In this document: positions 1 to 64,000 of the stretch, one piece after another
How positions within the stretch are numbered: position 1 is the first letter of the stretch
How the letters are laid out: each line of letters starts with the position of its first letter
From: a virus
Length of the DNA stretch: 64,000 nt
Reading direction: 5' to 3' (one strand)
Virus record (IMG/VR): IMGVR_UViG_3300045988_099276
Location: 64,001 to 128,000 of that record
The notes under the pieces: model-generated
The model's input: the letters and a program-made list of their open reading frames with translations, nothing else
Told to the model about the DNA's origin: nothing
Database searches by the model: none
Program-made: the position numbers and the translations under genes

Positions 1-582
1 GAAGACGTGGTGCATCTAAAAGGGTCTGCTCGTAATTACTCTTATTGTCCTATTGAAGATATGCGTAGTCTTTGTGAAGATACTGGTGTTGTCGATTATG
101 CTTCTGGGCACGGGTCTGCATTTGGTCTGTCCTTGCCTTTAGAGAACTTTTATGAGTTCTTAGACAAGACCAATGAGCAATACAAAGGTGTCGATTTTAA
201 ACCTGTCTATCTCGTTGATTACGTTTGGAATTACGATAGAGTCAATCCAAAATATGTTCTTGATATTGCAGAACTTAATATTTATGGTCAGGGTATTCCA
301 GAGTCTAAAGTTGTGGTAGAAGATATTGCATTAGACAATGTTAATGTACAGCTTCTAGGTGAAGCAAAAGGGCATCCTACTATTAAGATTTCTTTACCGT
401 CTGGCGTTGATATTATGAAATTCAAATCTTCTAGAGAAGAATTTGAAGAATGGACAAGTGGTGAAAAGAAGCTAACCATTGTAGGAACGTGTTCCAAAAA
501 TTCTTGGATGGGAAACATTACGCCGCAAATTCTAATTGATGATTTTGAATTAGAAGATTATGAAGAGGAATGGGTATTTTAA
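1..582 (+). CDS. DHH/DHHA1-family (RecJ-like) phosphoesterase, C-terminal fragment; ORF is open to the window edge
   Basis: The reading frame is open from nt 1 (EDVVHLKGS...). ASGHGSAFG resembles the DHHA1 GGGH motif. It sits at the head of the replication module. Confidence 0.4.
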   Translation, partial: EDVVHLKGSARNYSYCPIEDMRSLCEDTGVVDYASGHGSAFGLSLPLENFYEFLDKTNEQYKGVDFKPVYLVDYVWNYDRVNPKYVLDIAELNIYGQGIPESKVVVEDIALDNVNVQLLGEAKGHPTIKISLPSGVDIMKFKSSREEFEEWTSGEKKLTIVGTCSKNSWMGNITPQILIDDFELEDYEEEWVF

Positions 583-834
583 ATGAAACTTCAAATTGAA
601 GAAGCAGAGCTGCGAAATCTTGCGTATAAGGCATCACGTTATGATATTATCATTGATGCTCTTATTCGTGAGAAATTCGATAAGATTGACATTTATAGCG
701 ATTGGGAAATGACTGAAAACTATATGCAAGACATTATCAATCAGCAGCAAAGTGATATTAAGCCTGCAAACGAAGATAAGATTAAAGCAGACCGAGAGTG
801 GATGGATAAGCATCCTGACTTTGGTATAATGTAA
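583..834 (+). CDS. hypothetical protein
   Basis: ATG immediately follows the upstream TAA. 83 aa, acidic, followed by a terminator. Confidence 0.5.
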   Translation: MKLQIEEAELRNLAYKASRYDIIIDALIREKFDKIDIYSDWEMTENYMQDIINQQQSDIKPANEDKIKADREWMDKHPDFGIM

Positions 835-841
835 TTAAAAG

Positions 842-877
842 CCCTCTAGTTTTTTGTTTGACTAGAGGGTTTTTTTA
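842..877 (+). terminator. rho-independent terminator
   Basis: Stem CCCTCTAGT (842-850) / ACTAGAGGG (861-869) followed by a T-run (870-877). Confidence 0.7.
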
Positions 878-886
878 TGTTATAAT
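858..886 (+). promoter_or_regulatory. sigma70/sigmaA-type promoter
   Basis: TTGACT (858-863), 17-nt spacer ending in TGT, TATAAT (881-886). The -35 box is embedded in the terminator stem. Confidence 0.6.
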
Positions 887-928
887 ATATTTATAAAGAA
901 AATCCAGTAGAAAGGAGTAGCATAGATT

Positions 929-1339
929 ATGCGAATGGCGAAATGTCCTCTGTGCGGAAAGACGGCACCTAACAATTTTAAAAAAGGAAATAAGTGGTAT
1001 TCTAAGTGTTACAATAAGGAGTGCGGATATACTACCGAGGTTGGTATGCCAACACGTAAAATGAGTCGTTTTAATTGGAATCTAAACTATGAGCGTTTAA
1101 CTGGCGAGACTCTTCCTGATGAAATGACTGGTCGGCAGAAGGGTGCTTATATGAAAAAGGAAATTCGTTGCGGCGTGCCTGAATTAGTTCAGTGTTTCAC
1201 TCAAGAAGACTTTGAAAACTGGGAAGAAAAGTACGACTACAAAGACATCAACTGGGTTGCGCCAAAAGGCAAGAAACAGCGTGCGGCATATAGGAAGCGT
1301 AAACAAAAAGAACGTGCGGAAAATGAACAGAAATGCTAA
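929..1339 (+). CDS. zinc-ribbon protein, function unknown
   Basis: AAAGGAG SD upstream. N-terminal CPLCG...C..EC cysteine pairs and a basic C-terminus. Confidence 0.5.
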   Translation: MRMAKCPLCGKTAPNNFKKGNKWYSKCYNKECGYTTEVGMPTRKMSRFNWNLNYERLTGETLPDEMTGRQKGAYMKKEIRCGVPELVQCFTQEDFENWEEKYDYKDINWVAPKGKKQRAAYRKRKQKERAENEQKC

Positions 1340-1377
1340 ATATAACATTTTATGTATAACTAAGGCTAAGGACGGTG

Positions 1378-4300
1378 ATGCCAATGACAGTGCCGCGATT
1401 TGATATTCACAATCATACGCACTATTCTTAACCAACTTACGACTTATTGACTCAACTGTCAAACCAAAAGAACTAATTGATAGAGCTATAGAATTAGGTC
1501 TTGCGGGAATCGCAATCACCGACCATGAAGCGTTAGGCGGACACGTAGAGATTGACCGCATCCAAGAGGAATATAAAGATAAATATCCTGATTTTAAAAT
1601 CGTTCGCGGCAATGAGATTTATCTTACAGACACACGAGATTATGGTCAATATTACTATCACTTTGTTCTCTTGGCTTTAGATGCTATTGGGCATAAGATG
1701 CTACGTGAGCTATCTTCTACTGCTTGGATTAATAGCTATTTTGACCGAGGAATGGAACGTGTACCTACTCTAAAGTCAGACCTTGCGGCAATTGTTGAAA
1801 AGTATGGAAAAGGTCACCTGCATGGTAGCTGCGCCTGCTTAGCGGGAGAAGTCAATCATAACCTTAGTCTTATGATTAAAGCTGAAAAACAAGGAAATGC
1901 CGCACAAGTTAAAGTATATCATAAGAATATTGTTAACTTTATCAAGTGGTGTATATCAATCTTTGGCAAAGATTATTTTTCTTTAGAGGTTGCTCCCGGT
2001 CGCAATGAAGAACAATTCGCTGTCAACTCTAGAATGAATTCTTTATCTAAAGTATTCAATCTTCCAATTGTTATTGGATGTGATACACACTATCTTAAAA
2101 AGGAAGATAGATACGTACACAAGGCTTTCCTTAATTCTAAAGGTGGAGAGCGTGAAGTAGATTCGTTTTATGAGTATTGCTATTTACAATCTGAACAAGA
2201 GATTATAAAAAATCTTGAAGGCACAGGTCTTGATTATGAAGAACTATGCGCCAATTCAATGAATATTCTTGATAAGTGCCAGTATTATACTTTATATCAT
2301 AAACAGCAAGTGCCGCAAGTGGAAGTTCCTTCTTATCCAAAAGAGGAAAAGAATCATCACTTCTATGATGTAGATAAATATCCTACACTAGATTATCTTA
2401 TGCACTCAGATAATCCGCAAGAACGTTATTGGATAAACTATTGCCAAAACGAGCTGAATAAAAAGGGATTAAATAACGAAACCTATCTTGCAAGATTAGA
2501 GGAAGAAGCTGATATTAACAAGGTTATTGGCGATAAACTTGATACTTGTATGTTTGCTTATCCTATTTTTCTACAGCATTACATCAATCTTTTTTGGGAA
2601 TGCGGCTCAACGGTCGGTGCTGGTCGAGGGTCAGCTTGTTCTGGTCTTAACCACTGGCTTTTAGGTGTTACACAGCTAGACCCAGTTGTCAATGACTTGC
2701 CTTATTGGAGGTACTCGAATAAGGAACGTATCGAGCTAGGCGATATTGATATAGATTTAGCCCCGTCTAAACGCGAACTAGTCTTTGAGAAAATTAGGGA
2801 AGAACGTGGTCAATTAGGATGTGTGCAAGTCTGTACATATGGTACGGTTACATCTAAGGCAGCAGTAAAAATTGCTTGTCGAGGATATCGCTCAGATAAA
2901 TATCCAAATGGAATTGAGCTAGATGAAGCAGAATACCTTTCTTCTTTAATTCCTTCTGAACGTGGTTTTGTCTGGCCTTTATCTGATTGCTTTTTTGGCA
3001 ACGAAGAGAAGAAACGCAAGCCTAATAAAACTTTTGTCCAAGAGGTAAACAAATTCCCTCGTCTACAAGAAATCTTATTGAATATCTGCGGACTTGTTAC
3101 GCAACGAGCTATTCATGCTTCTGGTGTTAACTTTTATGGAGAAGACCCATACCAGACTGCTTGCTTTATGAAAGCTAAAAATGGAGCTATAATTACACAG
3201 TATTCTCTAGCGAATGCAGAGTACTGCGGTGATGTGAAGCTCGATTTCCTTGTGACGGAAGTGCAGGATGTAATTACTCAATGCCTTAATCTCTTACAGG
3301 AGAATGGTAAGATTGAATCTGGTCTAACACTTCGTCAAATGTATGATAAGTACCTACATCCTACAGTGTTACCGTTACATGATGAAAAACTGTGGAAAGC
3401 AGCTGTTTCTGGAAAGGTCTTAAAATTTTTCCAATTTGACACACAGGTCGGCGGTCAGACAATTAAGCTCTTAAAGCCGCACACACCTCTTGAAATGGCG
3501 AACTGCAATTCCATTATGCGTCTCATGGCTAGTGAACAAGGTGATGAAACACCAACAGAACGATACAAGCGCATGAAAGATGATATGTCGCAATGGTATG
3601 CGGAAATGGATAGATGGGGTCTTTCAAAGGAAGAACAAAAGAGTCTAGAGAAGTATTATCTGCCAACGTATGCGGCGCCTGCTCAGCAAGAAGATATGAT
3701 GATAATCCTAATGGAAGTCTGCGGCTTTTCTTTATCTGAGTCGAATTTTGCAAGAAAAGTTTGCGCAAAAAAGAAGATGGACAAGATTCCTGAGCTGAGA
3801 AAAATGGTATTACAAGGTGCTCCAAACGAAAATCTTGGTAAATACATTTGGGAGACTGCTATCAAACCACAGATGGGCTACTCATTTTCTCGAATCCATT
3901 CTCTGGCTTATTCCTATATCGGTCTACAAACGGTCTATTTAGCTACCTATTTTCCTGTCGTATATTGGAATACAGCTTGTCTTCGAGTCGATGCTGGTCT
4001 TGATGAAGATGCCGCATCTAACTATGGCAAGATTGCAAAGGCAATTGGTAATATGATTAACAATGGCGTTACAGTAAAGCCAGTTAATATCAATAAGTCT
4101 GGTTATCTATTTGAACCAGATGAGGAAGACAATGCTATCTTATATGGCATGAAATCGTTAAATGGAGTTGGCGGCGAAGTAGTTTCAAGAATTATTGCCA
4201 ATCGTCCATATGATTCATTCCAAGATTTCTTAGATAAAAACAATGAAAATAAGACTACAGTATTAGCTCTTATCAAAGGCGGCGCTTTTGATTCTTTCGA

Positions 4301-5231
4301 TAGCCGCAAGAATATTATGAAACAATATATTGAGATTGTAAGTAATCCCAAAAAGCGTATCACAATGCAAAACTTTAAATCTTTAATTGATTATAAGCTC
4401 ATTCCAAAAGAACTAAAGTTCCAAAAGCAAGTGTTTAATTTCGACAAAACAATGAAAAAACAATGCAAATATACAGCAGAAGAATTTGATTTAAGCAAAT
4501 CAGATATACATTATAAGTTTTATAATAAATACTTTGATACTGATAATCTATATATTAAAAATAATTCTATATGTCTAAATAAAACGACTTGGAAGAAAGA
4601 ATATGATAAAGTAATGCTTGCCGCAAAAGATTACATCCAAGAGAACAAAGAAGTTTTATTACAGAAGCTAAATAGGAAACTGTTCTTAGAGCAATGGAAT
4701 ACATATGCGACAGGTACATATTCAACTTGGGAAATGGATGCTCTTGGATATTATTATCATAAACATGAATTGTCAAATGTTGACGAATCTATTTATGATA
4801 TAGTATCATATAATAGTTTACCGACAACGCCACCTACCGATTATGTATTTAAACGTGGCGATAAAGAGATTAAAATTCCTAAGACTTGCAGAATTATTGG
4901 TACAGTGGTCGGCAAGAATAATACAAAAGGACAAGTTGATATTCTTACAACTGATTCTGGCGTTGTAACTGTTAAGTTTGCATTAGATTATTTTGCAAAA
5001 TATAATCGCCGTGTAAGTGAAAATGTAAATGGTGAAAATAAGGTTATGGAACAAGGATGGTTTCAAAAAGGAACACTGATTGTAGTTAATGGCTATCGAA
5101 ACGGTGATATGTTTAGAGCAAAGAAATATAAGAAAACCAACTCGCATCAATTATATAAAATTACGAAAGTAAATAAAGACGGCACTATAGAAATGACCAA
5201 TAACCGCTATGGCGAAAATGTTGACAATTAA
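1378..5231 (+). CDS. dnaE: DNA polymerase III alpha subunit (DnaE-like) with a frame break in the PHP domain (-1 shift or missing base near 1428)
   Basis: ATG 1378 (AAGGA SD) gives MPMTVPRFDIHNHTHYS, then TAA at 1429. The track-ORF frame is open from 1404 and continues LTNLRLIDSTVKPKELIDRAIELGLAGIAITDHEALGGH, which is a PHP N-terminus. Downstream are GRGSACSGLNHWLLGVTQLDP and DIDIDL palm motifs. Confidence 0.8.
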
Positions 5232-5249
5232 ATAAAGTTATGTTATAAT
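5221..5249 (+). promoter_or_regulatory. sigma70/sigmaA-type promoter
   Basis: TTGACA (5221-5226), 17-nt spacer ending in TGT, TATAAT (5244-5249). It overlaps the dnaE stop codon. Confidence 0.6.
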
Positions 5250-5251
5250 AT

Positions 5252-5290
5252 AGGAGTAAACAAAAGGAAAGGTTTACTCCTATATTTTTT
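5252..5290 (+). terminator. hairpin plus U-run (dnaE terminator or leader attenuator)
   Basis: AGGAGTAAAC (5252-5261) / GTTTACTCCT (5272-5281), then ATATTTTTT. Confidence 0.6.
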
Positions 5291-5299
5291 GGAGGTTTG

Positions 5300-5926
5300 A
5301 TGTATCCAATAGTAATTGGCATTTGCGGTAAGTCGAGTGCTGGCAAAGATTTTGTTGCCACTCGATTGGTTGAAGAGTATAAGAAAATTGGTATCCCAGC
5401 AAAAAAGGTAATCAGTTATACAACTCGTCCTCCAAGAGAGGGAGAAGTTGACGGTGTTGATTATCATTTCGTTGATTTGGAAACTTTTATTGAAATGCAA
5501 TATGATAATAAGTTTATTGAGCATACTGAGTTTCGCGGTTGGCGATATGGCACTGCAATCAATTCATTCGATGATGATTGTGTAAATATCTGCGTTCTTA
5601 ATCCTACTGGTATGTACTCTTTACATAAATACTATCGTCATACTCGTTCAATTGCGGCATGTGAATTATTTTATCTTAAAGTGCCGTTCTTTACGCGACT
5701 TAAACGTTCTATCAAACGTGAACATACTTTTAAATGGGAGTTTATCAGACGAGCGTTCGCGGACAATCATGACTTCCTAGATTATGATGAATACTTTGGA
5801 CATATGGAACATGAACATCTTCTGCCCTATTGTCATGGTCGCATAGATTTTGTATCCAAAATTATGAATAATGATAGACTGATTTATGAAATTTCAAAGC
5901 TAAAACGTAAACATTTATCCAAATAA
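5300..5926 (+). CDS. guanylate-kinase-like (d)NMP kinase
   Basis: P-loop GICGKSSAGKD and a guanylate-kinase signature, YTTRPPREGEVDGVDYHFV. Start set to ATG 5300 (GGAGG 4 nt upstream); the track start 5297 is TTG. Confidence 0.7.
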   Translation: MYPIVIGICGKSSAGKDFVATRLVEEYKKIGIPAKKVISYTTRPPREGEVDGVDYHFVDLETFIEMQYDNKFIEHTEFRGWRYGTAINSFDDDCVNICVLNPTGMYSLHKYYRHTRSIAACELFYLKVPFFTRLKRSIKREHTFKWEFIRRAFADNHDFLDYDEYFGHMEHEHLLPYCHGRIDFVSKIMNNDRLIYEISKLKRKHLSK

Positions 5927-5988
5927 ACGTATGGACATAAGTTTAGAAAGTTTATTAACCAATTTTTATATAAGAGAAAGAGGATAAA

Positions 5989-6441
5989 ATGATTTTTCAA
6001 GTACGGCAAGGAGTGTTTGAAACTAATTCAAGCTCAACACATACGCTAACTATCTGCTCAAAAGATGATTTTGACAAGTGGAAAAATGGCGAAGTATTTT
6101 GGCTTGACAATGATTGGCATAAATTAGATACAGATAAGAATTTTGTTACCCCAGAAGAGCTAAAAGAGCTTGCGGAAAAGTACAATGAAGAACAACAGAA
6201 GCGCATTGACGCAGGAGATAAGTACGCTAAACTGCTTGATATTGACAAAGTTCTCAATGAGCGTCCAGATTACGATAGTTGGGACGATAGCTATTGGGAC
6301 ACTGAGCGTAGTGCGCTGGAAGCATATACAACAGATGATTTTTATGTACGTAACGATGAACTTGAAACTTATAGTGAAACTTTTACTTCTCCTTCTGGTG
6401 ACGAAATGGTAGCGTTTGGAGCGTTTGGATATGATGACTAA
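5989..6441 (+). CDS. hypothetical acidic protein
   Basis: GAGAAAGAGG SD upstream. 150 aa, D/E-rich. Confidence 0.5.
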   Translation: MIFQVRQGVFETNSSSTHTLTICSKDDFDKWKNGEVFWLDNDWHKLDTDKNFVTPEELKELAEKYNEEQQKRIDAGDKYAKLLDIDKVLNERPDYDSWDDSYWDTERSALEAYTTDDFYVRNDELETYSETFTSPSGDEMVAFGAFGYDD

Positions 6442-8557
6442 AGATTGGAATATGACAGCCAAAGGTTTTGACCCTCGCCCTTCCAATTGTGTTTCTTACA
6501 ATAACGGTAACTATACAGTTACGTTATCTCTTGCAGACGGGACTATGATTCGATACAGTAAAGACGACAAATTGGTCCCGTCTTTTCCTGACTCTATGGA
6601 TATTAAAATTACCAACTGCTGTTCGCTGAATTGCCGTTATTGTCACGAGAAATCGATAAAGGACGGACAGCATGGAGACATCTTATCAGACAGCTTTATT
6701 GACAAGCTACATCCTTACACTCAACTAGCTTGCTTAGCGGGAGATACAACCGTTCATACTGAATACGGTGCAAAAAATATTTCTGAGCTTAAAGTTGGTG
6801 ACAAGATTTACGATTCTGAATATAAATTACGAACTGTAATTTCTATTCAAACAAAACAAGACTCTTATCTAACAATTAAAGGTAATAGAGGTTTTAATGT
6901 TCAATGTTCAAAAGACCATCCATTCTATAGCAATAATGTTAAGACATTAGCTGAAAATATAAAAGCAAAAACTCAAATTGATGTTATTTCTTCTTTTGAA
7001 GATACAACTTTTACAAAAAATGAAAAGCCAATCATCTGTTATATGAACAAGTATATTCACCATTACACAAATCCAAGATATAAAAATACACATAGCGGCT
7101 ACATAACAGATGATAACAAAGTTGTTCTGTGTCCTAATACTCCAGCAATTCCTCAGCGCATCGTTCTTAATGAAGATTTAATGTGGTTATATGGATTATA
7201 TGTGGCCGAAGGGTCTTCAAAGAGTTTTGTTTTGCATGAAAAAGAAACTGACTTTGCAAATAGAATTAAACAAATATGGAAAGACAATTTTAAATTAGAT
7301 TGTGCTATTTACTATCATCCAGAAAGACACAGCCAAGCGATAGAGCCACAATCAAAATCTATTATGGATGCTTTCTTTGTAAAATATTTACAGGCAGGTC
7401 ATGGTGCTAGAAATAAAACTCTTAGCTTCTTATATAAAGTAAACAATAAAGAGTTTATTAGAAGTGCTTTGCGTGGGTTATATGATGGTGACGGTTGTAT
7501 TAGAACAAGAAAAAGAGGCGATTCTGTTTTCTATTCTTTAAGTTTAAAAACAACCAGTAAAACCTTAGCTTATGACGTAGCTTTTCTGATTGCAAAATGG
7601 TTTGGTATTTATGCTTCTGTTTTTCACGGCATCAGTCCAGAAAGAGAAATTGAGGGTAGAACTTTACAATCATCAGATTATTATATGGTTGATATTTATG
7701 GATTGGAATCTTGCAAGAAACTTTTTCCAGATTATATTGAATGGCAAGAACTAAAAGTAATACAACATCGTAGACAGCCTATTCTAAAAGCAAAAGAAAT
7801 CGTAGAAAGCTTAGACGAACAGACTCTTTATGATATTACGTTAGACGGCGGTACGCATATTTTTCCAATAAATGGATACGTATTAACACATAATTGCGGT
7901 GGGGGCAATGTTCTAGAGCATCCCGACCTTGTACCTTTTCTAAAGAAGTGTAAGGAACTAAAGTTAGTCCCATCTATAACAGTGAACCAGATTCATTTTA
8001 TGCAACAGCATAAGTTTCTCAAGCAGTTGACAGATGAAAAGCTAATCTATGGTCTTGGTATCTCTTTCCATCACCCTGATAAGAACTTCCTGCTTATGCT
8101 CCGCAGCTTTCCTAATGCGGTCATTCATACAATCGCAGGTATCACCAAGGAAAGAAATTATGAGTTCCTTGCCGACAACGGTTTAAAGATTCTTATTCTT
8201 GGATATAAGAAATTCGGTCGTGGAATTCAAGCCTACCAAGAGTCTCATCAGCATATTGATTACAGTATCATGAATCTCAAACACCTTTTGCCGTATATGG
8301 TCAAAGAAAAGTGGTTTGACAGCATTTCATTTGATAATCTTGCGCTAGAGCAGCTTGACGTAAAGAACCTTATGCCGCAAGATAAGTGGGATATGTTCTA
8401 TATGGGCGATGAAGGTAGTTCCACGATGTATGTTGATATGGTCAATCGAGAGTTTGCGGCGAATTCTACGTCTGAAACTCGTTATCCTCTTTTGGACAAT
8501 GTAGAAGATATGTTGAATGTAATTCACCAAGAGAAGAAGGGAAAAGATATTGACTAA
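6431..8557 (+). CDS. radical-SAM enzyme of unknown function, interrupted by an intein
   Basis: CSLNCRYCHE is a CxxxCxxC cluster. After intein removal the sequence reads ...HPYTQLA|CGGGNVLEHPDL (GGE-like SAM motif). Start moved to ATG 6431 (GGAG 9 nt upstream). Confidence 0.75.
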   Translation: MMTKDWNMTAKGFDPRPSNCVSYNNGNYTVTLSLADGTMIRYSKDDKLVPSFPDSMDIKITNCCSLNCRYCHEKSIKDGQHGDILSDSFIDKLHPYTQLACLAGDTTVHTEYGAKNISELKVGDKIYDSEYKLRTVISIQTKQDSYLTIKGNRGFNVQCSKDHPFYSNNVKTLAENIKAKTQIDVISSFEDTTFTKNEKPIICYMNKYIHHYTNPRYKNTHSGYITDDNKVVLCPNTPAIPQRIVLNEDLMWLYGLYVAEGSSKSFVLHEKETDFANRIKQIWKDNFKLDCAIYYHPERHSQAIEPQSKSIMDAFFVKYLQAGHGARNKTLSFLYKVNNKEFIRSALRGLYDGDGCIRTRKRGDSVFYSLSLKTTSKTLAYDVAFLIAKWFGIYASVFHGISPEREIEGRTLQSSDYYMVDIYGLESCKKLFPDYIEWQELKVIQHRRQPILKAKEIVESLDEQTLYDITLDGGTHIFPINGYVLTHNCGGGNVLEHPDLVPFLKKCKELKLVPSITVNQIHFMQQHKFLKQLTDEKLIYGLGISFHHPDKNFLLMLRSFPNAVIHTIAGITKERNYEFLADNGLKILILGYKKFGRGIQAYQESHQHIDYSIMNLKHLLPYMVKEKWFDSISFDNLALEQLDVKNLMPQDKWDMFYMGDEGSSTMYVDMVNREFAANSTSETRYPLLDNVEDMLNVIHQEKKGKDID
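6731..7894 (+). mobile_element. intein with LAGLIDADG homing-endonuclease domain (388 aa)
   Basis: N-terminal CLAGDTTV (block A) and SKDHPF (block B). Two LAGLIDADG motifs, LYGLYVAEGSS and LRGLYDGDGCI. C-terminal GYVLTHN followed by +1 Cys (7895). Confidence 0.85.
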
Positions 8558-10730
8558 ATATATTACAAAACGAAATGGAAATAAAGTAGAATTCGATATT
8601 TCTAAGATTGAAAATGCGGTATTTCGTGCGGCATGTGATGTTTCTGGTACTCTTGGATGGACACTGACGTTTTGCCATGAGGTTGCGAAAGATATTGCAC
8701 ATGACTTTGAAAAAGCTGAATATTATCATGACGGCATGACAGTCGAAGAAATTCAGGACGCTGTTGAAGAACTGCTCATGGGCGATTTTCCGCATGTTGC
8801 AAAATCATATATGATTTATCGTTATGAACATCAGATTGCACGTCAAGAAAATTTTGAAGACGAATTACAGAAAATTGTAAATAATGATACTTCGAGTGCA
8901 TATGCTTACGAAAATAGCAATAAAGATTTTACATCTGTGGCTATTCAGAGAGATTATATCGCTGGTATGATGTCAACAAAACTAGCTTTGAAATACGTTT
9001 TTCCAGATGACGTTGTGCAAGCTCATAAAGAGGGCTATTTATATATTCATGATTTAGATTATTCATTCCAGCACACTTTAAATAATTGCGGATTATTAAA
9101 TCTTGAAGATATGCTAAACAATGGTACTGTAATTAGTGGAGTTAAAATTGAAAAACCACACTCTCTTTTAACTGCTACCACTATTGCAACTCAAATTATG
9201 ATGCAAGTAGCAAATTTTCAGTTTGGCGGCCAAACAATTAATTTGGGTCATTTAGCTCCATTTGTAAGAGTCTCTTATGAAAAGTATTTAAAGAAATACA
9301 AAGATTATGGTTTAGATGAAAATCAAGCAAAATCTTTTGCAGAAAAGGATACCAAGAAAGAGATTAAAGATAGTATCCAATGTCTTAATTATCAACTAAG
9401 TACATTGTTCAGCGCTGGGTCAGGTCAAACTCCATTCGCCTCCGTGTTCATTTACCTGAACGATAATCCTGAATATACAAAAGAGCTTATTGCACTAACA
9501 GAAGAGTTACTTGAACAGAGACTTCTTGGTATGCCTAATGAAGATGGTGTGCGCATAACTCAGGCATTCCCCAAGATTCTGTATTGTTTAGATGAAGATA
9601 ATTATAAGCCTGGTACAAAATATTGGTGGCTTACAGCAAAAGCAGCCAACTGTTCTATTCATCGCCTTGTCCCAGATTTTATTTCAGTAAAAAAGAGCAA
9701 GGAGCTAAAAGAAGGCTATGTTGTACCTAATATGGGTTGTCGTTCATTCCTCGCTCCTTGGTACGATGAAAACGGTAAAGCAAAATTCTGGGGACGTTGG
9801 AATCTTGGCGTTTGTTCACTAAACCCACTTCTAATGGCTTACGATAGTAACAAGGACGAAGATAAGTTTTTTGAGATTTTAAGGGATAAAGCAGAATTAG
9901 CGAAGAAAAGTCTTGAAGTACGAGCAAAACGTCTAGCCAATACAAAATCAGATGTAGCTCCTATCCTTTGGCAACATGGAGTCTATGCGCGTTTAAAGCC
10001 AGGCGAGACATTAAAAGAAATGGTTTACAATGGTTATTGCTCTGCTTCTTTAGGCTTTATCGGCTTAGCAGAGGTAACACAATATATGAAAGGCGTTAGT
10101 ATTGCAACGCCAGAAGGCGAAGCATTTGCAACAAAAATTATGAGTTTCTTGAGTGATTTATGCGCCAAATGGAAAGAAGAAACCGGCATCGGATTTTCAC
10201 TTTACTCAACTCCCTCAGAAAATTACTGTGGTAAGGCTTGTCATGCTGTAAAGGCCAAATATGCAGAACAATTTAAATCTGATTTTGGGGAAACAAAAGA
10301 TTATTTAGAGAACTCTTATCATATTCCTTCGTGTGAAGAAATTGACCCGTTCTCAAAAATTACCATTGAAGGAAGGCTACAGGCACATAGTCTAGGCGGT
10401 TGCCTAAGCTATATTAACTGCGCAGATATTACAGCAAATCCATCTGCTATTTATAAGGTGCTTGAATGTATCTATAATAATTGTCTATATTGTGAAATCA
10501 ATGTTATTACTTCCTATTGCCATACGTGCGGACAAAAACAAACAATTCATGTCCATGAGAACGAAGATGGCAGCACTTGGTGGGAATGCGATAACTGTGG
10601 CGAAACAGACCAAAATAAAATGGATGTTGCAGCGCGTACGTGCGGTTATATCGGAACTAATTGGTGGAACAGCTCTAAGACTCAAGAAATTGCTAGAAGG
10701 TATTACAATTTAGATAATCATAAAATATAA
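8550..10730 (+). CDS. nrdD: anaerobic (class III) ribonucleoside-triphosphate reductase
   Basis: ATP-cone-like N-terminus. C-terminal CHTCG...CDNCG zinc site and glycyl-radical motif RTCGYIG. TTG start overlaps the upstream stop. Confidence 0.9.
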   Translation: MTKYITKRNGNKVEFDISKIENAVFRAACDVSGTLGWTLTFCHEVAKDIAHDFEKAEYYHDGMTVEEIQDAVEELLMGDFPHVAKSYMIYRYEHQIARQENFEDELQKIVNNDTSSAYAYENSNKDFTSVAIQRDYIAGMMSTKLALKYVFPDDVVQAHKEGYLYIHDLDYSFQHTLNNCGLLNLEDMLNNGTVISGVKIEKPHSLLTATTIATQIMMQVANFQFGGQTINLGHLAPFVRVSYEKYLKKYKDYGLDENQAKSFAEKDTKKEIKDSIQCLNYQLSTLFSAGSGQTPFASVFIYLNDNPEYTKELIALTEELLEQRLLGMPNEDGVRITQAFPKILYCLDEDNYKPGTKYWWLTAKAANCSIHRLVPDFISVKKSKELKEGYVVPNMGCRSFLAPWYDENGKAKFWGRWNLGVCSLNPLLMAYDSNKDEDKFFEILRDKAELAKKSLEVRAKRLANTKSDVAPILWQHGVYARLKPGETLKEMVYNGYCSASLGFIGLAEVTQYMKGVSIATPEGEAFATKIMSFLSDLCAKWKEETGIGFSLYSTPSENYCGKACHAVKAKYAEQFKSDFGETKDYLENSYHIPSCEEIDPFSKITIEGRLQAHSLGGCLSYINCADITANPSAIYKVLECIYNNCLYCEINVITSYCHTCGQKQTIHVHENEDGSTWWECDNCGETDQNKMDVAARTCGYIGTNWWNSSKTQEIARRYYNLDNHKI

Positions 10731-10741
10731 TAGAGGAAGAT

Positions 10742-11632
10742 ATGAAAAGAGCAATTCAGTATACTTACGGTCAAGAAATTGGTCCGTATCATAATAAATA
10801 TATCAAAGAAGCTGAACCAGATAAAGACCCAAAGCATCCCAATAGGAAAATTAGAAAAGCAGAATTTGAATGCGGAAATTGTGGCAAGCATTTTGTAGCA
10901 AGAATTGGTAATGTTAAGAATGGGCATACTAAATCATGTGGTTGCAAGAACTTGGAAAGTTGTATTAAAACAATTAAAGAATACAACGCTTTAAAATTAC
11001 CTCCTTGGAATCGAAAAGAATATATAAAAGGTCAAGCCATTGGAGATAATGGTGTTATATATATTCAAGAAAAAGAATCTAAGAGGCATGGTCAGCAACA
11101 AGGGATGACACGGTATGCTGAATTTAAATGCCCTATTTGCGGTAATCATTTTATTAGTATGATTGAAAACGTCAGTTTAAATAAAGTTAAATCCTGCGGA
11201 CAACATTCTTCACTAGGAGAAAATAAAATCGCAACGCTTTTACAAACAATGGGCATTTATTTTGAATCTCAAAAGTCTTTTGAAGGACTAGGTAAATATA
11301 GTAATCAGAGAAATAGATTCTTTTATTTTCCTTTCGATTTTTATATTCCAAACTTAAATCTATGTATAGAATATGATGGAATTCAACATTTCTCGTATCA
11401 TGAAAATTCAGAAGATAGTTGGAATAATAAAGAGAATTTTCAAGAGACAAGAGAACATGATGAAATTAAAAATAAATACTGTAAAGACAATGATATTTAC
11501 TTAGTTCGTATTCCATATATTGATTTTAATAAAATTGATGAAAAATACATTGAAAATATTCTATCCAATTATAGATTATACGATTATAATTATGATAATA
11601 AACGTGATATATATCAACAACTATACAAATAA
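10742..11632 (+). CDS. free-standing nuclease-like protein (two zinc ribbons plus a PD-(D/E)xK-like C-terminal domain), possible homing endonuclease
   Basis: Duplicated module EFECGNCGKHF...KSCGC / EFKCPICGNHF...KSCGQ. The C-terminus FDFYIP...LCIEYDGIQH...EHDEIK resembles Vsr/DUF559-type nucleases. Confidence 0.45.
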   Translation: MKRAIQYTYGQEIGPYHNKYIKEAEPDKDPKHPNRKIRKAEFECGNCGKHFVARIGNVKNGHTKSCGCKNLESCIKTIKEYNALKLPPWNRKEYIKGQAIGDNGVIYIQEKESKRHGQQQGMTRYAEFKCPICGNHFISMIENVSLNKVKSCGQHSSLGENKIATLLQTMGIYFESQKSFEGLGKYSNQRNRFFYFPFDFYIPNLNLCIEYDGIQHFSYHENSEDSWNNKENFQETREHDEIKNKYCKDNDIYLVRIPYIDFNKIDEKYIENILSNYRLYDYNYDNKRDIYQQLYK

Positions 11633-11649
11633 AATAAGGAGTATTTTTA

Positions 11650-12174
11650 ATGAGATATTTTCAAATAAGGTCAATGGACATTAGCAACGGCATGGGCATT
11701 GGCGCCAGTGTCTTTCTATCTGGTTGTCATTTCCATTGTAAGAATTGTCACAACCAAGAGTTATGGGATTTTAATAGTGGCAATGAATATACCAATGATG
11801 CTAAGAATAAAATCTTAAAGACTATCCAACCAAAATGGGTAGAAAGATTTTCAATTCTAGGTGGAGAACCATTAGAGACAATTAACTTAAAAGAGCTATT
11901 AGCTCTTATCGAAAACATTAAGGTCTTACGTCCTGATATTAAAATTTGGATTTATACTGGATACACCTATGAACAGCTCCAAGAGAGAATTAAAAAGAAT
12001 AAAGACGATTATTATCTAGAACCTATTTTGCGATTCGCTGATGTTCTAGTAGATGGCCCATTTATCCAAGAGAAGAAAGATTTAACGCTTGCTTTTAAAG
12101 GCAGCTCTAATCAACGAGTAATTGACCTTCAAAAGACACATGCGGCAAATGATATTGTGCTTTTGGATATTTAA
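11650..12174 (+). CDS. nrdG: anaerobic RNR activating enzyme
   Basis: Radical-SAM cluster GCHFHCKNCHN and GGEPL motif. 174 aa, in the nrdD neighbourhood. Confidence 0.85.
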   Translation: MRYFQIRSMDISNGMGIGASVFLSGCHFHCKNCHNQELWDFNSGNEYTNDAKNKILKTIQPKWVERFSILGGEPLETINLKELLALIENIKVLRPDIKIWIYTGYTYEQLQERIKKNKDDYYLEPILRFADVLVDGPFIQEKKDLTLAFKGSSNQRVIDLQKTHAANDIVLLDI

Positions 12175-12177
12175 GTA

Positions 12178-12212
12178 TGAGGGATAGATTTTGTTCTATC
12201 CCTCATTTTTTT
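12178..12212 (+). terminator. rho-independent terminator
   Basis: TGAGGGATAG (12178-12187) / CTATCCCTCA (12196-12205) followed by T7. Confidence 0.75.
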
Positions 12213-12213
12213 A

Positions 12214-12242
12214 TTGACTTTTGTAGAGCATTATGATATAAT
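12214..12242 (+). promoter_or_regulatory. sigma70/sigmaA-type promoter
   Basis: TTGACT (12214-12219), 17-nt spacer ending in TGA, TATAAT (12237-12242). Confidence 0.6.
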
Positions 12243-12273
12243 ATAATTACAAATAAAGAAGAAAGGAAAATAT

Positions 12274-12648
12274 ATGGATACAGCAGTAATTGATAATTAT
12301 GCTCTAAACAAACAAATGTACGCCAAGATTACGCCACCTTCACAGGATGAAGTAAATGCAATGTTTGTCAATGTAGGTGCATGGCTTTCAACGCATCATA
12401 AAAAACATTACTATATGCTACTTAATAATGAGCTTCATTATTATACTACCTTCAATCTTAAAAATCCAAATTACGATAAGATGATTCAAGAACTCAAAGA
12501 GTGCCTTGCGTTCCGTGGCCGTGTTCTTGATATTGAATATCAGCACGCAGAAGATACTTATCAGATTTGGATTAAAGAATATAAGACCGATAATGTCTAT
12601 ATGTTTATGCTATTTGAAGCAGAAGATTTTGTGATTGAGGTGGAATAA
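12274..12648 (+). CDS. hypothetical protein
   Basis: GAAAGGAAAA SD upstream. 124 aa. Confidence 0.5.
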   Translation: MDTAVIDNYALNKQMYAKITPPSQDEVNAMFVNVGAWLSTHHKKHYYMLLNNELHYYTTFNLKNPNYDKMIQELKECLAFRGRVLDIEYQHAEDTYQIWIKEYKTDNVYMFMLFEAEDFVIEVE

Positions 12649-12896
12649 TGAATAAGTTAATTATTGCTGCTTTTCCCGCAGCAGCTATTAAGTTTATGGT
12701 ACAAGGTGATACAGAGCAAGTCGATTCACAGAAGATGTGCTGGTTTCCTGAATTCGAGGAAAACTTCACGCCATACCTAGAGAAAGAATATGCTATTCAA
12801 GAAATTTATGTTCTTGGACCTAAGAGTTATATTCCAGAAGTAGTAAGTAAAATCAAGGGTCTTACGACTCTACCAGTTATCGAGGAAGGTATTTAA
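12648..12896 (+). CDS. hypothetical protein
   Basis: ATGA-type overlap with the upstream gene. 82 aa. Confidence 0.45.
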   Translation: MNKLIIAAFPAAAIKFMVQGDTEQVDSQKMCWFPEFEENFTPYLEKEYAIQEIYVLGPKSYIPEVVSKIKGLTTLPVIEEGI

Positions 12897-12898
12897 TT

Positions 12899-13210
12899 AT
12901 GCGCCATTACGTTATCAAGAACACTGCCGAGTATCGTGTTGAAACGATTGAAGATGTAGTAGCTTTTCGTGAAGAGCTACAGAAGCAGGCCGCACAGGAT
13001 GGTTATTCTCTATCTGCCTTTAGCTATTCTGAGAAGCTAGTTAAGGAAAGGGGTATTGTGCTAGATTCGTTCTATGTTGTCAAAGCAGTCTTTACGGTCA
13101 ATGATGTTAAGGAACCTACTCTTCCTATCTTTGATGTAGAGCTACCTTATGCGGCAGAGTCTATGCGTTCTACTAATAACGATGATAGTGAGGATGATAT
13201 TTTTGAGTAA
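12899..13210 (+). CDS. hypothetical acidic protein
   Basis: Tightly packed after the previous stop. 103 aa. Confidence 0.45.
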   Translation: MRHYVIKNTAEYRVETIEDVVAFREELQKQAAQDGYSLSAFSYSEKLVKERGIVLDSFYVVKAVFTVNDVKEPTLPIFDVELPYAAESMRSTNNDDSEDDIFE

Positions 13211-13640
13211 TTCAGAGACTATTAAGATTCAGTATTGGCCCGGTATGCCGCGTCTAGAGGTTAATCCCAATGGCTCTTGGATTGACCTTTATACACGAGA
13301 GGATGTTACTCTTCAAGCAGGAGAATTTGCTATCATTCCTCTTGGGGTTGCAATGAAGCTCCCAGAAGGGTATGAAGCCAATTTCGTTCCTCGTTCTTCT
13401 ACCTTTAAGCGCTATAAGGTACTACAAACGAACGCTTTTTCCGTGATAGACCCAACGTATTGCGGACCCGGCGATGAATGGGGCTATCCAGTGTATGCTA
13501 CTTTTCCAGTAGTCATTCCTAAAGGCACTCGTCTTTGTCAGTTCCGTATTAACAAAGTTCAACCGCATATTATTTTTGATGAAGTTGCTTCACTTGCCGC
13601 AGAAAATCGCGGCGGCTTCGGTACGAGCAATACTGATTAA
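13194..13640 (+). CDS. dut: dUTPase-like protein
   Basis: IDLYTREDVTLQAGEFAIIPLGVAMKLPEGYEA, VPRSS, and C-terminal RGGFGTS are trimeric dUTPase-like motifs. The start is uncertain: ATG 13194 or TTG 13203; the track start 13149 overlaps the upstream gene. Confidence 0.65.
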   Translation: MIFLSNSETIKIQYWPGMPRLEVNPNGSWIDLYTREDVTLQAGEFAIIPLGVAMKLPEGYEANFVPRSSTFKRYKVLQTNAFSVIDPTYCGPGDEWGYPVYATFPVVIPKGTRLCQFRINKVQPHIIFDEVASLAAENRGGFGTSNTD

Positions 13641-13649
13641 GGAGCGGAT

Positions 13650-14483
13650 ATGGATAAGATAATTGAATCTACTATTAAAAAGCTAGAGACAGTTGCCATT
13701 GACCCGCATCTCACACTTAATCCTACTCTTGGTGTTATCTATCGAGCGGATGATGCAGCCGCAGGCTCGTATCTCCGCTCCATTACGCGCAATGCTGAGA
13801 AATATAAATCAACTACAATTTCAGCTCAATGCGATACAATTCAAGACGCAAGTCTACAAATTCGCAGATGGACACAAGACCCTAGTATCAATGGAATTAT
13901 TCTTATCTCAGATTATGGTGAAGCGACTCAATCATTATATAATCTGATTCCAATGCGACTTGATATTGATGGTCTTTCCAATAAATCTGCGGCGCATCTA
14001 TATGGTAGTAAAGACCCTATCGCATATCGTAAGGCTCCATGCACTGCCGTTGCATGTCTAAAAATTATTCAAACGCTTTACAATAATGACCTTGCAGGTC
14101 TTAATGTCGCCGTTGTTGGTCGGTCTATGCGAGTTGGGCGACCGCTTGCAGAGCTGCTTTTACAACAAGATTGCACCGTAACACTTTATCATACCAAGAG
14201 TAAGAAAACCAATTTCAGCGATAAAGACATACTTGTTTCTGCTATTGGACAGTCTAACTATTTTTCTTCTTCAAACGTTGATGCGAAAGATTTGAATATC
14301 ATTGACGTTGGAATCAACCATGATGAACAAGGACATATTTGCGGCGATGTTGATTATGATAGTGTTAAATACTTGGCTGACTATATCACGCCAGTTCCCA
14401 ATGGCGTAGGTGCTGTTACGAATACTGTGCTATTTGCCAAGCTATATGCAAACAAACTTGACTTCACAGGGATTGATGTTTAA
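13650..14483 (+). CDS. folD: FolD-like methylene-THF dehydrogenase/methenyl-THF cyclohydrolase
   Basis: VVGRSMRVGRPLAELLL, TVTLYHTKS, DILVSAIGQ, IIDVGIN and ITPVPNGVGAVT match the FolD motif order. Confidence 0.75.
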   Translation: MDKIIESTIKKLETVAIDPHLTLNPTLGVIYRADDAAAGSYLRSITRNAEKYKSTTISAQCDTIQDASLQIRRWTQDPSINGIILISDYGEATQSLYNLIPMRLDIDGLSNKSAAHLYGSKDPIAYRKAPCTAVACLKIIQTLYNNDLAGLNVAVVGRSMRVGRPLAELLLQQDCTVTLYHTKSKKTNFSDKDILVSAIGQSNYFSSSNVDAKDLNIIDVGINHDEQGHICGDVDYDSVKYLADYITPVPNGVGAVTNTVLFAKLYANKLDFTGIDV

Positions 14484-14977
14484 TGCGTCTCTTGGCATTA
14501 GACCAAGCTAGTAGAGTTACAGGAGTTGCTATTTTTGATGATGATAAGTTAGTCAAATACGGCACTTTTGAAATTAAGTCAAACCAAGAGCTAGGTAAAA
14601 GATTAACACAGTTTCTTGAGAATCTAGATAAGCTATCTGCGGCATATCATTTTGATGCTGTTGCCTATGAAGATATTCAATTACAAATGGGCAATGTTGA
14701 GACGTACAAGAAATTAGCATATATTCAAGCTATGATTCTCTTTTGGTGTGAGAAACATGAAAAGAATCTATATTGTCTTTCTCCATCGCATTGGCGAAAA
14801 ATCTTAAAAGATAAGTATGGTATGTCATTGGGTAGAAAGAGAGCAGAACAAAAACAAACTGCAATTGATTTTATCCAAGAGCACTACAAAAAAGAAGTAG
14901 ATAGCGATACTGCTGACGCTATTTGTATCGGGTGTGCGGCCAATATTGAAATCAACAAAAACGAATCGGCTTTCTAA
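14483..14977 (+). CDS. ruvC: RuvC-like Holliday-junction resolvase
   Basis: MRLLALDQASRVTGVAIF, AYEDIQL and DTADAICIG catalytic-acid motifs. ATGA overlap with folD. Confidence 0.75.
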   Translation: MRLLALDQASRVTGVAIFDDDKLVKYGTFEIKSNQELGKRLTQFLENLDKLSAAYHFDAVAYEDIQLQMGNVETYKKLAYIQAMILFWCEKHEKNLYCLSPSHWRKILKDKYGMSLGRKRAEQKQTAIDFIQEHYKKEVDSDTADAICIGCAANIEINKNESAF

Positions 14978-14983
14978 AGCCAT

Positions 14984-15031
14984 AAAAAAAAAGAGGGGTA
15001 TTCTCAATTAAGAGAATACCCCTTATTTTAT
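14984..15031. terminator. bidirectional terminator between convergent modules
   Basis: AGGGGTATTCTC (14994-15005) / GAGAATACCCCT (15012-15023), flanked by an A-run upstream and a T-rich run downstream. Confidence 0.7.
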
Positions 15032-15035
15032 TTAA

Positions 15036-16082
15036 TTAAAAAGGATTAGCATCAGAAATACAGACTTGTAGACGGTCAAGAGCTTCGCCATACATACCAG
15101 CGAAATCATCACCACCGTATGTAGAGCCATCATCGCATACAGAGTTTAGCCAACCTTCACGGGCAACTGTCTGTGAACGATAGTATACTTGCTTATATTC
15201 TTCACCTTTGGGTGTAATATAATACATGCGTACACCGTCAATCGCATGACCACCAATACCAGCACAGCCGTTAACTAGGTCATTTTTATTACCCTGAGAT
15301 ATATAGTCTAGCCAGCCATCCTGCTGAGTGTGAACCTGATACTTGAGAGTACCACGGTCAGCCCAAGCGCATAGATAATCGTGCTTGCCGCAAGGCACAC
15401 CAGCAAAGCCGTTTGAATCAGAATTATTAAAGTTAGTTACTGTATCATTCCAGCCGCCATTAAGATTGCGCAGAGCATAGTGAACATTAACAAGAGCTTT
15501 ACCCTGCGGAGCCTTATTAGTAGGTGCAGGTGCAGGAATAGGTTTATTTGTAGAAGGAGCAGGAGCAGCTTCGGCGCCGTTCTTCATTGCATCATACCAA
15601 GCCTGCGCTCGACTCATATATTCAGCGTTTTGACTACCAGCTAGTTCGCCCGGACACGCCGTAGACGACCAATAGCGATGTGGGAAGACATTAACTAGCC
15701 ACTGAGGACGACCAAGATTGTAATAGAGACATAGAGCAGCGACTAGATGCGCACCAGACTCTAAAGCAGCAGGGAAGACAGTCCAAGGATTGCTGTTGTT
15801 GTTAGCGTGCTCAATAGAGATAGTATGAGTATTTGCATACCAATTACCGCAAGCCCAAGCGGTATCCCAGTCATTGACCATCTGACCGATTTTACCATCA
15901 GCCTGAACCGCATAGTGAGCAGAAGTCTGCGAATGGCTCCATAGATTATAGCACTGGTCGATAGAAAGATTACCAGCCATATGATGAATAGTAATACCAG
16001 TAATGTTAGCACCTTCACGACCTGCGGTATAGTCACAAGGTAGAATCTTTGTTACATCAGCTTGAATATTTTTCCAATCCAT
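15036..16082 (-). CDS. endolysin: N-acetylmuramoyl-L-alanine amidase (Amidase_2/PGRP-like) with C-terminal ChW-like wall-binding repeats
   Basis: ITIHHMAG, SAHYAV and ISIEHAN amidase motifs. A Pro/Ala linker (APAPSTNKPIPAPAPT) is followed by repeats with the pattern Y.VH...GW (LKYQVHTQQDGWLDY). Confidence 0.8.
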   Translation of the reverse strand: MDWKNIQADVTKILPCDYTAGREGANITGITIHHMAGNLSIDQCYNLWSHSQTSAHYAVQADGKIGQMVNDWDTAWACGNWYANTHTISIEHANNNSNPWTVFPAALESGAHLVAALCLYYNLGRPQWLVNVFPHRYWSSTACPGELAGSQNAEYMSRAQAWYDAMKNGAEAAPAPSTNKPIPAPAPTNKAPQGKALVNVHYALRNLNGGWNDTVTNFNNSDSNGFAGVPCGKHDYLCAWADRGTLKYQVHTQQDGWLDYISQGNKNDLVNGCAGIGGHAIDGVRMYYITPKGEEYKQVYYRSQTVAREGWLNSVCDDGSTYGGDDFAGMYGEALDRLQVCISDANPF

Positions 16083-16102
16083 AATTTTCCTTTCTATTGG
16101 AA

Positions 16103-16131
16103 ATAAAAAAAGAGCCGCAAATGCGGCTCTT
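16103..16131 (-). terminator. hairpin plus T-run between holin and endolysin
   Basis: On the - strand: AGAGCCGC ATTT GCGGCTCT followed by TTTTTTT. Confidence 0.5.
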
Positions 16132-16140
16132 TTTATTTAA

Positions 16141-16422
16141 CTATTTAGTCTTGCCGCTCATAAGATTCTTAAATTGTTCGTAGACGGCTGTGCTCGCAAG
16201 ACCGCTCACAAGACTCCCAACGACAAGTTCAAGAGTAACTGGAGTACCAGTAGTAACAGCAGAGACAACACCTGCGACAAGACCGACAACACCTACGATT
16301 AGAGGAATGAAACGGTTAACAGAATCATTAGGAATAAGATTCTTGACAATGTAGCCGACACAAAGACCAAGAACAAGAATTGTTGGCATCAGCATTGTAG
16401 AGATAGTTGATAAATCAAACAT
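16141..16422 (-). CDS. holin
   Basis: 93 aa with three hydrophobic segments and a charged C-terminus. Immediately upstream of the endolysin. Confidence 0.65.
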   Translation of the reverse strand: MFDLSTISTMLMPTILVLGLCVGYIVKNLIPNDSVNRFIPLIVGVVGLVAGVVSAVTTGTPVTLELVVGSLVSGLASTAVYEQFKNLMSGKTK

Positions 16423-16434
16423 TTGTTAAATCTC

Positions 16435-16596
16435 CTATTCAGATTTGTAATTCTTAAATTCTTCAAGAATTTCATCAGCCTGAGCCTGAGATAGCTTAGG
16501 ATAACTATTTAAAATATCATCAAGAGTTTCGCCACGTTCAAGACGAATTTGTACTGCACTTTTAACGATTTTAAAAGCCATTTTAGATACTGCCAT
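16435..16596 (-). CDS. small hypothetical protein (53 aa; below the track cutoff)
   Basis: Translates as MAVSKMAFKIVKSAVQIRLERGETLDDILNSYPKLSQAQADEILEEFKNYKSE. TAATG overlap with the upstream stop. Ends 12 nt before the holin ATG. Confidence 0.4.
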   Translation of the reverse strand: MAVSKMAFKIVKSAVQIRLERGETLDDILNSYPKLSQAQADEILEEFKNYKSE

Positions 16597-17117
16597 TATT
16601 CATCACTTCCTGCAACGATTTCAGCTAACATGATAGTTAAATTACCGATAGATGTAGCATTGGATTCAAGCTGGTCAGGACCATTTTCCATAAAAGCAGT
16701 TTGCTTTGCTTGCTTTTCTTCCATTTCCTTACGCTCTTTAAGTTCGGCTTCGGTATATAGAACGTAACGCTGAATATCTTCATATTCATCATATGCGTCT
16801 TTATGTTCTACATGCTCTTGGTCAATTACAGATTTGATTTCTGCGCCATGATACACATTGCCTTCTCCCCTATCTACATATTCAAAGACACCTGCTTGGT
16901 CATCAATAACTTTGACGTGCGGGTCTTCGTTGCTTTCAATAAGCATTTGCGAGCCATCTTCAAAAGCAAATCGAATTACCTCATAATGCTTTTTTTCAGG
17001 AATTTCAGCCTGTTCCTCATGGTGTGCAACAAATTTCTTGTCAGACTTTAGATAGCCTTTTGTAGTATCAACGTCAGATTCTTTAATCTCAACGTCTTCC
17101 TCGTTTAAAATTTTCAT
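16596..17117 (-). CDS. hypothetical acidic protein
   Basis: AAAGGAG SD upstream. 173 aa, E/D-rich. Confidence 0.5.
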   Translation of the reverse strand: MKILNEEDVEIKESDVDTTKGYLKSDKKFVAHHEEQAEIPEKKHYEVIRFAFEDGSQMLIESNEDPHVKVIDDQAGVFEYVDRGEGNVYHGAEIKSVIDQEHVEHKDAYDEYEDIQRYVLYTEAELKERKEMEEKQAKQTAFMENGPDQLESNATSIGNLTIMLAEIVAGSDE

Positions 17118-17144
17118 TTATACTCCTTTTATTTCCTAGGGTCT

Positions 17145-18122
17145 CTATCCCTTATTGATATATATAGCTTTAATTTTAGCTCCATCTGGAATATTTACAT
17201 AACAGATAGGCTGTGGATGCACCGCAATCTTTACCGCATTTGACCAACCAGAAGCGATTGAATTATCATAATTATATATCCTAGCACGAACATAACAATT
17301 ATTATTATTCTTCATACCCATAATAAAAGAGTTAAGCGAAGAATCAGATGAACTTACAGATATAACGTTACCAGATGCGGTATGTGTTGTAGACCAAGAA
17401 GACCCGCCATTAGTTGAATATTGCCATTCAACTTTATCAGAAGGATATAACGTACTAGAGTTATTCACGGAAAAATTAAAACTGCCCGCAGAAGGGAAAA
17501 TAACGCCAGCAGGATTGACAACCGTTGGAGCTACAGGTGCCGTATAAATTGTATTCGTGCTTTGATTGGCAGATTGACCAGCAGAGTTATATGAATTAAC
17601 TCTAAACTCATATTTATGGTTTGCGGAGACAGAATATGTTGTGCTAGTAGCTTTAGTATTTAAAATATTTTTCCAATCACTATCATCAACTCTTACATCA
17701 ACATGATTGCCTGTAGGATTGCTTGTGCCAGAACCATTATTCGTCCAAGAGATGGTTACAGTTGAACCAGACAATACCGCCTTTTGATTAGTTACTACAG
17801 GAGGCGTTGTAACAGACGGAGGTGTAGCAGGGACACTAACAGTTGTGCTTGCAGAGCTATTGTCAAAATTGCTCCAACTTGGCCCACCAGCGCTAACTGA
17901 ATACGAGCGCACACTTGTACTGTTTCCAACATTATATGAATGAGTCCAAGAAAAACTAGCACCATAAGGAATAGTACGATACATATATTGTCGCGTACCA
18001 TTACATTCAGTCCAAAAGGTTTCGGTAATACCACTATATGTATAGCCATTGTTTGTAAATGTACCTGTTACATTTACAGTATTCTGATTTGCGCTAGCAG
18101 AAACAGAATATCTACTTCCCAT
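17145..18122 (-). CDS. structural/decoration protein with an FN3-like domain
   Basis: GGAAGGAGG SD upstream. The segment VLSGSTVTISWTNNG...YEFRVNSYNSAGQS fits a fibronectin type III pattern. Confidence 0.5.
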   Translation of the reverse strand: MGSRYSVSASANQNTVNVTGTFTNNGYTYSGITETFWTECNGTRQYMYRTIPYGASFSWTHSYNVGNSTSVRSYSVSAGGPSWSNFDNSSASTTVSVPATPPSVTTPPVVTNQKAVLSGSTVTISWTNNGSGTSNPTGNHVDVRVDDSDWKNILNTKATSTTYSVSANHKYEFRVNSYNSAGQSANQSTNTIYTAPVAPTVVNPAGVIFPSAGSFNFSVNNSSTLYPSDKVEWQYSTNGGSSWSTTHTASGNVISVSSSDSSLNSFIMGMKNNNNCYVRARIYNYDNSIASGWSNAVKIAVHPQPICYVNIPDGAKIKAIYINKG

Positions 18123-18167
18123 TCAGTTCCTCCTTCCATTTTTAAATTATATTTTACTAATTATACA

Positions 18168-18203
18168 TAAAAAATGGGCAGAACTATTTACATAATTCTG
18201 CCC
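18168..18203 (-). terminator. rho-independent terminator
   Basis: On the - strand: GGGCAGAA (12-nt loop) TTCTGCCC followed by ATTTTTT. Confidence 0.65.
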
Positions 18204-18215
18204 AAAAATTTTAAG

Positions 18216-18509
18216 CTACTTGTACATATCAATTAATGTCTTGACATGTGCCGCACCGTCAATTAGTTTTTTGTTTTGCCAATCAAATAGATTCTGCACT
18301 ATATCAGTTTGTTCTCCAAGAGATTCATAAACCTTGAGTAAATGTGAATGTAATATCTGTATGTGAGAATACTCTTGTTTAGACAAATCATTATACATAT
18401 TAGATAGTTGCGGCGAATCGTTTTTCAATGATAGCGCTAGCTCCGCATATTCCTTTGCGCCGCATATTTCATCATCAACTTGGTCAAGTAGCGTTTTAAA
18501 AATTTCCAT
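18216..18509 (-). CDS. hypothetical helical protein
   Basis: 97 aa. ATG overlaps the upstream stop (ATGGAAATTTTTAAA...). Confidence 0.45.
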   Translation of the reverse strand: MEIFKTLLDQVDDEICGAKEYAELALSLKNDSPQLSNMYNDLSKQEYSHIQILHSHLLKVYESLGEQTDIVQNLFDWQNKKLIDGAAHVKTLIDMYK

Positions 18510-18916
18510 TACGCAATCTTTACTACAATAATATTGGCAATACGGACACTCGTAGCACTTAACGCCTTAACGTTAATTGTTGCTTGCGGAGCATTGCAAG
18601 GAACCGTGACAAGTGCGGAAAACGCCTGAGACACAAGATTACCTGCTGCGGCACCTGTGTCAATAGCATGTGCCGCAGGAAGAGCGTTGCCGTTGCGATA
18701 CATTTGTGTTTCTATTGGTCCTTCTGCTGTTGCGGCAAATGTGAAATTCGCCATAATCTGATAAAGACCGCTATTGTTAATAGTGATGTTCTTGCCATCG
18801 CACGAGACGCACTTATTGGATACTGTGGAGCTAGGTACTGGAATGGTGTCACCAGCAGCTAGTGTAAGCGCAGTAGCGCTGTCATAAGTGAATCTTCCTA
18901 CTGTTTTGATGCCCAT
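18509..18916 (-). CDS. C1q/BclA-C-terminal-like beta-jellyroll protein (tentative)
   Basis: 135 aa. GLYQIMANFTFAATAEGPIETQMYRNGNALP...LVSQAFSALVTV resembles BclA-CTD/C1q-type domains. Confidence 0.35.
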   Translation of the reverse strand: MGIKTVGRFTYDSATALTLAAGDTIPVPSSTVSNKCVSCDGKNITINNSGLYQIMANFTFAATAEGPIETQMYRNGNALPAAHAIDTGAAAGNLVSQAFSALVTVPCNAPQATINVKALSATSVRIANIIVVKIA

Positions 18917-18941
18917 AATAAACTCCTAAAGATAGATAGGA

Positions 18942-19586
18942 TTAAAAAGTAGCTCCGTTGCAGCCACAGCCACAAGGAGTAGCGAAATTAGGCACTACGC
19001 CATAGCCATAAGGGGAAATACGAGGTACTCCGCAGAACATATTCTGGGTTTTAAGCTCGGAAACTTGAGCCTGTAGAGACTTAATCTTATCCTGTGCAAG
19101 AGCATCTAGAATCTTTTGGGTCTGTGCGGTGGTGTTCTCATTAATAGCAGCTGTGTTCATTGCAGCACTGTATTTAATGTCAGAAGATGCTAAGCGATTC
19201 TCGCAGCAACAATTCGCTAGCTGGCTAGAAAGCGCATAATTACCATCTTTGATCGCATCCTGAGTAGATGCGAAGTTGCGTAGATTCTCATAGCCAACAG
19301 ATGCTAAACCTTGTGAAGTCTGCATGAACTGTGTCTGCATTAGGTCAGACAGACGGCCAACGCTATTTTCGAGGTTATTGAAATTCATAGCGTTGCAAAG
19401 ACCTGCTTCGGTAACAGGCTGTTCAGCGGTGTTGCGATTCCAGCCATTACCATACATGAATAGGAAAAGAACAATAATCCAAATCCAGCCACCAGCACCG
19501 CCCCAATTGTCGTTGTCTTTGGTGACTGCCGCAATATCGGATAGAGACATATTTTCCATAATAATCTTCTTTCTATCGTGGTGCAT
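18942..19586 (-). CDS. hypothetical membrane protein
   Basis: One strong TM segment (WIWIIVLFLFMYG), a coiled C-terminal part, and a Cys/Gly tail, PCGCGCNGATF. Confidence 0.45.
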   Translation of the reverse strand: MHHDRKKIIMENMSLSDIAAVTKDNDNWGGAGGWIWIIVLFLFMYGNGWNRNTAEQPVTEAGLCNAMNFNNLENSVGRLSDLMQTQFMQTSQGLASVGYENLRNFASTQDAIKDGNYALSSQLANCCCENRLASSDIKYSAAMNTAAINENTTAQTQKILDALAQDKIKSLQAQVSELKTQNMFCGVPRISPYGYGVVPNFATPCGCGCNGATF

Positions 19587-19621
19587 AGAAATATTTTATC
19601 CTGTGCGCACAAGTGGATAAA

Positions 19622-19831
19622 CTAATTGAAGAATTTGGCTATATTCATAGCTTGTTGCTTTAGTGTCTCAAATTGCTGTTGAGACATTTGCCCAGAAGAG
19701 ATAAGAGACTGAACCTTCTCTTGGGCTTGCTGAGGTGTGATGTTACTACTTTTAATGAAGTCCAACAACTCGGTCATTGGGTTGTTTTGCGGCATTTGTG
19801 TTTGCTGCAATGTTTGAAATAATTGATTCAT
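19622..19831 (-). CDS. hypothetical Q-rich protein
   Basis: Start moved to ATG 19831 (GGAAGGAG 4 nt upstream). The track start 19858 lies inside the upstream gene. Confidence 0.4.
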   Translation of the reverse strand: MNQLFQTLQQTQMPQNNPMTELLDFIKSSNITPQQAQEKVQSLISSGQMSQQQFETLKQQAMNIAKFFN

Positions 19832-20135
19832 ACTGCTCCTTCCATTTGTTGAATTCATCTTTTGTTATATAGTTATCCGCAGTTTGCGGCTCAACTTTTT
19901 GGAAGGAGTATTCTGAAATGGTAGATATACCATTCATATCAGTTTCTTTCAAATAAAAAATATCCTTATTTGAGTCCATAAGCAACGCTTTCGTTCCGCG
20001 AGGAACGGCACAGTTTTCCGCTTCTTGACGATTAGACACAAATCTAACGCCTTGAATTTGATTTGCGGGTGTGTAGGCGCTATTCTGCATAGGCATATAT
20101 GGCGCATATGGATTGAAATAAGGATATTCGTTCAT
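19752..20135 (-). CDS. hypothetical protein
   Basis: AAGGAGAACACC SD-like sequence upstream. 127 aa. Its 3' end overlaps the next ORF by about 80 nt. Confidence 0.45.
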   Translation of the reverse strand: MNEYPYFNPYAPYMPMQNSAYTPANQIQGVRFVSNRQEAENCAVPRGTKALLMDSNKDIFYLKETDMNGISTISEYSFQKVEPQTADNYITKDEFNKWKEQYESIISNIAANTNAAKQPNDRVVGLH

Positions 20136-20321
20136 GGTGTTCTCCTTAGTGATATGTAGTAATACATATATATAAAAGAAGATATGGTAAGAGTTAATCT
20201 ATTTTATTGCATGGAATCTGATTTAACTTCATTACCATATCTTCGTAGTGTCTTTAAGATTTTTCTCTCTATTGTACCTAAAAATTAGAGGGTAAAAATT
20301 ATAATACTTTGCCCAATAATT

Positions 20322-21053
20322 TTAAATTTTTATCCACAACTTACATCTTGAATCTGTTGGCTGAGTAGATGAAACTTGAACTGAATATTCAGTGTTTGCA
20401 CTTCCAGCAGTAGTGGCATATTTAACTGATTGAGAACCAATATCAGCTGATGTAATACATTGGCCGTAATATGAATCGTCTGAGTTATATAGAGAAACAT
20501 TCGGAGTACCATTTAAACCTTTGACGCAAAAGGCACCACTCTTATTATGGTCACCAATAGCAGCATCATCGCCAACGACATACCAAGTATTGTTTGCGAA
20601 ATACGGTTCTAGCTTAGAAGGAAAATCACTGATTTGAGACTTTGTATGTGTATGACTAGAAGGCGTATATGTATTTGGCTTTCCAGATATATTATTCCAA
20701 GCGACAGCATTCGCAGTGGCGGCTGTAGTCGCTGTTGTGGCACTTCCTGCTGAATCAGCATATCCCGCAGACATTTTATACCAAGCACTAGAATTTAGCG
20801 CTCTTTTGTATAAATAAGATGATGCTCCGTCTGGAATAGCAATTTGAAATGGAGTGCCAATATCTGCATCGGTGAACACACTTGCCCATGTGCCAACGGG
20901 AGAAGATGCGTTGCCACCAGTTGACGGCACTCCCCTGACAACATAATAACCAGTTTTGGTATGATTATCTAGATTCGTATCAGTTGTTACTGTTTCTGTC
21001 AACAGCGGTATTTTAGAAAATTTACTACCATCAGAAAGATAAAGTTCAGCCAT
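20322..21053 (-). CDS. tail fibre protein E (HxH motif; conserved C-terminal QPT..CKLWIKI tag)
   Basis: MAELYLSDGSKF N-terminus is shared with fibres B and D. SSHTHTKSQISDFPS HxH motif. C-terminus VSSTQPTDSRCKLWIKI. No SD before the ATG. Confidence 0.65.
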   Translation of the reverse strand: MAELYLSDGSKFSKIPLLTETVTTDTNLDNHTKTGYYVVRGVPSTGGNASSPVGTWASVFTDADIGTPFQIAIPDGASSYLYKRALNSSAWYKMSAGYADSAGSATTATTAATANAVAWNNISGKPNTYTPSSHTHTKSQISDFPSKLEPYFANNTWYVVGDDAAIGDHNKSGAFCVKGLNGTPNVSLYNSDDSYYGQCITSADIGSQSVKYATTAGSANTEYSVQVSSTQPTDSRCKLWIKI

Positions 21054-21117
21054 TTAAATCAATTAAACTAGTTAATGTGGGCTTAAAGCCCCCCCCCCAA
21101 GAAGTGTAAGTTTGCAT
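21046..21117 (-). promoter_or_regulatory. leader mini-ORF with G10 tract (C-run 21089-21098 on +); its stop overlaps the fibre E start
   Basis: GAAAGGAATTTTT-ATG CAA ACT TAC ACT TCT TGG GGG GGG GGC TTT AAG CCC ... AAT GGC TGA. The TGA lies within ATGGCTGA of fibre E. A GGGC-TTTAA-GCCC hairpin uses the tract. Confidence 0.5.
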
Positions 21118-21134
21118 AAAAATTCCTTTCAATC

Positions 21135-22181
21135 TTAAATTTTAATCCATATCTTACATGTATTGCTAGTAGGCTTTGTGCTAGATATGGTTACAATGTC
21201 GCTCGCTGCCTTGGCATTGAGCTTTGTGTTCATTTCACTTTCAGTATAGTAGCGGTCATCGTGAGTGTGGCTAGAGTTGGCTTTGCCGTTTAATTTAGTA
21301 TTGATTTCGCTTTCAGTGTAATATCTATCATCGTGAGTGTGACTTGACGGAGCATACGTAGAAGGTTTGCCATTAACATTCCCCCATGACACACTATTGG
21401 CAGAACCAGCACTGCTGGCATATGCAACTTTACCAACATCATAACCAGTAGCTTGTGCAGTATATGCTCTTGTGTCCATTGCAGCTCGGGGTTCATCGTT
21501 CATTAACTGCCAAGAAGAGCCATTACCACCACGGGTGCTGTTTGCTAAAATTCGGATATTACACGAATTATATGTGCCAGTAGCATGAAAATATAAATCA
21601 GCATATCCAACAGTTGATTTAGCAGAATGTATTTTTAAAATAAATTGGTCTGGTTCATATCCATATCTACAAAGCCATTGAACGTTTCCATGAGTAGCCA
21701 CAGCGCTTTCAGATACATTATCATTGCGGAAACGGACTGCTAGAATGCCAAATCCACCACTTTCGTAACCAGAATCTACACACAATACAACGCTACCATC
21801 GAAAGAATTAGTTTTTGATTCAAGCTTTAAACAACGCCAATATGGTTTAGCAGCACTGCTTTGAGTAACATATCGGACAGTACCATTTAAATAATTAGCG
21901 ATATTAGCTGTACCAGAAATATTACATGATACAACATTTCCTACTGGATTATATTTAAAATTATCGCTATGAACTCTTTGATTATCTGCACTATTATTTG
22001 AAAACCAAACATGTCTTGCAGCATTGTCCGAAGCGGTACCATAACTTTTTACTTCTTTCGCGGCACCTCCTGCGGAATCTGCACCCGCATAATTATGGCT
22101 ATGACTAGCAGCTGCTGCTCCCACCATATCTGGCGTCCACTCTTTAAAAGACCCGCCACTGGGATAATACGCTTTAGCCAA
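21135..22181 (-). CDS. tail fibre protein D
   Basis: TTG start without an SD. MAKAYYPSGGSF N-terminus. Tandem SSHTHDDRYYTESE repeats. C-terminus ISSTKPTSNTCKIWIKI. Confidence 0.65.
   Translation of the reverse strand: MAKAYYPSGGSFKEWTPDMVGAAAASHSHNYAGADSAGGAAKEVKSYGTASDNAARHVWFSNNSADNQRVHSDNFKYNPVGNVVSCNISGTANIANYLNGTVRYVTQSSAAKPYWRCLKLESKTNSFDGSVVLCVDSGYESGGFGILAVRFRNDNVSESAVATHGNVQWLCRYGYEPDQFILKIHSAKSTVGYADLYFHATGTYNSCNIRILANSTRGGNGSSWQLMNDEPRAAMDTRAYTAQATGYDVGKVAYASSAGSANSVSWGNVNGKPSTYAPSSHTHDDRYYTESEINTKLNGKANSSHTHDDRYYTESEMNTKLNAKAASDIVTISSTKPTSNTCKIWIKI
21204..21347 (-). repeat. tandem 24-codon repeat inside fibre D
   Basis: SSHTHDDRYYTESEINTKLNGKAN / SSHTHDDRYYTESEMNTKLNAKAA. Confidence 0.8.
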
Positions 22182-22193
22182 TTAAATCATTGG

Positions 22194-22253
22194 CTACTGA
22201 TGCCCCCCCCAGCAGACCTCACTAAAGGTGCGCTGTGTTAAAATATTCTTCAT
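22194..22253 (-). promoter_or_regulatory. leader mini-ORF with G8 tract (C-run 22203-22210 on +)
   Basis: ATG AAG AAT ATT ... GTC TGC TGG GGG GGG CAT CAG TAG, ending 12 nt before the TTG of fibre D. It starts 7 nt after the fibre C stop (TAG TGA TAA T ATG). Confidence 0.45.
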
Positions 22254-22260
22254 ATTATCA

Positions 22261-23721
22261 CTATACCTTAATCCATAATTTACAAGTACTCGCGTTGGGC
22301 TGCGAAGAAGAAACGATAACTTCTTCTGGCCGCCAAGTGTTAGTGTCATTATCAGTAAGCGCAATAGTCGCATTGCCAGACTGGTTCAAAGTAAACGTAC
22401 CCTTTGTAGCGCCGTTCTGCGTAATTGTAATAGTACCATTGCCGACAGAAGGAATTGACGGTCTGTTAGAGATTTCAGACCAAGAATAGGAAGGTTTGCT
22501 TGAAGCCTTAGCCCAAGCATACACATCACTTGCTGGCATACTGGTAGGGAAATCTGTAATCTGGGACTTTGAATGAGTGTGTGAAGAAGCGGCGGCACCG
22601 ATACTAGAAGCTGTGATATTAATATTCTTGACTGCACTACCATCATATGCACCTTGAGAAGTACCATTTAAAGAAATGGTAAGCGCATTAGGATTCTTTA
22701 AAGAACTTGGAACAGTAGGAATAGTAGGCTTATTGGAAAGGTCATTATATGAGCCGCTTGTCGCAACGGTAGCAAAAGATGGCTTGCCAGATACCTGTGA
22801 CCAAGTAGGAGTATGATTGGAATCAAAATAATGCGCCCAAGCGCTCCAAGCGTTAACATTAAACTGGCGAATCCAAGTTTTCATAGCATTGGTATTGCCC
22901 TCAGTTAAAACTTGAACTAGATAACTGCCAGCTGTTCTTTTGACTTCAAGACCGAAAGCGTCTACGCCAGTGGGCTTATTCTTGACACTATTTGAACCAC
23001 CCGCAAAATAAAGGCCAACTGTTTTAGTATCATCAAGATTTTGTGTAGTAAGTTCTGTTACCTTTAGTGCGTTTGCGGTTGCAGCAGTAGTCGCACTGCC
23101 AGCACTAGCCGCATACTTTACACTCTTGGCAGAGTCAGCGGTATTATCAACATTACCTAGACCGACTTCTGCCTTAGAATATGAAGGTTTTGTGGCTGCT
23201 TTCGCCCATGCAGAAACATCTGATGCTGGCATTGAAGTCGGAAAATCTGTAATATCGGCTTTAACATGTTTGTGACCAGTATCAGACTTACCGTCAAGAG
23301 CAGATTTAACAACCTTACTCTGAACTGGATTGGTAGAATTAGTAACGAACGATGTATCTACAACTGTCTTGTTCGCGCCAGTAGCAACACCGTCAAGTTT
23401 AGCCTTATCTGCGGCAGACATAAGACCTGCGGCACTGGTAGTAGCATTGCCGTATACAGTATTTGAATCGGTAACATTAAATGTACTACCATCGCTACCC
23501 TTGAGGGTAATTGTATTGCCATTTTTGGTTAGATTATAAGTTGTATTTGTATTGATATTATCTTTAATCTGAATCAGAGAGGATGAAGAAATACCCATCC
23601 ACAAAGTGCCGGTATCGGTGGCAACATACAATGCACCGTCCAATACTTTATTTTCGGCAGTGAGTGCTTTGATATTAGGTTCTTTATCTCTGATAAATTT
23701 TACTCTTGCTATCTTGCTCAC
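22261..23721 (-). CDS. tail fibre protein C
   Basis: N-terminus VKFIRDKEP...ALYVATDTGTLW is shared with other fibres. Two HxH blocks (GHKHVKADITDFPTSMPASDV, SHTHSKSQITDFPTSMPASDV). C-terminus VSSSQPNASTCKLWIKV. Confidence 0.7.
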   Translation of the reverse strand: MSKIARVKFIRDKEPNIKALTAENKVLDGALYVATDTGTLWMGISSSSLIQIKDNINTNTTYNLTKNGNTITLKGSDGSTFNVTDSNTVYGNATTSAAGLMSAADKAKLDGVATGANKTVVDTSFVTNSTNPVQSKVVKSALDGKSDTGHKHVKADITDFPTSMPASDVSAWAKAATKPSYSKAEVGLGNVDNTADSAKSVKYAASAGSATTAATANALKVTELTTQNLDDTKTVGLYFAGGSNSVKNKPTGVDAFGLEVKRTAGSYLVQVLTEGNTNAMKTWIRQFNVNAWSAWAHYFDSNHTPTWSQVSGKPSFATVATSGSYNDLSNKPTIPTVPSSLKNPNALTISLNGTSQGAYDGSAVKNINITASSIGAAASSHTHSKSQITDFPTSMPASDVYAWAKASSKPSYSWSEISNRPSIPSVGNGTITITQNGATKGTFTLNQSGNATIALTDNDTNTWRPEEVIVSSSQPNASTCKLWIKV

Positions 23722-23736
23722 ATCCTTTCTGATAGA

Positions 23737-24498
23737 CTATTTAATAGAAGACCAAGTTAAATCATCTGGCGTAGCAAAATCAGAAGCATCATGATATGCG
23801 GCAGATTTTAAACCATATACTGCCACAGATTTATCTTTAACTTTGATTGTACCATTTGTAGTGCCAGTAGTAATAGATGTAACTGTCAAAACATCAGATG
23901 GCAAAATGCCGCTTGCAACGGTATCGACATATGCTTTAGTGGCAATGTCATTATCGTCATTGATGGCTTGACCAGCCGCGTATTTAATTTTACCAGATAA
24001 AGTACCACCAGTAAGAGGAAGATATTTCGCTTTCTCTTGGTCGGTATATGCCTTTGCATCTTTAAGGGCTTTATCTGCCCTTACTTGTGCGTCTGTTGAA
24101 GACGCACCAGATGCAGTCTTAATTGCTGAATTCATCTCACTCTTGGTTGGATAGTTCGATAGGTCGGTCTTAGAACCACCTAGCTTTTCAAACTTACCAT
24201 TAACCCAAAAATATTCAGTATATTCATTGCTGGATTCAGTCAAATCTGGCAACATATAAATTGTATTTTCTTCGCCAGTAGAAGGAAGAGTTGACCCTTT
24301 TGCAAGCACAACACGTTTAAGATGCGGCGCACCTGCCACTGCATTGGCAATAGCTGTGTTCATAGCATCCTTTTTAACATATTCTGCTGGAATTTTGTTA
24401 CTTGGAATGTTAATATCCCAATTAATATCAGAAGCATCTACGAGTTTGAAAGTGCCGTTATTCTTTTGTTTGATTTTATCAATAAGTTGAACAGGCAT
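23737..24498 (-). CDS. tail fibre/minor structural protein
   Basis: The TIYMLPD...YTEYFWVNGKFEKLGG block is shared with 25341..26987. LPLTGGTLSGKI...ATKAYVD is a fibre motif. Confidence 0.6.
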   Translation of the reverse strand: MPVQLIDKIKQKNNGTFKLVDASDINWDINIPSNKIPAEYVKKDAMNTAIANAVAGAPHLKRVVLAKGSTLPSTGEENTIYMLPDLTESSNEYTEYFWVNGKFEKLGGSKTDLSNYPTKSEMNSAIKTASGASSTDAQVRADKALKDAKAYTDQEKAKYLPLTGGTLSGKIKYAAGQAINDDNDIATKAYVDTVASGILPSDVLTVTSITTGTTNGTIKVKDKSVAVYGLKSAAYHDASDFATPDDLTWSSIK

Positions 24499-25316
24499 TA
24501 TTTCACCTCCACCGTAGTTGCACCTAATCCTGCATTAGTTGACCTATAGATATTATAAGAAGCGGTATAGCCACTTGCATTTGTGAAATCAAAAGTCTTT
24601 ACTTTGTTGAAGCCACCCTCGAAACCTCCAACATAAAATGCGGGAGTTCCAAAAGAAGCAGGAATAGCAAAATAAATATGCTGCTCAGCATTAGCTGTGA
24701 CGCTCCATGAACCAGTGCGGCCAGACACTAGATTTTTAGTAAGCCCTTTGACAAATGTCGCATCCATCCTAGAAGTATCTGTTATATTGCTCACGCCATA
24801 GTATTTACCATTTAAAAAGTAAATTGTAGTCTGCTTAGTAGATGTGGCTTTGCGAGCATCAGTAGCGGTCAAAGTAAATGCGGTCGTTGCGGTAAGAGGT
24901 GCCGCAAATGTAATTGCCGCATTCCCAGATTGTGTCTTATTGATTTCAAATGATTGGCTACCTGTTGTAATTGTCAGTTTAGAAGGTTGTTTGTTCAAAT
25001 TCCAAGAGAAGTTGGAAGATGGAAGACGAGAACCTATTTCAAGTGTGCCGCTATTGTTAGAAAAACTATTAACGGACATCGCTTTATAAATTGAAAGTGT
25101 GCCGTCAGAGGTAATATCAAAATCTCCGCTTGGCTTGATAATACCTGCAGCAGAACCCGTGGCAATTTTAATATCGCCACAGCTATATTTGATATTATTT
25201 TTCATGATACTCGTGGTATCTGAAAGAAAATAGATGCCGTTGGGGTCTATTTTGGTAGACCCCAACGCATCATACTCTGATTGCACGCCTGTGTAAAATC
25301 TAATATCAGCAGACAT
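24498..25316 (-). CDS. tail fibre/receptor-binding-like protein
   Basis: N-terminus IRFYTGVQSEYDALGSTKIDPNGIYFLSDT is a fibre N-terminal pattern. ATGA-type overlap with the downstream gene. Confidence 0.55.
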   Translation of the reverse strand: MSADIRFYTGVQSEYDALGSTKIDPNGIYFLSDTTSIMKNNIKYSCGDIKIATGSAAGIIKPSGDFDITSDGTLSIYKAMSVNSFSNNSGTLEIGSRLPSSNFSWNLNKQPSKLTITTGSQSFEINKTQSGNAAITFAAPLTATTAFTLTATDARKATSTKQTTIYFLNGKYYGVSNITDTSRMDATFVKGLTKNLVSGRTGSWSVTANAEQHIYFAIPASFGTPAFYVGGFEGGFNKVKTFDFTNASGYTASYNIYRSTNAGLGATTVEVK

Positions 25317-25340
25317 ACAATCTCCTTAATCTAATTTAAA

Positions 25341-26987
25341 TTAGAGCGTCTGCCATTCAATTAGGCTGTTAGCATATTCCTTCGCAGATTTAAGAGCGTT
25401 GTTAGCCTTGGTAGTAGCATCTGCGGCAGCAGCGTCAATAGCTTCGCTCTTCTTTGTGTCAGCATAAGTCTTAGCTTCAGAAAGAGCGCCAGCAGCGGAA
25501 CCAGAAGCATCAAAAGCACCACTGTTCTGATAGGCAGCAGAACCAAGACCCTTAACGGCAACGTCTGTACCCTTGACAGAGATTGTACCGTTAGCGGTAC
25601 CAGAAATAACGTCAGCAGCCTGTAGAGCAGTATCGGCCTTTGTACCCTGAGCAGAGGTAGCGAAAGCACCAGTGGCGGCATACGCGGCAGTACCTAGGCC
25701 ATGAACCTTGACGGGAGCGCCCTTAACGGAGATAGCACCGTTAACAGTACCCTCAACAACATCAGCAGCCTGTAGAGCAGAATCAGCTTTATCACCTTGG
25801 TCGGCAGTAGCATAATTCTTGGCTAGACCATCAGAATAAGCCTTAGCATCTTCAAGAGCCTTATCAGCCTTTTTACCAGCTTCGGTGATAGCAGCAGCTT
25901 GAGCAGCGTTAGCCTTTGTGGTGGCATCGGTTGCGGCAGCAGCAATGGCAGCATTCTTAGCAGCATCGGCCTTAGTCTGAGCATCGGCAGCAGCTACGCC
26001 CTTAGCGGTAGTAATAGCACTAGTTACTTGGTCTTTAGTGAAGTAATTGCTAAGGTCTGTATCAGAAGTACCAATGCGTTCAAAGGCACCATTGATAAGC
26101 ATATACTCAGTGTATACAGACTTATTAGAACCTGCGGCATCAGCGCTGCCAGAATCAGGAACCATATAAATTGTATCTTCATTGGCAGCAGAAACCTCGG
26201 GGAGCTGAGCAACGATTTCACGCTTTAGGTGATGTGCGTTAGCTACAGCAGAAGTGATATGGCTATCAACTTCGGTCTTTGTATAAGCATCTCCGATACC
26301 ATAGCCAGCAAGAGTAGTAGCCTTGTTAGCTTTTTTATCAATTTCAGCCTGTAGAGCAGTCTTTGCGGCACCAACCTGACGGGTTGTCTCAGCAGCAGCA
26401 GCTTCGATAGCTTCTGTTTTCTTGGTAGCAGAATCAGCCTTGGCATCCTCTAGAGCCTTATTGGCTTTAGTAGTAGCGTCTGCGGCAGCGGCTCCAATAG
26501 CAGCCTGCTTAGCATCAGCAGCAGCTTTCTTGATAGAGCCTTCGCCCTCACCGTTAATAACGCCAATAGCAGCTTCATTAGCATTAGCTTTGCCCTCAAC
26601 AGCGGTAACGCGGTCAGCTAGAGCACCTGTATTAAGATTAGCAATAGTATCCTTAACATAATCGGCAACAGACTTAGCAGTAGCAAGCTCAGCGGCAGTG
26701 CTAGCATCAGAAATAGTAGTAGCCTTGGGAAGAACTACGGTCTGAAAAGCAGAGCCATCATAAAAACGAACTTCACCAGTAGTCTTATGGACATAGAGGA
26801 CATTCTGCTTAGCCGTATCGGTTGCAGGGAAAGCATCAACAGTCTTGTAAACGCCACCAGAGAAGCACTGGTCACCCTTGAAGATTTGGTTGACACCGTT
26901 ACCGATAAAGTACAGAGTATTGGGGTCTTTTACAGCAAGAGAGTTATACTTTGCAAGGTCGGTAGCAATAAATTTTACTTGTGCCAT
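25341..26987 (-). CDS. Ala-rich repetitive fibre protein
   Basis: N-terminus MAQVKFIATDLAKYNSL...NTLYFIG. Four copies of AADATTKAN.AL.(D/S)AK(A/E)Y, repeated TVNGAISVKGAPVKVHGLG / TANGTISVKGTDVAVKGLG, and the IYMVPD...YTEYMLINGAFERIG block. Confidence 0.65.
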   Translation of the reverse strand: MAQVKFIATDLAKYNSLAVKDPNTLYFIGNGVNQIFKGDQCFSGGVYKTVDAFPATDTAKQNVLYVHKTTGEVRFYDGSAFQTVVLPKATTISDASTAAELATAKSVADYVKDTIANLNTGALADRVTAVEGKANANEAAIGVINGEGEGSIKKAAADAKQAAIGAAAADATTKANKALEDAKADSATKKTEAIEAAAAETTRQVGAAKTALQAEIDKKANKATTLAGYGIGDAYTKTEVDSHITSAVANAHHLKREIVAQLPEVSAANEDTIYMVPDSGSADAAGSNKSVYTEYMLINGAFERIGTSDTDLSNYFTKDQVTSAITTAKGVAAADAQTKADAAKNAAIAAAATDATTKANAAQAAAITEAGKKADKALEDAKAYSDGLAKNYATADQGDKADSALQAADVVEGTVNGAISVKGAPVKVHGLGTAAYAATGAFATSAQGTKADTALQAADVISGTANGTISVKGTDVAVKGLGSAAYQNSGAFDASGSAAGALSEAKTYADTKKSEAIDAAAADATTKANNALKSAKEYANSLIEWQTL

Positions 26988-27053
26988 GTAACATCCTTTC
27001 TTTTACATCTTGCAATACATATATATTATAAGCGCATTTGCGCATATAACCAA

Positions 27054-27485
27054 TTAAGATTCCAACTGATTCCATTCAGTTAGATTTGAAACCATAATAT
27101 ATTCTTTTGTGGCCGCAGACCATTTATAAGTAGCTTTGTCGGCAACATATAGTGTCTTTGGATTCCCTTCTTTTGGAAAATCTAGAACGCTTGTGGCAAA
27201 CACGATAGGCTCTAGATTGTCTGGAGTCATTTGCTGCCAAGAGCCATTTGAAAAATTCCACATGACGTTCGTAGAAGTGACGTAATAATATCCTTCAATG
27301 ACAGCAGTATATTTAATTCTGTCTTCTTCTGTGGCAAATGTCTGAATTGTCTTGAATGGATAGCGACCGCCATTGAAATCTAGACAAACTGTGCCGCCGT
27401 CAGTTACAAAAATAATATTGCCGTCACGCACTGGGAGCTTTGAGAGGTTCTTCGCGCTAACAGTGTAGAGGTTAGTATAAGTCAT
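27054..27485 (-). CDS. small fibre/receptor-binding-like protein
   Basis: N-terminus LYTVSAKNLSKLPVRDGNIIFVTDGG is a fibre N-terminal pattern. Abuts the upstream gene. Confidence 0.5.
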   Translation of the reverse strand: MTYTNLYTVSAKNLSKLPVRDGNIIFVTDGGTVCLDFNGGRYPFKTIQTFATEEDRIKYTAVIEGYYYVTSTNVMWNFSNGSWQQMTPDNLEPIVFATSVLDFPKEGNPKTLYVADKATYKWSAATKEYIMVSNLTEWNQLES

Positions 27486-28307
27486 TTAATCACCCTCCCC
27501 TACAAGTTTATCGAAGTCTATCATTTCAAGGTGCGGAGTTTGAATATTTCTATCAATATATTCTTTAATTGTAGAAATATCATCTGTAAACGTAATGCCG
27601 CATTTATCAGCATCTAGTTTTGAATCAATGCGGGCATCGACAATCGCCAAAGATTTCTTAGCTTCTTCCAGAGCTGCATCGGCTTTATTGCCAATTTGCT
27701 CAACACGTTCCATAGCTTCGGTAGCCTTTTTTGCCGCATCGTCTGCCTTACTAGCAGCCGCATTAGCTGTATCTACTGCTTCTTTTGCATCGACCTTTAC
27801 CTTGCTAAACTCAAGCAGCATGTCTTCAAATTCAATTTTCTGAGCAACCATCTGCTTTTTCATTTGGTCACCGATACAATTTAGACGAATAACTGCATTC
27901 TGGAATAGCGTGAAATCATCAGAAACTACAAAAGAAGAGCCGTCATTTGGGTCTGATAAAACGTGTACGATGAAGTTTGTAGACTGAGCAATAGAAACGC
28001 TGTCTACTAATTCAATGCAGCATAGAACATCGCCTTCGAGCAACATAGCTTGCGGCCATTTGATTTCCCAGATAATTGGGTCATCATTCGTCTGCGTGAA
28101 GACATTATATCCCTTAATCTTCTTTTGGCGATGGAACCAACTCAGATATACTTTAGTCTCAGGAGTAATTTGAGCAGCAGCTTCTTGGTCAAAAATAATC
28201 CTAAAAGTACGACCGTTCGCATCCGCGCCACCAGCTACAATAGGGTCTTTAATATCTTGGTCAAGAGACTTTAAATTGACTGTAACTGTTTTCAATTCCT
28301 GACTCAT
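27486..28307 (-). CDS. BppU-N-like baseplate/fibre-anchoring protein (tentative)
   Basis: The N-terminal beta domain (GGADANGRTFRIIFDQ...VYLSWFHRQ...GDVLCCIELVD) resembles lactococcal BppU_N. Ala-rich coiled C-terminus. Confidence 0.4.
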   Translation of the reverse strand: MSQELKTVTVNLKSLDQDIKDPIVAGGADANGRTFRIIFDQEAAAQITPETKVYLSWFHRQKKIKGYNVFTQTNDDPIIWEIKWPQAMLLEGDVLCCIELVDSVSIAQSTNFIVHVLSDPNDGSSFVVSDDFTLFQNAVIRLNCIGDQMKKQMVAQKIEFEDMLLEFSKVKVDAKEAVDTANAAASKADDAAKKATEAMERVEQIGNKADAALEEAKKSLAIVDARIDSKLDADKCGITFTDDISTIKEYIDRNIQTPHLEMIDFDKLVGEGD

Positions 28308-28841
28308 TTATTCACTCCTTTCATTGTTCTTTTGGCTTACAATAAATTGTGGATTGGAAAGATTGATTCTCGGTAGTTCGCGTATCTCTTCCATTAAGCC
28401 ATCAATGAATGAGTTGCCGCCTGCCGCTTTATAATATAAATATCTACGCTCTAGAGATTCTAGGTTAAGGTCATCAATAGCCTTGATTTCATAGCAAAAA
28501 TAGTGATGCTTGTCAATGATATAACTGCGAGAATTTTCCTGCAATCTTTCAAGAGTAAGTTTTTCATGCTCTTGGAGTGTTTTAATATCATTCGATTGGT
28601 TGCTAATTTCTTGGCTAAGATTTTTAACGTCTGCTTGCAACGAAGCAATACTTTCCACAATCTCAGAGTGCTTTATATCTTTAATTGTCTGATAGTTGAA
28701 ATACTTTTTTAATTTATCATAACAATATTCCAATAGCTCACTTAAAAATTTAAAAGCGACAGCTAAAGTCACAACTAGCATAACGATAGCCCCAAAAGAG
28801 TATTGCGATACCAGTTGCGATAAAGCATCCATTCTCGGCAA
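28308..28841 (-). CDS. membrane-anchored coiled-coil protein
   Basis: TM segment FGAIVMLVVTLAVAF followed by a coiled coil. Start is either TTG 28841 or ATG 28832. Confidence 0.45.
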   Translation of the reverse strand: MPRMDALSQLVSQYSFGAIVMLVVTLAVAFKFLSELLEYCYDKLKKYFNYQTIKDIKHSEIVESIASLQADVKNLSQEISNQSNDIKTLQEHEKLTLERLQENSRSYIIDKHHYFCYEIKAIDDLNLESLERRYLYYKAAGGNSFIDGLMEEIRELPRINLSNPQFIVSQKNNERSE

Positions 28842-28910
28842 TATCCCTTCTTCTCTACATAATCTATATAATATGAAAATAATTTGTATTTGATTTTAGG
28901 AATTTGCCCA

Positions 28911-28943
28911 TAAAAAAACGAGGGAAACATAAAGTTTCCCTCG
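28911..28943 (-). terminator. rho-independent terminator
   Basis: On the - strand: CGAGGGAAAC TTTAT GTTTCCCTCG followed by TTTTTTT. Confidence 0.75.
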
Positions 28944-29008
28944 AATTAATAAACTATGTCTAGGAGATTAACAAAATTTGATATTATGCTGCACCTCCTA
29001 TCATATAA

Positions 29009-29395
29009 CTAGGCTGTGCGGAAATAGATATTAAAAGCCCTGTACTTTGGGCGGTTGTCAAAAGGTTGATTACCGCCTGTATTTTCCATCGAATCGTTTG
29101 GTGGATTCCAGCTTCTAGAACCGTTAAGAGCAGCTTTAAAATAGTTTTGTGAATTGCCAGTAAGCCATTCACCGAATCCAGCAAGCACGTGGTTATGTGA
29201 TGGCATTTGGTTAATTGTAAGTTTAATAGAGTTTGTGCCACCTGTTGTATTTGGCGTGCCGCAACAAATGAACGTGTCATTATCGAGCTTTGTCCATGTT
29301 CCGCCAATGGAATCTGCTGGCGAGACTGAATTGTTTGAAATAAAGACTGACCCAACTGGGTAGACAATATCCATGAGGTTAACGTAGTTAGACAT
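29009..29395 (-). CDS. tail-collar-domain (MdpB-like) small protein, paralog 1
   Basis: MSNYVNLMDIVYPVGS...SPADSIGGTWTK...QMPSHNH...NTGGNQPFDNRPKY...FRTA. Confidence 0.6.
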   Translation of the reverse strand: MSNYVNLMDIVYPVGSVFISNNSVSPADSIGGTWTKLDNDTFICCGTPNTTGGTNSIKLTINQMPSHNHVLAGFGEWLTGNSQNYFKAALNGSRSWNPPNDSMENTGGNQPFDNRPKYRAFNIYFRTA

Positions 29396-29413
29396 ACGCC
29401 ACCTCGCTCAGAT

Positions 29414-29806
29414 TTAAGCTGTACGATACCAGATAAAGCAAGTTGTATAGGGCGGCAGATTGTTGTGTGCTTGCCCCCCCCCAGTATTCTTTGCAGCATT
29501 ATTCCAATCTGGATTACCATCATTCCACGCAGGAGAATTAGTTGCAAAAAGTGTACGATATGTTGTTGCATTTCCACCGTTAACAACAGCAACAACAATG
29601 CCATGTCCATGAGACGGCATTTCATCAATTGTTAACGTATGCTTTGCTTCTCCGCCTGTTTGATTTGCGGTATTAGCTCCATAGAGGAAAGTCTTAATTT
29701 TCGTCCATGTACCACCAATAGAATCAGCAGGTGATGTTGCACTCATGCTCTGATAGATTGAGCCTACTGGATATACGATATCCAATAGATTTACAAAATT
29801 ACTCAT
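29414..29806 (-). CDS. tail-collar-domain small protein, paralog 2 (contains a coding G9 tract)
   Basis: MSNFVNLLDIVYPVGS...PADSIGGTWTK...EMPSHGH...NTGGGQAHNNLPPY...YRTA. The GGG triplet is encoded by nine consecutive G. Confidence 0.6.
   Translation of the reverse strand: MSNFVNLLDIVYPVGSIYQSMSATSPADSIGGTWTKIKTFLYGANTANQTGGEAKHTLTIDEMPSHGHGIVVAVVNGGNATTYRTLFATNSPAWNDGNPDWNNAAKNTGGGQAHNNLPPYTTCFIWYRTA
29474..29482 (-). repeat. G9 homopolymer inside a coding sequence
   Basis: Reads AAT ACT GGG GGG GGG CAA on the - strand (C9 on +). Confidence 0.95.
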
Positions 29807-29850
29807 TTATATCCTTTCTAATTTAATAGAAAGAATATTATAAAATCTTC

Positions 29851-30303
29851 TTAGGCTGTTCTCTTATATACATTTAAAGAATAATGATAAGGAATATGCT
29901 TCTGCTGCTCGACTAATTGCCCATTTGAGTCTATTCGCCAAATGTCTTTAGTCCACAAATTCCAACCAGTATCACCACCATCTTTACCACCAACTGACAA
30001 TAATTGCCATAGATTACCAGCGGCAGCATTAGTATTCCAAAAACCAATACCCGAATATTGTTCCCTGTCATGATGCCAACCCACAACATTGTGCTGATGG
30101 TCTGGTATGGCTAGCTGAGAAATTATATTGCTACCAGAAAAACGTCCAGCTACGTTATAGGTATCACCACTTGCCGCAAGCAAACAATTTTCAATTTGTG
30201 TCCACGTACCACCAATAGAATCAGCAGGAGAAGTAGCATTTGTACTAATATAGATACTTCCTACTGGATAAATAATATCAAGAAGATTTACAAAATTAGA
30301 CAT
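29851..30303 (-). CDS. tail-collar-domain small protein, paralog 3
   Basis: MSNFVNLLDIIYPVGS...PADSIGGTWTQ...IPDHQHN...YKRTA. Confidence 0.55.
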   Translation of the reverse strand: MSNFVNLLDIIYPVGSIYISTNATSPADSIGGTWTQIENCLLAASGDTYNVAGRFSGSNIISQLAIPDHQHNVVGWHHDREQYSGIGFWNTNAAAGNLWQLLSVGGKDGGDTGWNLWTKDIWRIDSNGQLVEQQKHIPYHYSLNVYKRTA

Positions 30304-30342
30304 GATAAATCACCATGCCTAGAACAGCCATTGAAGAAGAAG

Positions 30343-30399
30343 CTACATTACTGTAGCCTCCCCCCCCCAATGACTGTGATTAGTCATTAAGTTTTTCAT
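30343..30399 (-). promoter_or_regulatory. leader mini-ORF with G9 tract (C-run 30360-30368 on +) flanked by two hairpins
   Basis: GAAAGGATATT-ATG AAA AAC TTA ATG ACT AAT CAC AGT CAT TGG GGG GGG GAG GCT ACA GTA ATG TAG. Hairpins are AATGACT/AGTCATT and GCTACA-GTAA-TGTAGC. Confidence 0.45.
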
Positions 30400-30434
30400 A
30401 ATATCCTTTCGTTTAGATATTATGATTTTAGACT

Positions 30435-30818
30435 TTAAGCAGTTCGCACCCAAACTTTGCAAGCATATGAATAAGGATAATAATCCTGTCCACCACCAGC
30501 ATCACCAGTATTACACCCTTGAGGATAGTTTTGTGCGCCAGCACTGCCTGAATCTTCACTATAGTCTTTACGAACAATATTAGGATTACCGTAATTTGCT
30601 GTAACATATTGAGCGTGTGCGTGAACTGGCATCTGTTTAACGCTAATAGTCTTACTACCAGTATAACCTACAATATCATCATATGCGGCCAAACATGCGC
30701 CATCTTTAATTTGAGTCCATGTACCGCCAATAGATGATGCAGGTGAAATACCGCTAGCAGTGATATATATACTGTTTACAGGATAGATAATATCTAGAAG
30801 GTTTACGAAATTGCTCAT
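30435..30818 (-). CDS. tail-collar-domain small protein, paralog 4
   Basis: Strong SD (TAAGGAGGTTGAATA-ATG). MSNFVNLLDIIYPVNS...PASSIGGTWTQ...QMPVHAH...GDAGGGQDYYPYSY...VRTA. Confidence 0.6.
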   Translation of the reverse strand: MSNFVNLLDIIYPVNSIYITASGISPASSIGGTWTQIKDGACLAAYDDIVGYTGSKTISVKQMPVHAHAQYVTANYGNPNIVRKDYSEDSGSAGAQNYPQGCNTGDAGGGQDYYPYSYACKVWVRTA

Positions 30819-30975
30819 TATTCAACCTCCTTATTTGGGAGGTTATCTAAAATCATAATATCAAATTGATTTATAGATTCTAAGCTACCGCAGTAGCCCC
30901 CTAGAGAGGTCAATTCATTAAACTTATTCACATAAAACTCCTTTTCTTTCTCAGAATTATATTCTATATCTATAT

Positions 30976-31010
30976 GAAAAAAGGGCAAAACCCCTAATAG
31001 GATTTTGCCC
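30976..31010 (-). terminator. rho-independent terminator after fibre B
   Basis: On the - strand: GGGCAAAA TCCTATTAGGGG TTTTGCCC followed by TTTTTT. Confidence 0.7.
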
Positions 31011-31019
31011 AAAACTATA

Positions 31020-31838
31020 TTAGATTTTAATCCACAATTTACAAGTAGAGGATGTAGGCTGAGAAGATGATACAGTGATAACATCATTTGCCGCATAATT
31101 GGAAGAAGAAGTATATGCGGCGCTACCAAGACCTAACCATTTCCTATATTCACCTTGTGATACGTCTTTAATTTTTCGTTCATCGTTCATACCAAGAGCA
31201 TACTTAAAATCGGCAGATGTAAATCCATCACCAGCATAACCGATTTTAATACCTTGATTAGTATTATTATAATCCGCTATCTCAATAGCTTTATCTGCTG
31301 AACCTGCACTTGTAGCTTTACCAGTAAGATTGCCTTTAAAATTATTAGCTTCAATCGTTGAATACGCAGTATTCGATGTATAATTACAAAACTTATATGT
31401 AATACCAGTAGTCCCACCATCTGATGCATCAGAGTCGGCATTTCTATAATTAAAATAACAAGTAGGTTGCTTACCACCAGAAAAGTTAATTTCATTTTGA
31501 TGAGTATAAATTACATTTATACACTTATTAGCGGTACCAGCTGAATTAGCATAATTTACTGACTTACTAGAATCTGCTGTATTATTGACGTTATTGATAC
31601 CTAGATATTGCTTTGCCGCATCTAGATTTACATCTTTAATATGATTGCCAGTTGAACTATATCCTGCAAGACAACCTAAATTCTTTTCAGCATCTTCTTG
31701 ATTTAATCTTAAAGATTCTGCTGCAAATCCTATTTTAATTGTTCTACCGGTAGGTGCATTATAATCTCGCACACCATCGGCTTTAGAAGGGACAAATTCA
31801 GAAAAATTCGTCCCATCGCTCACCATAAAATCAGCCAC
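31020..31838 (-). CDS. tail fibre protein B
   Basis: GTG start without an SD. MADFMVSDGTNF N-terminus. C-terminus VSSSQPTSSTCKLWIKI. Confidence 0.65.
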   Translation of the reverse strand: MADFMVSDGTNFSEFVPSKADGVRDYNAPTGRTIKIGFAAESLRLNQEDAEKNLGCLAGYSSTGNHIKDVNLDAAKQYLGINNVNNTADSSKSVNYANSAGTANKCINVIYTHQNEINFSGGKQPTCYFNYRNADSDASDGGTTGITYKFCNYTSNTAYSTIEANNFKGNLTGKATSAGSADKAIEIADYNNTNQGIKIGYAGDGFTSADFKYALGMNDERKIKDVSQGEYRKWLGLGSAAYTSSSNYAANDVITVSSSQPTSSTCKLWIKI

Positions 31839-31852
31839 ATCTATCAGCTAAG

Positions 31853-31897
31853 TTATCTAGCGGGGCAGATGCCCCCCCCCAGAAACGTATTATTCAT
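31853..31897 (-). promoter_or_regulatory. leader mini-ORF with G9 tract (C-run 31872-31880 on +)
   Basis: TAAGGATGTAGAT-ATG AAT AAT ACG TTT CTG GGG GGG GGC ATC TGC CCC GCT AGA TAA, ending 14 nt before the GTG of fibre B. A GGGGC-ATCT-GCCCC hairpin uses the tract. Confidence 0.5.
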
Positions 31898-31907
31898 ATC
31901 TACATCC

Positions 31908-33467
31908 TTAAATTTGTACCCACAGTTTAACATGTTCTTCTGTTGGCTTACTCACGCCAACATAAACAGTACCAACATCATCTGCAAGTTTACCATTGGT
32001 CACAGCTTTGCTTGCAATTTTGCCTGATGAAACAGCTCCATCGGCAATCTTAGCCGCAGTCACTTTGCCATTACCAATAGTCGTAGCCATTGTAATAGGA
32101 CTTGCCGTATTAAAACTTGTAGCAGATGTTGTAATATCTCCGTTCAGTGCGACAGTATTATTAAACTTGTTCGCAGATTGAGCATTTGTAGCGCTAGTTG
32201 CATTACCTTCTACATTGCCAGTAAGAGTACCAACAATCTTATTAGCATAAATATAATTCCACTTTGCACTAGAGGAACCAAGAGAATAAGAATTTGTAGC
32301 GCTAGGAACGATATTCTGACCAGTTAGAGAACCTGTCAGCGTGCCGCCAGATAGTTTTAAATAACTCGCATCGTGATTATGGTTAGCGGTTGCAGCGCCG
32401 ATATTAGCACAAGTAAGATTGACATTGCCTGTGCGGTAATTGCTTTCCGCATTACCCTTAACGCCAGTGACCTCGCCAGCAACTTGCCATGTACCGTCTC
32501 CACGAAGGAATTTGTTCTGACTTCCAACCGTAGGAGCAGGAACAAGACCAGAGTGACCAGCTGCATTGGCAGTGGCAGCTTTCATGACTTCTGGTTTAGT
32601 TGTATCTATATCAAATGAAATATCAGCAGAACCATTGAAGCTAAATGTCTGTCTACGCGAAGCTGATGTAGTCCCATATGTCACTCCAACACTTAAACTA
32701 TGACCAACTTTACCAGCAGTGGTCGCATTAGTAGCGTTATCGGCGTTTGCCGCATGACTTGCATTAAGTGCCGTACCAGCTTTGTACTCTTGGTATCCTG
32801 CATCAGAATTTAACCTAGCGTCATCAACGACAATATACATGATGCCAGTATCGTCTTGAATAACGCTATCGCCAGTCTGCACTTGCGTATTAGTTAATTG
32901 GAAACGTGCAGTTTTATTTGCAACATGGACTAATCGTTCTAATGCACCATGTGGAATTGTGTTTAAAGGTAACACTCCAGTGACACTTGCGGCATCAATT
33001 GATGGAATTGTAATAGAGATATTTCCAGAACCATCAAAATTAGCACTACCAGTACCACCATTATTACCACCCTTAACACTGATTGAACGTGCATTCTTTA
33101 GCTTCGTAGCTGTATCGGCGTTACCAGTGACATTACCAGTTAGGTTTCCCGTGAATCCGCCATTACCAGTAACCCTGCCAGCGAATGTAGTAGGAGACTT
33201 AACTGATTGCGCATTAACAGTTGTCTTATCTAACTTATTGTTCGCATTGTCATTAACAGCTTTTACTGCTTTTGGTGTCGCGGCAACAACACCTGTAGCC
33301 GCGCTATCTGTTGCATTTGTCGCGTCTGAAAGCCAAACCTCACCGCGTTTATTATTGGTAGCATCTGGCGCAACGTAAATCGGTCTATATGTTTTAAGCG
33401 TAGGGTCATAGACTTTTGCAACAAAATTATTTTTCATCGTAGAATCATTTGGATTACCTTTAGCCAT
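31908..33467 (-). CDS. tail fibre protein A
   Basis: Strong SD (AAGGAGGTGGCAA-ATG). KRGEVWLSDATNATDSAATGVVAATPKAVKAV fibre N-terminal motif. GNLTGNVTGNA repeats. C-terminus VGVSKPTEEHVKLWVQI. Confidence 0.7.
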   Translation of the reverse strand: MAKGNPNDSTMKNNFVAKVYDPTLKTYRPIYVAPDATNNKRGEVWLSDATNATDSAATGVVAATPKAVKAVNDNANNKLDKTTVNAQSVKSPTTFAGRVTGNGGFTGNLTGNVTGNADTATKLKNARSISVKGGNNGGTGSANFDGSGNISITIPSIDAASVTGVLPLNTIPHGALERLVHVANKTARFQLTNTQVQTGDSVIQDDTGIMYIVVDDARLNSDAGYQEYKAGTALNASHAANADNATNATTAGKVGHSLSVGVTYGTTSASRRQTFSFNGSADISFDIDTTKPEVMKAATANAAGHSGLVPAPTVGSQNKFLRGDGTWQVAGEVTGVKGNAESNYRTGNVNLTCANIGAATANHNHDASYLKLSGGTLTGSLTGQNIVPSATNSYSLGSSSAKWNYIYANKIVGTLTGNVEGNATSATNAQSANKFNNTVALNGDITTSATSFNTASPITMATTIGNGKVTAAKIADGAVSSGKIASKAVTNGKLADDVGTVYVGVSKPTEEHVKLWVQI

Positions 33468-33478
33468 TTGCCACCTCC

Positions 33479-33832
33479 TTATTCTTCCTCGTCTTTATAA
33501 ATAACGTCTACAATTGTCTCTGGCGGCATACTCTTCTCAAAAGTGAATTTTAGCTTTGAGCCAAAATTACCGTCAAGCTCAAGAATACCTGTTTCATTTA
33601 CCTTATATGAAAACTCACTCTCGTTCGTAGTGATTGTAATATCATAATCAGGAATTTGCGGAAAAAGGATAATATCCTCTTTCCCTTCGTTCAAAGCGCG
33701 GTATTCAGAATAAGCAATCGGTTGACGCTTTGGAATCTGAATACCAATATGTACATAAGAATTGCCCGCGCCAGCTTTAAATGTATGACTTGATTTTACT
33801 GAGAATGGGCCTTTAATCTGTTCAAGTTTCAT
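33479..33832 (-). CDS. small baseplate-region structural protein
   Basis: 117 aa. Tightly packed between a large structural gene and fibre A. Confidence 0.45.
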   Translation of the reverse strand: MKLEQIKGPFSVKSSHTFKAGAGNSYVHIGIQIPKRQPIAYSEYRALNEGKEDIILFPQIPDYDITITTNESEFSYKVNETGILELDGNFGSKLKFTFEKSMPPETIVDVIYKDEEE

Positions 33833-33834
33833 AT

Positions 33835-36114
33835 CTACGCTCCAAACTTATAGGTACTAGACCAATAGGAAGGAATTGCATTATCTGAAACTGTTACAGA
33901 ATTCTGCAAGAAAGCAAGACCTTCTGATGTCAAAGTTTTAAGACTCTCGTAGCTGGCCGCACTTTCATCCATTAGTTTAACATCGCGCATACCAGTATCA
34001 GCAATCTTGCCAAGATAATACCACGTACTTAAATTATAATCAAACGCATAGAACTCTTTATCACTCTTGGCTTCATTGTATGGCTGATACGTAATAATTT
34101 TGCCAAGATTAGACTGACCACCAGGCTGATTTTGCGCGCCAGTAAGGCCAAATGGAAATTCACGATTTAGATATTCAATAATATTAGCATCTGTAAAGCC
34201 TGCGGCATTTAGCTGGGTCTTTGTGACATTAAAGCCAATTAGAATGCCAGCTTGGTCTTTGATAGTGCCAAGGTCTTTCCAATAGACATTCGAGCCATAA
34301 TTAGGAATAGATGAATCATACTTCATCGCATCATTATTTGAAATCCAACCATCGGTCGCATTTTTAACACGATGTGATGGGTCGCTATAAAGAACAAATA
34401 GATGCCAGTCAGATGGACGAACCACAAGGCGTTCAATTGAGTTAATGGGGTCACTGACTTTTACAGGGTTTGGATTACTATTGTATTTAACATAAATGCT
34501 CTTATCATCACTAATACCAGTACCCATGTAGATAGATTTAACGGTTGTGATTTTATAATTCTCGCCACCGTTTTCAGTCTTTAAATTAATTGTCTCACCA
34601 GTGTTAAAGATAAGGGTCGTTTCACCAATATCGTTAACACGTGCGGCAGTTAGAAGTTTTAGCTTGGCTGGACTAATTTTATCACCAGTAGTCGTATTGA
34701 TTGTAATCTGACCATTTGCTTGATTAATTGTAATATCTTTGACCCAAGTTAAGCGTTTATCAACAGACGCAGTACCATCATTGAAAGAGCATACAAAATG
34801 ACCAGTATTTTCATCTAAAGTAACTGAACTAATCCAACGAATATGACCGACCTTATTCCTACCATCGTTTGACAGTTTGCCGCCATCTGTGCCCGCAAAT
34901 GTTCCGATAACATCGCCGTTATCTTGAATCTCAAGGCCTTTGACCCACGTAAGATTTGTTTCATATGCAGAAGAGTCATTGTTGAAATCCATCTTAAAAT
35001 GTCCACCTGCGGCACCGTTTCCAGTAGACAGAGCAACGCCTGTCACCCATTTAATTTTCTTATAAAAGATACTATCGTTGTTGTGAGTATAAGATACTGT
35101 TAGAGTACCTTTATCATCAAGCGTAATATTCTTAATAATATTAAAATCACCGAGATAAATTAAAATTGGGTCTGGATTGATTCGCTTATCATAGATATAT
35201 AGTTCATATACTACGATTTGGCGATGTTTGGCAATATCATCTTCCATATTAGGATAGCCAGATTGACCAACAGTAGCAAGACCAGTAGTAGGATTGACTG
35301 TAATGTGCTCAGTAGAATATACTTTATTGCGTAGTGCTTCTGTCATTTCAATAACTTTAAGATTACGAAGCGTATCACCCTTTAAGCCTTTTGGAATACC
35401 CATGTCCCAGTATTCCCAGAATGGATGGGTCTTATCATCAATACGTGCAATGGAAGCCATAGCATTTTCTTGTTTAATATTACCAGCTGTATCATACTGG
35501 GAAACTGCATGAGCTTTATAGTCAATAACTGTATAAGGGAACTTCATTCCTACATAGAACCAAGAATCCGAGTCTTCATCGTCTTTGCGAATATTAACCC
35601 ATGTATATTCAATATCATCATTAAAAGAGGTTTTATCTTTACCAGGAACTAACGTGCGATTTTGGATGTTGAATTTGAAATCTTTTTTAAGCGTACCGCC
35701 ACCATCATGCCAGTTGCCATTATCATCTTGTTTCCAGTTGGTAATAACAGTACCATCGGCATTTTGACCGACTGGATACCTACGATAAGTATTTTCTTCA
35801 AGAGCCTTTGTTGACATATGCGTTACATTGTCAATAGTATCTACTTGGAAGAAAGGAGTACCGCTTGACGGACCAACGATTTGAAATTTATAAATTGCGC
35901 CGCCCATAGCATTTTGATAGTCCAAGCCGCGCATAAAGACTTTACCGTTATCGGGATGATTTTTATTTTTGCATGAAATAATAGCATATTCGGAATACCA
36001 TACTTCTTTATAATTTTCACCCATGCTAAAGGCATTTATCATGTCTTTTACAGATAGAAAAGCGGCTTTAATCTCAAAGGATTTGCCCACATGGGATGCG
36101 TACAAGCTGTCCAA
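33835..36114 (-). CDS. large baseplate/tail structural protein
   Basis: TTG start with GGTGA 6 nt upstream. 759 aa, beta-rich. Located in the baseplate block. Confidence 0.5.
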   Translation of the reverse strand: MDSLYASHVGKSFEIKAAFLSVKDMINAFSMGENYKEVWYSEYAIISCKNKNHPDNGKVFMRGLDYQNAMGGAIYKFQIVGPSSGTPFFQVDTIDNVTHMSTKALEENTYRRYPVGQNADGTVITNWKQDDNGNWHDGGGTLKKDFKFNIQNRTLVPGKDKTSFNDDIEYTWVNIRKDDEDSDSWFYVGMKFPYTVIDYKAHAVSQYDTAGNIKQENAMASIARIDDKTHPFWEYWDMGIPKGLKGDTLRNLKVIEMTEALRNKVYSTEHITVNPTTGLATVGQSGYPNMEDDIAKHRQIVVYELYIYDKRINPDPILIYLGDFNIIKNITLDDKGTLTVSYTHNNDSIFYKKIKWVTGVALSTGNGAAGGHFKMDFNNDSSAYETNLTWVKGLEIQDNGDVIGTFAGTDGGKLSNDGRNKVGHIRWISSVTLDENTGHFVCSFNDGTASVDKRLTWVKDITINQANGQITINTTTGDKISPAKLKLLTAARVNDIGETTLIFNTGETINLKTENGGENYKITTVKSIYMGTGISDDKSIYVKYNSNPNPVKVSDPINSIERLVVRPSDWHLFVLYSDPSHRVKNATDGWISNNDAMKYDSSIPNYGSNVYWKDLGTIKDQAGILIGFNVTKTQLNAAGFTDANIIEYLNREFPFGLTGAQNQPGGQSNLGKIITYQPYNEAKSDKEFYAFDYNLSTWYYLGKIADTGMRDVKLMDESAASYESLKTLTSEGLAFLQNSVTVSDNAIPSYWSSTYKFGA

Positions 36115-36116
36115 AA

Positions 36117-37061
36117 TTATTCACCGTCCTCTTCTATTTCTTTTTGGGTAAATTCATAGTCAATAGTAAATGAATCAGTATAATCACGAGCTACAACGCC
36201 AATAGAAGAAACAGGCACTTCTGATAGTTCATAAAATCCGCTCGGACCAATCCTAATCTCTTCACCATTAATAGCCATCATCAAACCAGAATGGCCCCAA
36301 ATACCAATTCTATCAAGCGTAGCATTATTGTTCATGCTTTCCACTAGATTACTTAATTGACATAGCTCACACTTAATTTTATCTAAATCTACAATGCGGC
36401 CATATGTCGTACCGCTTGCTGTTGTATGTTGAATATTATAATCTTCTGCCTGTCTTGTCATTGATAGCACAACAGAAATGAATCCATCTTCTATTGGCCT
36501 GAAAATCATTTCAAACAAACCATAACGTTCACTAACATCTGTTTTCCAAGATGCCGCCATAGCTACAATATTTCGTTTATCTGTCTGTGTATACGTATTG
36601 CCACCAGTGCCAAGATAATATTTTTTATTCTGCTCTCGATAATATAAAGCATCTTTAATAGTAGTTTTACCATATTCGTATTTAAGCGGTATCATAGCAT
36701 TAATGCTGCCATTACTTTTCTCATATAATGCAACGTTATAAACGTTACTCCCGTCTCCACCTGCGTTAACGTTAACGGTCTTAATATACTGATACGAGCC
36801 TTGGTCTGTATCTGAATTTTTTGTTAATTTAATAGTAAATTCCATAGCATAATTCATGTCTTGCGGAATTTGAACTTTTAAATAATAATCTTGACCTTTA
36901 ACAAATTGCTTGTCGGGAATGATAGCAACGTCTTTAAAACCTGTATTTTGTTCATCTAATCCAGTAATATCAGCATTAGAGTCAACATAAGATTTTTTGA
37001 AAGTTAGTTCAGTAAGACCTTCTCCCGCATACCTATATTGACCGATATTTGTGGTTGCCAA
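36117..37061 (-). CDS. baseplate-region structural protein
   Basis: Start moved to TTG 37061 (GGAGGG 4 nt upstream). The track N-terminus runs through the terminator T-run. Confidence 0.5.
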   Translation of the reverse strand: MATTNIGQYRYAGEGLTELTFKKSYVDSNADITGLDEQNTGFKDVAIIPDKQFVKGQDYYLKVQIPQDMNYAMEFTIKLTKNSDTDQGSYQYIKTVNVNAGGDGSNVYNVALYEKSNGSINAMIPLKYEYGKTTIKDALYYREQNKKYYLGTGGNTYTQTDKRNIVAMAASWKTDVSERYGLFEMIFRPIEDGFISVVLSMTRQAEDYNIQHTTASGTTYGRIVDLDKIKCELCQLSNLVESMNNNATLDRIGIWGHSGLMMAINGEEIRIGPSGFYELSEVPVSSIGVVARDYTDSFTIDYEFTQKEIEEDGE

Positions 37062-37099
37062 TTTCCCTCCTTTTATTTCCAAAATATACCTAATATAAA

Positions 37100-37138
37100 A
37101 TAAAAAATAGGGCAAACCAATTATACGGTTTTGCCCTA
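37100..37138 (-). terminator. rho-independent terminator
   Basis: On the - strand: TAGGGCAAAACC GTATAATT GGTTTGCCCTA (one bulge) followed by TTTTTT. Confidence 0.6.
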
Positions 37139-37141
37139 TTT

Positions 37142-39427
37142 TTAGAATCTTTCTATTGACTGATTACACGAAACGGTCATTGCATTGCCCGGCCCAAGAG
37201 GAATAGAAAGTGTGTTTAAATTATAATCGCCATATGTATTTGTAGAAGTATCATTTAATTCAACTCTAGAATTAGGCTCTAGGTAGAATACTGGCAGCGC
37301 AGTAATCGACACTGAATTTTGATAAGTCGTATGAAGATATAGCTCATACTTTACTTGGTCAAAAGCACTATTCTTATAGCCGCCAGTAGCAAGATTATAA
37401 AAAACCTCACCGCGCACTTGAGTATATGGCATACCATTGTCTTCACACTCCTGTTGTTTTGTCCTTCCCTTATCGTCTTCATCGGCATTGATGAATACAA
37501 TATTAGGAATCTCAGGAGCAAACAGACAGTTTACGGTATCAGATGATACAGCATCAGTTCTACGACCAATGGCAGATACAGAGAATTTTCCTAAGTCAGA
37601 TGTTGAAGAATCAATAAAGTCTAGAAAATAATTACCATCAGTCAGTGTAGAAGTAAGCAGTTCCGCATTTTCTTTTTCACCTATAAACTTCTGGTCTGCA
37701 AGGTCATAAATTTGCGGCCAAAACACATCTAATTCTTCAAAGTAATAATCTGTATCTATCCTACAATTATGTGCATATTGTAGAATATCTCCCTGCCAAC
37801 CAGAAATACCATCAATTTTAGCATAATAATTGCCAGAATCAATTCCATTTTTCTTAGCCAACATACCTTCAAGATAAAGCTCGGTACGCCAGTCTTTCAC
37901 CGTATAACCATCAATGATAATCGGTATTGCCGCAGAACTGGCATCTCCTTTGTCATCTACAACAACAGCAGATGTTGAAGCATCTATTGGAGGATAATAT
38001 GCCGCACACTTTAATGCTTTATAAGTATCATCTTTCCAATAGTAGGCAGTTTTATTGGTAGCATCAAAATAAATAGTATTGAAATCACCAATAGTAGGAA
38101 AATCTTTTACGCTTGTATATACAGTCGGAAATGCGGCTTTTAATTCTTGAGTAGACTCTTCTATATATAATAAAACGTTGTAATAAGTATTATAGTAACT
38201 ATTACCTTGTTCATCTATTGTAACGGGTGTCGGCTTGCGGTCAATGCAAAGATGATAACGAACGTCTACCTGCTGTTGGCTATTTGTTCCTTGGCGCTTA
38301 CCTTGAATAATAAAGTCATTCTTGATATTATTGAACTGTGGTGTTTTACTAATACTGATAATATTGTCTTTATCGTTAAAAGCGTATACACTTTTACCTG
38401 TAGTTGTTTCTACAAGATAATCATGTTTCTTCATGTCATTGACTAAAGTTGTCGCTTGCGTAGTATTAAGATAGTTCTTAATTTCCCTAAAATGGAATAC
38501 ACCAAATTCATCATAAAAATATTCAAAATTACCAAGATAACTTTTAATCTTATCGAGTACAGATGTTACGCTTTCGCCAAGGTTAGCAGACAGCTCAGAA
38601 TCATACACAAAATCATCATAGACATAGCCACAGTCTTGACCGCTTAAAATTTCAATCGTACCGTCTTCTAATTTTTCCGGCTTATCGACATATGCCGCAT
38701 ACCATATCCTACCAGCACTTCCACTTTGCTTAGGTACAAGATACAGCGGATTAGAGCCAGTCCATTTCATAACCCTTTTAATGCGGCGAGGCACATCTTC
38801 AATAACGATATTATTTAAATCTTCACCGCCGTAATGATTTACTAGCTCTTGGATAATGTCATAAACTAATACCTTTTTAGTAACATATGCGCCGCTTGCG
38901 TCCTGTGTATCCATTTCATCAAAGATAACAGCAGCCGACAATGTACCGGAAACATCACCCGATAAACCGCACATTTTATCTTTCAATGTCAGCTGCAACG
39001 ATACAGCAGACGAAACAGAAGATGATGCACTCGCACTCGCAATAAAGAAAACACCTTGAGGGAACCATAAGATAGGATAATCTAAAAATTGATTGCTATG
39101 GTTTTCAACACCAATCTCAACAAAGATTTTCTTATTAATTGCAAAATCATATGACATATTTTCAATATCATAATCGCCACTACTAATAGATGCGGTTAAT
39201 GAGCAAGTGCGCCTAATAGACGAAGAACCGTCTTTAGAAAGACTACCAGACGCAATAACGCCTTGAATCTCCTTCAACGGTTCTTCATTCCAATTGAGAA
39301 GGGTTAACCGCACATACTGTTTTTGATTTACAAAATTATCAATAGTCTTGAGAAAATTTCTACGCTTTAATGCGCTATTGGCATCTTCATAGAAGCTGTC
39401 GTTTAAATAAGGATACGTCCTTCTCAT
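37142..39427 (-). CDS. large baseplate/tail structural protein
   Basis: TAGGAGGGAAA-ATG SD. 761 aa. Confidence 0.5.
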   Translation of the reverse strand: MRRTYPYLNDSFYEDANSALKRRNFLKTIDNFVNQKQYVRLTLLNWNEEPLKEIQGVIASGSLSKDGSSSIRRTCSLTASISSGDYDIENMSYDFAINKKIFVEIGVENHSNQFLDYPILWFPQGVFFIASASASSSVSSAVSLQLTLKDKMCGLSGDVSGTLSAAVIFDEMDTQDASGAYVTKKVLVYDIIQELVNHYGGEDLNNIVIEDVPRRIKRVMKWTGSNPLYLVPKQSGSAGRIWYAAYVDKPEKLEDGTIEILSGQDCGYVYDDFVYDSELSANLGESVTSVLDKIKSYLGNFEYFYDEFGVFHFREIKNYLNTTQATTLVNDMKKHDYLVETTTGKSVYAFNDKDNIISISKTPQFNNIKNDFIIQGKRQGTNSQQQVDVRYHLCIDRKPTPVTIDEQGNSYYNTYYNVLLYIEESTQELKAAFPTVYTSVKDFPTIGDFNTIYFDATNKTAYYWKDDTYKALKCAAYYPPIDASTSAVVVDDKGDASSAAIPIIIDGYTVKDWRTELYLEGMLAKKNGIDSGNYYAKIDGISGWQGDILQYAHNCRIDTDYYFEELDVFWPQIYDLADQKFIGEKENAELLTSTLTDGNYFLDFIDSSTSDLGKFSVSAIGRRTDAVSSDTVNCLFAPEIPNIVFINADEDDKGRTKQQECEDNGMPYTQVRGEVFYNLATGGYKNSAFDQVKYELYLHTTYQNSVSITALPVFYLEPNSRVELNDTSTNTYGDYNLNTLSIPLGPGNAMTVSCNQSIERF

Positions 39428-39435
39428 TTTCCCTC

Positions 39436-42400
39436 CTATTGATAATTTGTGGTCATTACAGTGCCATAATAATTAATCATACCTTCTACTGGCATAAAAG
39501 CAATACCAATAGTTTCTGTAGAATTATTATTCTCTATATTATCAATCGTACCAAAAGCAAAATTATACCATTGATAATTATAGTAAATCTTTAAGTCTCC
39601 ATTAATATTATATACAGTATTTAGTGTAGGCTTCTTAACTTCACTAACATCCATGTATTTTACAACCTGAACTGGTCGTTCACCAATATCGTTCCATGCA
39701 TTAACAAAACTATCCTGCGGTGGATTATTATCTTGAATTACAGATACCGGGTCTTTTGTTTCAGCAGAATCAATAACTCTAATCCAATTAAAATTGTTAA
39801 TTGTTGCGTCATTAAGCGAAGCATCAACTCTAAATTCGTTCTCTTGCAAATATTTTGTTTTGTTTACTTGCTTCATACGAATTCCTAAGAAACACATATC
39901 ATCTACTGGAACGTCTCTCAGCATATGTAAAACACCTGTGCCACCTACGAGATAGTTTTTATATTCTGCTTCATTATGGTATTTAATACTAGCAACTGCG
40001 TATGGAGTAACATCTAAGCAAATACCCTTCCAATATTTCATGCGTTTGCTTGAAATCATAACATCGCCGTTCATTTGAATAAAGTTATATTTATTCCTAA
40101 TCTTTCTTCCAAGATAAATATTAGGTTTAAAGATACCTCTCTCTTGACCAACTACTACGCGGTCAACAGACGCGCTTGAAACAGCTTCTTTTGAGCTAGA
40201 GCGTTCTTTATAGCAAAGCGTGTATTCAACAGTGATAACATCACCAATTTGGAAATAAAGACCAATAACATCTAACTTGTTTGGAATCTGATAATATCCA
40301 CGCTCGTTAACGAAAATATTATGATTACCATTACTACCACGAGTCATAACACCAAAATAATATCCTTGCTGGACTCGCTTTTCAGCAATCATCTGAGACA
40401 CACCATTTGTTTTATCTGTTACTTCTGTAAGTCCATCTGAACCACTTTGGAAGGTATAGTAACGAGGTTTAGAATGATAATAAATTTTAATATCTTTAAG
40501 TACGATTTCTTCTGCTTTGCGTTTCGCAAGAACTCCACTATATTTTTTACTTAATATATCATTAATATCATTTCTAATATCATTGTTATTCGTAACTGTA
40601 AACTTATATGTTTGACCAGGTTTAATAACTTCAATGTAATCTTTAGGCTCGTCCTCGGAATCTTGTTTACCATTGCCACTAATAGAACCAATCATCTTGC
40701 GGTTATAAATACCAAGAGTATCAAGAGTATCTAAGGAAGAAGCATCTTCAACTTCATAAACAGTAGCAGAAAAATTCCATAGCCTGCGGCCAACTGTTTC
40801 ATTAGGTGTCAACGTAACATCTGTAAGCATAACGACCATTGAACCTTCTGCCATTGAACGATACAGCTTAGGCTCACCATCATTTAACCATGCAATTAGC
40901 TTCTCACGGAATTCACGCTCGTAGAGCCAATCGTTTGTAGTAGTTGTTAGATACTCCTGTGAAGTTACACTAGAAATAGGCCCACTGGGATATTGATTTC
41001 CTCCAGTCTTCTCCCAATTCTTAAAATCATTACGAATTAAATCTTTAACGCCAGTTTCATCTTTATATTCTGAATATAGGTCTTTAAGAGTGTCATTATT
41101 ATGATGAATAAGTTCTGTCTTATTAGCAAACTCTGAGTAAACATCAGACTCAGCACTAATTAAACCTGAAATGCTGAACTGTTTATAATTTAATACAGCA
41201 TTTTCCGCAAATTTAGGATATTTGCCGCCGAGCGTATCAATCTTAGCTCTATTGACTACTGGCTTAAAGCTACTAACCTGATAATTATATCTTACCGCGT
41301 ATTGCTCTTTTCCACGAGAAAGATAAGCGTCATAAAATTGCGGCAAAACGACTTTAGACATTTTAGGTTTAGCAATTGACATTCCAGTAGAAGTAAGAGC
41401 TTCTACACGATAACGATACCATGTCAGACTTTCTACAGTATTATCTACAATTGAAAAATCAATTTGCTGTAGCTTTGCGCTATAGATTGTTTCCCACTCT
41501 TTAAAATTATCTTTATTAGATGCACGCCTTACGTATACAGATACGCCATCACTAAAAGAATATTCGTTCTTGACAGAAACTTTAATTGACGCAGTTTCAT
41601 CATCAACTTCCGCATCAATTGTAGGTTGCCATTCATCAGCGCCAGTGTATTCGCCAATCTGGAACTTATATTCTTTGCTAAGCTGATACTGATTCTTTGT
41701 GCGGCACGTGATACGGCATACATAATACGTACTGGTAGGGTCTGATGTAGAACCATCTGAACTATTTTTCAAAGATGAAAAATCAATATTATATACAATA
41801 TTATTTGGATTAAGATTTTCACCAGTGTAAATAGTAGGAGTAGAGAATAATACTTTATCTGAATCGTCTAGAATATCAAATTGATATGCTTCAAGTGTTT
41901 CAGTTTCAGTATTTAAAACTACTTCTTCACCACTTTCATTTTTAGTGACAAAAACAAGACCTCCCGCAATTTGCGTTAAGCCTTTATTAAAAGTCATATA
42001 TGAATTGCCTGTATAGTTTTCAAATACAGATAAATAAATTTTAGGTTGGTGAATAGGTCTAATTAGACAAACAGAAGACCATTCTGAAAAATATTGCGTA
42101 TGTGATAAAAGATAACTATTCTTCTTTGCTTCATCATTAATAGGCACTTCATCAGTTCCATTATAGCTGTCAAATCGAATCTGAACTTTATAGAACTGAT
42201 TCGTATTGAAAGCATTACCCTCGATATAAGCGGTAGGTATCGTTACATAATACATACCGCTTACTTTATCGAATTGTAAATCTTCAATGAGAATGCCCGA
42301 AAGTTTATTCAAGGCATTCTCATTGTTAAGCTGATTTACGCAACTGACATGCACATGCTTAATCTCAGATGCAGAATTAAAAGAAGAAAGAGTAAAATAT

Positions 42401-42483
42401 ACAACAGCATCTTCTGTGTTTACAAAGGCATTTTGAAATGTTGAAACCACAGGTGGATACAGTGTACTAACGACTGTTGCCAT
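39436..42483 (-). CDS. large baseplate/tail structural protein
   Basis: AAAGGAAGAG SD upstream. 1015 aa. Confidence 0.5.
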   Translation of the reverse strand: MATVVSTLYPPVVSTFQNAFVNTEDAVVYFTLSSFNSASEIKHVHVSCVNQLNNENALNKLSGILIEDLQFDKVSGMYYVTIPTAYIEGNAFNTNQFYKVQIRFDSYNGTDEVPINDEAKKNSYLLSHTQYFSEWSSVCLIRPIHQPKIYLSVFENYTGNSYMTFNKGLTQIAGGLVFVTKNESGEEVVLNTETETLEAYQFDILDDSDKVLFSTPTIYTGENLNPNNIVYNIDFSSLKNSSDGSTSDPTSTYYVCRITCRTKNQYQLSKEYKFQIGEYTGADEWQPTIDAEVDDETASIKVSVKNEYSFSDGVSVYVRRASNKDNFKEWETIYSAKLQQIDFSIVDNTVESLTWYRYRVEALTSTGMSIAKPKMSKVVLPQFYDAYLSRGKEQYAVRYNYQVSSFKPVVNRAKIDTLGGKYPKFAENAVLNYKQFSISGLISAESDVYSEFANKTELIHHNNDTLKDLYSEYKDETGVKDLIRNDFKNWEKTGGNQYPSGPISSVTSQEYLTTTTNDWLYEREFREKLIAWLNDGEPKLYRSMAEGSMVVMLTDVTLTPNETVGRRLWNFSATVYEVEDASSLDTLDTLGIYNRKMIGSISGNGKQDSEDEPKDYIEVIKPGQTYKFTVTNNNDIRNDINDILSKKYSGVLAKRKAEEIVLKDIKIYYHSKPRYYTFQSGSDGLTEVTDKTNGVSQMIAEKRVQQGYYFGVMTRGSNGNHNIFVNERGYYQIPNKLDVIGLYFQIGDVITVEYTLCYKERSSSKEAVSSASVDRVVVGQERGIFKPNIYLGRKIRNKYNFIQMNGDVMISSKRMKYWKGICLDVTPYAVASIKYHNEAEYKNYLVGGTGVLHMLRDVPVDDMCFLGIRMKQVNKTKYLQENEFRVDASLNDATINNFNWIRVIDSAETKDPVSVIQDNNPPQDSFVNAWNDIGERPVQVVKYMDVSEVKKPTLNTVYNINGDLKIYYNYQWYNFAFGTIDNIENNNSTETIGIAFMPVEGMINYYGTVMTTNYQ

Positions 42484-42499
42484 ATTTCACTCTTCCTTT

Positions 42500-42757
42500 C
42501 TATTGGTTAGAAGAACTTGTATCAATCCAAATGCCAACATGAGTATTAGTAGGCTGTGTCTTACCAGTATATACAAACGTTGTATTTTTCATGAAGTCCA
42601 TGTAATTGTCAAAGAATTGGGCAAGAGAATAATTACCCTTATCTTTACGTGTGTCCACTACATTCTCAAAGCCAACTCCAAATTCAGAGTAAGGCAAAGT
42701 AAGTGAACCATCTTTGGCCTTTTGACCAACCTTTTTAACAAAGGATTTTACTGCCAT
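42500..42757 (-). CDS. small structural protein carrying the QPT...WI motif
   Basis: 85 aa. C-terminal VYTGKTQPTNTHVGIWIDTSSSNQ resembles the fibre C-terminal tags. Confidence 0.45.
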   Translation of the reverse strand: MAVKSFVKKVGQKAKDGSLTLPYSEFGVGFENVVDTRKDKGNYSLAQFFDNYMDFMKNTTFVYTGKTQPTNTHVGIWIDTSSSNQ

Positions 42758-43014
42758 TATTTAACTTCCTTCTCCTTGGGAGTGGCTTTTTGCTCTGCTT
42801 GATTAACTTCTTGCGCCTGCTGCTGAGCCTTGGCCGCAGTTTCCATATCAATAGCTCGTAGCATTTCACCCTGAGCTATTGGATAAAGACCGACAAGAAC
42901 AGAGTTAAGAGCGTCTACCATAACAGTAGCGCCAATACCGTTCTTTGCCATAAAATCATAAATCATATCTTTTGCAAGAGCATGAACCCTCATACGTACT
43001 TCTAATTCATTCAT
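42757..43014 (-). CDS. hypothetical small protein
   Basis: 85 aa. ATGA-type overlap with the downstream gene. Confidence 0.4.
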   Translation of the reverse strand: MNELEVRMRVHALAKDMIYDFMAKNGIGATVMVDALNSVLVGLYPIAQGEMLRAIDMETAAKAQQQAQEVNQAEQKATPKEKEVK

Positions 43015-43035
43015 ATCCTTTTATCTCCTTTAATC

Positions 43036-46000
43036 TTATACTTCTTCATTTGAAGTATTTGTAGTGTAACTACCACCAGTCATTAATCCACTAACAAATT
43101 GAGCTGTAGATTTCTTACCATCAACAACAACATGAGCCATTGTATAATTAACTTTATGATGATGATTCTTCTTAGCATAAGAATTATCATGATTATGGTT
43201 TCTATCTGCTTTACTATTTGCTGTAGCTTGTGCCGCATTTGCTTTTGCTCTAGCATCATTTACATCAGACCTGCGAGCATTTACTTCATTATTAATCTGT
43301 GTCTGTAAATTATTTAACAAATCATAAATACAGCCTAAGTGGTCTGAAACCTTTGACGAACTTCTATTGGCTCCCATGCACCAATGTGTATAACCATTAT
43401 TATAACAATATTCATTACTATAATTCCAACCACTAATACTACATATATCTCGTTCAGCAGTAAGTGATGTAGTTGATTGTGAATCAGGTGTACCTGTGAA
43501 TACGCCCCAGTTTGAAACAACACCATGACCAATGCTAACATAAGTTCGTTTGCCGACGTGCGGCACTTCATCATAATTAGATTGAATAGTGCCAGTACCA
43601 GACCTAATATAAAAAGCACCGTTACCGCCAGACTGAGGAATAAGACTAATGCTTACGCCACCTTGTGCTTCATTATCTTTAATGGCGGTAGCGACTAGTT
43701 TAATACCATCAGGTGAAGTATCACTTACAATATTTACGCCATTGTTTTCAGCATTGAATTTAAGACCTTCACCAACAAGTGTAGTATTCTGTCCTTTATT
43801 ATTATTTAATGTCAAAACAGCCTTGGCGTTGTTTGAGCCAATGGTAAACGTACCAGCTTCATTATTTGCAACAGAAGAAAAAGCCTTTGAATACATCAAA
43901 TAATCTTCTCCTGCTTTAATTTGGAAATCTTTGTCTGCAATATTCGTAATCGAATTAGTTGCATTAAGTCTCAAATTGCCACCAATGGCATAGGTATAAT
44001 TTCCATCTTCATCTGTCTTATCATCTTTTGGCGTACCAATAGCAGAAAGAGTAAAATCACCAGTAGACATAGTGGTTTTTCTGTCTTTTGGATTCATAAA
44101 CTCAAAGTTATTATTAAGATATAAAACAGATGTCTTAGTCTTTTCGTCTGTTGTATCATTTGCCGCAGATAAAGCAGACAATCTTAAATAAGAATTTTCG
44201 TGACCAATAATAGCCTGCTCTGAATCTATGTGAAGTCTATGTGTCGAGCTATCAGATGATTCCTTACCTAAATCTGGCGCGTAAAGGCTAACATGTTTAC
44301 CATATACATTGAATCCTCTTGGATATTCATTGTTAACATTTGTGCCAGTAGAAAGATAAAGGTCTGTTGTAGCCTTTTCAGAATTTTTAACTGTACCATC
44401 AACAAAAAATTTAAATAAGTTTGTATCAGACCAGCCAAACTGCGCACCAATATATTTAGCATCCAACGCTCGCTTACCAAATGCGCCTACCTTACCAATA
44501 CCCATTGAAGATTCTTGGTCTTGGATTGCATTTGTATAGAACTGTCCAAATTGATTAATACCAACAAGCGGATAACGATGCCACTTATTATCTTTCTTGT
44601 AATGTCTATAGATTGATAAAGTTGAGTCTTTTCGTGGGTCAATTTCTACTTCAAGGCTATCTCCCTCAGCGAGTGCGGCATTTGCCCCATCAAATTCAAT
44701 ATTTGAATTTTGTCTTGTAAGTGGCTTACCTTTGACTGAGATATAGGCAGGGTTAGCGCCTAAAATAAGACCTTGCTTATCTGATGGAATCGAAAATTGT
44801 GAATCTTTTACAGGATAGTCTGTATATGGTCTGTCTACAGTTGCTTCTGTAAAATTACCATTTTCATCAACTTCCGCGTTTGCAATATTATATAATGCGC
44901 GAGAACCGATACGCCACGCGCCAATATAGCTTTCGCCACCTGGGACTAGTTTAATGCGGCCTTCCTCAAAATGATTATTTTGTGATGCCTGCTGCTCTGG
45001 CAAACCAAAAGTAGCTGAACCATCTTTAGCATCTAAGAAGATAGACTGCTTACCTTCTGAGAATCCCATTAAACCAATTTTAGATTCATCTGAATCATAA
45101 GTCTTTGAAGTTCCCATTACAACGCCAGTGAATTGATTATTCTTGTTCTTTTCACCGGCGCCAATTTGCGGCGCAAGAATGTAATTTTCATCTTCATTGA
45201 TTTCTAGATGTGTTCCATCCCAATCATTCAAAGATTTAAGACCATAAGTGTTCAGTGACATATAGATAGGAATATATAGCTCAACAACAGGATTGGCCGC
45301 ATCTGCTGACGTATATACTTTACAATGAACTAAATTGTTGCCATACTCACCATCATACACGTCATTTGGAAGAATATAGATTTGACTTAATCCTTTTGTG
45401 CGAGCTGTCTTTTGTACGCCTTCTGACGTATTCTTTTCTGTAATAATCTTAAAACAAGCACTTACTGGATTCTCATCATACGTTTGACCAGTCTTTGAAG
45501 GATCGCCACCCTCAGCTATCCATTCAATAAATAAATCTTCAATACCAGAGCCGACAAGTGTAACGCCTTGGTTCTTATTATATAGCGGATTGCGGCCATC
45601 TGCGTTATAAGTAATAGACTTTAAAAGAGAAGTTTTATCAATTTGAATATCAGTATCAGCATACTTCTTGATTACTGGGATACCATAAAAAGCGTAATAC
45701 TTATATGAAGAGTCTCCAACGGTGTAAGTTGTTTGAGCCTTAACGATTTGGTTCATAAACTTGCGCTTGGCCGCATCAGTTGTGTTCCAAGAAACAACAC
45801 CATCGTTACAGCTCATATATTTGCTTTGACCATAGCCCATAGACCAAGAGACAGTAGAATCATCATTGATTTTTTCATTACGCTGATAGAGTTGGAATTC
45901 TAAAACCTGCTGTGAGATTGATTGACCTGTATTCCATTCAATCATATTATTCTTGTCGATAATAAGCGCAAGCATTTTATTCTTTAGACTCTTAGAAGTA

Positions 46001-48159
46001 GGAGAAATCTTAGCGACAATATCTGTACCATTCGTGCCATTCTCGCCTACCTTAGTAAACAGAAAATCAGTCATTTGACTATATGTAACGCCTTGATATG
46101 TTACAATAGCTTCAATCTGATTTGATACTGCTGAATAGTCAAAGTTTGCGGCAATCGCCATAGGGTAAATTTGTGAAATACAATATTCAATTTTCTGATT
46201 AGATTGATTAAGTACCATTCCTTCTTTTGGAATAGTAATCATAGAATCTGTTAATGGTACTCGCCATTTAATATCATATGTATCTTTATTAACTTCAAGA
46301 CCAGCAGGGTCAAAGAAATGACAAGTAAGCGGCTTTACCTCTAATGGGTCTTCATATCTATCATCATCAGGTGATACACCAGATTCACTATACTGAAATA
46401 CTTGGTCACCATTTTCAATAGTGATATAATAATCAGTAGGGTCTGCGGCAGTTGCATTCTTTAAAATAATAGTTGCAACACCGATATTATATTCAATATC
46501 TTCTACGGTTTCATCTCCCGTAGGTTCCCTATCGCGCAAATAAACAGCGCATTTGAAAGTAGCCTTGGAATCAATACCTTTAACTGGATAAGTAAGCGTA
46601 TTTTTATCCCATGATGCACCTTCGAGCGCATTCATTTGATTCTTTAAAGCAGAAAGATTATTATATCCGATACCCTGCTTCATACCATCTTCATAACGAG
46701 CTTTAAGTTCTTCAATCGTCTCGGTAAAAGATAATGTTTGACCATAATCATCAACCTTAGACCAAACGAATCTAAAGAAGTTATCTGGATGCCCATTTGC
46801 TTTGCCAGCTTCAAAATCAGAAGATTTACCATCCAAGAGACAAGTTAGAGTAGGTTTACCACGGTCAAAACTAAAACTAACTCCAAGAGAAGAAGTAATT
46901 TCAATATCACGTTTTGCCGCTTCATTATATAAAACAAAATAGTCTTTTAAAACCATCTGCTCTTTGTAGACGCAAACGCACATATACTTATTCTCATAAG
47001 CGCGATTTTCCGCACCAGTAGTAACAAAACTATATTTATTACCTTTGGCTTCAAGATAAGACCAGCCAGCCCCACCGTACATCTTATAATCTCTAGAGCT
47101 TGCGGTCACTCGTCCATCTTCTTTAAACCAATAAAACATTGCATCGCCTGAAAGGTCTTCATTCTTATGGCGAAGTGTGCTAACAACGCTTAGAGAAGAG
47201 TTCTCAGTTAAGTCTCTAAATGTTGAACCTTTCGGCATAGACAAGTGCATCTGATAATCGCCATTTGCCGCACTAATCTTTTTTAGACCATAGAATTCAA
47301 TATCTTTAATAAAAATATCATCGCCCCAGCCAATCGGCCTATCTTGTGATTGAATTGGGTCTGTTATTTCTACGAAGTCTTTACAATAGAAGATAATCTG
47401 GTCAATATATAAAAAGTTTTCAACATCTATTGGAAAAATCTGATATTGGTCAAAATAGCTTTGATATTTAAGCGGCGAACCCGTCATGCTATTGCTGTCG
47501 ATAGTGTATGATAATTTCTTAACTAACGCTTGACCGTTATCATCTGTAGCGTCTCCGTCTTTAAAAGCTAAGATAAAAGTGATACCATATTCGCCAGTCT
47601 TTGTGAGTTTATGCTCTCGCGGCAAAGACGTGCGGAAAGATGCTTCAATCAGTATCGCTTCGGCCTGCTTAATATTATTCTCTAGCTCTTGGGTATCAAT
47701 AGATAAGAACTGAGGTCTAGAGCCGCTTACATCTTCATCTTTTTTATATAATACTTTGTAATCTTCCTTCTTGTAAGAACGAAGCCCAGCAGGCGTGACT
47801 TTATCCTTATCACTAAGGCAATTGCGGCCAATGAGATTATAGTTACTAATGGCCGAAGATACAAAGCTAATATTATTATCATCTTCTGCTGCCTGCGCAA
47901 CACCTACGATATTCTTTTTCTTGGTGAAATCACCTTCTGGAATAAGAACATATACCGATTGGCCTTGAGTATATGTATTTCCTTCTTGGGCATATGCTTT
48001 TAATTTGCCGCCATTATAGGAAACTAGATATTCACCTGTAAGTGAATTAGTACAGCCAGCGACAGTGGCGGTAACTGTTTTATCCGTAGCTATCTGTTCT
48101 ATTCTATTGGATACGATTGTATCCACAGCTTCAAGAACAACGTCCTGTAGATTCGCCAT
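43036..48159 (-). CDS. very large tail-tip/baseplate structural protein (Tal-position)
   Basis: First gene after the tape measure. Start moved to ATG 48159 (AGGAG 9 nt upstream), because the track N-terminus reads through the terminator hairpin. His-rich coiled C-terminus. Confidence 0.5.
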   Translation of the reverse strand: MANLQDVVLEAVDTIVSNRIEQIATDKTVTATVAGCTNSLTGEYLVSYNGGKLKAYAQEGNTYTQGQSVYVLIPEGDFTKKKNIVGVAQAAEDDNNISFVSSAISNYNLIGRNCLSDKDKVTPAGLRSYKKEDYKVLYKKDEDVSGSRPQFLSIDTQELENNIKQAEAILIEASFRTSLPREHKLTKTGEYGITFILAFKDGDATDDNGQALVKKLSYTIDSNSMTGSPLKYQSYFDQYQIFPIDVENFLYIDQIIFYCKDFVEITDPIQSQDRPIGWGDDIFIKDIEFYGLKKISAANGDYQMHLSMPKGSTFRDLTENSSLSVVSTLRHKNEDLSGDAMFYWFKEDGRVTASSRDYKMYGGAGWSYLEAKGNKYSFVTTGAENRAYENKYMCVCVYKEQMVLKDYFVLYNEAAKRDIEITSSLGVSFSFDRGKPTLTCLLDGKSSDFEAGKANGHPDNFFRFVWSKVDDYGQTLSFTETIEELKARYEDGMKQGIGYNNLSALKNQMNALEGASWDKNTLTYPVKGIDSKATFKCAVYLRDREPTGDETVEDIEYNIGVATIILKNATAADPTDYYITIENGDQVFQYSESGVSPDDDRYEDPLEVKPLTCHFFDPAGLEVNKDTYDIKWRVPLTDSMITIPKEGMVLNQSNQKIEYCISQIYPMAIAANFDYSAVSNQIEAIVTYQGVTYSQMTDFLFTKVGENGTNGTDIVAKISPTSKSLKNKMLALIIDKNNMIEWNTGQSISQQVLEFQLYQRNEKINDDSTVSWSMGYGQSKYMSCNDGVVSWNTTDAAKRKFMNQIVKAQTTYTVGDSSYKYYAFYGIPVIKKYADTDIQIDKTSLLKSITYNADGRNPLYNKNQGVTLVGSGIEDLFIEWIAEGGDPSKTGQTYDENPVSACFKIITEKNTSEGVQKTARTKGLSQIYILPNDVYDGEYGNNLVHCKVYTSADAANPVVELYIPIYMSLNTYGLKSLNDWDGTHLEINEDENYILAPQIGAGEKNKNNQFTGVVMGTSKTYDSDESKIGLMGFSEGKQSIFLDAKDGSATFGLPEQQASQNNHFEEGRIKLVPGGESYIGAWRIGSRALYNIANAEVDENGNFTEATVDRPYTDYPVKDSQFSIPSDKQGLILGANPAYISVKGKPLTRQNSNIEFDGANAALAEGDSLEVEIDPRKDSTLSIYRHYKKDNKWHRYPLVGINQFGQFYTNAIQDQESSMGIGKVGAFGKRALDAKYIGAQFGWSDTNLFKFFVDGTVKNSEKATTDLYLSTGTNVNNEYPRGFNVYGKHVSLYAPDLGKESSDSSTHRLHIDSEQAIIGHENSYLRLSALSAANDTTDEKTKTSVLYLNNNFEFMNPKDRKTTMSTGDFTLSAIGTPKDDKTDEDGNYTYAIGGNLRLNATNSITNIADKDFQIKAGEDYLMYSKAFSSVANNEAGTFTIGSNNAKAVLTLNNNKGQNTTLVGEGLKFNAENNGVNIVSDTSPDGIKLVATAIKDNEAQGGVSISLIPQSGGNGAFYIRSGTGTIQSNYDEVPHVGKRTYVSIGHGVVSNWGVFTGTPDSQSTTSLTAERDICSISGWNYSNEYCYNNGYTHWCMGANRSSSKVSDHLGCIYDLLNNLQTQINNEVNARRSDVNDARAKANAAQATANSKADRNHNHDNSYAKKNHHHKVNYTMAHVVVDGKKSTAQFVSGLMTGGSYTTNTSNEEV

Positions 48160-48185
48160 TGCCAGCTCACTCCTTTTCAATCCAA

Positions 48186-48216
48186 ATAAAAAACGGGAGA
48201 ACATAAAGTTCTCCCG
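48186..48216 (-). terminator. rho-independent terminator after the tape measure
   Basis: On the - strand: CGGGAGAAC TTTAT GTTCTCCCG followed by TTTTTTA. Confidence 0.7.
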
Positions 48217-48282
48217 TTTATAAAATTATGCTCTAAGACATATCAAAACCATAAATATTCGATTATAAAATTTTGCCCATGT

Positions 48283-51200
48283 TTATCTGAACTTATAAGC
48301 GTATTGAACCGCCCTATCGTTCAGTGACATAAGCGCAGATTCGATTTCTGCCGCACTATTCGCAGCTGGGAATTCAGCCGTGATATGTACGTTTTGGTCA
48401 ATTGTCTCAGATGCGTTATTTGCTTTCGCACCGCTAACAGCTCCAAGAGCAGTAGAAAGTGATTGCGCAAGACTTGTAGATTTAAGTTTATCCGCAAAAG
48501 ACCTTACGGATTCAACTGCCGCAAGAATATTTTGCGTATCTGTAGCATTAAGAACAAGTTCTTTCTGATGTAAGAATGCAAGTTTACCATTCTTGGCATC
48601 TGCGGTCTTATCAGACCAAGAACCCGTGTAGCCGCCTGTATCATAGCCGATTAGATTTTTTGAGCTATATTTCATAGAACCATAGTCAACAAGTCTACCA
48701 GACCTAGAGTATTGATTGATAATATCCTGAACATGGCGAGCAAAAGCGGTACCATATGCGCCAGTCAGCTTGCTGGAACGTACAGGGTCGTTGCCCCAAC
48801 CAGAAGCCCAGCCATAGGTCCAAATCGCCTTAGCAATGCCCCAAGCAGTATCTTCATTAGCTCCAGCTCCGCCAGCACCGCCACCGCCACCAGACGATGG
48901 GCCGTTAGCATTACCATAGTGTTCATAGTTATAATTCTTTTGCTCAGCCTGCTTTAGAGCTTCACTTAGATTAGCGTTTTCTTGCTCTTTCTTAGACAGC
49001 TTATTAGCAGTTTCATCGGCGAGTTGCTTGAATGCCTGCATATTATTATTAGCATCTGTAATACGATTGGCATAATCAGTCATCGTAGACTCGGTCTTTT
49101 TGACCTCACCAGATACGTCTTTAAGGATGTTGACAAATTCTTTTGTGCTGTCCGCAAGTTCTTTTGTCTTATCCGTAGTGCCGCTAATGCTATTGGAAAT
49201 ATCATCAAAGTTAGTCTTGGCTATATCTGCGATAGTTTTTGTATTATCCGCATAGTCTTTGCCAGCTTGCGTCAAATCACTAAGCATATTATCAGTGTCG
49301 GCTTTGAACTGGTCCATATTCTGTAACCAAGAGGTCAAAGAAGTAGACCAACGTGTATCAATCTGGTCAAAAGCATCGGTACTACCATTAACAATCTGGT
49401 CGTATACGTCTTGTAGATTATCTTTGTTCTCGCCAGTAAGCATATCGCACATGCCGATGAAGTCATTGATAATGTTCTTCTGGGACGTGCTGAGCTGTTC
49501 GCTGGTTCCCGCAAGATATTCTTTGAGTGAGTCAATAATTGCCTGTGTTCTCTTGGTCTTTTCTTCAAGAGACAGATTAGCATTATTCCAAATGTCATTG
49601 ACTGTAGATTGAGCATCCTGTAATGCAGATAGTGAATCTGCCTGAGTCTGTTTCATCTGGTCTTTAGACATATTGTATGCGTTATTCTGTGCATCTAAAA
49701 GGTCGGACTGTGCGGAACGTACATTATCATCGTTCGCTGTATAAACATATGAATAATTACCTTGAGTATCCCTGCGAAGTTTCATTTGAGACTTGTTGCG
49801 CTGAGCTTCTTCAAGCGCAATTTGCTTCTGTAAGATTTCAAGCTGTGCGTTAGCATAGTTTACATCATACTCAGATAATTTAGTCTTGTCGCGCAGATAT
49901 TCAAGCTGCTCTTTCATTTGCGCTGAAATCTTTTGCTGGATAGCTAAGTCATTTGAACCATCTAAGAGGTCAAGATATTTACTCTGTAGCTTTTGAATAT
50001 TATAGGATTTATTAACATCATCGAGATAATAATCAGCGTTACGATTGATTAGCTCCCACTGTGTATTCATCCAATCAAGGTCAGTACCGACAGCTTTAGT
50101 TCCCCATGCTTTAGTAATCTTTGAAACTGTATTTGAATACTGCTTCTGTAGATTCTCTAAGGAGTTTTGAATAAGGTCGTTAATGTCGGAAGTAGCATCT
50201 TTAATTTTGTCAGATACTTCGTTCCACTCTTCCGAACCTTCTTTCATGGAGCCAAGCATATCTTTCCAAATATCGCGCTGCTGCATTAATTCATTCAGCT
50301 GTGTTTTGTAATTATTCTGCTGTGCGCCAAGAATGGTATTTAAATCATCATAAGATTCTTCACCGTGTAGAAGCTCTGTAATATCTAACCAGTGTTCAAG
50401 TTCATCTGTGATGGCTTCATACTGGTCTTTACGCCTATCCATCTTATCGCTAATATCATCAATCATATCCATAACATTGTCATGGAGATTTTCAATCAAT
50501 GACCAATAGTCCTGAGCAAGTCCTGCGGCCTGTTCATATACTGTCTTAGCTACATCATAGAGGTCTGCGGAATTCTCACCGAAAATATCAGATTTACCAG
50601 TTTCTTCAAACTGCTTCATCTGAGCGTTAATATCAGTTAGATTCTTCATAGACATATCGAAATAACCAGTGCCGTAGTAGTCTACACTCTTATCACCGTT
50701 GAGCGCACGTTGCTTGGCAGCTTTAAGTTCTTCTACACGGCCTGCTGACCATTTCTTATATGCGTCAGATGTGCCTGCGGCATTTGCGGCATCCTCTTGC
50801 TTCTTGATAAGATTATCATAGTATTCGTCAACGCTCATGGTTGCAACATCAAAATATTTGCCGAGCTTGGCAACGTTATCAGCTGCTTCTTGATAAGGAG
50901 TTAGCTTAATACCGCGATTGAACGCACGGTCGAAATCAATTAGACTTTCTTGAATATCTTTTAGATTATCAAGAGATTCAATTTGAGTCTTTAATACATT
51001 GATACGCAGGTCTTCAATTTCATCATTAAGGTCTTCAATCTGCTGGATTGTGTCTCTCAAATCACTTGAAATCAAAGTATCATAACGCTGATACAGTGTC
51101 TTAAATTTATCAAGATTATCATTTGCCGCATCAATTTGGTCATTAATGGCATCTTGAGCTTCTTCTGTACCAGCCGCATTATATTGGCTGATAAGGTTAT

Positions 51201-54200
51201 TAATGTTATCAATTAATCCTTGATGAATCTTTGCGTAGTTAGAAATAAAGCCCTCATCATCAAATTGAATGCCATATCCAGATAGTTTAGATTGGAGTTC
51301 ATTCATTTCATCATTCTGGATAGACAGTTTTTCTTTCTGTAAATCAATTTGACGTTTTAGAAGCGAAGTTTGCTTAGATAGATTCTCAACTAACTTATCA
51401 CCAGTTAAGCGTTCCTGCTCTTTATTGATACGCTCATAGTCATTTGCGATTGCGTCAAGAAGTGTGTTAACACGTTCATAACGGTCAATTTCATCATCGA
51501 GAGCTTCTTTGGTATCGGGAGTGAAGGAGCTACCGCCGCCTCCACCGCCGCCACCTCCACCGCCGCCCGAGCCAGACGAAGGAAGTCCGAAGTTTGACGG
51601 TGGTACAGCACCACCAACACCAGAAGGCGCCCAGTTTTTAAGGCTAGGAGTTGAAGAGCCAAATAGCGAATTTAAGCCCTTTGCAAGTTGCTTAGAATGT
51701 TCTTTAATAGATGCTTGTGAACCAGGATTTGCAGCTGCCCAATATGTTTTACCAGTATTTTTATTATAATACTGTTCCATGACTGCACCATTTTTGGCTG
51801 TTTTCGTCCTACCAGTAGCAGTAGAATTTTTACGACCACCGCCACCACCACTAGAATTATCAGAGCCTTTAATGTGCATCTTGAACTTTGGAACGGTAAC
51901 ATAGCCTACATGGTCTGTAGTACCTTTTTCTGTATCAGTAGAAGTAATTTCCTTCTTTTCTGAACCTGCATCATCAACAGAACTTGTAACGTCACCATCA
52001 ATGCCACCAAACATTGCCATAATATCTGTAATGATGCCAGAGATACCATTAGCCATATCAGAGACAGCGCCTTCTGTTTCAGCCATTGTTCCTTGCATCG
52101 CAGCACCAGCAACTTCTGTATTAGCCATCATAGCTTCTGCTAAGCCTTGACCAGTAGTAAGCATTGCATATGCTTGCTCTTGGGTCATAGCACCAGTAGC
52201 AGCAATTGAAGCGGCTGTATTTTGTGCAGCATCAGAATTTGTCTTATAGAAAGTTGTCATTGAACTAGCTAAGCCAGAAATAGTGTCAGCATATTGAGCT
52301 TTAATTCCACCCATTTCATTTGTAGCGTCTGCGGCAACTTTGCCAGTATCATCAAATACCTCATTGATTTTCTTAAAATTATCAGTAACAAAATTATTAA
52401 AATCAGCTGCGGCATCAAGTTTCTTCATCTGATTAGATAGATTCTTAATCTGGTTTGCAGCTTTTCTTTGAGATTTTGTCATTGAATTTGTGAGTTTAGA
52501 AATATCTTCGGTATTTTCAATTTGCTCGACTTGTTCATCAGTTAAACCACTAGTTGCCTGTTCCATTTTAATAGATTGTCTCGCGGCCTTGCTCATTGTC
52601 TGAGCATATTGCGTGACATTCATTTTGCCGCTCTTGAACTGCTTGTTAGCTTGTTGTAAACCAGTATACAGCTCATTTGTCATAATCTGAGCAAAATTAG
52701 AAATATCATCATCTTTGAGAACATCAGCAAGTTCTTTACCACTACTAGTTGCATTACTGATTTTACTCGCTAAAGTATCAAAACCAGAATTTAGTCTATC
52801 TAAGAAATCAGTATTTGAAATAGCACCATTAGTAAGCAAATTATTAAGTTGCTGTATTTCTTGTAGTGGTTGTTGTAAATCAAGGTTATTGGTTGAAAGA
52901 TTCTGGTATGCTGCAAGAATATCTGTATTGGCTTGTGACATATTGATAGACTCGCCAGTTGCTTCTTTCATTGCAGCGGTCTGTTCACGTGTCTTCTGTG
53001 TCCATTGTTCAACTGCACGCTGATTTAGTTGATATTGGTCACCAACCTTTTGCAAGAATTCAACATACTCTGGATGTTCTACCATAATATTAGCAGCTTC
53101 ATCTTCTGTAAAGCCACCATTCTTTTGGTAAGCAGTTTGATAATCTTCAAGAACATCTTTCATTGAAGACTTATTTTTGACCGCACTCTCTAGGTTATCA
53201 GTTGAAATATCAGAACTTAATCCAGCCATAACAGAATTTTGAACATCGTCCTTGCCACCTTGCATAGCAGAAACGAGTCCGTTGATATATTCTTGCCCAG
53301 CTTCTTTTCCAAGAGACTGATATTTAGCTTTAATAGCTTCGTTGTCTAGAAGAGAATCTTCAATTTCTTTCTTAGATTTATTAACAAAATCACTCTTATT
53401 CAAGCCATCTTCTGCGGCACTGGCCATATTGTCAATAATGGTTTTTGCATTAGCAATATTTTCGTCGTTTAAGTAATCCTGAGCATCAGAAACATGTTGT
53501 TTTGCTTCATCTAGCTTTGACTTTGTATGTTCATACATAACATCGTCTTTGCTCATGCTATTAAGTTTTTTCTGATACTTATCTACTTCTTTTTGAGCTT
53601 TGGCAGATGCTTCTGTAACATTGCCGATTTTCTCTTGGATAGATAATCCGCTAGTGTCTTGACCCCAAAAATTTGTAGTTAAACCAGCTTGATTGCTCAA
53701 AAAGTCATTCTCAAATGCAATTCTAGCGGCATTGTTAATAAATGGCGTATAAGTAGAAGCTCCTTTATCTAATGCGGTTAGAGCTTGCTTGCCTTGTGAT
53801 GCGGCTAATTCTTTAGATGCTGTACTAGCTTTGCTAATTTTTTCAGCTAAAGTATCAAAGTCTCCTGAATTTTCCAGCGCCTTACCGCCAGCAATGTCAA
53901 GAGAATCAATTAGATTATCAGTAGCACTCTTTAATTCATCAGTAACTTCCCCAGTTTGCTTGTACGAAGCATAGGCAGCATCAAAGGAAGAAGTATCAAC
54001 AGATGCCGTTTGTTGAGTATTTGTATATGTCTCAACTTGTTTGTCTCTTTCTGCTTGATTCTTTTGATGAAAGAAGTTAATCAAAGCGCCGCCAGCAGCC
54101 GCAATTCCAATAGTTGCCATACTAAGAGGACTACTTAAACTTTCGATAAGCGCCTTAAATACTTGAAGACCAGCAGATGCAATTTTTGCTCCTGCACCAA

Positions 54201-56115
54201 AAGCCTTAAACTTAATAGTAGTTGCTGTAAGTCCATTCATAAAAGAGCCAAGTTGCATTGAATCTAGTGCTGTTTGCATTTTTGCAACTTCATTTGTTTT
54301 AATGGATGCAAAAAGGTTTCCAAAATCTAACTTTGATGCTTCTTTAAGCTCAATAAAACTAGAAATTAACTGTGGAACAGTCATAGAAAGATTCATTATA
54401 GTCTGTTCAACTTTTTCTCCAGTAGTTAAATCAGCATTTGCCCATATAGAACCCAAGTTTTGGAAAGACTGCCAAGCAAAACTAAGCTGTCCAATAGCTG
54501 CTGTAGCTTGAATAATATTTTGTACATCCATCTGTTTTTTCAGCGTGTCTTCAAGACCCTCGTTTTGGCCTTTAATACCTTCAAGTACAACATTAGCTCC
54601 AGTGACTTTTTGATTTCCTCTGGTTAAAGTAGCAGCAGAATCTATAGCAATACGCTTTTTAATTAACGCGTCATTTGCTTTGTTTAAAGCTCCTTCCGCT
54701 CCTTGATTCACTTCATTCATGCCCTCTTGAAGTGTATCTAAAAGACCAATAGTTTCGCCTAGATTATGAGAACTTAAACCATTTTTTAGAACCGTGCTAT
54801 TTGCAAGCGGAGACAGTTTTCGCAGTGCTTGAATTACTTTTTCTATTGGTTGCAGACATTCTGTGGCTTGTTTATCTAATACGGCAAAAATAGAATCTTT
54901 ACCATAGATACTTTCTGTTATTCCATACGCTTTAAGCAATCTTTGAGAATCTTTTAATATAAATTTTAGACTTGCTCGGCCATCTGTCATGATTTTCATT
55001 GGGTTAGAATCTGCACCAAGAGCGGCAATTTTGTCACGATGTTTTGGAATAGTTACTGAACTAATACCAGAAGATTCATTTGCAATTCCTTGAAGTCTTT
55101 GCTTTGCTTCATTAGAAGAAATATTTTTATATAATTCTTCTCTGCCAGCGTTTACATTGTTATAATACTCTTGAGTACCTCTTGCTTGAAGGACTCCATT
55201 TTCGTCCCTTAAAAGCTGAATATATTCTTTGTATTCACCTGTTGCCGCGCCAATAGCCATATTAGTTTCATTAACGGCTTCACGAAGTTTGGCTTCTGCA
55301 TCAGTAACGCCGTTAATTGCATGGCTTGTATCTACAAGTAATTTATTATATTGCGTTTGTTGTTCATTACTCATGACTGATTGGTAGTTTGTTCCAACAT
55401 CAATCATATCTTTTAACGGGTCTAAAGATTTATCATCAATCTTTTGATAACCCATTGCGTTTAGTTTTTCTTGTCTTATTTGAGCGTTATTTTTCTTAAT
55501 CTGCCCAAGTGAGAAATTCTGCGCCATCGCTGTTAAACCATGTGCTATCTGTTTGCTGAATACTCTAGAAGCAGTAGCACCAAATAAAGTGAGTGCGGCA
55601 GAACCTCCACCAATAGAATCTATCAATTTCTGCATTAAATCTAATGCGGTAGATAAACCATCAATGAATCCATAAAAATCAGAAGAATTACCAAGACTAT
55701 TGATAATACCTTCAAAAGTAGTCTGTAATTTATTTAATTTTCCCTGTAACGAATCAACATATTTTTCATTCATTACATCTAGCGTGCCGCTAGCATTTTC
55801 AGAACCAGCCTTATACTGATTATATAAGTCTGAACGGTTCATCAATGCTTCAAAACGTGTAAGCTGGAATTTACCAGCAAGCGTCTGACCTACGGCAGCT
55901 TTTTGCGTAGCATCAATAGAATTCCAAACCTTCATAAGGTCTTCCATGATGTCACCAACGCCACGCATCTTTCCATCGCCGTCTAAGACTTGTACACCAA
56001 TTTTCTCTAACGTGGATGTGACTTTTCCTAAGTCTACTCCATCGTCTAGAGTCTTGCCCATTGATAAGTCTGAAAGGCGGGCAAACAGTGTCTTGAGGCC
56101 ATTTCCGATTTGTTC
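48283..56115 (-). CDS. tape measure protein, exon 3 (5' boundary about +/-10 nt)
   Basis: The frame is open upstream of the track ATG, giving EQIGNGLKTLFARLSDLSMGKTLDDG, the classic TMP motif. The body is a long helical protein with Gly-runs. Confidence 0.75.
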   Translation of the reverse strand, partial: EQIGNGLKTLFARLSDLSMGKTLDDGVDLGKVTSTLEKIGVQVLDGDGKMRGVGDIMEDLMKVWNSIDATQKAAVGQTLAGKFQLTRFEALMNRSDLYNQYKAGSENASGTLDVMNEKYVDSLQGKLNKLQTTFEGIINSLGNSSDFYGFIDGLSTALDLMQKLIDSIGGGSAALTLFGATASRVFSKQIAHGLTAMAQNFSLGQIKKNNAQIRQEKLNAMGYQKIDDKSLDPLKDMIDVGTNYQSVMSNEQQTQYNKLLVDTSHAINGVTDAEAKLREAVNETNMAIGAATGEYKEYIQLLRDENGVLQARGTQEYYNNVNAGREELYKNISSNEAKQRLQGIANESSGISSVTIPKHRDKIAALGADSNPMKIMTDGRASLKFILKDSQRLLKAYGITESIYGKDSIFAVLDKQATECLQPIEKVIQALRKLSPLANSTVLKNGLSSHNLGETIGLLDTLQEGMNEVNQGAEGALNKANDALIKKRIAIDSAATLTRGNQKVTGANVVLEGIKGQNEGLEDTLKKQMDVQNIIQATAAIGQLSFAWQSFQNLGSIWANADLTTGEKVEQTIMNLSMTVPQLISSFIELKEASKLDFGNLFASIKTNEVAKMQTALDSMQLGSFMNGLTATTIKFKAFGAGAKIASAGLQVFKALIESLSSPLSMATIGIAAAGGALINFFHQKNQAERDKQVETYTNTQQTASVDTSSFDAAYASYKQTGEVTDELKSATDNLIDSLDIAGGKALENSGDFDTLAEKISKASTASKELAASQGKQALTALDKGASTYTPFINNAARIAFENDFLSNQAGLTTNFWGQDTSGLSIQEKIGNVTEASAKAQKEVDKYQKKLNSMSKDDVMYEHTKSKLDEAKQHVSDAQDYLNDENIANAKTIIDNMASAAEDGLNKSDFVNKSKKEIEDSLLDNEAIKAKYQSLGKEAGQEYINGLVSAMQGGKDDVQNSVMAGLSSDISTDNLESAVKNKSSMKDVLEDYQTAYQKNGGFTEDEAANIMVEHPEYVEFLQKVGDQYQLNQRAVEQWTQKTREQTAAMKEATGESINMSQANTDILAAYQNLSTNNLDLQQPLQEIQQLNNLLTNGAISNTDFLDRLNSGFDTLASKISNATSSGKELADVLKDDDISNFAQIMTNELYTGLQQANKQFKSGKMNVTQYAQTMSKAARQSIKMEQATSGLTDEQVEQIENTEDISKLTNSMTKSQRKAANQIKNLSNQMKKLDAAADFNNFVTDNFKKINEVFDDTGKVAADATNEMGGIKAQYADTISGLASSMTTFYKTNSDAAQNTAASIAATGAMTQEQAYAMLTTGQGLAEAMMANTEVAGAAMQGTMAETEGAVSDMANGISGIITDIMAMFGGIDGDVTSSVDDAGSEKKEITSTDTEKGTTDHVGYVTVPKFKMHIKGSDNSSGGGGGRKNSTATGRTKTAKNGAVMEQYYNKNTGKTYWAAANPGSQASIKEHSKQLAKGLNSLFGSSTPSLKNWAPSGVGGAVPPSNFGLPSSGSGGGGGGGGGGGGSSFTPDTKEALDDEIDRYERVNTLLDAIANDYERINKEQERLTGDKLVENLSKQTSLLKRQIDLQKEKLSIQNDEMNELQSKLSGYGIQFDDEGFISNYAKIHQGLIDNINNLISQYNAAGTEEAQDAINDQIDAANDNLDKFKTLYQRYDTLISSDLRDTIQQIEDLNDEIEDLRINVLKTQIESLDNLKDIQESLIDFDRAFNRGIKLTPYQEAADNVAKLGKYFDVATMSVDEYYDNLIKKQEDAANAAGTSDAYKKWSAGRVEELKAAKQRALNGDKSVDYYGTGYFDMSMKNLTDINAQMKQFEETGKSDIFGENSADLYDVAKTVYEQAAGLAQDYWSLIENLHDNVMDMIDDISDKMDRRKDQYEAITDELEHWLDITELLHGEESYDDLNTILGAQQNNYKTQLNELMQQRDIWKDMLGSMKEGSEEWNEVSDKIKDATSDINDLIQNSLENLQKQYSNTVSKITKAWGTKAVGTDLDWMNTQWELINRNADYYLDDVNKSYNIQKLQSKYLDLLDGSNDLAIQQKISAQMKEQLEYLRDKTKLSEYDVNYANAQLEILQKQIALEEAQRNKSQMKLRRDTQGNYSYVYTANDDNVRSAQSDLLDAQNNAYNMSKDQMKQTQADSLSALQDAQSTVNDIWNNANLSLEEKTKRTQAIIDSLKEYLAGTSEQLSTSQKNIINDFIGMCDMLTGENKDNLQDVYDQIVNGSTDAFDQIDTRWSTSLTSWLQNMDQFKADTDNMLSDLTQAGKDYADNTKTIADIAKTNFDDISNSISGTTDKTKELADSTKEFVNILKDVSGEVKKTESTMTDYANRITDANNNMQAFKQLADETANKLSKKEQENANLSEALKQAEQKNYNYEHYGNANGPSSGGGGGAGGAGANEDTAWGIAKAIWTYGWASGWGNDPVRSSKLTGAYGTAFARHVQDIINQYSRSGRLVDYGSMKYSSKNLIGYDTGGYTGSWSDKTADAKNGKLAFLHQKELVLNATDTQNILAAVESVRSFADKLKSTSLAQSLSTALGAVSGAKANNASETIDQNVHITAEFPAANSAAEIESALMSLNDRAVQYAYKFR

Positions 56116-57322
56116 CTTCTGTCTTAAACTCGGTCGTTAATCGAGTCCATATATAAATCCTATATGCTTCTCGTTTCCAAGAAGAAGAGACTATATTTTC
56201 TATAAAAATAGAATATTCTTTCGGATAGACTTCTATCCTATCAGAGCCAATCCTGATAGTCGTTGAACCTTTTACTAAATAGCAAAATGGCTGCGGATTA
56301 TCCAATTTTTATATCTTTTTACTATACCTAAGACATTACTCTTCGCCAATATTATATCACTATAATATTTTAGTAATATAAAACTCTAAGGATTTTCCCG
56401 CAATTTAATATTTTTCTTATAATTTAAATTATAAGCCCAATGTTTTTCTTGCTTGCATGTATACTTTATATTTTCTCTCTAAATGAACAGTAGATTTACC
56501 ATAAAGCCTATTTAAAAATTCATAAACAAAATCTTTATGACCAATCTCTAAAGCGTAAATATGAGCCGCTTCGCGTTCATAAATATTGCTATGTTCTTGT
56601 GTATTTAATCTTTCCACTAATCCACTTAGAAAATCATAAGTACCTAAAATAATAATTCTATATCTACTTTGTTCAAAGTCAAATTGAATATATCCATCTC
56701 CGTCAATATAGCCACGAACAAAATCGTATATAAAATAATCAGGAACTTGTTGAATTGTAGGAAATTTTAAAATGCTAGTTTTTGCTGGAACGCAACCTAA
56801 ATTACATAAATTTTGCTTAACATCATTGCTAGAAAAACTATATCCATAATATTTGTGTGTTCCATCTTTACACGTTTTTTCTTTTTCAAATATACTATTT
56901 TTATTTCCTACAAAATTTTGAAAAGCTATGACACTATCTAAATCTTGTCCTTGTAGCACTAAAGAAATTTCATTTTTATCCTTCTTAACAGACCCATCTG
57001 CATATAAGAATCCAAGCCAATAAGCAGATTCTTCTGAATCTATTGTTTTAAACAATTCTGTATTAACAGGTTGATATATTGATTGATTTCTGTTACTGAT
57101 AATATCAATATTATTTTCACAGAGAACTCTTTTTATAGTGTTCCAAGAAACTTTATACTCTTTTGCAATAGAGTTAATACTCTTATTATTTTCACAATAT
57201 GCATAAATAATAGCATCGCTATCTAACATAATTTTTTGTGCCATATAAGTGCCTTTCTTTAATAATTATAAATTTCTTATAATTATTATATCATATTTTT
57301 AGGCGGCAAGCAAATATTTATT
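56116..57322 (-). mobile_element. group I intron A in the tape measure gene, carrying a LAGLIDADG ORF upstream of the P element (boundaries about +/-10 nt)
   Basis: Core elements on the - strand: P AAATTGCGGGAAAATC (about 56392-56407), Q GGATAATCCGCAGCC (56289-56303), R GTTCAACGACTATC (56255-56268), S AATATAGTCTC (56188-56198). P/Q and R/S are complementary. Confidence 0.8.
56429..57244 (-). CDS. LAGLIDADG homing endonuclease (intron-encoded)
   Basis: Two motifs, YWLGFLYADGSV and VRGYIDGDGYI. N-terminal HTH-like segment INSIAKEYKVSWNTIKRVL. Confidence 0.85.
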   Translation of the reverse strand: MAQKIMLDSDAIIYAYCENNKSINSIAKEYKVSWNTIKRVLCENNIDIISNRNQSIYQPVNTELFKTIDSEESAYWLGFLYADGSVKKDKNEISLVLQGQDLDSVIAFQNFVGNKNSIFEKEKTCKDGTHKYYGYSFSSNDVKQNLCNLGCVPAKTSILKFPTIQQVPDYFIYDFVRGYIDGDGYIQFDFEQSRYRIIILGTYDFLSGLVERLNTQEHSNIYEREAAHIYALEIGHKDFVYEFLNRLYGKSTVHLERKYKVYMQARKTLGL

Positions 57323-57644
57323 AGGGGCTTCACGAGTAACAGACTCAATTGTAGCAATTTGTGCATTTAATTGGTCTGTAGAAACTCCAAGCGTAGCTGC
57401 TGCTGATGCAGCTTTCTGTGATGCTTCTGCCAGCTCTCCAACATCCGCAGCAGAAATATTTGCTACGTTAGCCCAAGAGTCTAGTGCGGCATTAAGTTTA
57501 TCAATATTATTATCAAGACCATAAGCATTCATGTATGCTGTGATTTGGTCCGACGTTGTAGCAGTATCTTGCTGAGAAGCATTTGCCAATTTAGTTGACA
57601 TCTCCGCAAGCTGCTGAGACTTGTTTAAGTCAAACCTTGTGTTC
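57323..57644 (-). CDS. tape measure protein, exon 2 (boundaries approximate)
   Basis: The frame is open upstream of the track ATG (NTRFDLNKSQQLAEM...). It ends ...IATIESVTRE(AP) before running into the intron. Confidence 0.65.
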
Positions 57645-57928
57645 CATACGATGCGCTAAATCGTATGCGTTAAAACTGCTAATAATTCCTTATTAGAGCA
57701 GACTATATCTTACCTGTATATGGATAGTGCGGTCATTTTGTCTATCCCAGGTATCTCTATTTCGATTGCGCTTGCAATCTACTTCTCCTTGACGGTAGAA
57801 TAGTCGTTGAACCTTCTCTTATGAGCGGGCTGCTGATTAGGCGCAAGCCCTTCCAGCAATTATAAGATTTTCAAGGCTGTCGCGTTAAATTAAATCTGTA
57901 ATACAAACAGTATTTTCAAACAACATGT
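57645..57928 (-). mobile_element. group I intron B in the tape measure gene, ORF-less (about 284 nt)
   Basis: P AATTGCTGGAAGG (57849-57861), Q AATCAGCAGCC (57828-57838), R GTTCAACGACTATTC (57798-57812), S AAGATATAGTC (57701-57711). The exon end AAUUUUU can pair with GAAAAU (U.G at the junction). P9-type hairpins lie downstream of S. Confidence 0.8.
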
Positions 57929-58593
57929 AAAAATTTTCCTTGTTGACCGAAAATAAGGGTACTATTCGTCATAGCAACAGTTGTAGAGCCAAGAGCCTTT
58001 GCAGCTTCATTAGCCTGCTTAGCATACTGAACCATCGAATCACGCGAATAGTCAGTAACAAGCATAATCTGTGTTAATGAATCATCAAGGTCTTTCGCAT
58101 ATTCAACAGATTGACGAATAGAATCAGTAACGCCGTTGAAAGCACTTGACATAATGCCCCAACGAACAGTGTTACCCATTGTATTAAACAATTTATCTAC
58201 CATTGAGCTGGTACTTTTAATACCAGTATCAATTTTACCTAATTGCGCAAGAACATCTGTAAAGGCAATTTTACCAGTAGACCCTGCCATAGAAAATGAA
58301 TTTTGTAGATTACGTAATGACAGTCCACTATCATTTAGCTGGCTGGTCAACTTTGTCATATCGAGCATTCCAATTTTAGTGTTAAAGCTCGAATTTAATG
58401 CTTTCTGAAATTTTTGAATATTATTGATAGCCGCAGAAACTTGTGTGTTATCAATAATATCCTGAGACTGCATTTCCTTTAACTGAACAGAAACTTTATT
58501 AAGCTCAGTCTGCAATTGAGTCAAACCAGAACGGTCTAATGTAGTTCGTAGATTATACTCAATAGTATTTGAATATTTACTAATGGTAATCAC
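57929..58593 (-). CDS. tape measure protein, exon 1
   Basis: GTG 58593. ...AKALGSTTVAMTNSTLIFGQQGKF, then the frame decays into the intron (track ORF 57916..58593). Confidence 0.65.
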
Positions 58594-58663
58594 CTACCTT
58601 AAATCTATCTGTACAATTCACAATCGTACCTCCTTTTATATCTTTATTAACGTTAATATAGGC

Positions 58664-58698
58664 ATAAAAAAGAGCCTACTTTATATAAAAGTAGGCTC
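58664..58698 (-). terminator. rho-independent terminator
   Basis: On the - strand: GAGCCTACTT TTATATA AAGTAGGCTC followed by TTTTTT. Confidence 0.7.
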
Positions 58699-58720
58699 AT
58701 AACAATTATTGAATTTTGTA

Positions 58721-59371
58721 CTAAAGCTCGAACAGAGGGCCTTCCTCTTGTTCATTATTTTCTTTAACCTCTTCATTTTCTGTTGGCACGGTAGCAAGAT
58801 AATCAGTAGCCGCCTTAATTGCATCATTAACTTGTTCAGGAGTTGCCATAGCACTAACCTTAACTTTTTCCTTTAATTTACTTTCATCTTTTGGAGTATT
58901 ATTCATGCCCCACTTATCGGCAATTTCAAGAACTGTCTGAGCATCATTTTCGTTAAAAGCATCTTTAAAACGATTTACAGTAGACTCTACAATATCGCCA
59001 CTAAAAGTCTGGAATGTAGAGAAAATACCACGAGCAGATTGTAGATACTTAATATAATCATCAAGCCATGCGCTGCCAATTCGACCAAGAGCATCCATAT
59101 CTACAGCAAAGTTTTCATTCATGTCTGCGATAGTGCCATCAGCCAGAAGCGCATCCCAAGCATCTAGAATATTATCTGAAACAATGCGGCCAAGCTCTTC
59201 CTTACGGTCAGGATATAGAATAATCGCCGCATACGCATATAGCGCACGTTCAAAAACAAACTGATTGACGAAGCCATTATCCTCGGCAGACTGTGCCGCA
59301 AAATGAATAATGTCATACATGTCTTGCGAAGTCAGCTTTTTAGCCGTCTCTGTTTCAAAAAGAATTGCCAT
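58721..59371 (-). CDS. tail assembly chaperone-like acidic helical protein (by position)
   Basis: AAAAGGAGATTTTT-ATG SD. 216 aa, helical, acidic C-terminus. Immediately upstream of the tape measure. Confidence 0.4.
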   Translation of the reverse strand: MAILFETETAKKLTSQDMYDIIHFAAQSAEDNGFVNQFVFERALYAYAAIILYPDRKEELGRIVSDNILDAWDALLADGTIADMNENFAVDMDALGRIGSAWLDDYIKYLQSARGIFSTFQTFSGDIVESTVNRFKDAFNENDAQTVLEIADKWGMNNTPKDESKLKEKVKVSAMATPEQVNDAIKAATDYLATVPTENEEVKENNEQEEGPLFEL

Positions 59372-59436
59372 AAAAATCTCCTTTTATCTCTATACCTATA
59401 TGGTTGTATTATACCATACTTTTAAAACAATGTCAA

Positions 59437-60963
59437 CTAAGATTTAAAAATATCTGGCGTAAATAAACGACCCATATTAAGCGTGATACTAATCTTAGTA
59501 TTATTCAATACCTTGTAAGCAAGTTTATTACGATTTAACGCCATGCGGAAAACATTATCTCCTGTCTGTGATGGCATAACTTTACTTCTTAAAGTGCCTA
59601 AGTCAAAACCTTCAACAAGATAATATTTATTGCCGCCATACTTCAAAATAGTATCTGAATTATCATAAATCTTTCTAAGAATGTCATAAATTGAAAATAT
59701 CTTATTATTTACAATAAGCAAGGTTGAATAATCTCCTTGTATACCACTACCAGCTATAGCATCTACAAGACTTAATGCGCCAGCCGCTTGCCTGATATTG
59801 TACCAGTCCATAGCATCAACTGTAGTTCCAAGAGCACCAACAAGACTATAACCATATTGACCAGCACCGGGCGCAACAGCATTTAATTTTTTCGCCAACT
59901 GCTCATATGTCATACTTCTGGCAACAAATCCTTCAACACCAAGAGCACGCGAACCTGGGCCACTGCCTTGGAATGGCGCACTTTCACGTAATTTAATATT
60001 ACCACCAAATTCAAGAACAATGCCACCTTTATTCCAATAAATATGAACATCTTCCTTGGATTCTTTACCTTCAAGTGTATCTGTTATCTGTTGGGCTGTC
60101 CAATTAGAATAAAATTTACCATCTGCGGCAGATACAATCTGCTTTATCTTTTCATCATTTTCCATGATAAGTTGTTGGCCTTCATTTGCCGCAACATTAA
60201 TTGCATGTGCTTCTGCCATTTCGTGAACTGTGCCGCCAATAGAGTTGAAAGCAGCTGCAATAGAATCAACGGCAGATTGAAAACTATTCTGAATATCAGT
60301 AACACTGCCATTACCAAGAGAAGCAAGGATATCTAGGTTTTCCCGCACCTTTTCCATTGCTAAAATCATCTTAGTTTCAGATTCTTTGACCATTCCTGCA
60401 CTAATGCTTGCGTCTGTTGGAATACCCTGTAAGTCTGATGGTACATTTCCATTTGTATAATAAGCATCTACCAATCGTGCGGCAACTAAGTATTCGTAAT
60501 TAGACGCAACCGTCCAAATAATATTATTAACAGCTTCATTGACATCAGTAGTAATGCTCGATACGTGCTCCAAACAGTCCTGCACAGATGCGTTAAATGC
60601 GGAACCAGCATTTGCTAGACTTACACCATCGACAAAAATATCGCCAGACGTACTATATGACTTAGCGATACCTTTGCTATCAAAGTTTGCGATATTTTGC
60701 ATTGCCTTATCAATATTTTGACCTATTACGCCACCATTTGAAACCCAATTATCCATCATAGATTTAATCTGTCTACCAGTATACTTTTTGCCACTGGCCG
60801 CATTCACTTGATTAAATCGTTGAGTAAATGTACTTACTTGGCGTTTCATAATACGATACATTGTATTATTGTCAATATCGGCTTGCCCTCTGGCAATAGT
60901 ATAAGCAAGATATTCTTTGCCGCCATTGTATGCTTGGACAGCACGCCAGTTAAAACCGCTCAT
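59437..60963 (-). CDS. virion structural protein, family not recognised
   Basis: Strong SD (TTAGGAGGTAAT-ATG). 508 aa. Lies between the major structural gene and the chaperone-like gene. Confidence 0.45.
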   Translation of the reverse strand: MSGFNWRAVQAYNGGKEYLAYTIARGQADIDNNTMYRIMKRQVSTFTQRFNQVNAASGKKYTGRQIKSMMDNWVSNGGVIGQNIDKAMQNIANFDSKGIAKSYSTSGDIFVDGVSLANAGSAFNASVQDCLEHVSSITTDVNEAVNNIIWTVASNYEYLVAARLVDAYYTNGNVPSDLQGIPTDASISAGMVKESETKMILAMEKVRENLDILASLGNGSVTDIQNSFQSAVDSIAAAFNSIGGTVHEMAEAHAINVAANEGQQLIMENDEKIKQIVSAADGKFYSNWTAQQITDTLEGKESKEDVHIYWNKGGIVLEFGGNIKLRESAPFQGSGPGSRALGVEGFVARSMTYEQLAKKLNAVAPGAGQYGYSLVGALGTTVDAMDWYNIRQAAGALSLVDAIAGSGIQGDYSTLLIVNNKIFSIYDILRKIYDNSDTILKYGGNKYYLVEGFDLGTLRSKVMPSQTGDNVFRMALNRNKLAYKVLNNTKISITLNMGRLFTPDIFKS

Positions 60964-61027
60964 ATTACCTCCTAAATAACATTAGTATATATTGCAATAG
61001 CAATACATATTATTGCTATTTAAAAAG

Positions 61028-61060
61028 AAAAAGGGTGTCCCAGTTAAGGAACACCCTTTA
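61028..61060 (-). terminator. rho-independent terminator after the major structural gene
   Basis: On the - strand: AAAGGGTGTTCC TTAACT GGGACACCCTTT followed by TTCTTTTT. Confidence 0.65.
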
Positions 61061-61202
61061 GCTTATTTAGCTACAGACCTCTTTAACTTAGAAACACTGG
61101 GAGTAGTTTCAGTTTCGGAAGTCTTAGTAGTCGAATCAACTGCGTTAGCAGTTACGTCTGAATGTTGTTCATCAGCCGCAGATTCAGTTGACGTTGCGGC
61201 CT

Positions 61203-61421
61203 TTATTCCCCCGCTGCTTCGGAGAAGACAGACTTAGAATACCAGCTATCTACATCGGAATCCTTTGTACGGCCCTCGTGACCAAGGACGTCCTTATTCT
61301 TGTAGTTGTGGGTTGTGTCAGTCTTATCAACAACCTGTAGCGTAGCCATAACCTTCTTCTTCTTGTTGAACTTGGTGTAGGCAGGCATACAGTCAATAGT
61401 GAATGTGAAGGTACTTGGGTC
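61203..61421 (-). CDS. major structural protein (capsid- or tail-tube-like), exon 4 (5' boundary +/-8 nt)
   Basis: (I)LDPSTFTFTIDCMPAYTKF... continues exon 3 (...FTFSMANNG). The track start is a TTG inside an open frame. Confidence 0.65.
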   Translation of the reverse strand, partial: DPSTFTFTIDCMPAYTKFNKKKKVMATLQVVDKTDTTHNYKNKDVLGHEGRTKDSDVDSWYSKSVFSEAAGE

Positions 61422-62361
61422 CAATATCTTTTACGCATTTGTTATATACGCACTACACAGACAGTAGCTTATGGTTTCCCATAAGTTGAGACTATATCTT
61501 CACCCACAATGTTGTGGGGTTTTTCATTTCGATTTAAGGGATTTTCACCCACCGCCAATCACTTGCGGCCCTATTCCTGTTGACGAATTTCACGTCTTAT
61601 AGGATAGTCGTTTAACTTTTAACTTGTCTTCTTTTACCTTGTAAAATGTTTCCTATATGTCTACGAGAAACATTATATTCATCTGCAATTTTTTGATGTG
61701 TCAATCCTAATTTTCTTAATTCAAAAATTTCTTTAACTTGTTCATCGGTTAATTTGCAATTTGTATTGCTTTCACCCCATTGATTTGCAGCTCTAGCTCT
61801 TTTTAATTTTACTGCATATTGTTGGTTTTCAGATGGGGTACACCATTCTAAATTTTCTAAAGAATTATTAGTTCGGTCACAATCTAAATGATTTACTTGT
61901 AAAAAATCAGAATTTTTATTAGCATTGAAAGCCATCATTACTAATCTATGAATACTATATTCTTTACAAGAACCGTCCAAGCAATAAAGAGCTACGCGAT
62001 AATAACCTACATTTGTCAATCTTTTTTTTAAAGGTCGTCCATTTAAATTATCGCTAAATACTTCACCTTTATCGCTTATAGTATAATAATCTTTTACGTT
62101 TGGTAAAAAATTATGTATTCTTTCTATCATATAATATCACCTCTTAATACTTCTATTTATGTAATAATATTATATCATAAAAGAAAGAAAACGTCAAGTT
62201 ATTTAGCTGCGGATTGTCCAATCTTTTAAACTTTTTACCATCTCTGAGTAGTTAATTCAGCCCTTGTTTAACAAGTTGGTATTTAAAAGCTCTAAGGAGT
62301 TTCCCGCAATTAGAAAAATACAATTATCTGCTTATTACTAAGCAGCTAGGCAACTTATTTT
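61422..62361 (-). mobile_element. group I intron E with an HNH endonuclease ORF between Q and R (boundaries +/-10 nt)
   Basis: P AATTGCGGGAAAC (62299-62311), Q GGACAATCCGCAGCT (62205-62219), R GTTAAACGACTATC (61603-61616), S AAGATATAGTCTC (61488-61500). The ORF stop TAA lies inside R. Confidence 0.8.
61612..62130 (-). CDS. HNH (HNH_3/NUMOD4-type) homing endonuclease, intron-encoded
   Basis: VNHLDCDRTNNSLENLEWCTPSENQ HNH motif. NUMOD4-like N-terminus (YYTISDKGEVFS). C-terminal HTH LGLTHQKIADEYNVSRRHIGNIL. AAGAGGTGA SD. Confidence 0.85.
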   Translation of the reverse strand: MIERIHNFLPNVKDYYTISDKGEVFSDNLNGRPLKKRLTNVGYYRVALYCLDGSCKEYSIHRLVMMAFNANKNSDFLQVNHLDCDRTNNSLENLEWCTPSENQQYAVKLKRARAANQWGESNTNCKLTDEQVKEIFELRKLGLTHQKIADEYNVSRRHIGNILQGKRRQVKS

Positions 62362-63051
62362 ACCATTATTAGCCATAGAGAACGTAAAGTTACTCTGGAT
62401 TTTACCACGAGGAATAACAAATTCAGCAGGAAGATCTACGCCAGTCTCTTCATCACGGAAGAGTGTAGACGCTTCAATGTAGTAGTAACCAGCGAAGTTC
62501 TCAGCATCAATCTGCATCTCGTAGGCTTCATCGTAATGAACCTCATAGCAGTCAATGCGGACGGTATCACCAGCTTTTACAGCGGCATCCTGCTTGCTAT
62601 CGCCGGGTTCATCGGCAGCAAGCTGGAAAGCGATAGTTTTACCTTCGGCTTGAATCTCACCGTGGTCGCCAAGGGTGGCGGCAGCTAGGGTCTTGCCATC
62701 ATTGATAACAAAGACCTGCTTGTCGGTGACAGCAGAAAGGTAATTAGCTTGAGCACCAGCACTATCAAGAGTAACAGGATAGATAGGAGCTTCTTTTGTA
62801 ACGATGATAGTCGCGCCATTGCGATCTTCATCGGTTAGCTTAGCGACAATCTTGTCACCAGCGGTTTCGGCAACCATATCATATGTAGCATGGACATAGA
62901 TAGGAGTTGCATTTTCACCAGTTTTCTTACCGTGTACTAGACCAGCACCAGACAGCATAGCGAAACTGGTAGGACTCATTAAAGAATCTTCAAGAGTCAG
63001 GGTAAGAGTCTTTTCGCCGTCCCAAGCGATAAGACGTGGATTACCCTTGCC
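62362..63051 (-). CDS. major structural protein, exon 3 (boundaries +/-10 nt)
   Basis: The frame is open upstream of the track ATG: GKGNPRLIAWDGEKTLTLTLEDSLMSPTSFAMLSGAGL... It ends ...IPRGKIQSNFTFSMANNG(KIS). Confidence 0.7.
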
Positions 63052-63338
63052 CGATATGTTCCGTCTAATTCACAAGTTTTAGACGCGCCTAAAGACAAGC
63101 ACTAGACAAGTCTTAGACAGCTATATTTCACAATATAGACCAGACTATATCTTATTCCTATAACTAGGAATCCATTCACTTCATGTCGTTTGACATTACT
63201 CCCAATCTGGGATAGTCGTTGAACGTAGTTAACTAAATAGTTAACTTTCGATGCTGATTTCCTTATACTATAATTAAGATGTTCCAGCAATTCAAACGGT
63301 GTTTACTTTAATATTACTATTAAAGGGGGTGGTTAAAA
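63052..63338 (-). mobile_element. group I intron C, ORF-less (about 287 nt; boundaries +/-15 nt)
   Basis: P AATTGCTGGAA (63282-63292), Q AATCAGCATCG (63249-63259), R GTTCAACGACTATC (63211-63224), S AAGATATAGTC (63143-63153). Confidence 0.8.
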
Positions 63339-63477
63339 ACTGCCCTGTGCATAAACGGTGGTTGCGGCACCTTCAAGACTGGAAGTCTTAGCGGTGTCGA
63401 TGTAAAGCATTGGCTGACCAGCATCGAAGTGCTGACCGCCGAGGTCTACAGATGTTAGTGGTTTAAATACTACATCA
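63339..63477 (-). CDS. major structural protein, exon 2
   Basis: Hand translation gives DVVFKPLTSVDLGGQHFDAGQPMLYIDTAKTSSLEGAATTVYAQG(S). No track ORF here because it lacks a start codon. Confidence 0.65.
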
Positions 63478-63726
63478 CAGCATTTTTATTGGACTATCTC
63501 TTCATCCTATATTCTAGGAGCTTCGCGCTTCAAGAAACGTGTCAATAGTTTCTCTACAATTTTAGTCTCTACACCCGACAATAATTTGTCTTGGCACGGG
63601 ATTGTCTTAAAGATTTTCCCCGTTAGCCGCATAAGCGACACCTCTTGACAAGGAGTTCACGAAGTTTAGACCGTTTTAGTCATTGATTACTCAAAGTCGA
63701 GACCTGTCTTTCTCCACTACCAGACC
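63478..63726 (-). mobile_element. group I intron D, ORF-less (about 249 nt)
   Basis: P GCTAACGGGGAAAATC (about 63612-63628), Q GACAATCCCGTGCC (63594-63607), R-like GAGAAACTATTGAC / AGAGACTAAA (63543-63570), S AAGAGATAGTCC (63491-63502). The exon end CGAGAU pairs with GUCUCG (terminal U.G). The intron ends in G (63478). Confidence 0.7.
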
Positions 63727-63752
63727 ATCTCGCGCACACCAAAACGATTCAT
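63727..63752 (-). CDS. major structural protein, exon 1 (26 nt; alternative end at 63724)
   Basis: TAAGGAGAAATCT-ATG AAT CGT TTT GGT GTG CGC GAG AT. Unspliced, it stops after 11 codons. Spliced, it reads MNRFGVREIDVVFKPL... Confidence 0.6.
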
Positions 63753-63860
63753 AGATTTCTCCTTACGTTTAGGAATTTGTATACATTTTCCTTAGTCATA
63801 GAAACATAACGCGCTAATTTCTATGTCTATTATATAAACGCGGCAAAGCCACGATTATAC

Positions 63861-63956
63861 TCAGTAAATACCATCCATCCAATTATCAGGTTCATCCATC
63901 TTACTAACATCCATCATGGGAGTAGTAGCAACTTTCTGATATAAGTCGTATGCCAT
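63861..63956 (-). CDS. possible 31-aa ORF upstream of the major structural gene
   Basis: MAYDLYQKVATTPMMDVSKMDEPDNWMDGIY. Only a distant AAGAGG upstream. Weak support. Confidence 0.2.
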   Translation of the reverse strand: MAYDLYQKVATTPMMDVSKMDEPDNWMDGIY

Positions 63957-64000
63957 TTTAAGTGTATACCTCTTAATACTGTCAAACAACTGAAATGGAG

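Follow-up and report, generated by a model that had tools for sequence, protein, structure and literature searches.

The window, the whole 64-kb stretch of DNA that was analysed, derives from the 146-kb genome of a large human-gut phage. It contains tail-fibre and collar genes transcribed from the minus strand, several of which lie behind short leader ORFs (Table 1). All of the fibre genes end with a conserved ..CK[LI]W[IV]K[IV], immediately upstream of a leader, and leader A starts at the stop codon of the 519-aa tail fibre gene. A terminator-like hairpin and a promoter-like site precede leader B, which therefore begins a new transcript.

Table 1. Positions in the window of the fibre and collar genes, leaders, homopolymer runs and putative transcription signals.
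Feature	Position	Strand	Description
519-aa tail fibre gene	31908..33467	-	Phage_fiber_2; PHROG tail fibre; own strong SD AAGGAGG
Leader A	31831..31909	-	SD AAGGA 31905-31909; ATG 31895-31897; G9 31872-31880; hairpin 1 31862-31875
C9 run	31872-31880	C on +, G on coding -	base-run count
272-aa fibre-like gene, fed by leader A	31020..31838	-	GTG start, no SD; C-terminal ..CKLWIKI
Intrinsic-terminator-like hairpin and T-run	30983..31010	-	3' of 272-aa gene
Promoter-like site	30961-30988	-	next after terminator-like hairpin, ahead of leader B
Leader B	30818..30945	-	SD AAAAGGAG 30938-30945; GTG 30929-30931; degenerate G5 tract 30897-30901
Collar paralog 1 (127 aa), fed by leader B	30435..30818	-	Gp10_C
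Leader D	30296..30408	-	SD AAGGA 30404-30408; ATG 30397-30399; G9 30360-30368
C9 run	30360-30368	C on +, G on coding -	base-run count
Collar paralog 2 (150 aa), fed by leader D	29851..30303	-	Gp10_C N-terminal part; only weak GGTGA site upstream
Collar paralog 3 (130 aa)	29414..29806	-	Gp10_C; in-frame internal G9 at 29474-29482
C9 run	29474-29482	C on +, G on coding -	base-run count
486-aa fibre gene	22261..23721	-	stop 7 nt before leader G ATG
Leader G	22174..22253	-	ATG 22251-22253; G8 22203-22210
C8 run	22203-22210	C on +, G on coding -	base-run count
348-aa fibre gene, fed by leader G	21135..22181	-	TTG start, no SD
Leader F	21046..21128	-	SD AAGGA 21124-21128; ATG 21115-21117; G10 21089-21098
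C10 run	21089-21098	C on +, G on coding -	base-run count
243-aa fibre gene, fed by leader F	20322..21053	-	ATG start, no SD

A preliminary description of this DNA had recognized four mini-ORFs, running from ATG to stop at 31897 to 31853 (leader A), 30399 to 30343 (leader D), 22253 to 22194 (leader G) and 21117 to 21046 (leader F), three of them with AAGGA upstream of the ATG and the fourth starting just past the stop of the 486-aa fibre gene. All four are as described, but the set was incomplete, the fifth leader at 30818-30945 having been overlooked. It is also correct that exactly one of the three registers of each of these four overlaps the downstream start, its stop ending at +8 counted from the start codon's first base (GTGGCTGA, ATGTCTAA, TTGGCTAA, ATGGCTGA; pattern NTGNNTRA), and we refer to this register as ON and to the other two as OFF. 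Because stops occur in all frames either before or just past the start, none of the three frames examined fuses any of these leaders to its gene.

As sequenced, leader F with its G10 is already ON, ending at TGA 21046-21048 across the ATG at 21051-21053, and the other three are, as first proposed, each one G away (G9 to G8, G9 to G10 and G8 to G9). Leader A is OFF, stopping at TAA 31853-31855, and with G8 or G11 would end at TGA 31831-31833, overlapping the GTG at 31836-31838. Leader D is likewise OFF (TAG 30343-30345) and with G10 or G7 would end at TAA 30296-30298, overlapping the ATG at 30301-30303; leader G is OFF (TAG 22194-22196) and with G9 would end at TAA 22174-22176, overlapping the TTG at 22179-22181. 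Leader B is locked in the ON register with its tract decayed to G5, and its 37-codon ORF ends at TAA 30818-30820, overlapping the ATG at 30816-30818 (TAATG) of collar paralog 1. In doing so it translates across an anti-SD, AACCUCC (30838-30844), that is predicted to pair with the SD of this collar gene, GGAGGUU (30824-30830).

The G+C content of the window is 37.7%, and a base-run count finds only five C/G runs of at least 6 in the 64 kb, all of length 8-10; runs of 6 or 7 are absent from both strands of the entire window. The five are restricted to the fibre region with G on the coding strand, and since hand arithmetic from the window composition predicts only about 0.1 C-runs of at least 8, the initial impression that their number is far beyond chance is well founded. 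With lengths of G8, G9, G9, G9 and G10, all fall within the range (about eight or more G/C) of hypermutable homopolymers in SSR contingency loci. The G9 of collar paralog 3 consists of codons GGG GGG GGG ahead of QAHNNLPPY; it is not part of any leader and, judged on its sequence, is a classical intragenic contingency tract. In-frame tracts of the collar paralogs in related phages include both ON and OFF examples.

Homopolymers are error-prone, and this same tract is unequal in two assemblies of the same reads: for run ERR321583 the ENA assembly has G9 and the Logan assembly G11 at 29474-29482, with no other differences. Of the four tracts that can be compared between these assemblies only the intragenic one differs, leaders A, B and D being the same in both. 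It is nonetheless barely credible that the runs are miscalls of sequencing or assembly; they are internal with unique sequence on both sides, keep their homologous positions across dozens of independent assemblies that come from different projects, are confined to a single strand and a single gene class, and are set in a conserved architecture of SD, ATG, hairpin and stop. Comparison across related contigs effectively refutes such an artefact.

Translational coupling involves a downstream cistron without an accessible ribosome-binding site, and a stop codon overlapping or near its start. An SD is present at none of four fed genes, compared with 20 of the 24 other genes of the region (hypergeometric P = 0.0034, by hand arithmetic), bearing out the earlier remark that fibre genes behind leaders lack the SDs of their neighbours. 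The starts also lie in predicted hairpins: hairpin 2 of leader A (31831-31851) spans the downstream start, the TTG behind leader G sits within AGCCAAU/AUUGGCU, and a second hairpin masks the ATG behind leader D, the whole of which folds at -46 kcal/mol (z = -6.65) with its G run paired with CUUCUUCUU. The stop lies at +8 in four window leaders and at +1 in leader B. Against this explanation we count that the conserved N-termini MA[DEK] and MSN account in part for the +8 stop, that this stop is also found at the 519-aa fibre (ATGGCTAA) and collar paralog 3 (ATGAGTAA), both of which have their own SD, and that an upstream frame ends at +1, +4 or +8 in 9 of 33 ordinary window genes too.

A screen of about 60 related gut-metagenome contigs kept 111 distinct leaders, with about nine unrelated families of 3' halves. 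All 111 have exactly one register with its stop at +1, +4 or +8 relative to the start of a downstream ORF of 80 aa or more, a geometry that the screen itself required. One register is open and the other two are closed early in each of nine family representatives, and shuffling of the spacer from tract to start gives P values of 0.02-0.19 per family for an open ON frame with both OFF frames closed (product 5e-10 over the nine families and 2e-4 over the window's four). A hairpin begins at the 3' edge of every tract, and in these families the fed genes either lack an SD or have the SD or start codon within a hairpin: the start is predicted to be covered in families a3, d3, g3 and e3, and anti-SD:SD hairpins are predicted in b3 and h3. 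In the d3 start-masking hairpin, two double changes that accompany a TTG start in place of ATG leave the pairing intact (compensatory pairs in L083); outside d3 covariation support is thin, which we count against the coupling explanation.

Tract lengths at homologous sites vary from 6 to 11 among the related phages, in keeping with the switch first proposed. Tracts homologous to that of leader A range from 6 to 11, with one G20, and the corresponding lengths are G6-G11 for leader B, G8, G9 or G10 for leader G, and G8-G10 for leader F. Repeat number is thus polymorphic at the same site among close relatives, as in SSR contingency loci, and sequences with identical flanks of 300+300 nt have unequal tracts of 9/11, 9/10 and 8/11. 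Over the 111 leaders the mode is 9 (lengths 6, 7, 8, 9, 10, 11 and 20 occurring 4, 8, 19, 52, 22, 5 and 1 times), and as assembled 33 are ON, 53 have one G too many and 25 one too few. Two features of this distribution count against a switch. G9 is commonest in families whatever their ON length, which leaves about 70% of leaders OFF in the consensus assemblies. The ON frequency of 30% equals the random expectation, and at the level of populations the register gives no evidence of selection.

Prevalence of G9 whichever register is ON is also what might be seen if slippage occurred in decoding, by RNA polymerase stutter or ribosome frameshifting on the G run beside hairpin 1. Each genome would then make a fixed small fraction of long-register product, and the leader would be a stoichiometry setter for low-copy accessory fibres and no switch. 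The hairpin at the 3' edge of every tract resembles frameshift stimulators, and there is a precedent in the low-level frameshifting documented on a run of 7 G in herpesvirus thymidine kinase (PMC5009743). We regard such a non-heritable process as unlikely, however, as the shift needed from G9 is -1, +1 or 0 depending on the family, so that one slippage direction cannot serve all of them; moreover, near-identical genomes do differ in tract length, and the in-frame collar-gene tracts of the same phages act like ordinary DNA-level contingency loci. Decoding slippage and a heritable switch can coexist.

There are also indications that the tract and hairpin modules are joints for recombination. In the relatives a single 5' leader half (MNNT...) occurs with six different downstream N-termini behind it; the tract is the exact position of a chimeric hairpin (CATCTG|CGGTAG) in L173; the phages differ in how many fibre genes separate the 519-aa fibre from the collar cluster; and the conserved fibre ends lie directly before leaders. 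It is quite unlikely that swapping or deletion of fibre cassettes is their main role and the frame pattern incidental, since this leaves unexplained the SD and start codon before every tract, the rule of one open and two closed frames in nine families, the stop/start overlap, and the absence or masking of an SD at the fed genes. We think it more likely that recombination is an additional use of these cassettes than that it is a rival to the switch.

In a few relatives (L079, L084 and L019) a G tract and hairpin are present but there is no leader start codon, which we count against the coupling explanation, and their sequences hint at an additional role that is independent of reading frame. The tract is followed in these by long CU-rich anti-SD hairpins and, together with the pairing of the leader D G run, this is consistent with control through G-run length by pairing with a C/U-rich cis anti-SD or a trans sRNA, for which antisense pairing with the G-repeat leader of Helicobacter pylori RepG-tlpB is a precedent (PMC8295292). 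As a general account this is very unlikely: cis CU-rich partners of the tract occur in some families only, most of them (a3, c3, e3, f3 and g3) having neither such a partner nor an SD to unmask, and the strict three-frame logic stays unexplained. There is no C run of at least 6 on the mRNA-sense strand of the 64-kb window of the 146-kb genome, and an Rfam search gave no match. In both systems a length-variable G run of an mRNA leader tunes a downstream gene, but that of RepG-tlpB is untranslated and acts by antisense pairing with a graded, non-period-3 response, whereas the runs described here lie within an ORF with frame-specific stops.

Sørensen et al., writing in Cell Rep in 2021, reportedly found hypermutable polyG tracts in receptor-binding protein (RBP) genes of Campylobacter Fletchervirus phages, with the tract within the frame of the RBP itself and a truncated protein as the OFF state. 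The likeness extends to G8-G11 runs with tail-fibre/RBP genes, switching of individual RBPs by length, and mixed virions, and the in-frame tract at 29474-29482 is exactly of that kind, the only one here inside such a reading frame. In contrast, four or five tracts of the present phage are in separate mini-ORFs that never fuse with the gene, so that any effect would have to go through translational coupling, and the lineage is unrelated, with a DnaE-type DNA polymerase that shares 38% identity with its Bacillus phage SPbeta counterpart and a host of Gram-positive type. Homopolymer phase variation of phage RBPs has already been published (Sørensen et al. 2021), according to the passages of PMC12823448 and PMC10877375 that cite it. 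The earlier opinion that this is not a described system accordingly stands only for the leader-ORF and coupling architecture; a tract in a leader ORF acting through translational coupling appears to be undescribed.

The coupling itself has a counterpart in the MS2 lysis gene, which according to Kastelein in 1982 and Adhin and van Duin in 1990 is said to need ribosomes that are off the coat frame and terminate beside the L start. There too the downstream start either lacks its own SD or is hidden in structure, expression needs upstream termination within a few nucleotides, and the frame of the upstream ribosome decides; but the frame change in MS2 is a rare translational error, and here it would be a heritable change in DNA length in a purpose-built mini-ORF.

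Among cellular genes, Campylobacter jejuni contingency tracts have a modal length of G9, with an insertion bias at G8 and a deletion bias at G11 (Bayliss et al. 2012, PMC3401435). The tracts described here share this mode, the range of 8-11, the occurrence of both ON and OFF alleles and a position near the 5' end of a translated region, but those of C. jejuni are within the gene or promoter, and the papers searched describe no dedicated leader ORF with a stop/start overlap. Contingency loci have also been reported in T-even and other coliphages (Gomez, Barrick & Waters, bioRxiv 2025, PMC12633550). These are similarly phage-encoded homopolymers with reversible high-rate mutation and bet-hedging, but they are A/T runs of 6-9 in coding sequences of all gene classes, without leader architecture or a link to translational coupling.

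We think it likely, from sequence comparison, that these leaders are portable cassettes that act as contingency (phase-variation) switches via translational coupling, and both halves of this reading, put forward when the window was first described, survive comparison with about 60 related contigs; the leader-cassette variant is well supported by this comparative evidence. Each cassette comprises an SD and start codon, 4-15 sense codons and G8-G10 read as Gly codons, with a small hairpin taking in the last few G of the run. Two frames are closed by stops within about 6-26 nt of the run and the third is open up to a stop overlapping the fibre or collar start codon (TAATG, NTGA or NTGNNTRA), the fed gene having no usable ribosome-binding site, either for want of an SD or because a predicted second hairpin encloses its start or SD. 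Slippage of the DNA polymerase as the phage replicates would change the G count and heritably reset the leader register, and length differences are indeed seen both among near-identical genomes and between the two assemblies of a single run. In the long register the ribosome would melt the masking hairpin, terminate atop the start codon and re-initiate, turning the gene ON; in the other two it would halt upstream with the start still masked, and the gene would be OFF or very low. The OFF-register stops of the four window leaders are merely 5-44 nt from the start, so some re-initiation may persist. Whether each fibre gene is reached by ribosomes, and thereby switched on, thus probably depends on the gain or loss of a single G.

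The window has in total five leader cassettes (four with long tracts and one decayed to G5) and one in-frame collar-paralog tract; a lysate would therefore mix virions with different sets of receptor-binding proteins, a form of host-range bet-hedging. The same design occurs in unrelated viral contigs, mostly ahead of tail or tail-fibre genes, with stop-to-start offsets peaking at +4 and +8. Tentatively, and with not quite even confidence, we suggest that this may be a general and hitherto unrecognised regulatory cassette of tailed phages, in which a polyG mini-ORF turns a single-nucleotide slip into ON/OFF coupling of any gene behind it, five or six RBPs are toggled independently, and the cassettes serve also as recombination joints, having arisen or spread in several unrelated gut phage lineages. 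If so, a single lysate would contain tens of virion phenotypes.

Across the whole window just five runs of six or more G or C residues are found, each 8–10 long; all of them read as G in the coding strand, and they are confined to 21.0–31.9 kb. By our own arithmetic about 0.1 C-runs of eight or more would be expected by chance, in agreement with the earlier judgment that they lie beyond it. Four of the runs belong to the mini-ORFs of leaders A, D, G and F. In every one of these mini-ORFs a single register, which we call ON, ends at position +8, counted from the first base of the start codon that follows (overlapping stop/start sequences GTGGCTGA, ATGTCTAA, TTGGCTAA and ATGGCTGA), and the remaining two (OFF) end 5–44 nt upstream of that start; that a single register overlaps the start agrees with the preliminary description. 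None of the four genes behind the leaders (the fed genes) has a Shine-Dalgarno (SD) site, compared with 20 of 24 neighbours (P = 0.0034, own arithmetic), which bears out the claim that the fed fibre genes lack one; the remaining coordinates and sequence statements likewise proved correct on re-examination of the window. The leader ATG was also considered as the true fibre start at some tract length, and was ruled out because every register is blocked by stops.

Features of the leader region (window coordinates)
Feature	Position	Strand	Details
Leader A	31897		
Leader B	30818-30945	-	SD AAAAGGAG, GTG start, G5, stop/start TAATG
Leader D	30399		
Leader G	22253		
Leader F	21117		
519-aa fibre	31908..33467	-	
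486-aa fibre	22261..23721	-	
Collar paralogs 1, 2, 3	29414-30818	-	Gp10_C genes
Fifth long run	29474-29482		In-frame tract (GGG GGG GGG)
Small hairpin at tract	31862-31875, 21082-21092		Examples
Long imperfect hairpin, leader D	30290-30412	-	Predicted
Terminator-like hairpins with T-runs	30961-31010, 28919-28943	-	
Alternative-frame ORF	28984-29628	-	214 codons
Shared fibre C-termini	20322-20381, 21135-21180, 22261-22300, 31020-31060, 31908-31940	-	
Counterpart of recombined site	31872-31880		
Interrupted tract			GGAGGCGGA, proposed recoding of the G run that would hold a leader in a given frame

The window lies in a 146 kb human-gut metagenome contig (ENA ERZ916335, run ERR321583), has a G+C content of 37.7%, and carries its 15–62 kb genes on the minus strand, most of them with strong SD sites. 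It codes for a DnaE-type DNA polymerase with 38% identity to YorL of Bacillus phage SPbeta, for NrdD, and for an Amidase_2 endolysin related to endolysins from phages of Gram-positive bacteria. No near relative was found among 50,697 deposited phage genomes, either by megablast with the region or by tblastn with a 508-aa structural ORF, and the distant matches there are confined to the polymerase and the endolysin; a search of GTDB genomes for a prophage or host yielded no close relative, the best match being to Blautia difficilis (50% over 78 aa). The host is of a Gram-positive type.

A search with the 519-aa and 486-aa fibres brought up about 60 related contigs in IMG/VR and ENA/JGI metagenomes, with fibre identities of 78–96% (45% in one relative). 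We counted 207 distinct G runs of six or more in their loci and just two C runs of seven or more, both in distant loci. A run was counted as a leader if an SD plus a start codon lie no more than 70 nt upstream of it and a register stops at +1 (TAATG), +4 (NTGA) or +8 (NTGNNTRA) of the start of an ORF no shorter than 80 aa; 111 of the 207 are leaders, two of which (L016 and L021) are visibly broken. By their 3′ halves these leaders form about nine families unrelated to one another, and they precede four protein families, three of fibres (N-termini ADFMV.., [AS]ELYL.. and AKAYY..) and one of Gp10_C collars (SNFVN..). Because some upstream frame stops at +1, +4 or +8 in 9 of 33 ordinary genes, we relied not on the overlap alone but on a shuffle test conditional on the overlapping-stop position; N-termini MA[DEK] and MSN partly produce the +8 stop as a by-product. 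The tract-to-start spacer was shuffled with dinucleotides preserved, and the pattern scored was an open ON frame together with two OFF frames that each close 4 nt or more upstream of the start. It arises in 2–19% of shuffles per family, the product being 5e-10 for the nine families and 2e-4 for the window's four.

The leaders, conserved in architecture, are polymorphic in length. Rather than being invariant among relatives, the 111 tracts comprise four of G6, eight of G7, 19 of G8, 52 of G9, 22 of G10, five of G11 and a single G20 (L017:11558, at the leader A site), which may reflect genuine expansion or an error of assembly. In the assemblies 33 leaders stand in the ON register, 53 have one G too many and 25 are one G short. 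The mode of 9 is the same as that of the contingency tracts of C. jejuni, where gains of a base are favoured at G8 and losses at G11 (PMC3401435). Differing lengths occur between identical 300+300 nt flanks (9/11, 9/10 and 8/11). For run ERR321583, the ENA MEGAHIT assembly (the window) and the independent Logan assembly are identical over 2.7–3 kb except for one tract, the fifth long run, an in-frame tract within a Gp10_C collar paralog, which is G9 in the window and G11 in Logan (L257 and L263, position 2122/2487), where the protein called for collar 3 is 274 aa long; the tracts of leaders A, B and D do not differ between the two. This same-strain comparison covers collar 3 and those three leaders; for leaders G and F, the tracts matched the window's own contig only. 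In relatives the in-frame tracts of collar paralogs are found both ON and OFF. As a control for variability, A/T runs of seven or more were too few to inform. A sequencing or assembly artefact is excluded by conservation across independent assemblies. Together, the open/closed frame rule and the length polymorphism lend comparative support to the interpretation offered earlier, a single-G leader switch that would act through translational coupling.

The preliminary observation, confirmed as a whole, is extended by the in-frame collar tract and by leader B, whose tract, decayed to G5, had caused it to be overlooked; relatives carry G6–G11 at this site. The leader B ORF traverses an anti-SD (CCUCC), the pairing partner of collar paralog 1's strong SD, and ends on the collar start; it is therefore locked in the long register. 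Its GTG start is overlapped by an ATG-TGA start-stop. Terminator-like hairpins with T-runs flank the cluster of collar paralogs, the first of them being followed by a promoter-like site, which suggests that the cluster is its own transcription unit beginning at leader B. An alternative-frame ORF, unusually long for AT-rich DNA, spans all of collar paralog 4, and collar 3 leads into this frame at G8 or G11 with a product of 273–274 aa; its translation resembles out-of-frame junk. All five fibre genes share a near-identical C-terminus (..QPT..CK[LI]W[IV]K[IV]-stop; ..HVKLWVQI-stop in the 519-aa fibre) that directly precedes a leader or the array end, an unusual finding, since receptor binding, and with it variability, normally resides at the C-terminus of fibres.

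In all families the final 3–5 G of the run form part of a small hairpin, which is seen also in unrelated phage contigs and may promote DNA slippage, pause ribosomes or act in another way. A second hairpin holds the start codon in 3′ half families a3, d3, g3 and e3, the SD is paired to an anti-SD in b3 and h3, and near-start structures are weak in c3 and f3. The predicted fold of leader D reaches -46 kcal/mol (z = -6.65). Within its long hairpin the G run is predicted to pair with CUUCUUCUU, and the SD/ATG region with the surroundings of the collar-2 start. In an alignment of 16 variants, pairing in the start-masking hairpin of leader D is kept through two double substitutions, both falling in the sole relative with a TTG start; hairpins elsewhere are backed by one-sided changes only, and Rfam holds no family matching any leader. 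RepG-like RNA pairing would suit leader D and, among relatives, a small number of tracts without a leader (L079, L084 and L019), but most families do not fit it. In L079:6169, L084:10732, L019:12064 and L184:10062 a G8–G10 run lies directly past the fibre stop, with no leader start codon that has an SD ahead of it (L019 and L184 have a lone ATG, lacking an SD, 8 nt upstream), followed by long CU-rich anti-SD hairpins masking a strong SD, and in these tracts a role of the G run independent of reading frame is possible.

Re-initiation after termination, in either direction, is established, with the MS2 lysis gene a frame-dependent example. For the leaders we infer that replication slippage in the G run would reset the register, that only in the long register would the ribosome melt the masking hairpin and end translation at the start codon, leading to re-initiation, and that an early stop in the other registers would leave the fed gene silent or low. 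Where termination is early, Rho polarity could contribute further (PMC12360218). Non-heritable slippage by RNA polymerase or the ribosome at the G run would fit the universal G9 and the hairpin adjoining the tract, but fails because the shift needed from G9 differs among families (-1, 0 or +1); it may nonetheless coexist with heritable switching.

The cassettes probably also act as recombination joints, a role that appears real from sequence comparison. In relatives the 5′ and 3′ leader halves reassort exactly at the tract or hairpin 1, as in the chimeric hairpin CATCTG|CGGTAG at the tract of L173; recombined halves are found in L002, L011, L025, L170 and L173, about 31 nt past the 519-aa fibre stop, behind which relatives differ in carrying 0 to 3 fibre cassettes. 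Recombination would nevertheless leave the frame logic unexplained.

Phase-variable polyG tracts in receptor-binding-protein genes were reportedly described in Campylobacter Fletchervirus phages by Sørensen in 2021, and are said to be located inside the genes. Contingency loci of T-even phages have also been published, again with tracts inside genes (PMC12633550). The four leaders serve the same end with a tract outside the fed gene's own frame, and are therefore not members of the Fletchervirus type. Of the suggestion that the system is undescribed, one part stands, since phase variation combined with translational coupling, leader peptides, upstream ORFs or re-initiation was not found in a full-text literature search; polyG phase variation of phage receptor-binding-protein genes, on the other hand, was already published. 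A scan of IMG/VR for AAGGA-N4-9-ATG-N11-41-G9+ returned at least 88 distinct loci; among the matches listed, at least 37 are classical 5′-proximal in-frame tracts and in at least 51 no long ORF is fused to the leader. Stop-to-candidate-start offsets of the unfused loci listed peak at +4 (at least nine), +8 (at least eight) and +1 (at least three), with 0–4 loci at each other out-of-frame offset. These lie on unrelated contigs of 26–53% G+C (L264-L380, e.g. L282:6132, L295:9579, L296:6342 and L341), and the downstream proteins have tail or tail-fibre PHROG matches in five of eight tested, one more Gp10_C family member included. This small sample suggests that the polyG leader cassette may be widespread.

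The cassette is small (~80–130 nt) and modular, and is therefore directly testable with reporters and a potential stochastic switch for synthetic biology. Gene callers err at these loci: the window fibres were given wrong downstream starts, and the 274-aa call for one collar gene came from a frameshift. If the switch is true, it would constitute a third mode for simple repeats, beside in-frame and promoter-spacer tracts, in which the repeat sets the termination site of an upstream ribosome. Host range is the chief practical limit of phages, in ecology and in therapy, and if single-G slips switch fibres, a range of phenotypes would stand behind one database 'genome', and the state of each fibre could be read from its tract length as assembled.

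Follow-up and report, generated by a model that had tools for sequence, protein, structure and literature searches.

In the window, the 64,000-nt stretch of viral DNA that was analyzed, a predicted tail tube gene occupies the minus strand at 63752..61203 and consists of four exons of 26, 139, 690, and 219 nt, separated by gaps of 246, 290, and 940 nt. The gene starts with ATG at 63752 and stops with TAA at 61205..61203, and no single ORF spans it, as had been recognized in the initial annotation. Joined in frame, the exons form a 1074-nt ORF encoding 357 amino acids, so that the single reading frame proposed initially stands and only the estimated length of about 355 amino acids changes. The strong Shine-Dalgarno sequence and the terminator noted at that time are both present: AAGGAG (63759..63764, minus strand; read from the sequence and the same in relatives) lies 6 nt 5' of the ATG, and an intrinsic terminator with a 12-bp stem followed by a T run (61030..61059, minus strand) lies approximately 145 nt past the stop codon. 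Exon 1 (63727..63752), the 26-nt first exon of the earlier reading, encodes MNRFGVRE plus the AU of an Ile codon, its final base being U. Exon 2 (63342..63480) supplies the C of Ile9 and the codons from Cys10 to Gly55, ending in GGC; its boundaries are based on intron-less homologs and on homologous introns elsewhere. Exon 3 (62362..63051) encodes Gly56 to Gly285 and exon 4 (61203..61421) encodes Asp286 to Glu357 and the TAA, with 92% (gapless) and 94% nucleotide identity, respectively, to the intron-less gene of locus L001. The introns interrupt the coding sequence after nucleotides 26, 165, and 855, and G+C content is 31–42% in the introns vs. 46–50% in the exons. The predicted ligated junctions join GCGCGAGAU to CUGUGAUG (junction 1), GCACAGGGC to GGCAAGGG (junction 2), and AAUAAUGGU to GACCCAAG (junction 3). 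Read without splicing, the gene yields MNRFGVREMVW and then a stop, which agrees with the 11 codons counted previously. In every intron, the reading frame meets a stop within 3 to 8 codons past the 5' end, and thus unspliced RNA would give rise to short peptides only.

The positions of the junctions were established by comparison with uninterrupted homologs, a check suggested in the initial annotation; there are 6,603 relatives in all. The joined 357-aa product aligns end to end and without gaps with the uninterrupted protein P0001 (357 aa) at 97% identity, and at the DNA level the match to L001 is interrupted precisely at the three intron sites. In close relatives without intron 1, the exon 1 region (49 nt identical) continues straight into exon 2, and the intron-less site in L001 that corresponds to intron 3 reads AATAATGGT followed directly by GACCC. 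Judged by these alignments, all three gaps are exact insertions into a sequence that is continuous in the homologs. Junction 3 (62362 to 61421) had been placed exactly by the initial annotation, and the two others were each off by 3 nt. Intron 1 ends at 63481 rather than 63478, and therefore exon 2 begins with CUGU at 63480 and the conserved Cys10 is regained (REICDVVF). Likewise, exon 2 ends at 63342 (GGC) rather than 63339, which removes an extra Ser that is missing in all homologs examined (AQG-GKG); Gly55 and Gly56 are adjacent and invariant across the aligned homologs. The phage phAss-1, which appeared by tblastn to carry an interrupted homolog, was rejected, as its gene is actually continuous with an inserted domain and the phage uses genetic code 15.

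The product, previously described as a major structural protein, can be specified further. The YomU_Tube domain (PF27173) is precomputed on P0001 and on 120 of the 120 homologs among those listed, and the tube protein matches phrog_2729 with E = 2e-46. The tail module shows SPbeta-like synteny, with YomW upstream and the tape measure gene downstream. A structural model built on P0001 as the 97% identical homolog was of modest confidence (pLDDT 64); its top Foldseek matches were the tail tube proteins 8xkn, 9jgi, and 8ygm, with E = 5e-7 and TM-scores of 0.2–0.36. By homology and gene order, the predicted product of the split gene is a tail tube protein of the YomU_Tube family. The source is most likely an uncultivated, siphovirus-like phage of the human gut with a genome of ~146 kb. 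A 146-kb human-gut metagenome contig from an independent ENA assembly has the same arrangement, with 100% identity to the window over the 6,389 nt that the two have in common. Identical arrangements were found in six assemblies of the ~146-kb genome, and an identical intron-encoded HNH protein in six contigs. No close isolate was found: a megablast search of GenBank phages with the 3-kb region as query returned only a 120-nt intron-core match, in a Staphylococcus phage. In a scan of genome contigs, all hits were mis-binned MAG contigs from a mixture of Bacillota and other taxa, and none allowed a host to be assigned. In a collection of 15 billion proteins, none of three junction variants of the spliced protein had an exact match, nor was a cDNA-like record or an intron-less allele of identical sequence found; the spliced junction-1 DNA was absent from IMG/VR.

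The initial annotation had assigned a group I intron, with its conserved elements in order, to each of the three gaps. We assigned the helices by hand and checked the pairs base by base with a script. The P3-P8 pseudoknot, the P4-P6 domain, and the P7 guanosine-binding helix occur in canonical order in all three introns, and all pairs of these core helices are canonical or G·U. As assigned, helices P1 to P9 and P10 pair fully, the exceptions being a C·A and one mismatch beside it in P1 of intron 2. Each of the three introns terminates in a G (omega-G). P10, formed with the 3' exon, comprises 4 bp in intron 1, 2 bp in intron 2, and 3 bp in intron 3, and the pair at the 5' splice site is U·G in introns 1 and 3 and C·A in intron 2. 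In the Rfam covariance search that had been suggested, which was run over ~3 kb, RF00028 matched inside all three gaps; intron 2 (71.8 bits) exceeded the gathering threshold of 50 bits, and intron 3 (33.4 bits) and intron 1 (20.0 bits) remained below it. Together with the gapless homolog alignment, these results support the assignment of four putative exons and three candidate group I introns.

Intron 1 (246 nt; 63481..63726, minus strand) appears to be a compact group I intron without an ORF, in which P2 to P8 are present and which ends in G (…AAAAUG). Its P1 is CGAGAU/GUCUCG (6 bp, U·G at the splice site) and its P10 is ACAG/CUGU. The Rfam match (E = 0.047 in the 3-kb search) terminates exactly at 63481, the inferred terminal G. 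There is no P9 hairpin, P5 has 3 bp, a P7.1-like hairpin has 4 bp, and a second, P7.2-like hairpin is marginal. The minimum-free-energy fold (z-score −2.1) recovered P2, P4-P6, and P8 and missed the pseudoknot. Unrelated phages have introns with the same P4-P6 motif, in which P5 shows compensatory changes. No homolog of intron 1 at the same site was present in any fetched locus, and the related cores returned by pattern scans of IMG/VR all lay elsewhere, in different genes of different phages (a terminase gene at L083; L142–L158). Given also the missing P9, the 3-bp P5, and the 20-bit score, the structure of intron 1 rests on a single sequence and the family resemblance of its P4-P6 domain.

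Intron 3 (940 nt; 61422..62361, minus strand) is IA2-like, ends in G, and has a 5-bp P1 (GGUAA/UUGCC) with U·G at the splice site and P10 = GUU/GAC. P7.1 and P7.2, a trait of subgroup IA2, are clear in introns 2 and 3. The core of intron 3 is split by a 519-nt ORF; the Rfam score of 33.4 bits (E = 4e-6) belongs to its 3' half, and the 5' half (P4-P6) scored 18.4 bits. The ORF (61612..62130, minus strand) lies in the P6 loop, between P6 and P7, and encodes a 172-aa protein with NUMOD4 (26.7 bits; cut-off 23.4) and HNH_3 (38.7 bits; cut-off 24.8) domains and a C-terminal helix-turn-helix. It matches phrog_59 (E = 2e-41) and I-HmuI (PDB 1U3E; E = 1.4e-10). We therefore annotate it as a predicted I-HmuI-like HNH homing endonuclease, and by this homology the protein would be expected to have endonuclease activity. 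Directly 5' of the ORF is a promoter-like site (62169..62197, minus strand; TTGACG, 17 nt, and TATAAT with TG; 11 of 12 matches), which is a consensus match only; the total of such sites in the region is not above that of shuffled sequence.

Intron 2 (290 nt; 63052..63341, minus strand) has no ORF, ends in G, and is IA2-like with P7.1, P7.2, P9, and P9.1. Once the junction is moved to 63342, after GGC, a C·A appears at the 5' splice site, where U·G is nearly universal in group I introns. The P1 formed in this way (GGGC/ACCC) is short, with three G-C pairs plus the C·A, and the run of C's permits other registers.

Taken together, these data indicate, with a probability of about 0.88, that the tail tube gene is split by three group I introns at the sites described and is spliced to a 357-aa tube protein. 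All three introns would be removed in vivo, and virion production would then depend on splicing. A different outcome, which we consider unlikely, is that at least one intron, most likely 1 or 2, does not self-splice, the gene being dead or dependent on a host or phage protein cofactor. Such a defect would suit the minimal intron 1 and the non-canonical C·A of intron 2, and among the Bastillevirinae, of the eight introns for which splicing was observed, four were spliced only in infected cells and not in vitro (PMC11878797). However, a second copy of this essential gene was not seen, all core helices are intact, and the identical arrangement recurs in six assemblies. Moreover, exon 3 of the window and that of L030, both carriers of the C·A intron, differ by 50 synonymous vs. 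11 non-synonymous codon changes, and hence the tube gene is under purifying selection.

A further possibility concerns the junction of intron 2, which might instead be spliced after AGU (63339), as in the initial annotation, with GGCAGU joined to GGCAAG and an extra Ser in the product (AQGSGKG). This junction would regain the canonical U at position −1 and preserve the frame, and GGGCAGU pairs with ACCACCC at five of seven positions. However, the U faces A rather than G and there are two internal mismatches, the added residue disrupts the invariant Gly55/Gly56 pair and is found in none of the aligned homologs, and the homologous L003-type intron has a canonical U·G at the equivalent of 63342; we regard splicing after AGU as very improbable. 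A reading of the pieces as individual small genes or as the result of misassembly, and of the gaps as remnants of unrelated mobile elements, would fit the gene callers, which annotate just a 206-aa YomU_Tube fragment (the exon 3 ORF) and the HNH gene, but it is already contradicted by the colinearity of the joined product with uninterrupted homologs, by exons 1, 2, and 4 having no start or RBS of their own, by the ribozyme cores that occupy the gaps, and by the exact sequence in an independent assembly, and its probability is negligible.

With splicing after GGC as the preferred reading, we compared the splice-site pair among relatives of intron 2. Introns of the window/L003 type have either U at −1 with G in the guide sequence (L003, L019, L025, L090, L091, and L095) or C at −1 with A in the guide sequence (window/L088, L017, L092, L030/L093, and L094). 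The more diverged intron at site 165 of L053 also shows C/A, and the more diverged site-165 introns of L029, L031, and L034 have U at −1 opposite a guide-sequence G (hand pairing). Mixed U/A or C/G states were not found among the loci carrying relatives of intron 2. Intron-less relatives of the window clade (L018 and L037) already have GGC at the Gly55 codon. This pattern could stem from no more than one or two evolutionary events. At neutral pH, C·A should pair less strongly than U·G. In P1, a protonated C·A+ is able to replace G·U (Doudna et al., 1989, as cited in PMC5769748), and the same source reports that an engineered C·A in the Tetrahymena intron was tolerated experimentally. A C·G pair at the splice site is named for two fungal mitochondrial introns in a title cited in PMC6468297 (Hur and Waring, 1995). 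Compared with these non-U·G introns, as far as they are described in the citing papers, the C·A here appears to be natural in a phage intron lineage, with paired changes of exon and guide; a limited literature search found no report of a natural C·A splice site. We consider the odds about even that intron 2 represents a natural group I lineage cleaving at C·A, as a protonated wobble, that arose by G-to-A adaptation of the guide to a GGC host allele. In that case, pH or Mg2+ could affect how an essential virion gene is spliced, and the pattern would provide a rare confirmation from nature that wobble geometry, rather than base identity, is what the ribozyme recognizes at the 5' splice site. The paired change from U·G to C·A, if confirmed, would be the natural counterpart of a classic result of ribozyme mutagenesis.

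We propose that the tail tube gene would be transcribed as a ~2.55-kb pre-mRNA with three group I introns, each folding to a group I core whose guide pairs with the end of the upstream exon (P1) and the start of the downstream exon (P10). The introns would be removed by two guanosine-initiated transesterifications, and the ligated 1074-nt ORF would be translated to the 357-aa tube protein. In intron 2, which would splice after GGC, the pair is probably a C·A+ wobble isosteric with U·G; its likely history is entry into a clade with GGC resident at Gly55, followed by the G-to-A change in the guide. The HNH enzyme of intron 3, with its own promoter-like site and Shine-Dalgarno sequence, presumably nicks or cuts intron-less alleles of co-infecting relatives, and would thereby drive homing.

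Phage genes with several introns are already known, and the tail tube gene joins them. The initial annotation had pointed to Twort orf142 as a rare precedent; the precedent, a gene with three group I introns (Landthaler and Shub, 1999, as described in PMC10136302), is valid, and "rare" was an overstatement in view of the Bastillevirinae, in which DNA polymerase and terminase genes each contain two or three group I introns (PMC11878797), and of the contigs L030 and L053, whose copies of the same gene family have apparently three insertions apiece. As far as the citing paper describes it, Twort orf142 resembles the present case in having three group I introns in one phage protein gene (with splicing predicted here), IA2-type cores, and very short exons (23 nt vs. 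26 nt here). It differs in that the present gene encodes a YomU-type tail tube protein in a large siphovirus-like gut phage, its three introns are not near-copies of one another, an HNH ORF lies in one of them, and another has C·A at its splice site. The Bastillevirinae share with our phage two or three group I introns per gene in phages of Bacillota, mostly IA2/IA3-like cores, and a ribozyme core split by a loop encoding a phrog_59 HNH/NUMOD4 endonuclease; however, their introns reside in genes for DNA polymerase, terminase, thymidylate synthase, and ribonucleotide reductase, with none reported in a tail tube gene (PMC11878797). The endonuclease belongs to the same family as I-HmuI of Bacillus phage SPO1 (172 aa vs. 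174 aa), whereas the SPO1 intron lies in a DNA polymerase gene and the nickase role is predicted here. The td, nrdB, and sunY introns of T4 are likewise phage IA2 introns with P7.1/P7.2, an ORF looped out from a peripheral helix, and early in-frame stops, but they occur singly, in genes of nucleotide metabolism, and encode GIY-YIG or other endonucleases. To the multi-intron phage genes known from replication and packaging, the tail tube gene adds one for a tail structural protein, from uncultivated phages of the human gut. As gene callers report only the 206-aa fragment and the HNH gene, an essential tail tube gene is missed here and in many gut-phage contigs.

Phages whose exons have diverged (L003, L017, L030, L053, and L094) carry introns homologous to those at sites 165 and 855, L053 having a homolog at the site of intron 3, and an HNH ORF is present in some of these introns and absent in others. 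Other introns occupy other sites of the same gene. Across gut phages, the tube gene family has approximately eight intron sites in differing combinations, making it convenient for the study of intron homing, ORF loss, and co-conversion. The neighboring tape measure gene contains two more introns.

The tube gene lies on the minus strand of the window, where no single ORF spans it. We set its exon and intron coordinates from a DNA alignment against the intron-less gene of the related gut-phage locus L001. Exon 1 (63752..63727, 26 nt) starts with the ATG at 63752 and is followed by intron 1 (63726..63481, 246 nt), exon 2 (63480..63342, 139 nt), intron 2 (63341..63052, 290 nt), exon 3 (63051..62362, 690 nt), intron 3 (62361..61422, 940 nt) and exon 4 (61421..61203, 219 nt), all on the minus strand. 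As described in the initial annotation, a strong Shine-Dalgarno (SD) sequence precedes the gene (AAGGAG, 63764..63759, read from the sequence like the start codon), an intrinsic terminator with a 12-bp stem lies beyond it (61059..61030, minus strand), and the frame without splicing ends early, encoding MNRFGVREMVW before a stop. The four coding pieces proposed there do join into an in-frame product, of 357 aa. Of its junctions, the third (NNG|DPS) was exact; the first two needed correction, since alignment with relatives showed that the product lacked a nearly invariant Cys (REICDVVF) and carried a surplus Ser at AQG-GKG. Among 5.8 billion proteins searched, 6,603 were related, and many of these are uninterrupted. 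P0001, the best match, has 357 aa and is 97% identical over its full length; the corrected product, also 357 aa, differs from it at nine positions with zero gaps.

The description of the gene as a major structural gene could be narrowed to the tail tube by family, tail synteny and structural matches. PF27173 (YomU_Tube) was present on all of the best 120 of the 6,603 relatives. Intron-less relatives have an SPbeta-like gene order (YonD, YonB, YomW, YomU_Tube, a 508-aa protein and a tape measure of ~2,900 aa), and in distant isolates the homolog is annotated as tail tube or major tail protein. The best structural matches of a P0001 model (pLDDT 64) were the tail tube proteins 8xkn, 9jgi and 8ygm, with E-values down to 5e-7 and low TM-scores. 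The window is 100% identical over a shared 6,389 nt to a 146,342-bp human-gut metagenome contig (ERZ916335), and matches to metagenome-assembled genomes were scattered, most of them in Bacillota and a few elsewhere. Phage phAss-1 (L089, OQ749652.1), a gut phage annotated with genetic code 15, has a distant tube-gene relative; we considered this gene as intron-split and rejected that reading, since its frame is unbroken and the extra sequence is an inserted domain, not an intron.

The proposal that the three gaps are group I introns was borne out by matches to Rfam RF00028 in all three and by helices that were assigned by hand and then script-checked pair by pair. Intron 2 scored 71.8 bits (gathering threshold 50). 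In a permissive search of 3 kb, the 3' half of intron 3 gave 33.4 bits (E = 4e-6), its P4-P6 part 18.4 bits, and intron 1 20.0 bits (E = 0.047), the last base of the intron 1 match being the terminal G inferred from homologs. All three introns end in G, have an in-frame stop 3 to 8 codons past the 5' splice site, and have a G+C content of 31-42%, compared with 46-50% in the exons. Intron 2 has a full IA2-type core, with P2 (8 bp, GUAA loop), P3 (7 bp), P4, P5, P6/P6a, P7, P7.1, P7.2, P8, P9 (GNRA loop) and P9.1. Intron 3 forms P1 (GGUAA/UUGCC, U·G), P10 (GUU/GAC), P2, P3 (UUUUUC/GAAAAA), P4, P7, P7.1, P7.2, P8, P9 (GAAA loop) and P9.1. The fold of intron 1, predicted from one sequence, comprises P1 (CGAGAU/GUCUCG, U·G at the cleavage site), P10 (ACAG/CUGU), P2 with a GUAA loop, P3 (8 bp, one bulged A), P4, a 3-bp P5, P6/P6a, P7 (GACUA/UAGUC) and P8; hand assignment gave no P9 hairpin. 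No same-site homolog of intron 1 was found among the fetched loci. Its P4-P6 motif, GCUAACGGGGAA...AAUCCCGUGCC, also occurs in introns of unrelated phages, e.g. in a terminase gene (locus L083), and P5 shows compensatory changes among the relatives with this motif (UCU/AGA, CCA/UGG, GGAU/AUCC, CCU/AGG). All three introns are predicted to splice.

Five close relatives that lack intron 1 (L017, L094, L092, L018 and L037) share with the window 49 identical nt upstream of the insertion site, a stretch that contains the SD and exon 1, and continue directly into exon 2. Synonymous differences from L017/L094, the closest relatives lacking intron 1, cluster at the start of exon 2 at 63480..63450 (ATC TGT GAT GTA GTA TTT versus ATT TGT GAT GTG GTC TTC), as would be expected from co-conversion when the intron was gained.

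Between P6 and P7 of intron 3 lies a 172-aa ORF (62130..61612, minus strand) for a putative HNH endonuclease. It matched phrog_59 (E = 2e-41), Pfam HNH_3 and NUMOD4 (both above cut-offs) and I-HmuI (1U3E, E = 1.4e-10), the HNH enzyme encoded in the polymerase intron of SPO1. A GAGG-type SD and a near-consensus extended -10 promoter-like site (62197..62169, minus strand) lie upstream, and the identical protein is encoded in six contigs. The phrog_59 HNH/NUMOD4 type is the one that splits IA2/IA3-like cores in Bastillevirinae (PMC11878797).

The most unusual feature is an apparent natural C·A splice-site pair in intron 2, same-site homologs of which were found in many contigs. In the L003 type, exon end CAGGGU and guide UGCCC give the canonical U·G, whereas in the window (and the identical locus L088), L017, L092, L030/L093 and L094 the exon ends in CAGGGC and the guide reads [U/C]ACCC. 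L053, with a more diverged intron, also has GGGC and an A directly preceding the run of Cs. In a third group (L029, L031, L034) the exon ends in GGU, with a guide G opposite the U by hand pairing. None of the same-site carriers compared was of a mixed U/A or C/G type. The comparison therefore places the window's 5' splice site after GGC (63342), which gives the protein length of all homologs and makes the cleavage-site pair C·A; the guide region contains no G able to pair with the C. Splicing after AGU, as initially annotated, would require U to pair with A, leave two internal mismatches and insert a Ser present in no homolog. Intron-less alleles carry GGT at this codon in 40 loci and GGC in 12, and since the latter include L018 and L037, close relatives of the window clade, the C is probably the resident allele and the guide A an adaptation. 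Few evolutionary events may lie behind the U/G versus C/A pattern. Between two C·A carriers, the window and L030, 50 codons of exon 3 differ synonymously and 11 non-synonymously, so the tube gene is evolving under purifying selection. C·A+ is described as isosteric with G·U and as able to substitute for it in group I P1 (PMC5769748, citing Doudna et al., 1989), and we infer such a pair chemistry here. The title of Hur and Waring (1995), as cited in PMC6468297, names a natural non-U·G case, C·G. In the comparison of L094 (UMJE01008018.1) and the window with L017/L030, intron 2 occurs as ~838 nt with an HNH ORF in P6 or as 290 nt with a short hairpin in its place; the cores are 98% identical, which suggests that one intron lineage has lost or gained the ORF.

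Insertions in the tube gene fall at about eight positions in a set of 80-odd related loci. Those at nt 17, aa 55, aa 285 (window and L053) and aa 288 were read at the nucleotide level, that at nt 26 occurs in the window only, and aa 66/67, aa 73/74 and ~aa 279 are tblastn breaks. The nt-17 site, 9 nt upstream of that of intron 1, holds a LAGLIDADG group I intron behind a 17-nt first exon (L004, L026, L030, L033, L045, L075, L077). The intron after codon 288 (L002, L030, L032, L037) differs from intron 3, whose site lies 9 nt upstream. In the codon-288 intron, exon and guide vary together in P1, exon CCAUCU pairing with GGAUGG at some loci and CCCUCU with GGAGGG at others, a compensatory change. 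L030 (nt 17, aa 55, aa 288) and L053 (aa 55, ~aa 66-73, aa 285) each appear to have three insertions. L053 (2393..4000) carries homologs of introns 2 and 3 and an extra ~1.2-kb insertion from ~aa 66 to aa 73, around which ~8 codons are unplaced; a micro-exon is possible.

Relative to the intron-less L001 gene, the window's tape-measure gene, downstream of the tube gene, has insertions after aa 219 (57936..57635) and aa 323 (57322..56116), both on the minus strand, the second with a 271-aa ORF (57244..56429) containing LAGLIDADG-like motifs. Their Rfam group I matches (52.6 and 39.7 bits) bring the tail module to at least five group I introns in ~8 kb. Three group I introns in a single phage gene are known from Twort orf142, presented in PMC10136302 as the first described, and Bastillevirinae have DNA polymerase and terminase genes with two or three introns each (PMC11878797). 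The tube gene is thus a new case of a known arrangement; in a limited literature search, no tail tube gene was reported to contain a group I intron.

After the tube TAA, the -1 frame stays open for ~46 codons up to the terminator (61202..61065, minus strand; KAATSTESAADEQHSDV...SVAK). Some tube homologs of 513-551 aa have in-frame C-terminal extra domains, dissimilar to this stretch, which could be due to chance or be a vestigial or frameshifted extension.
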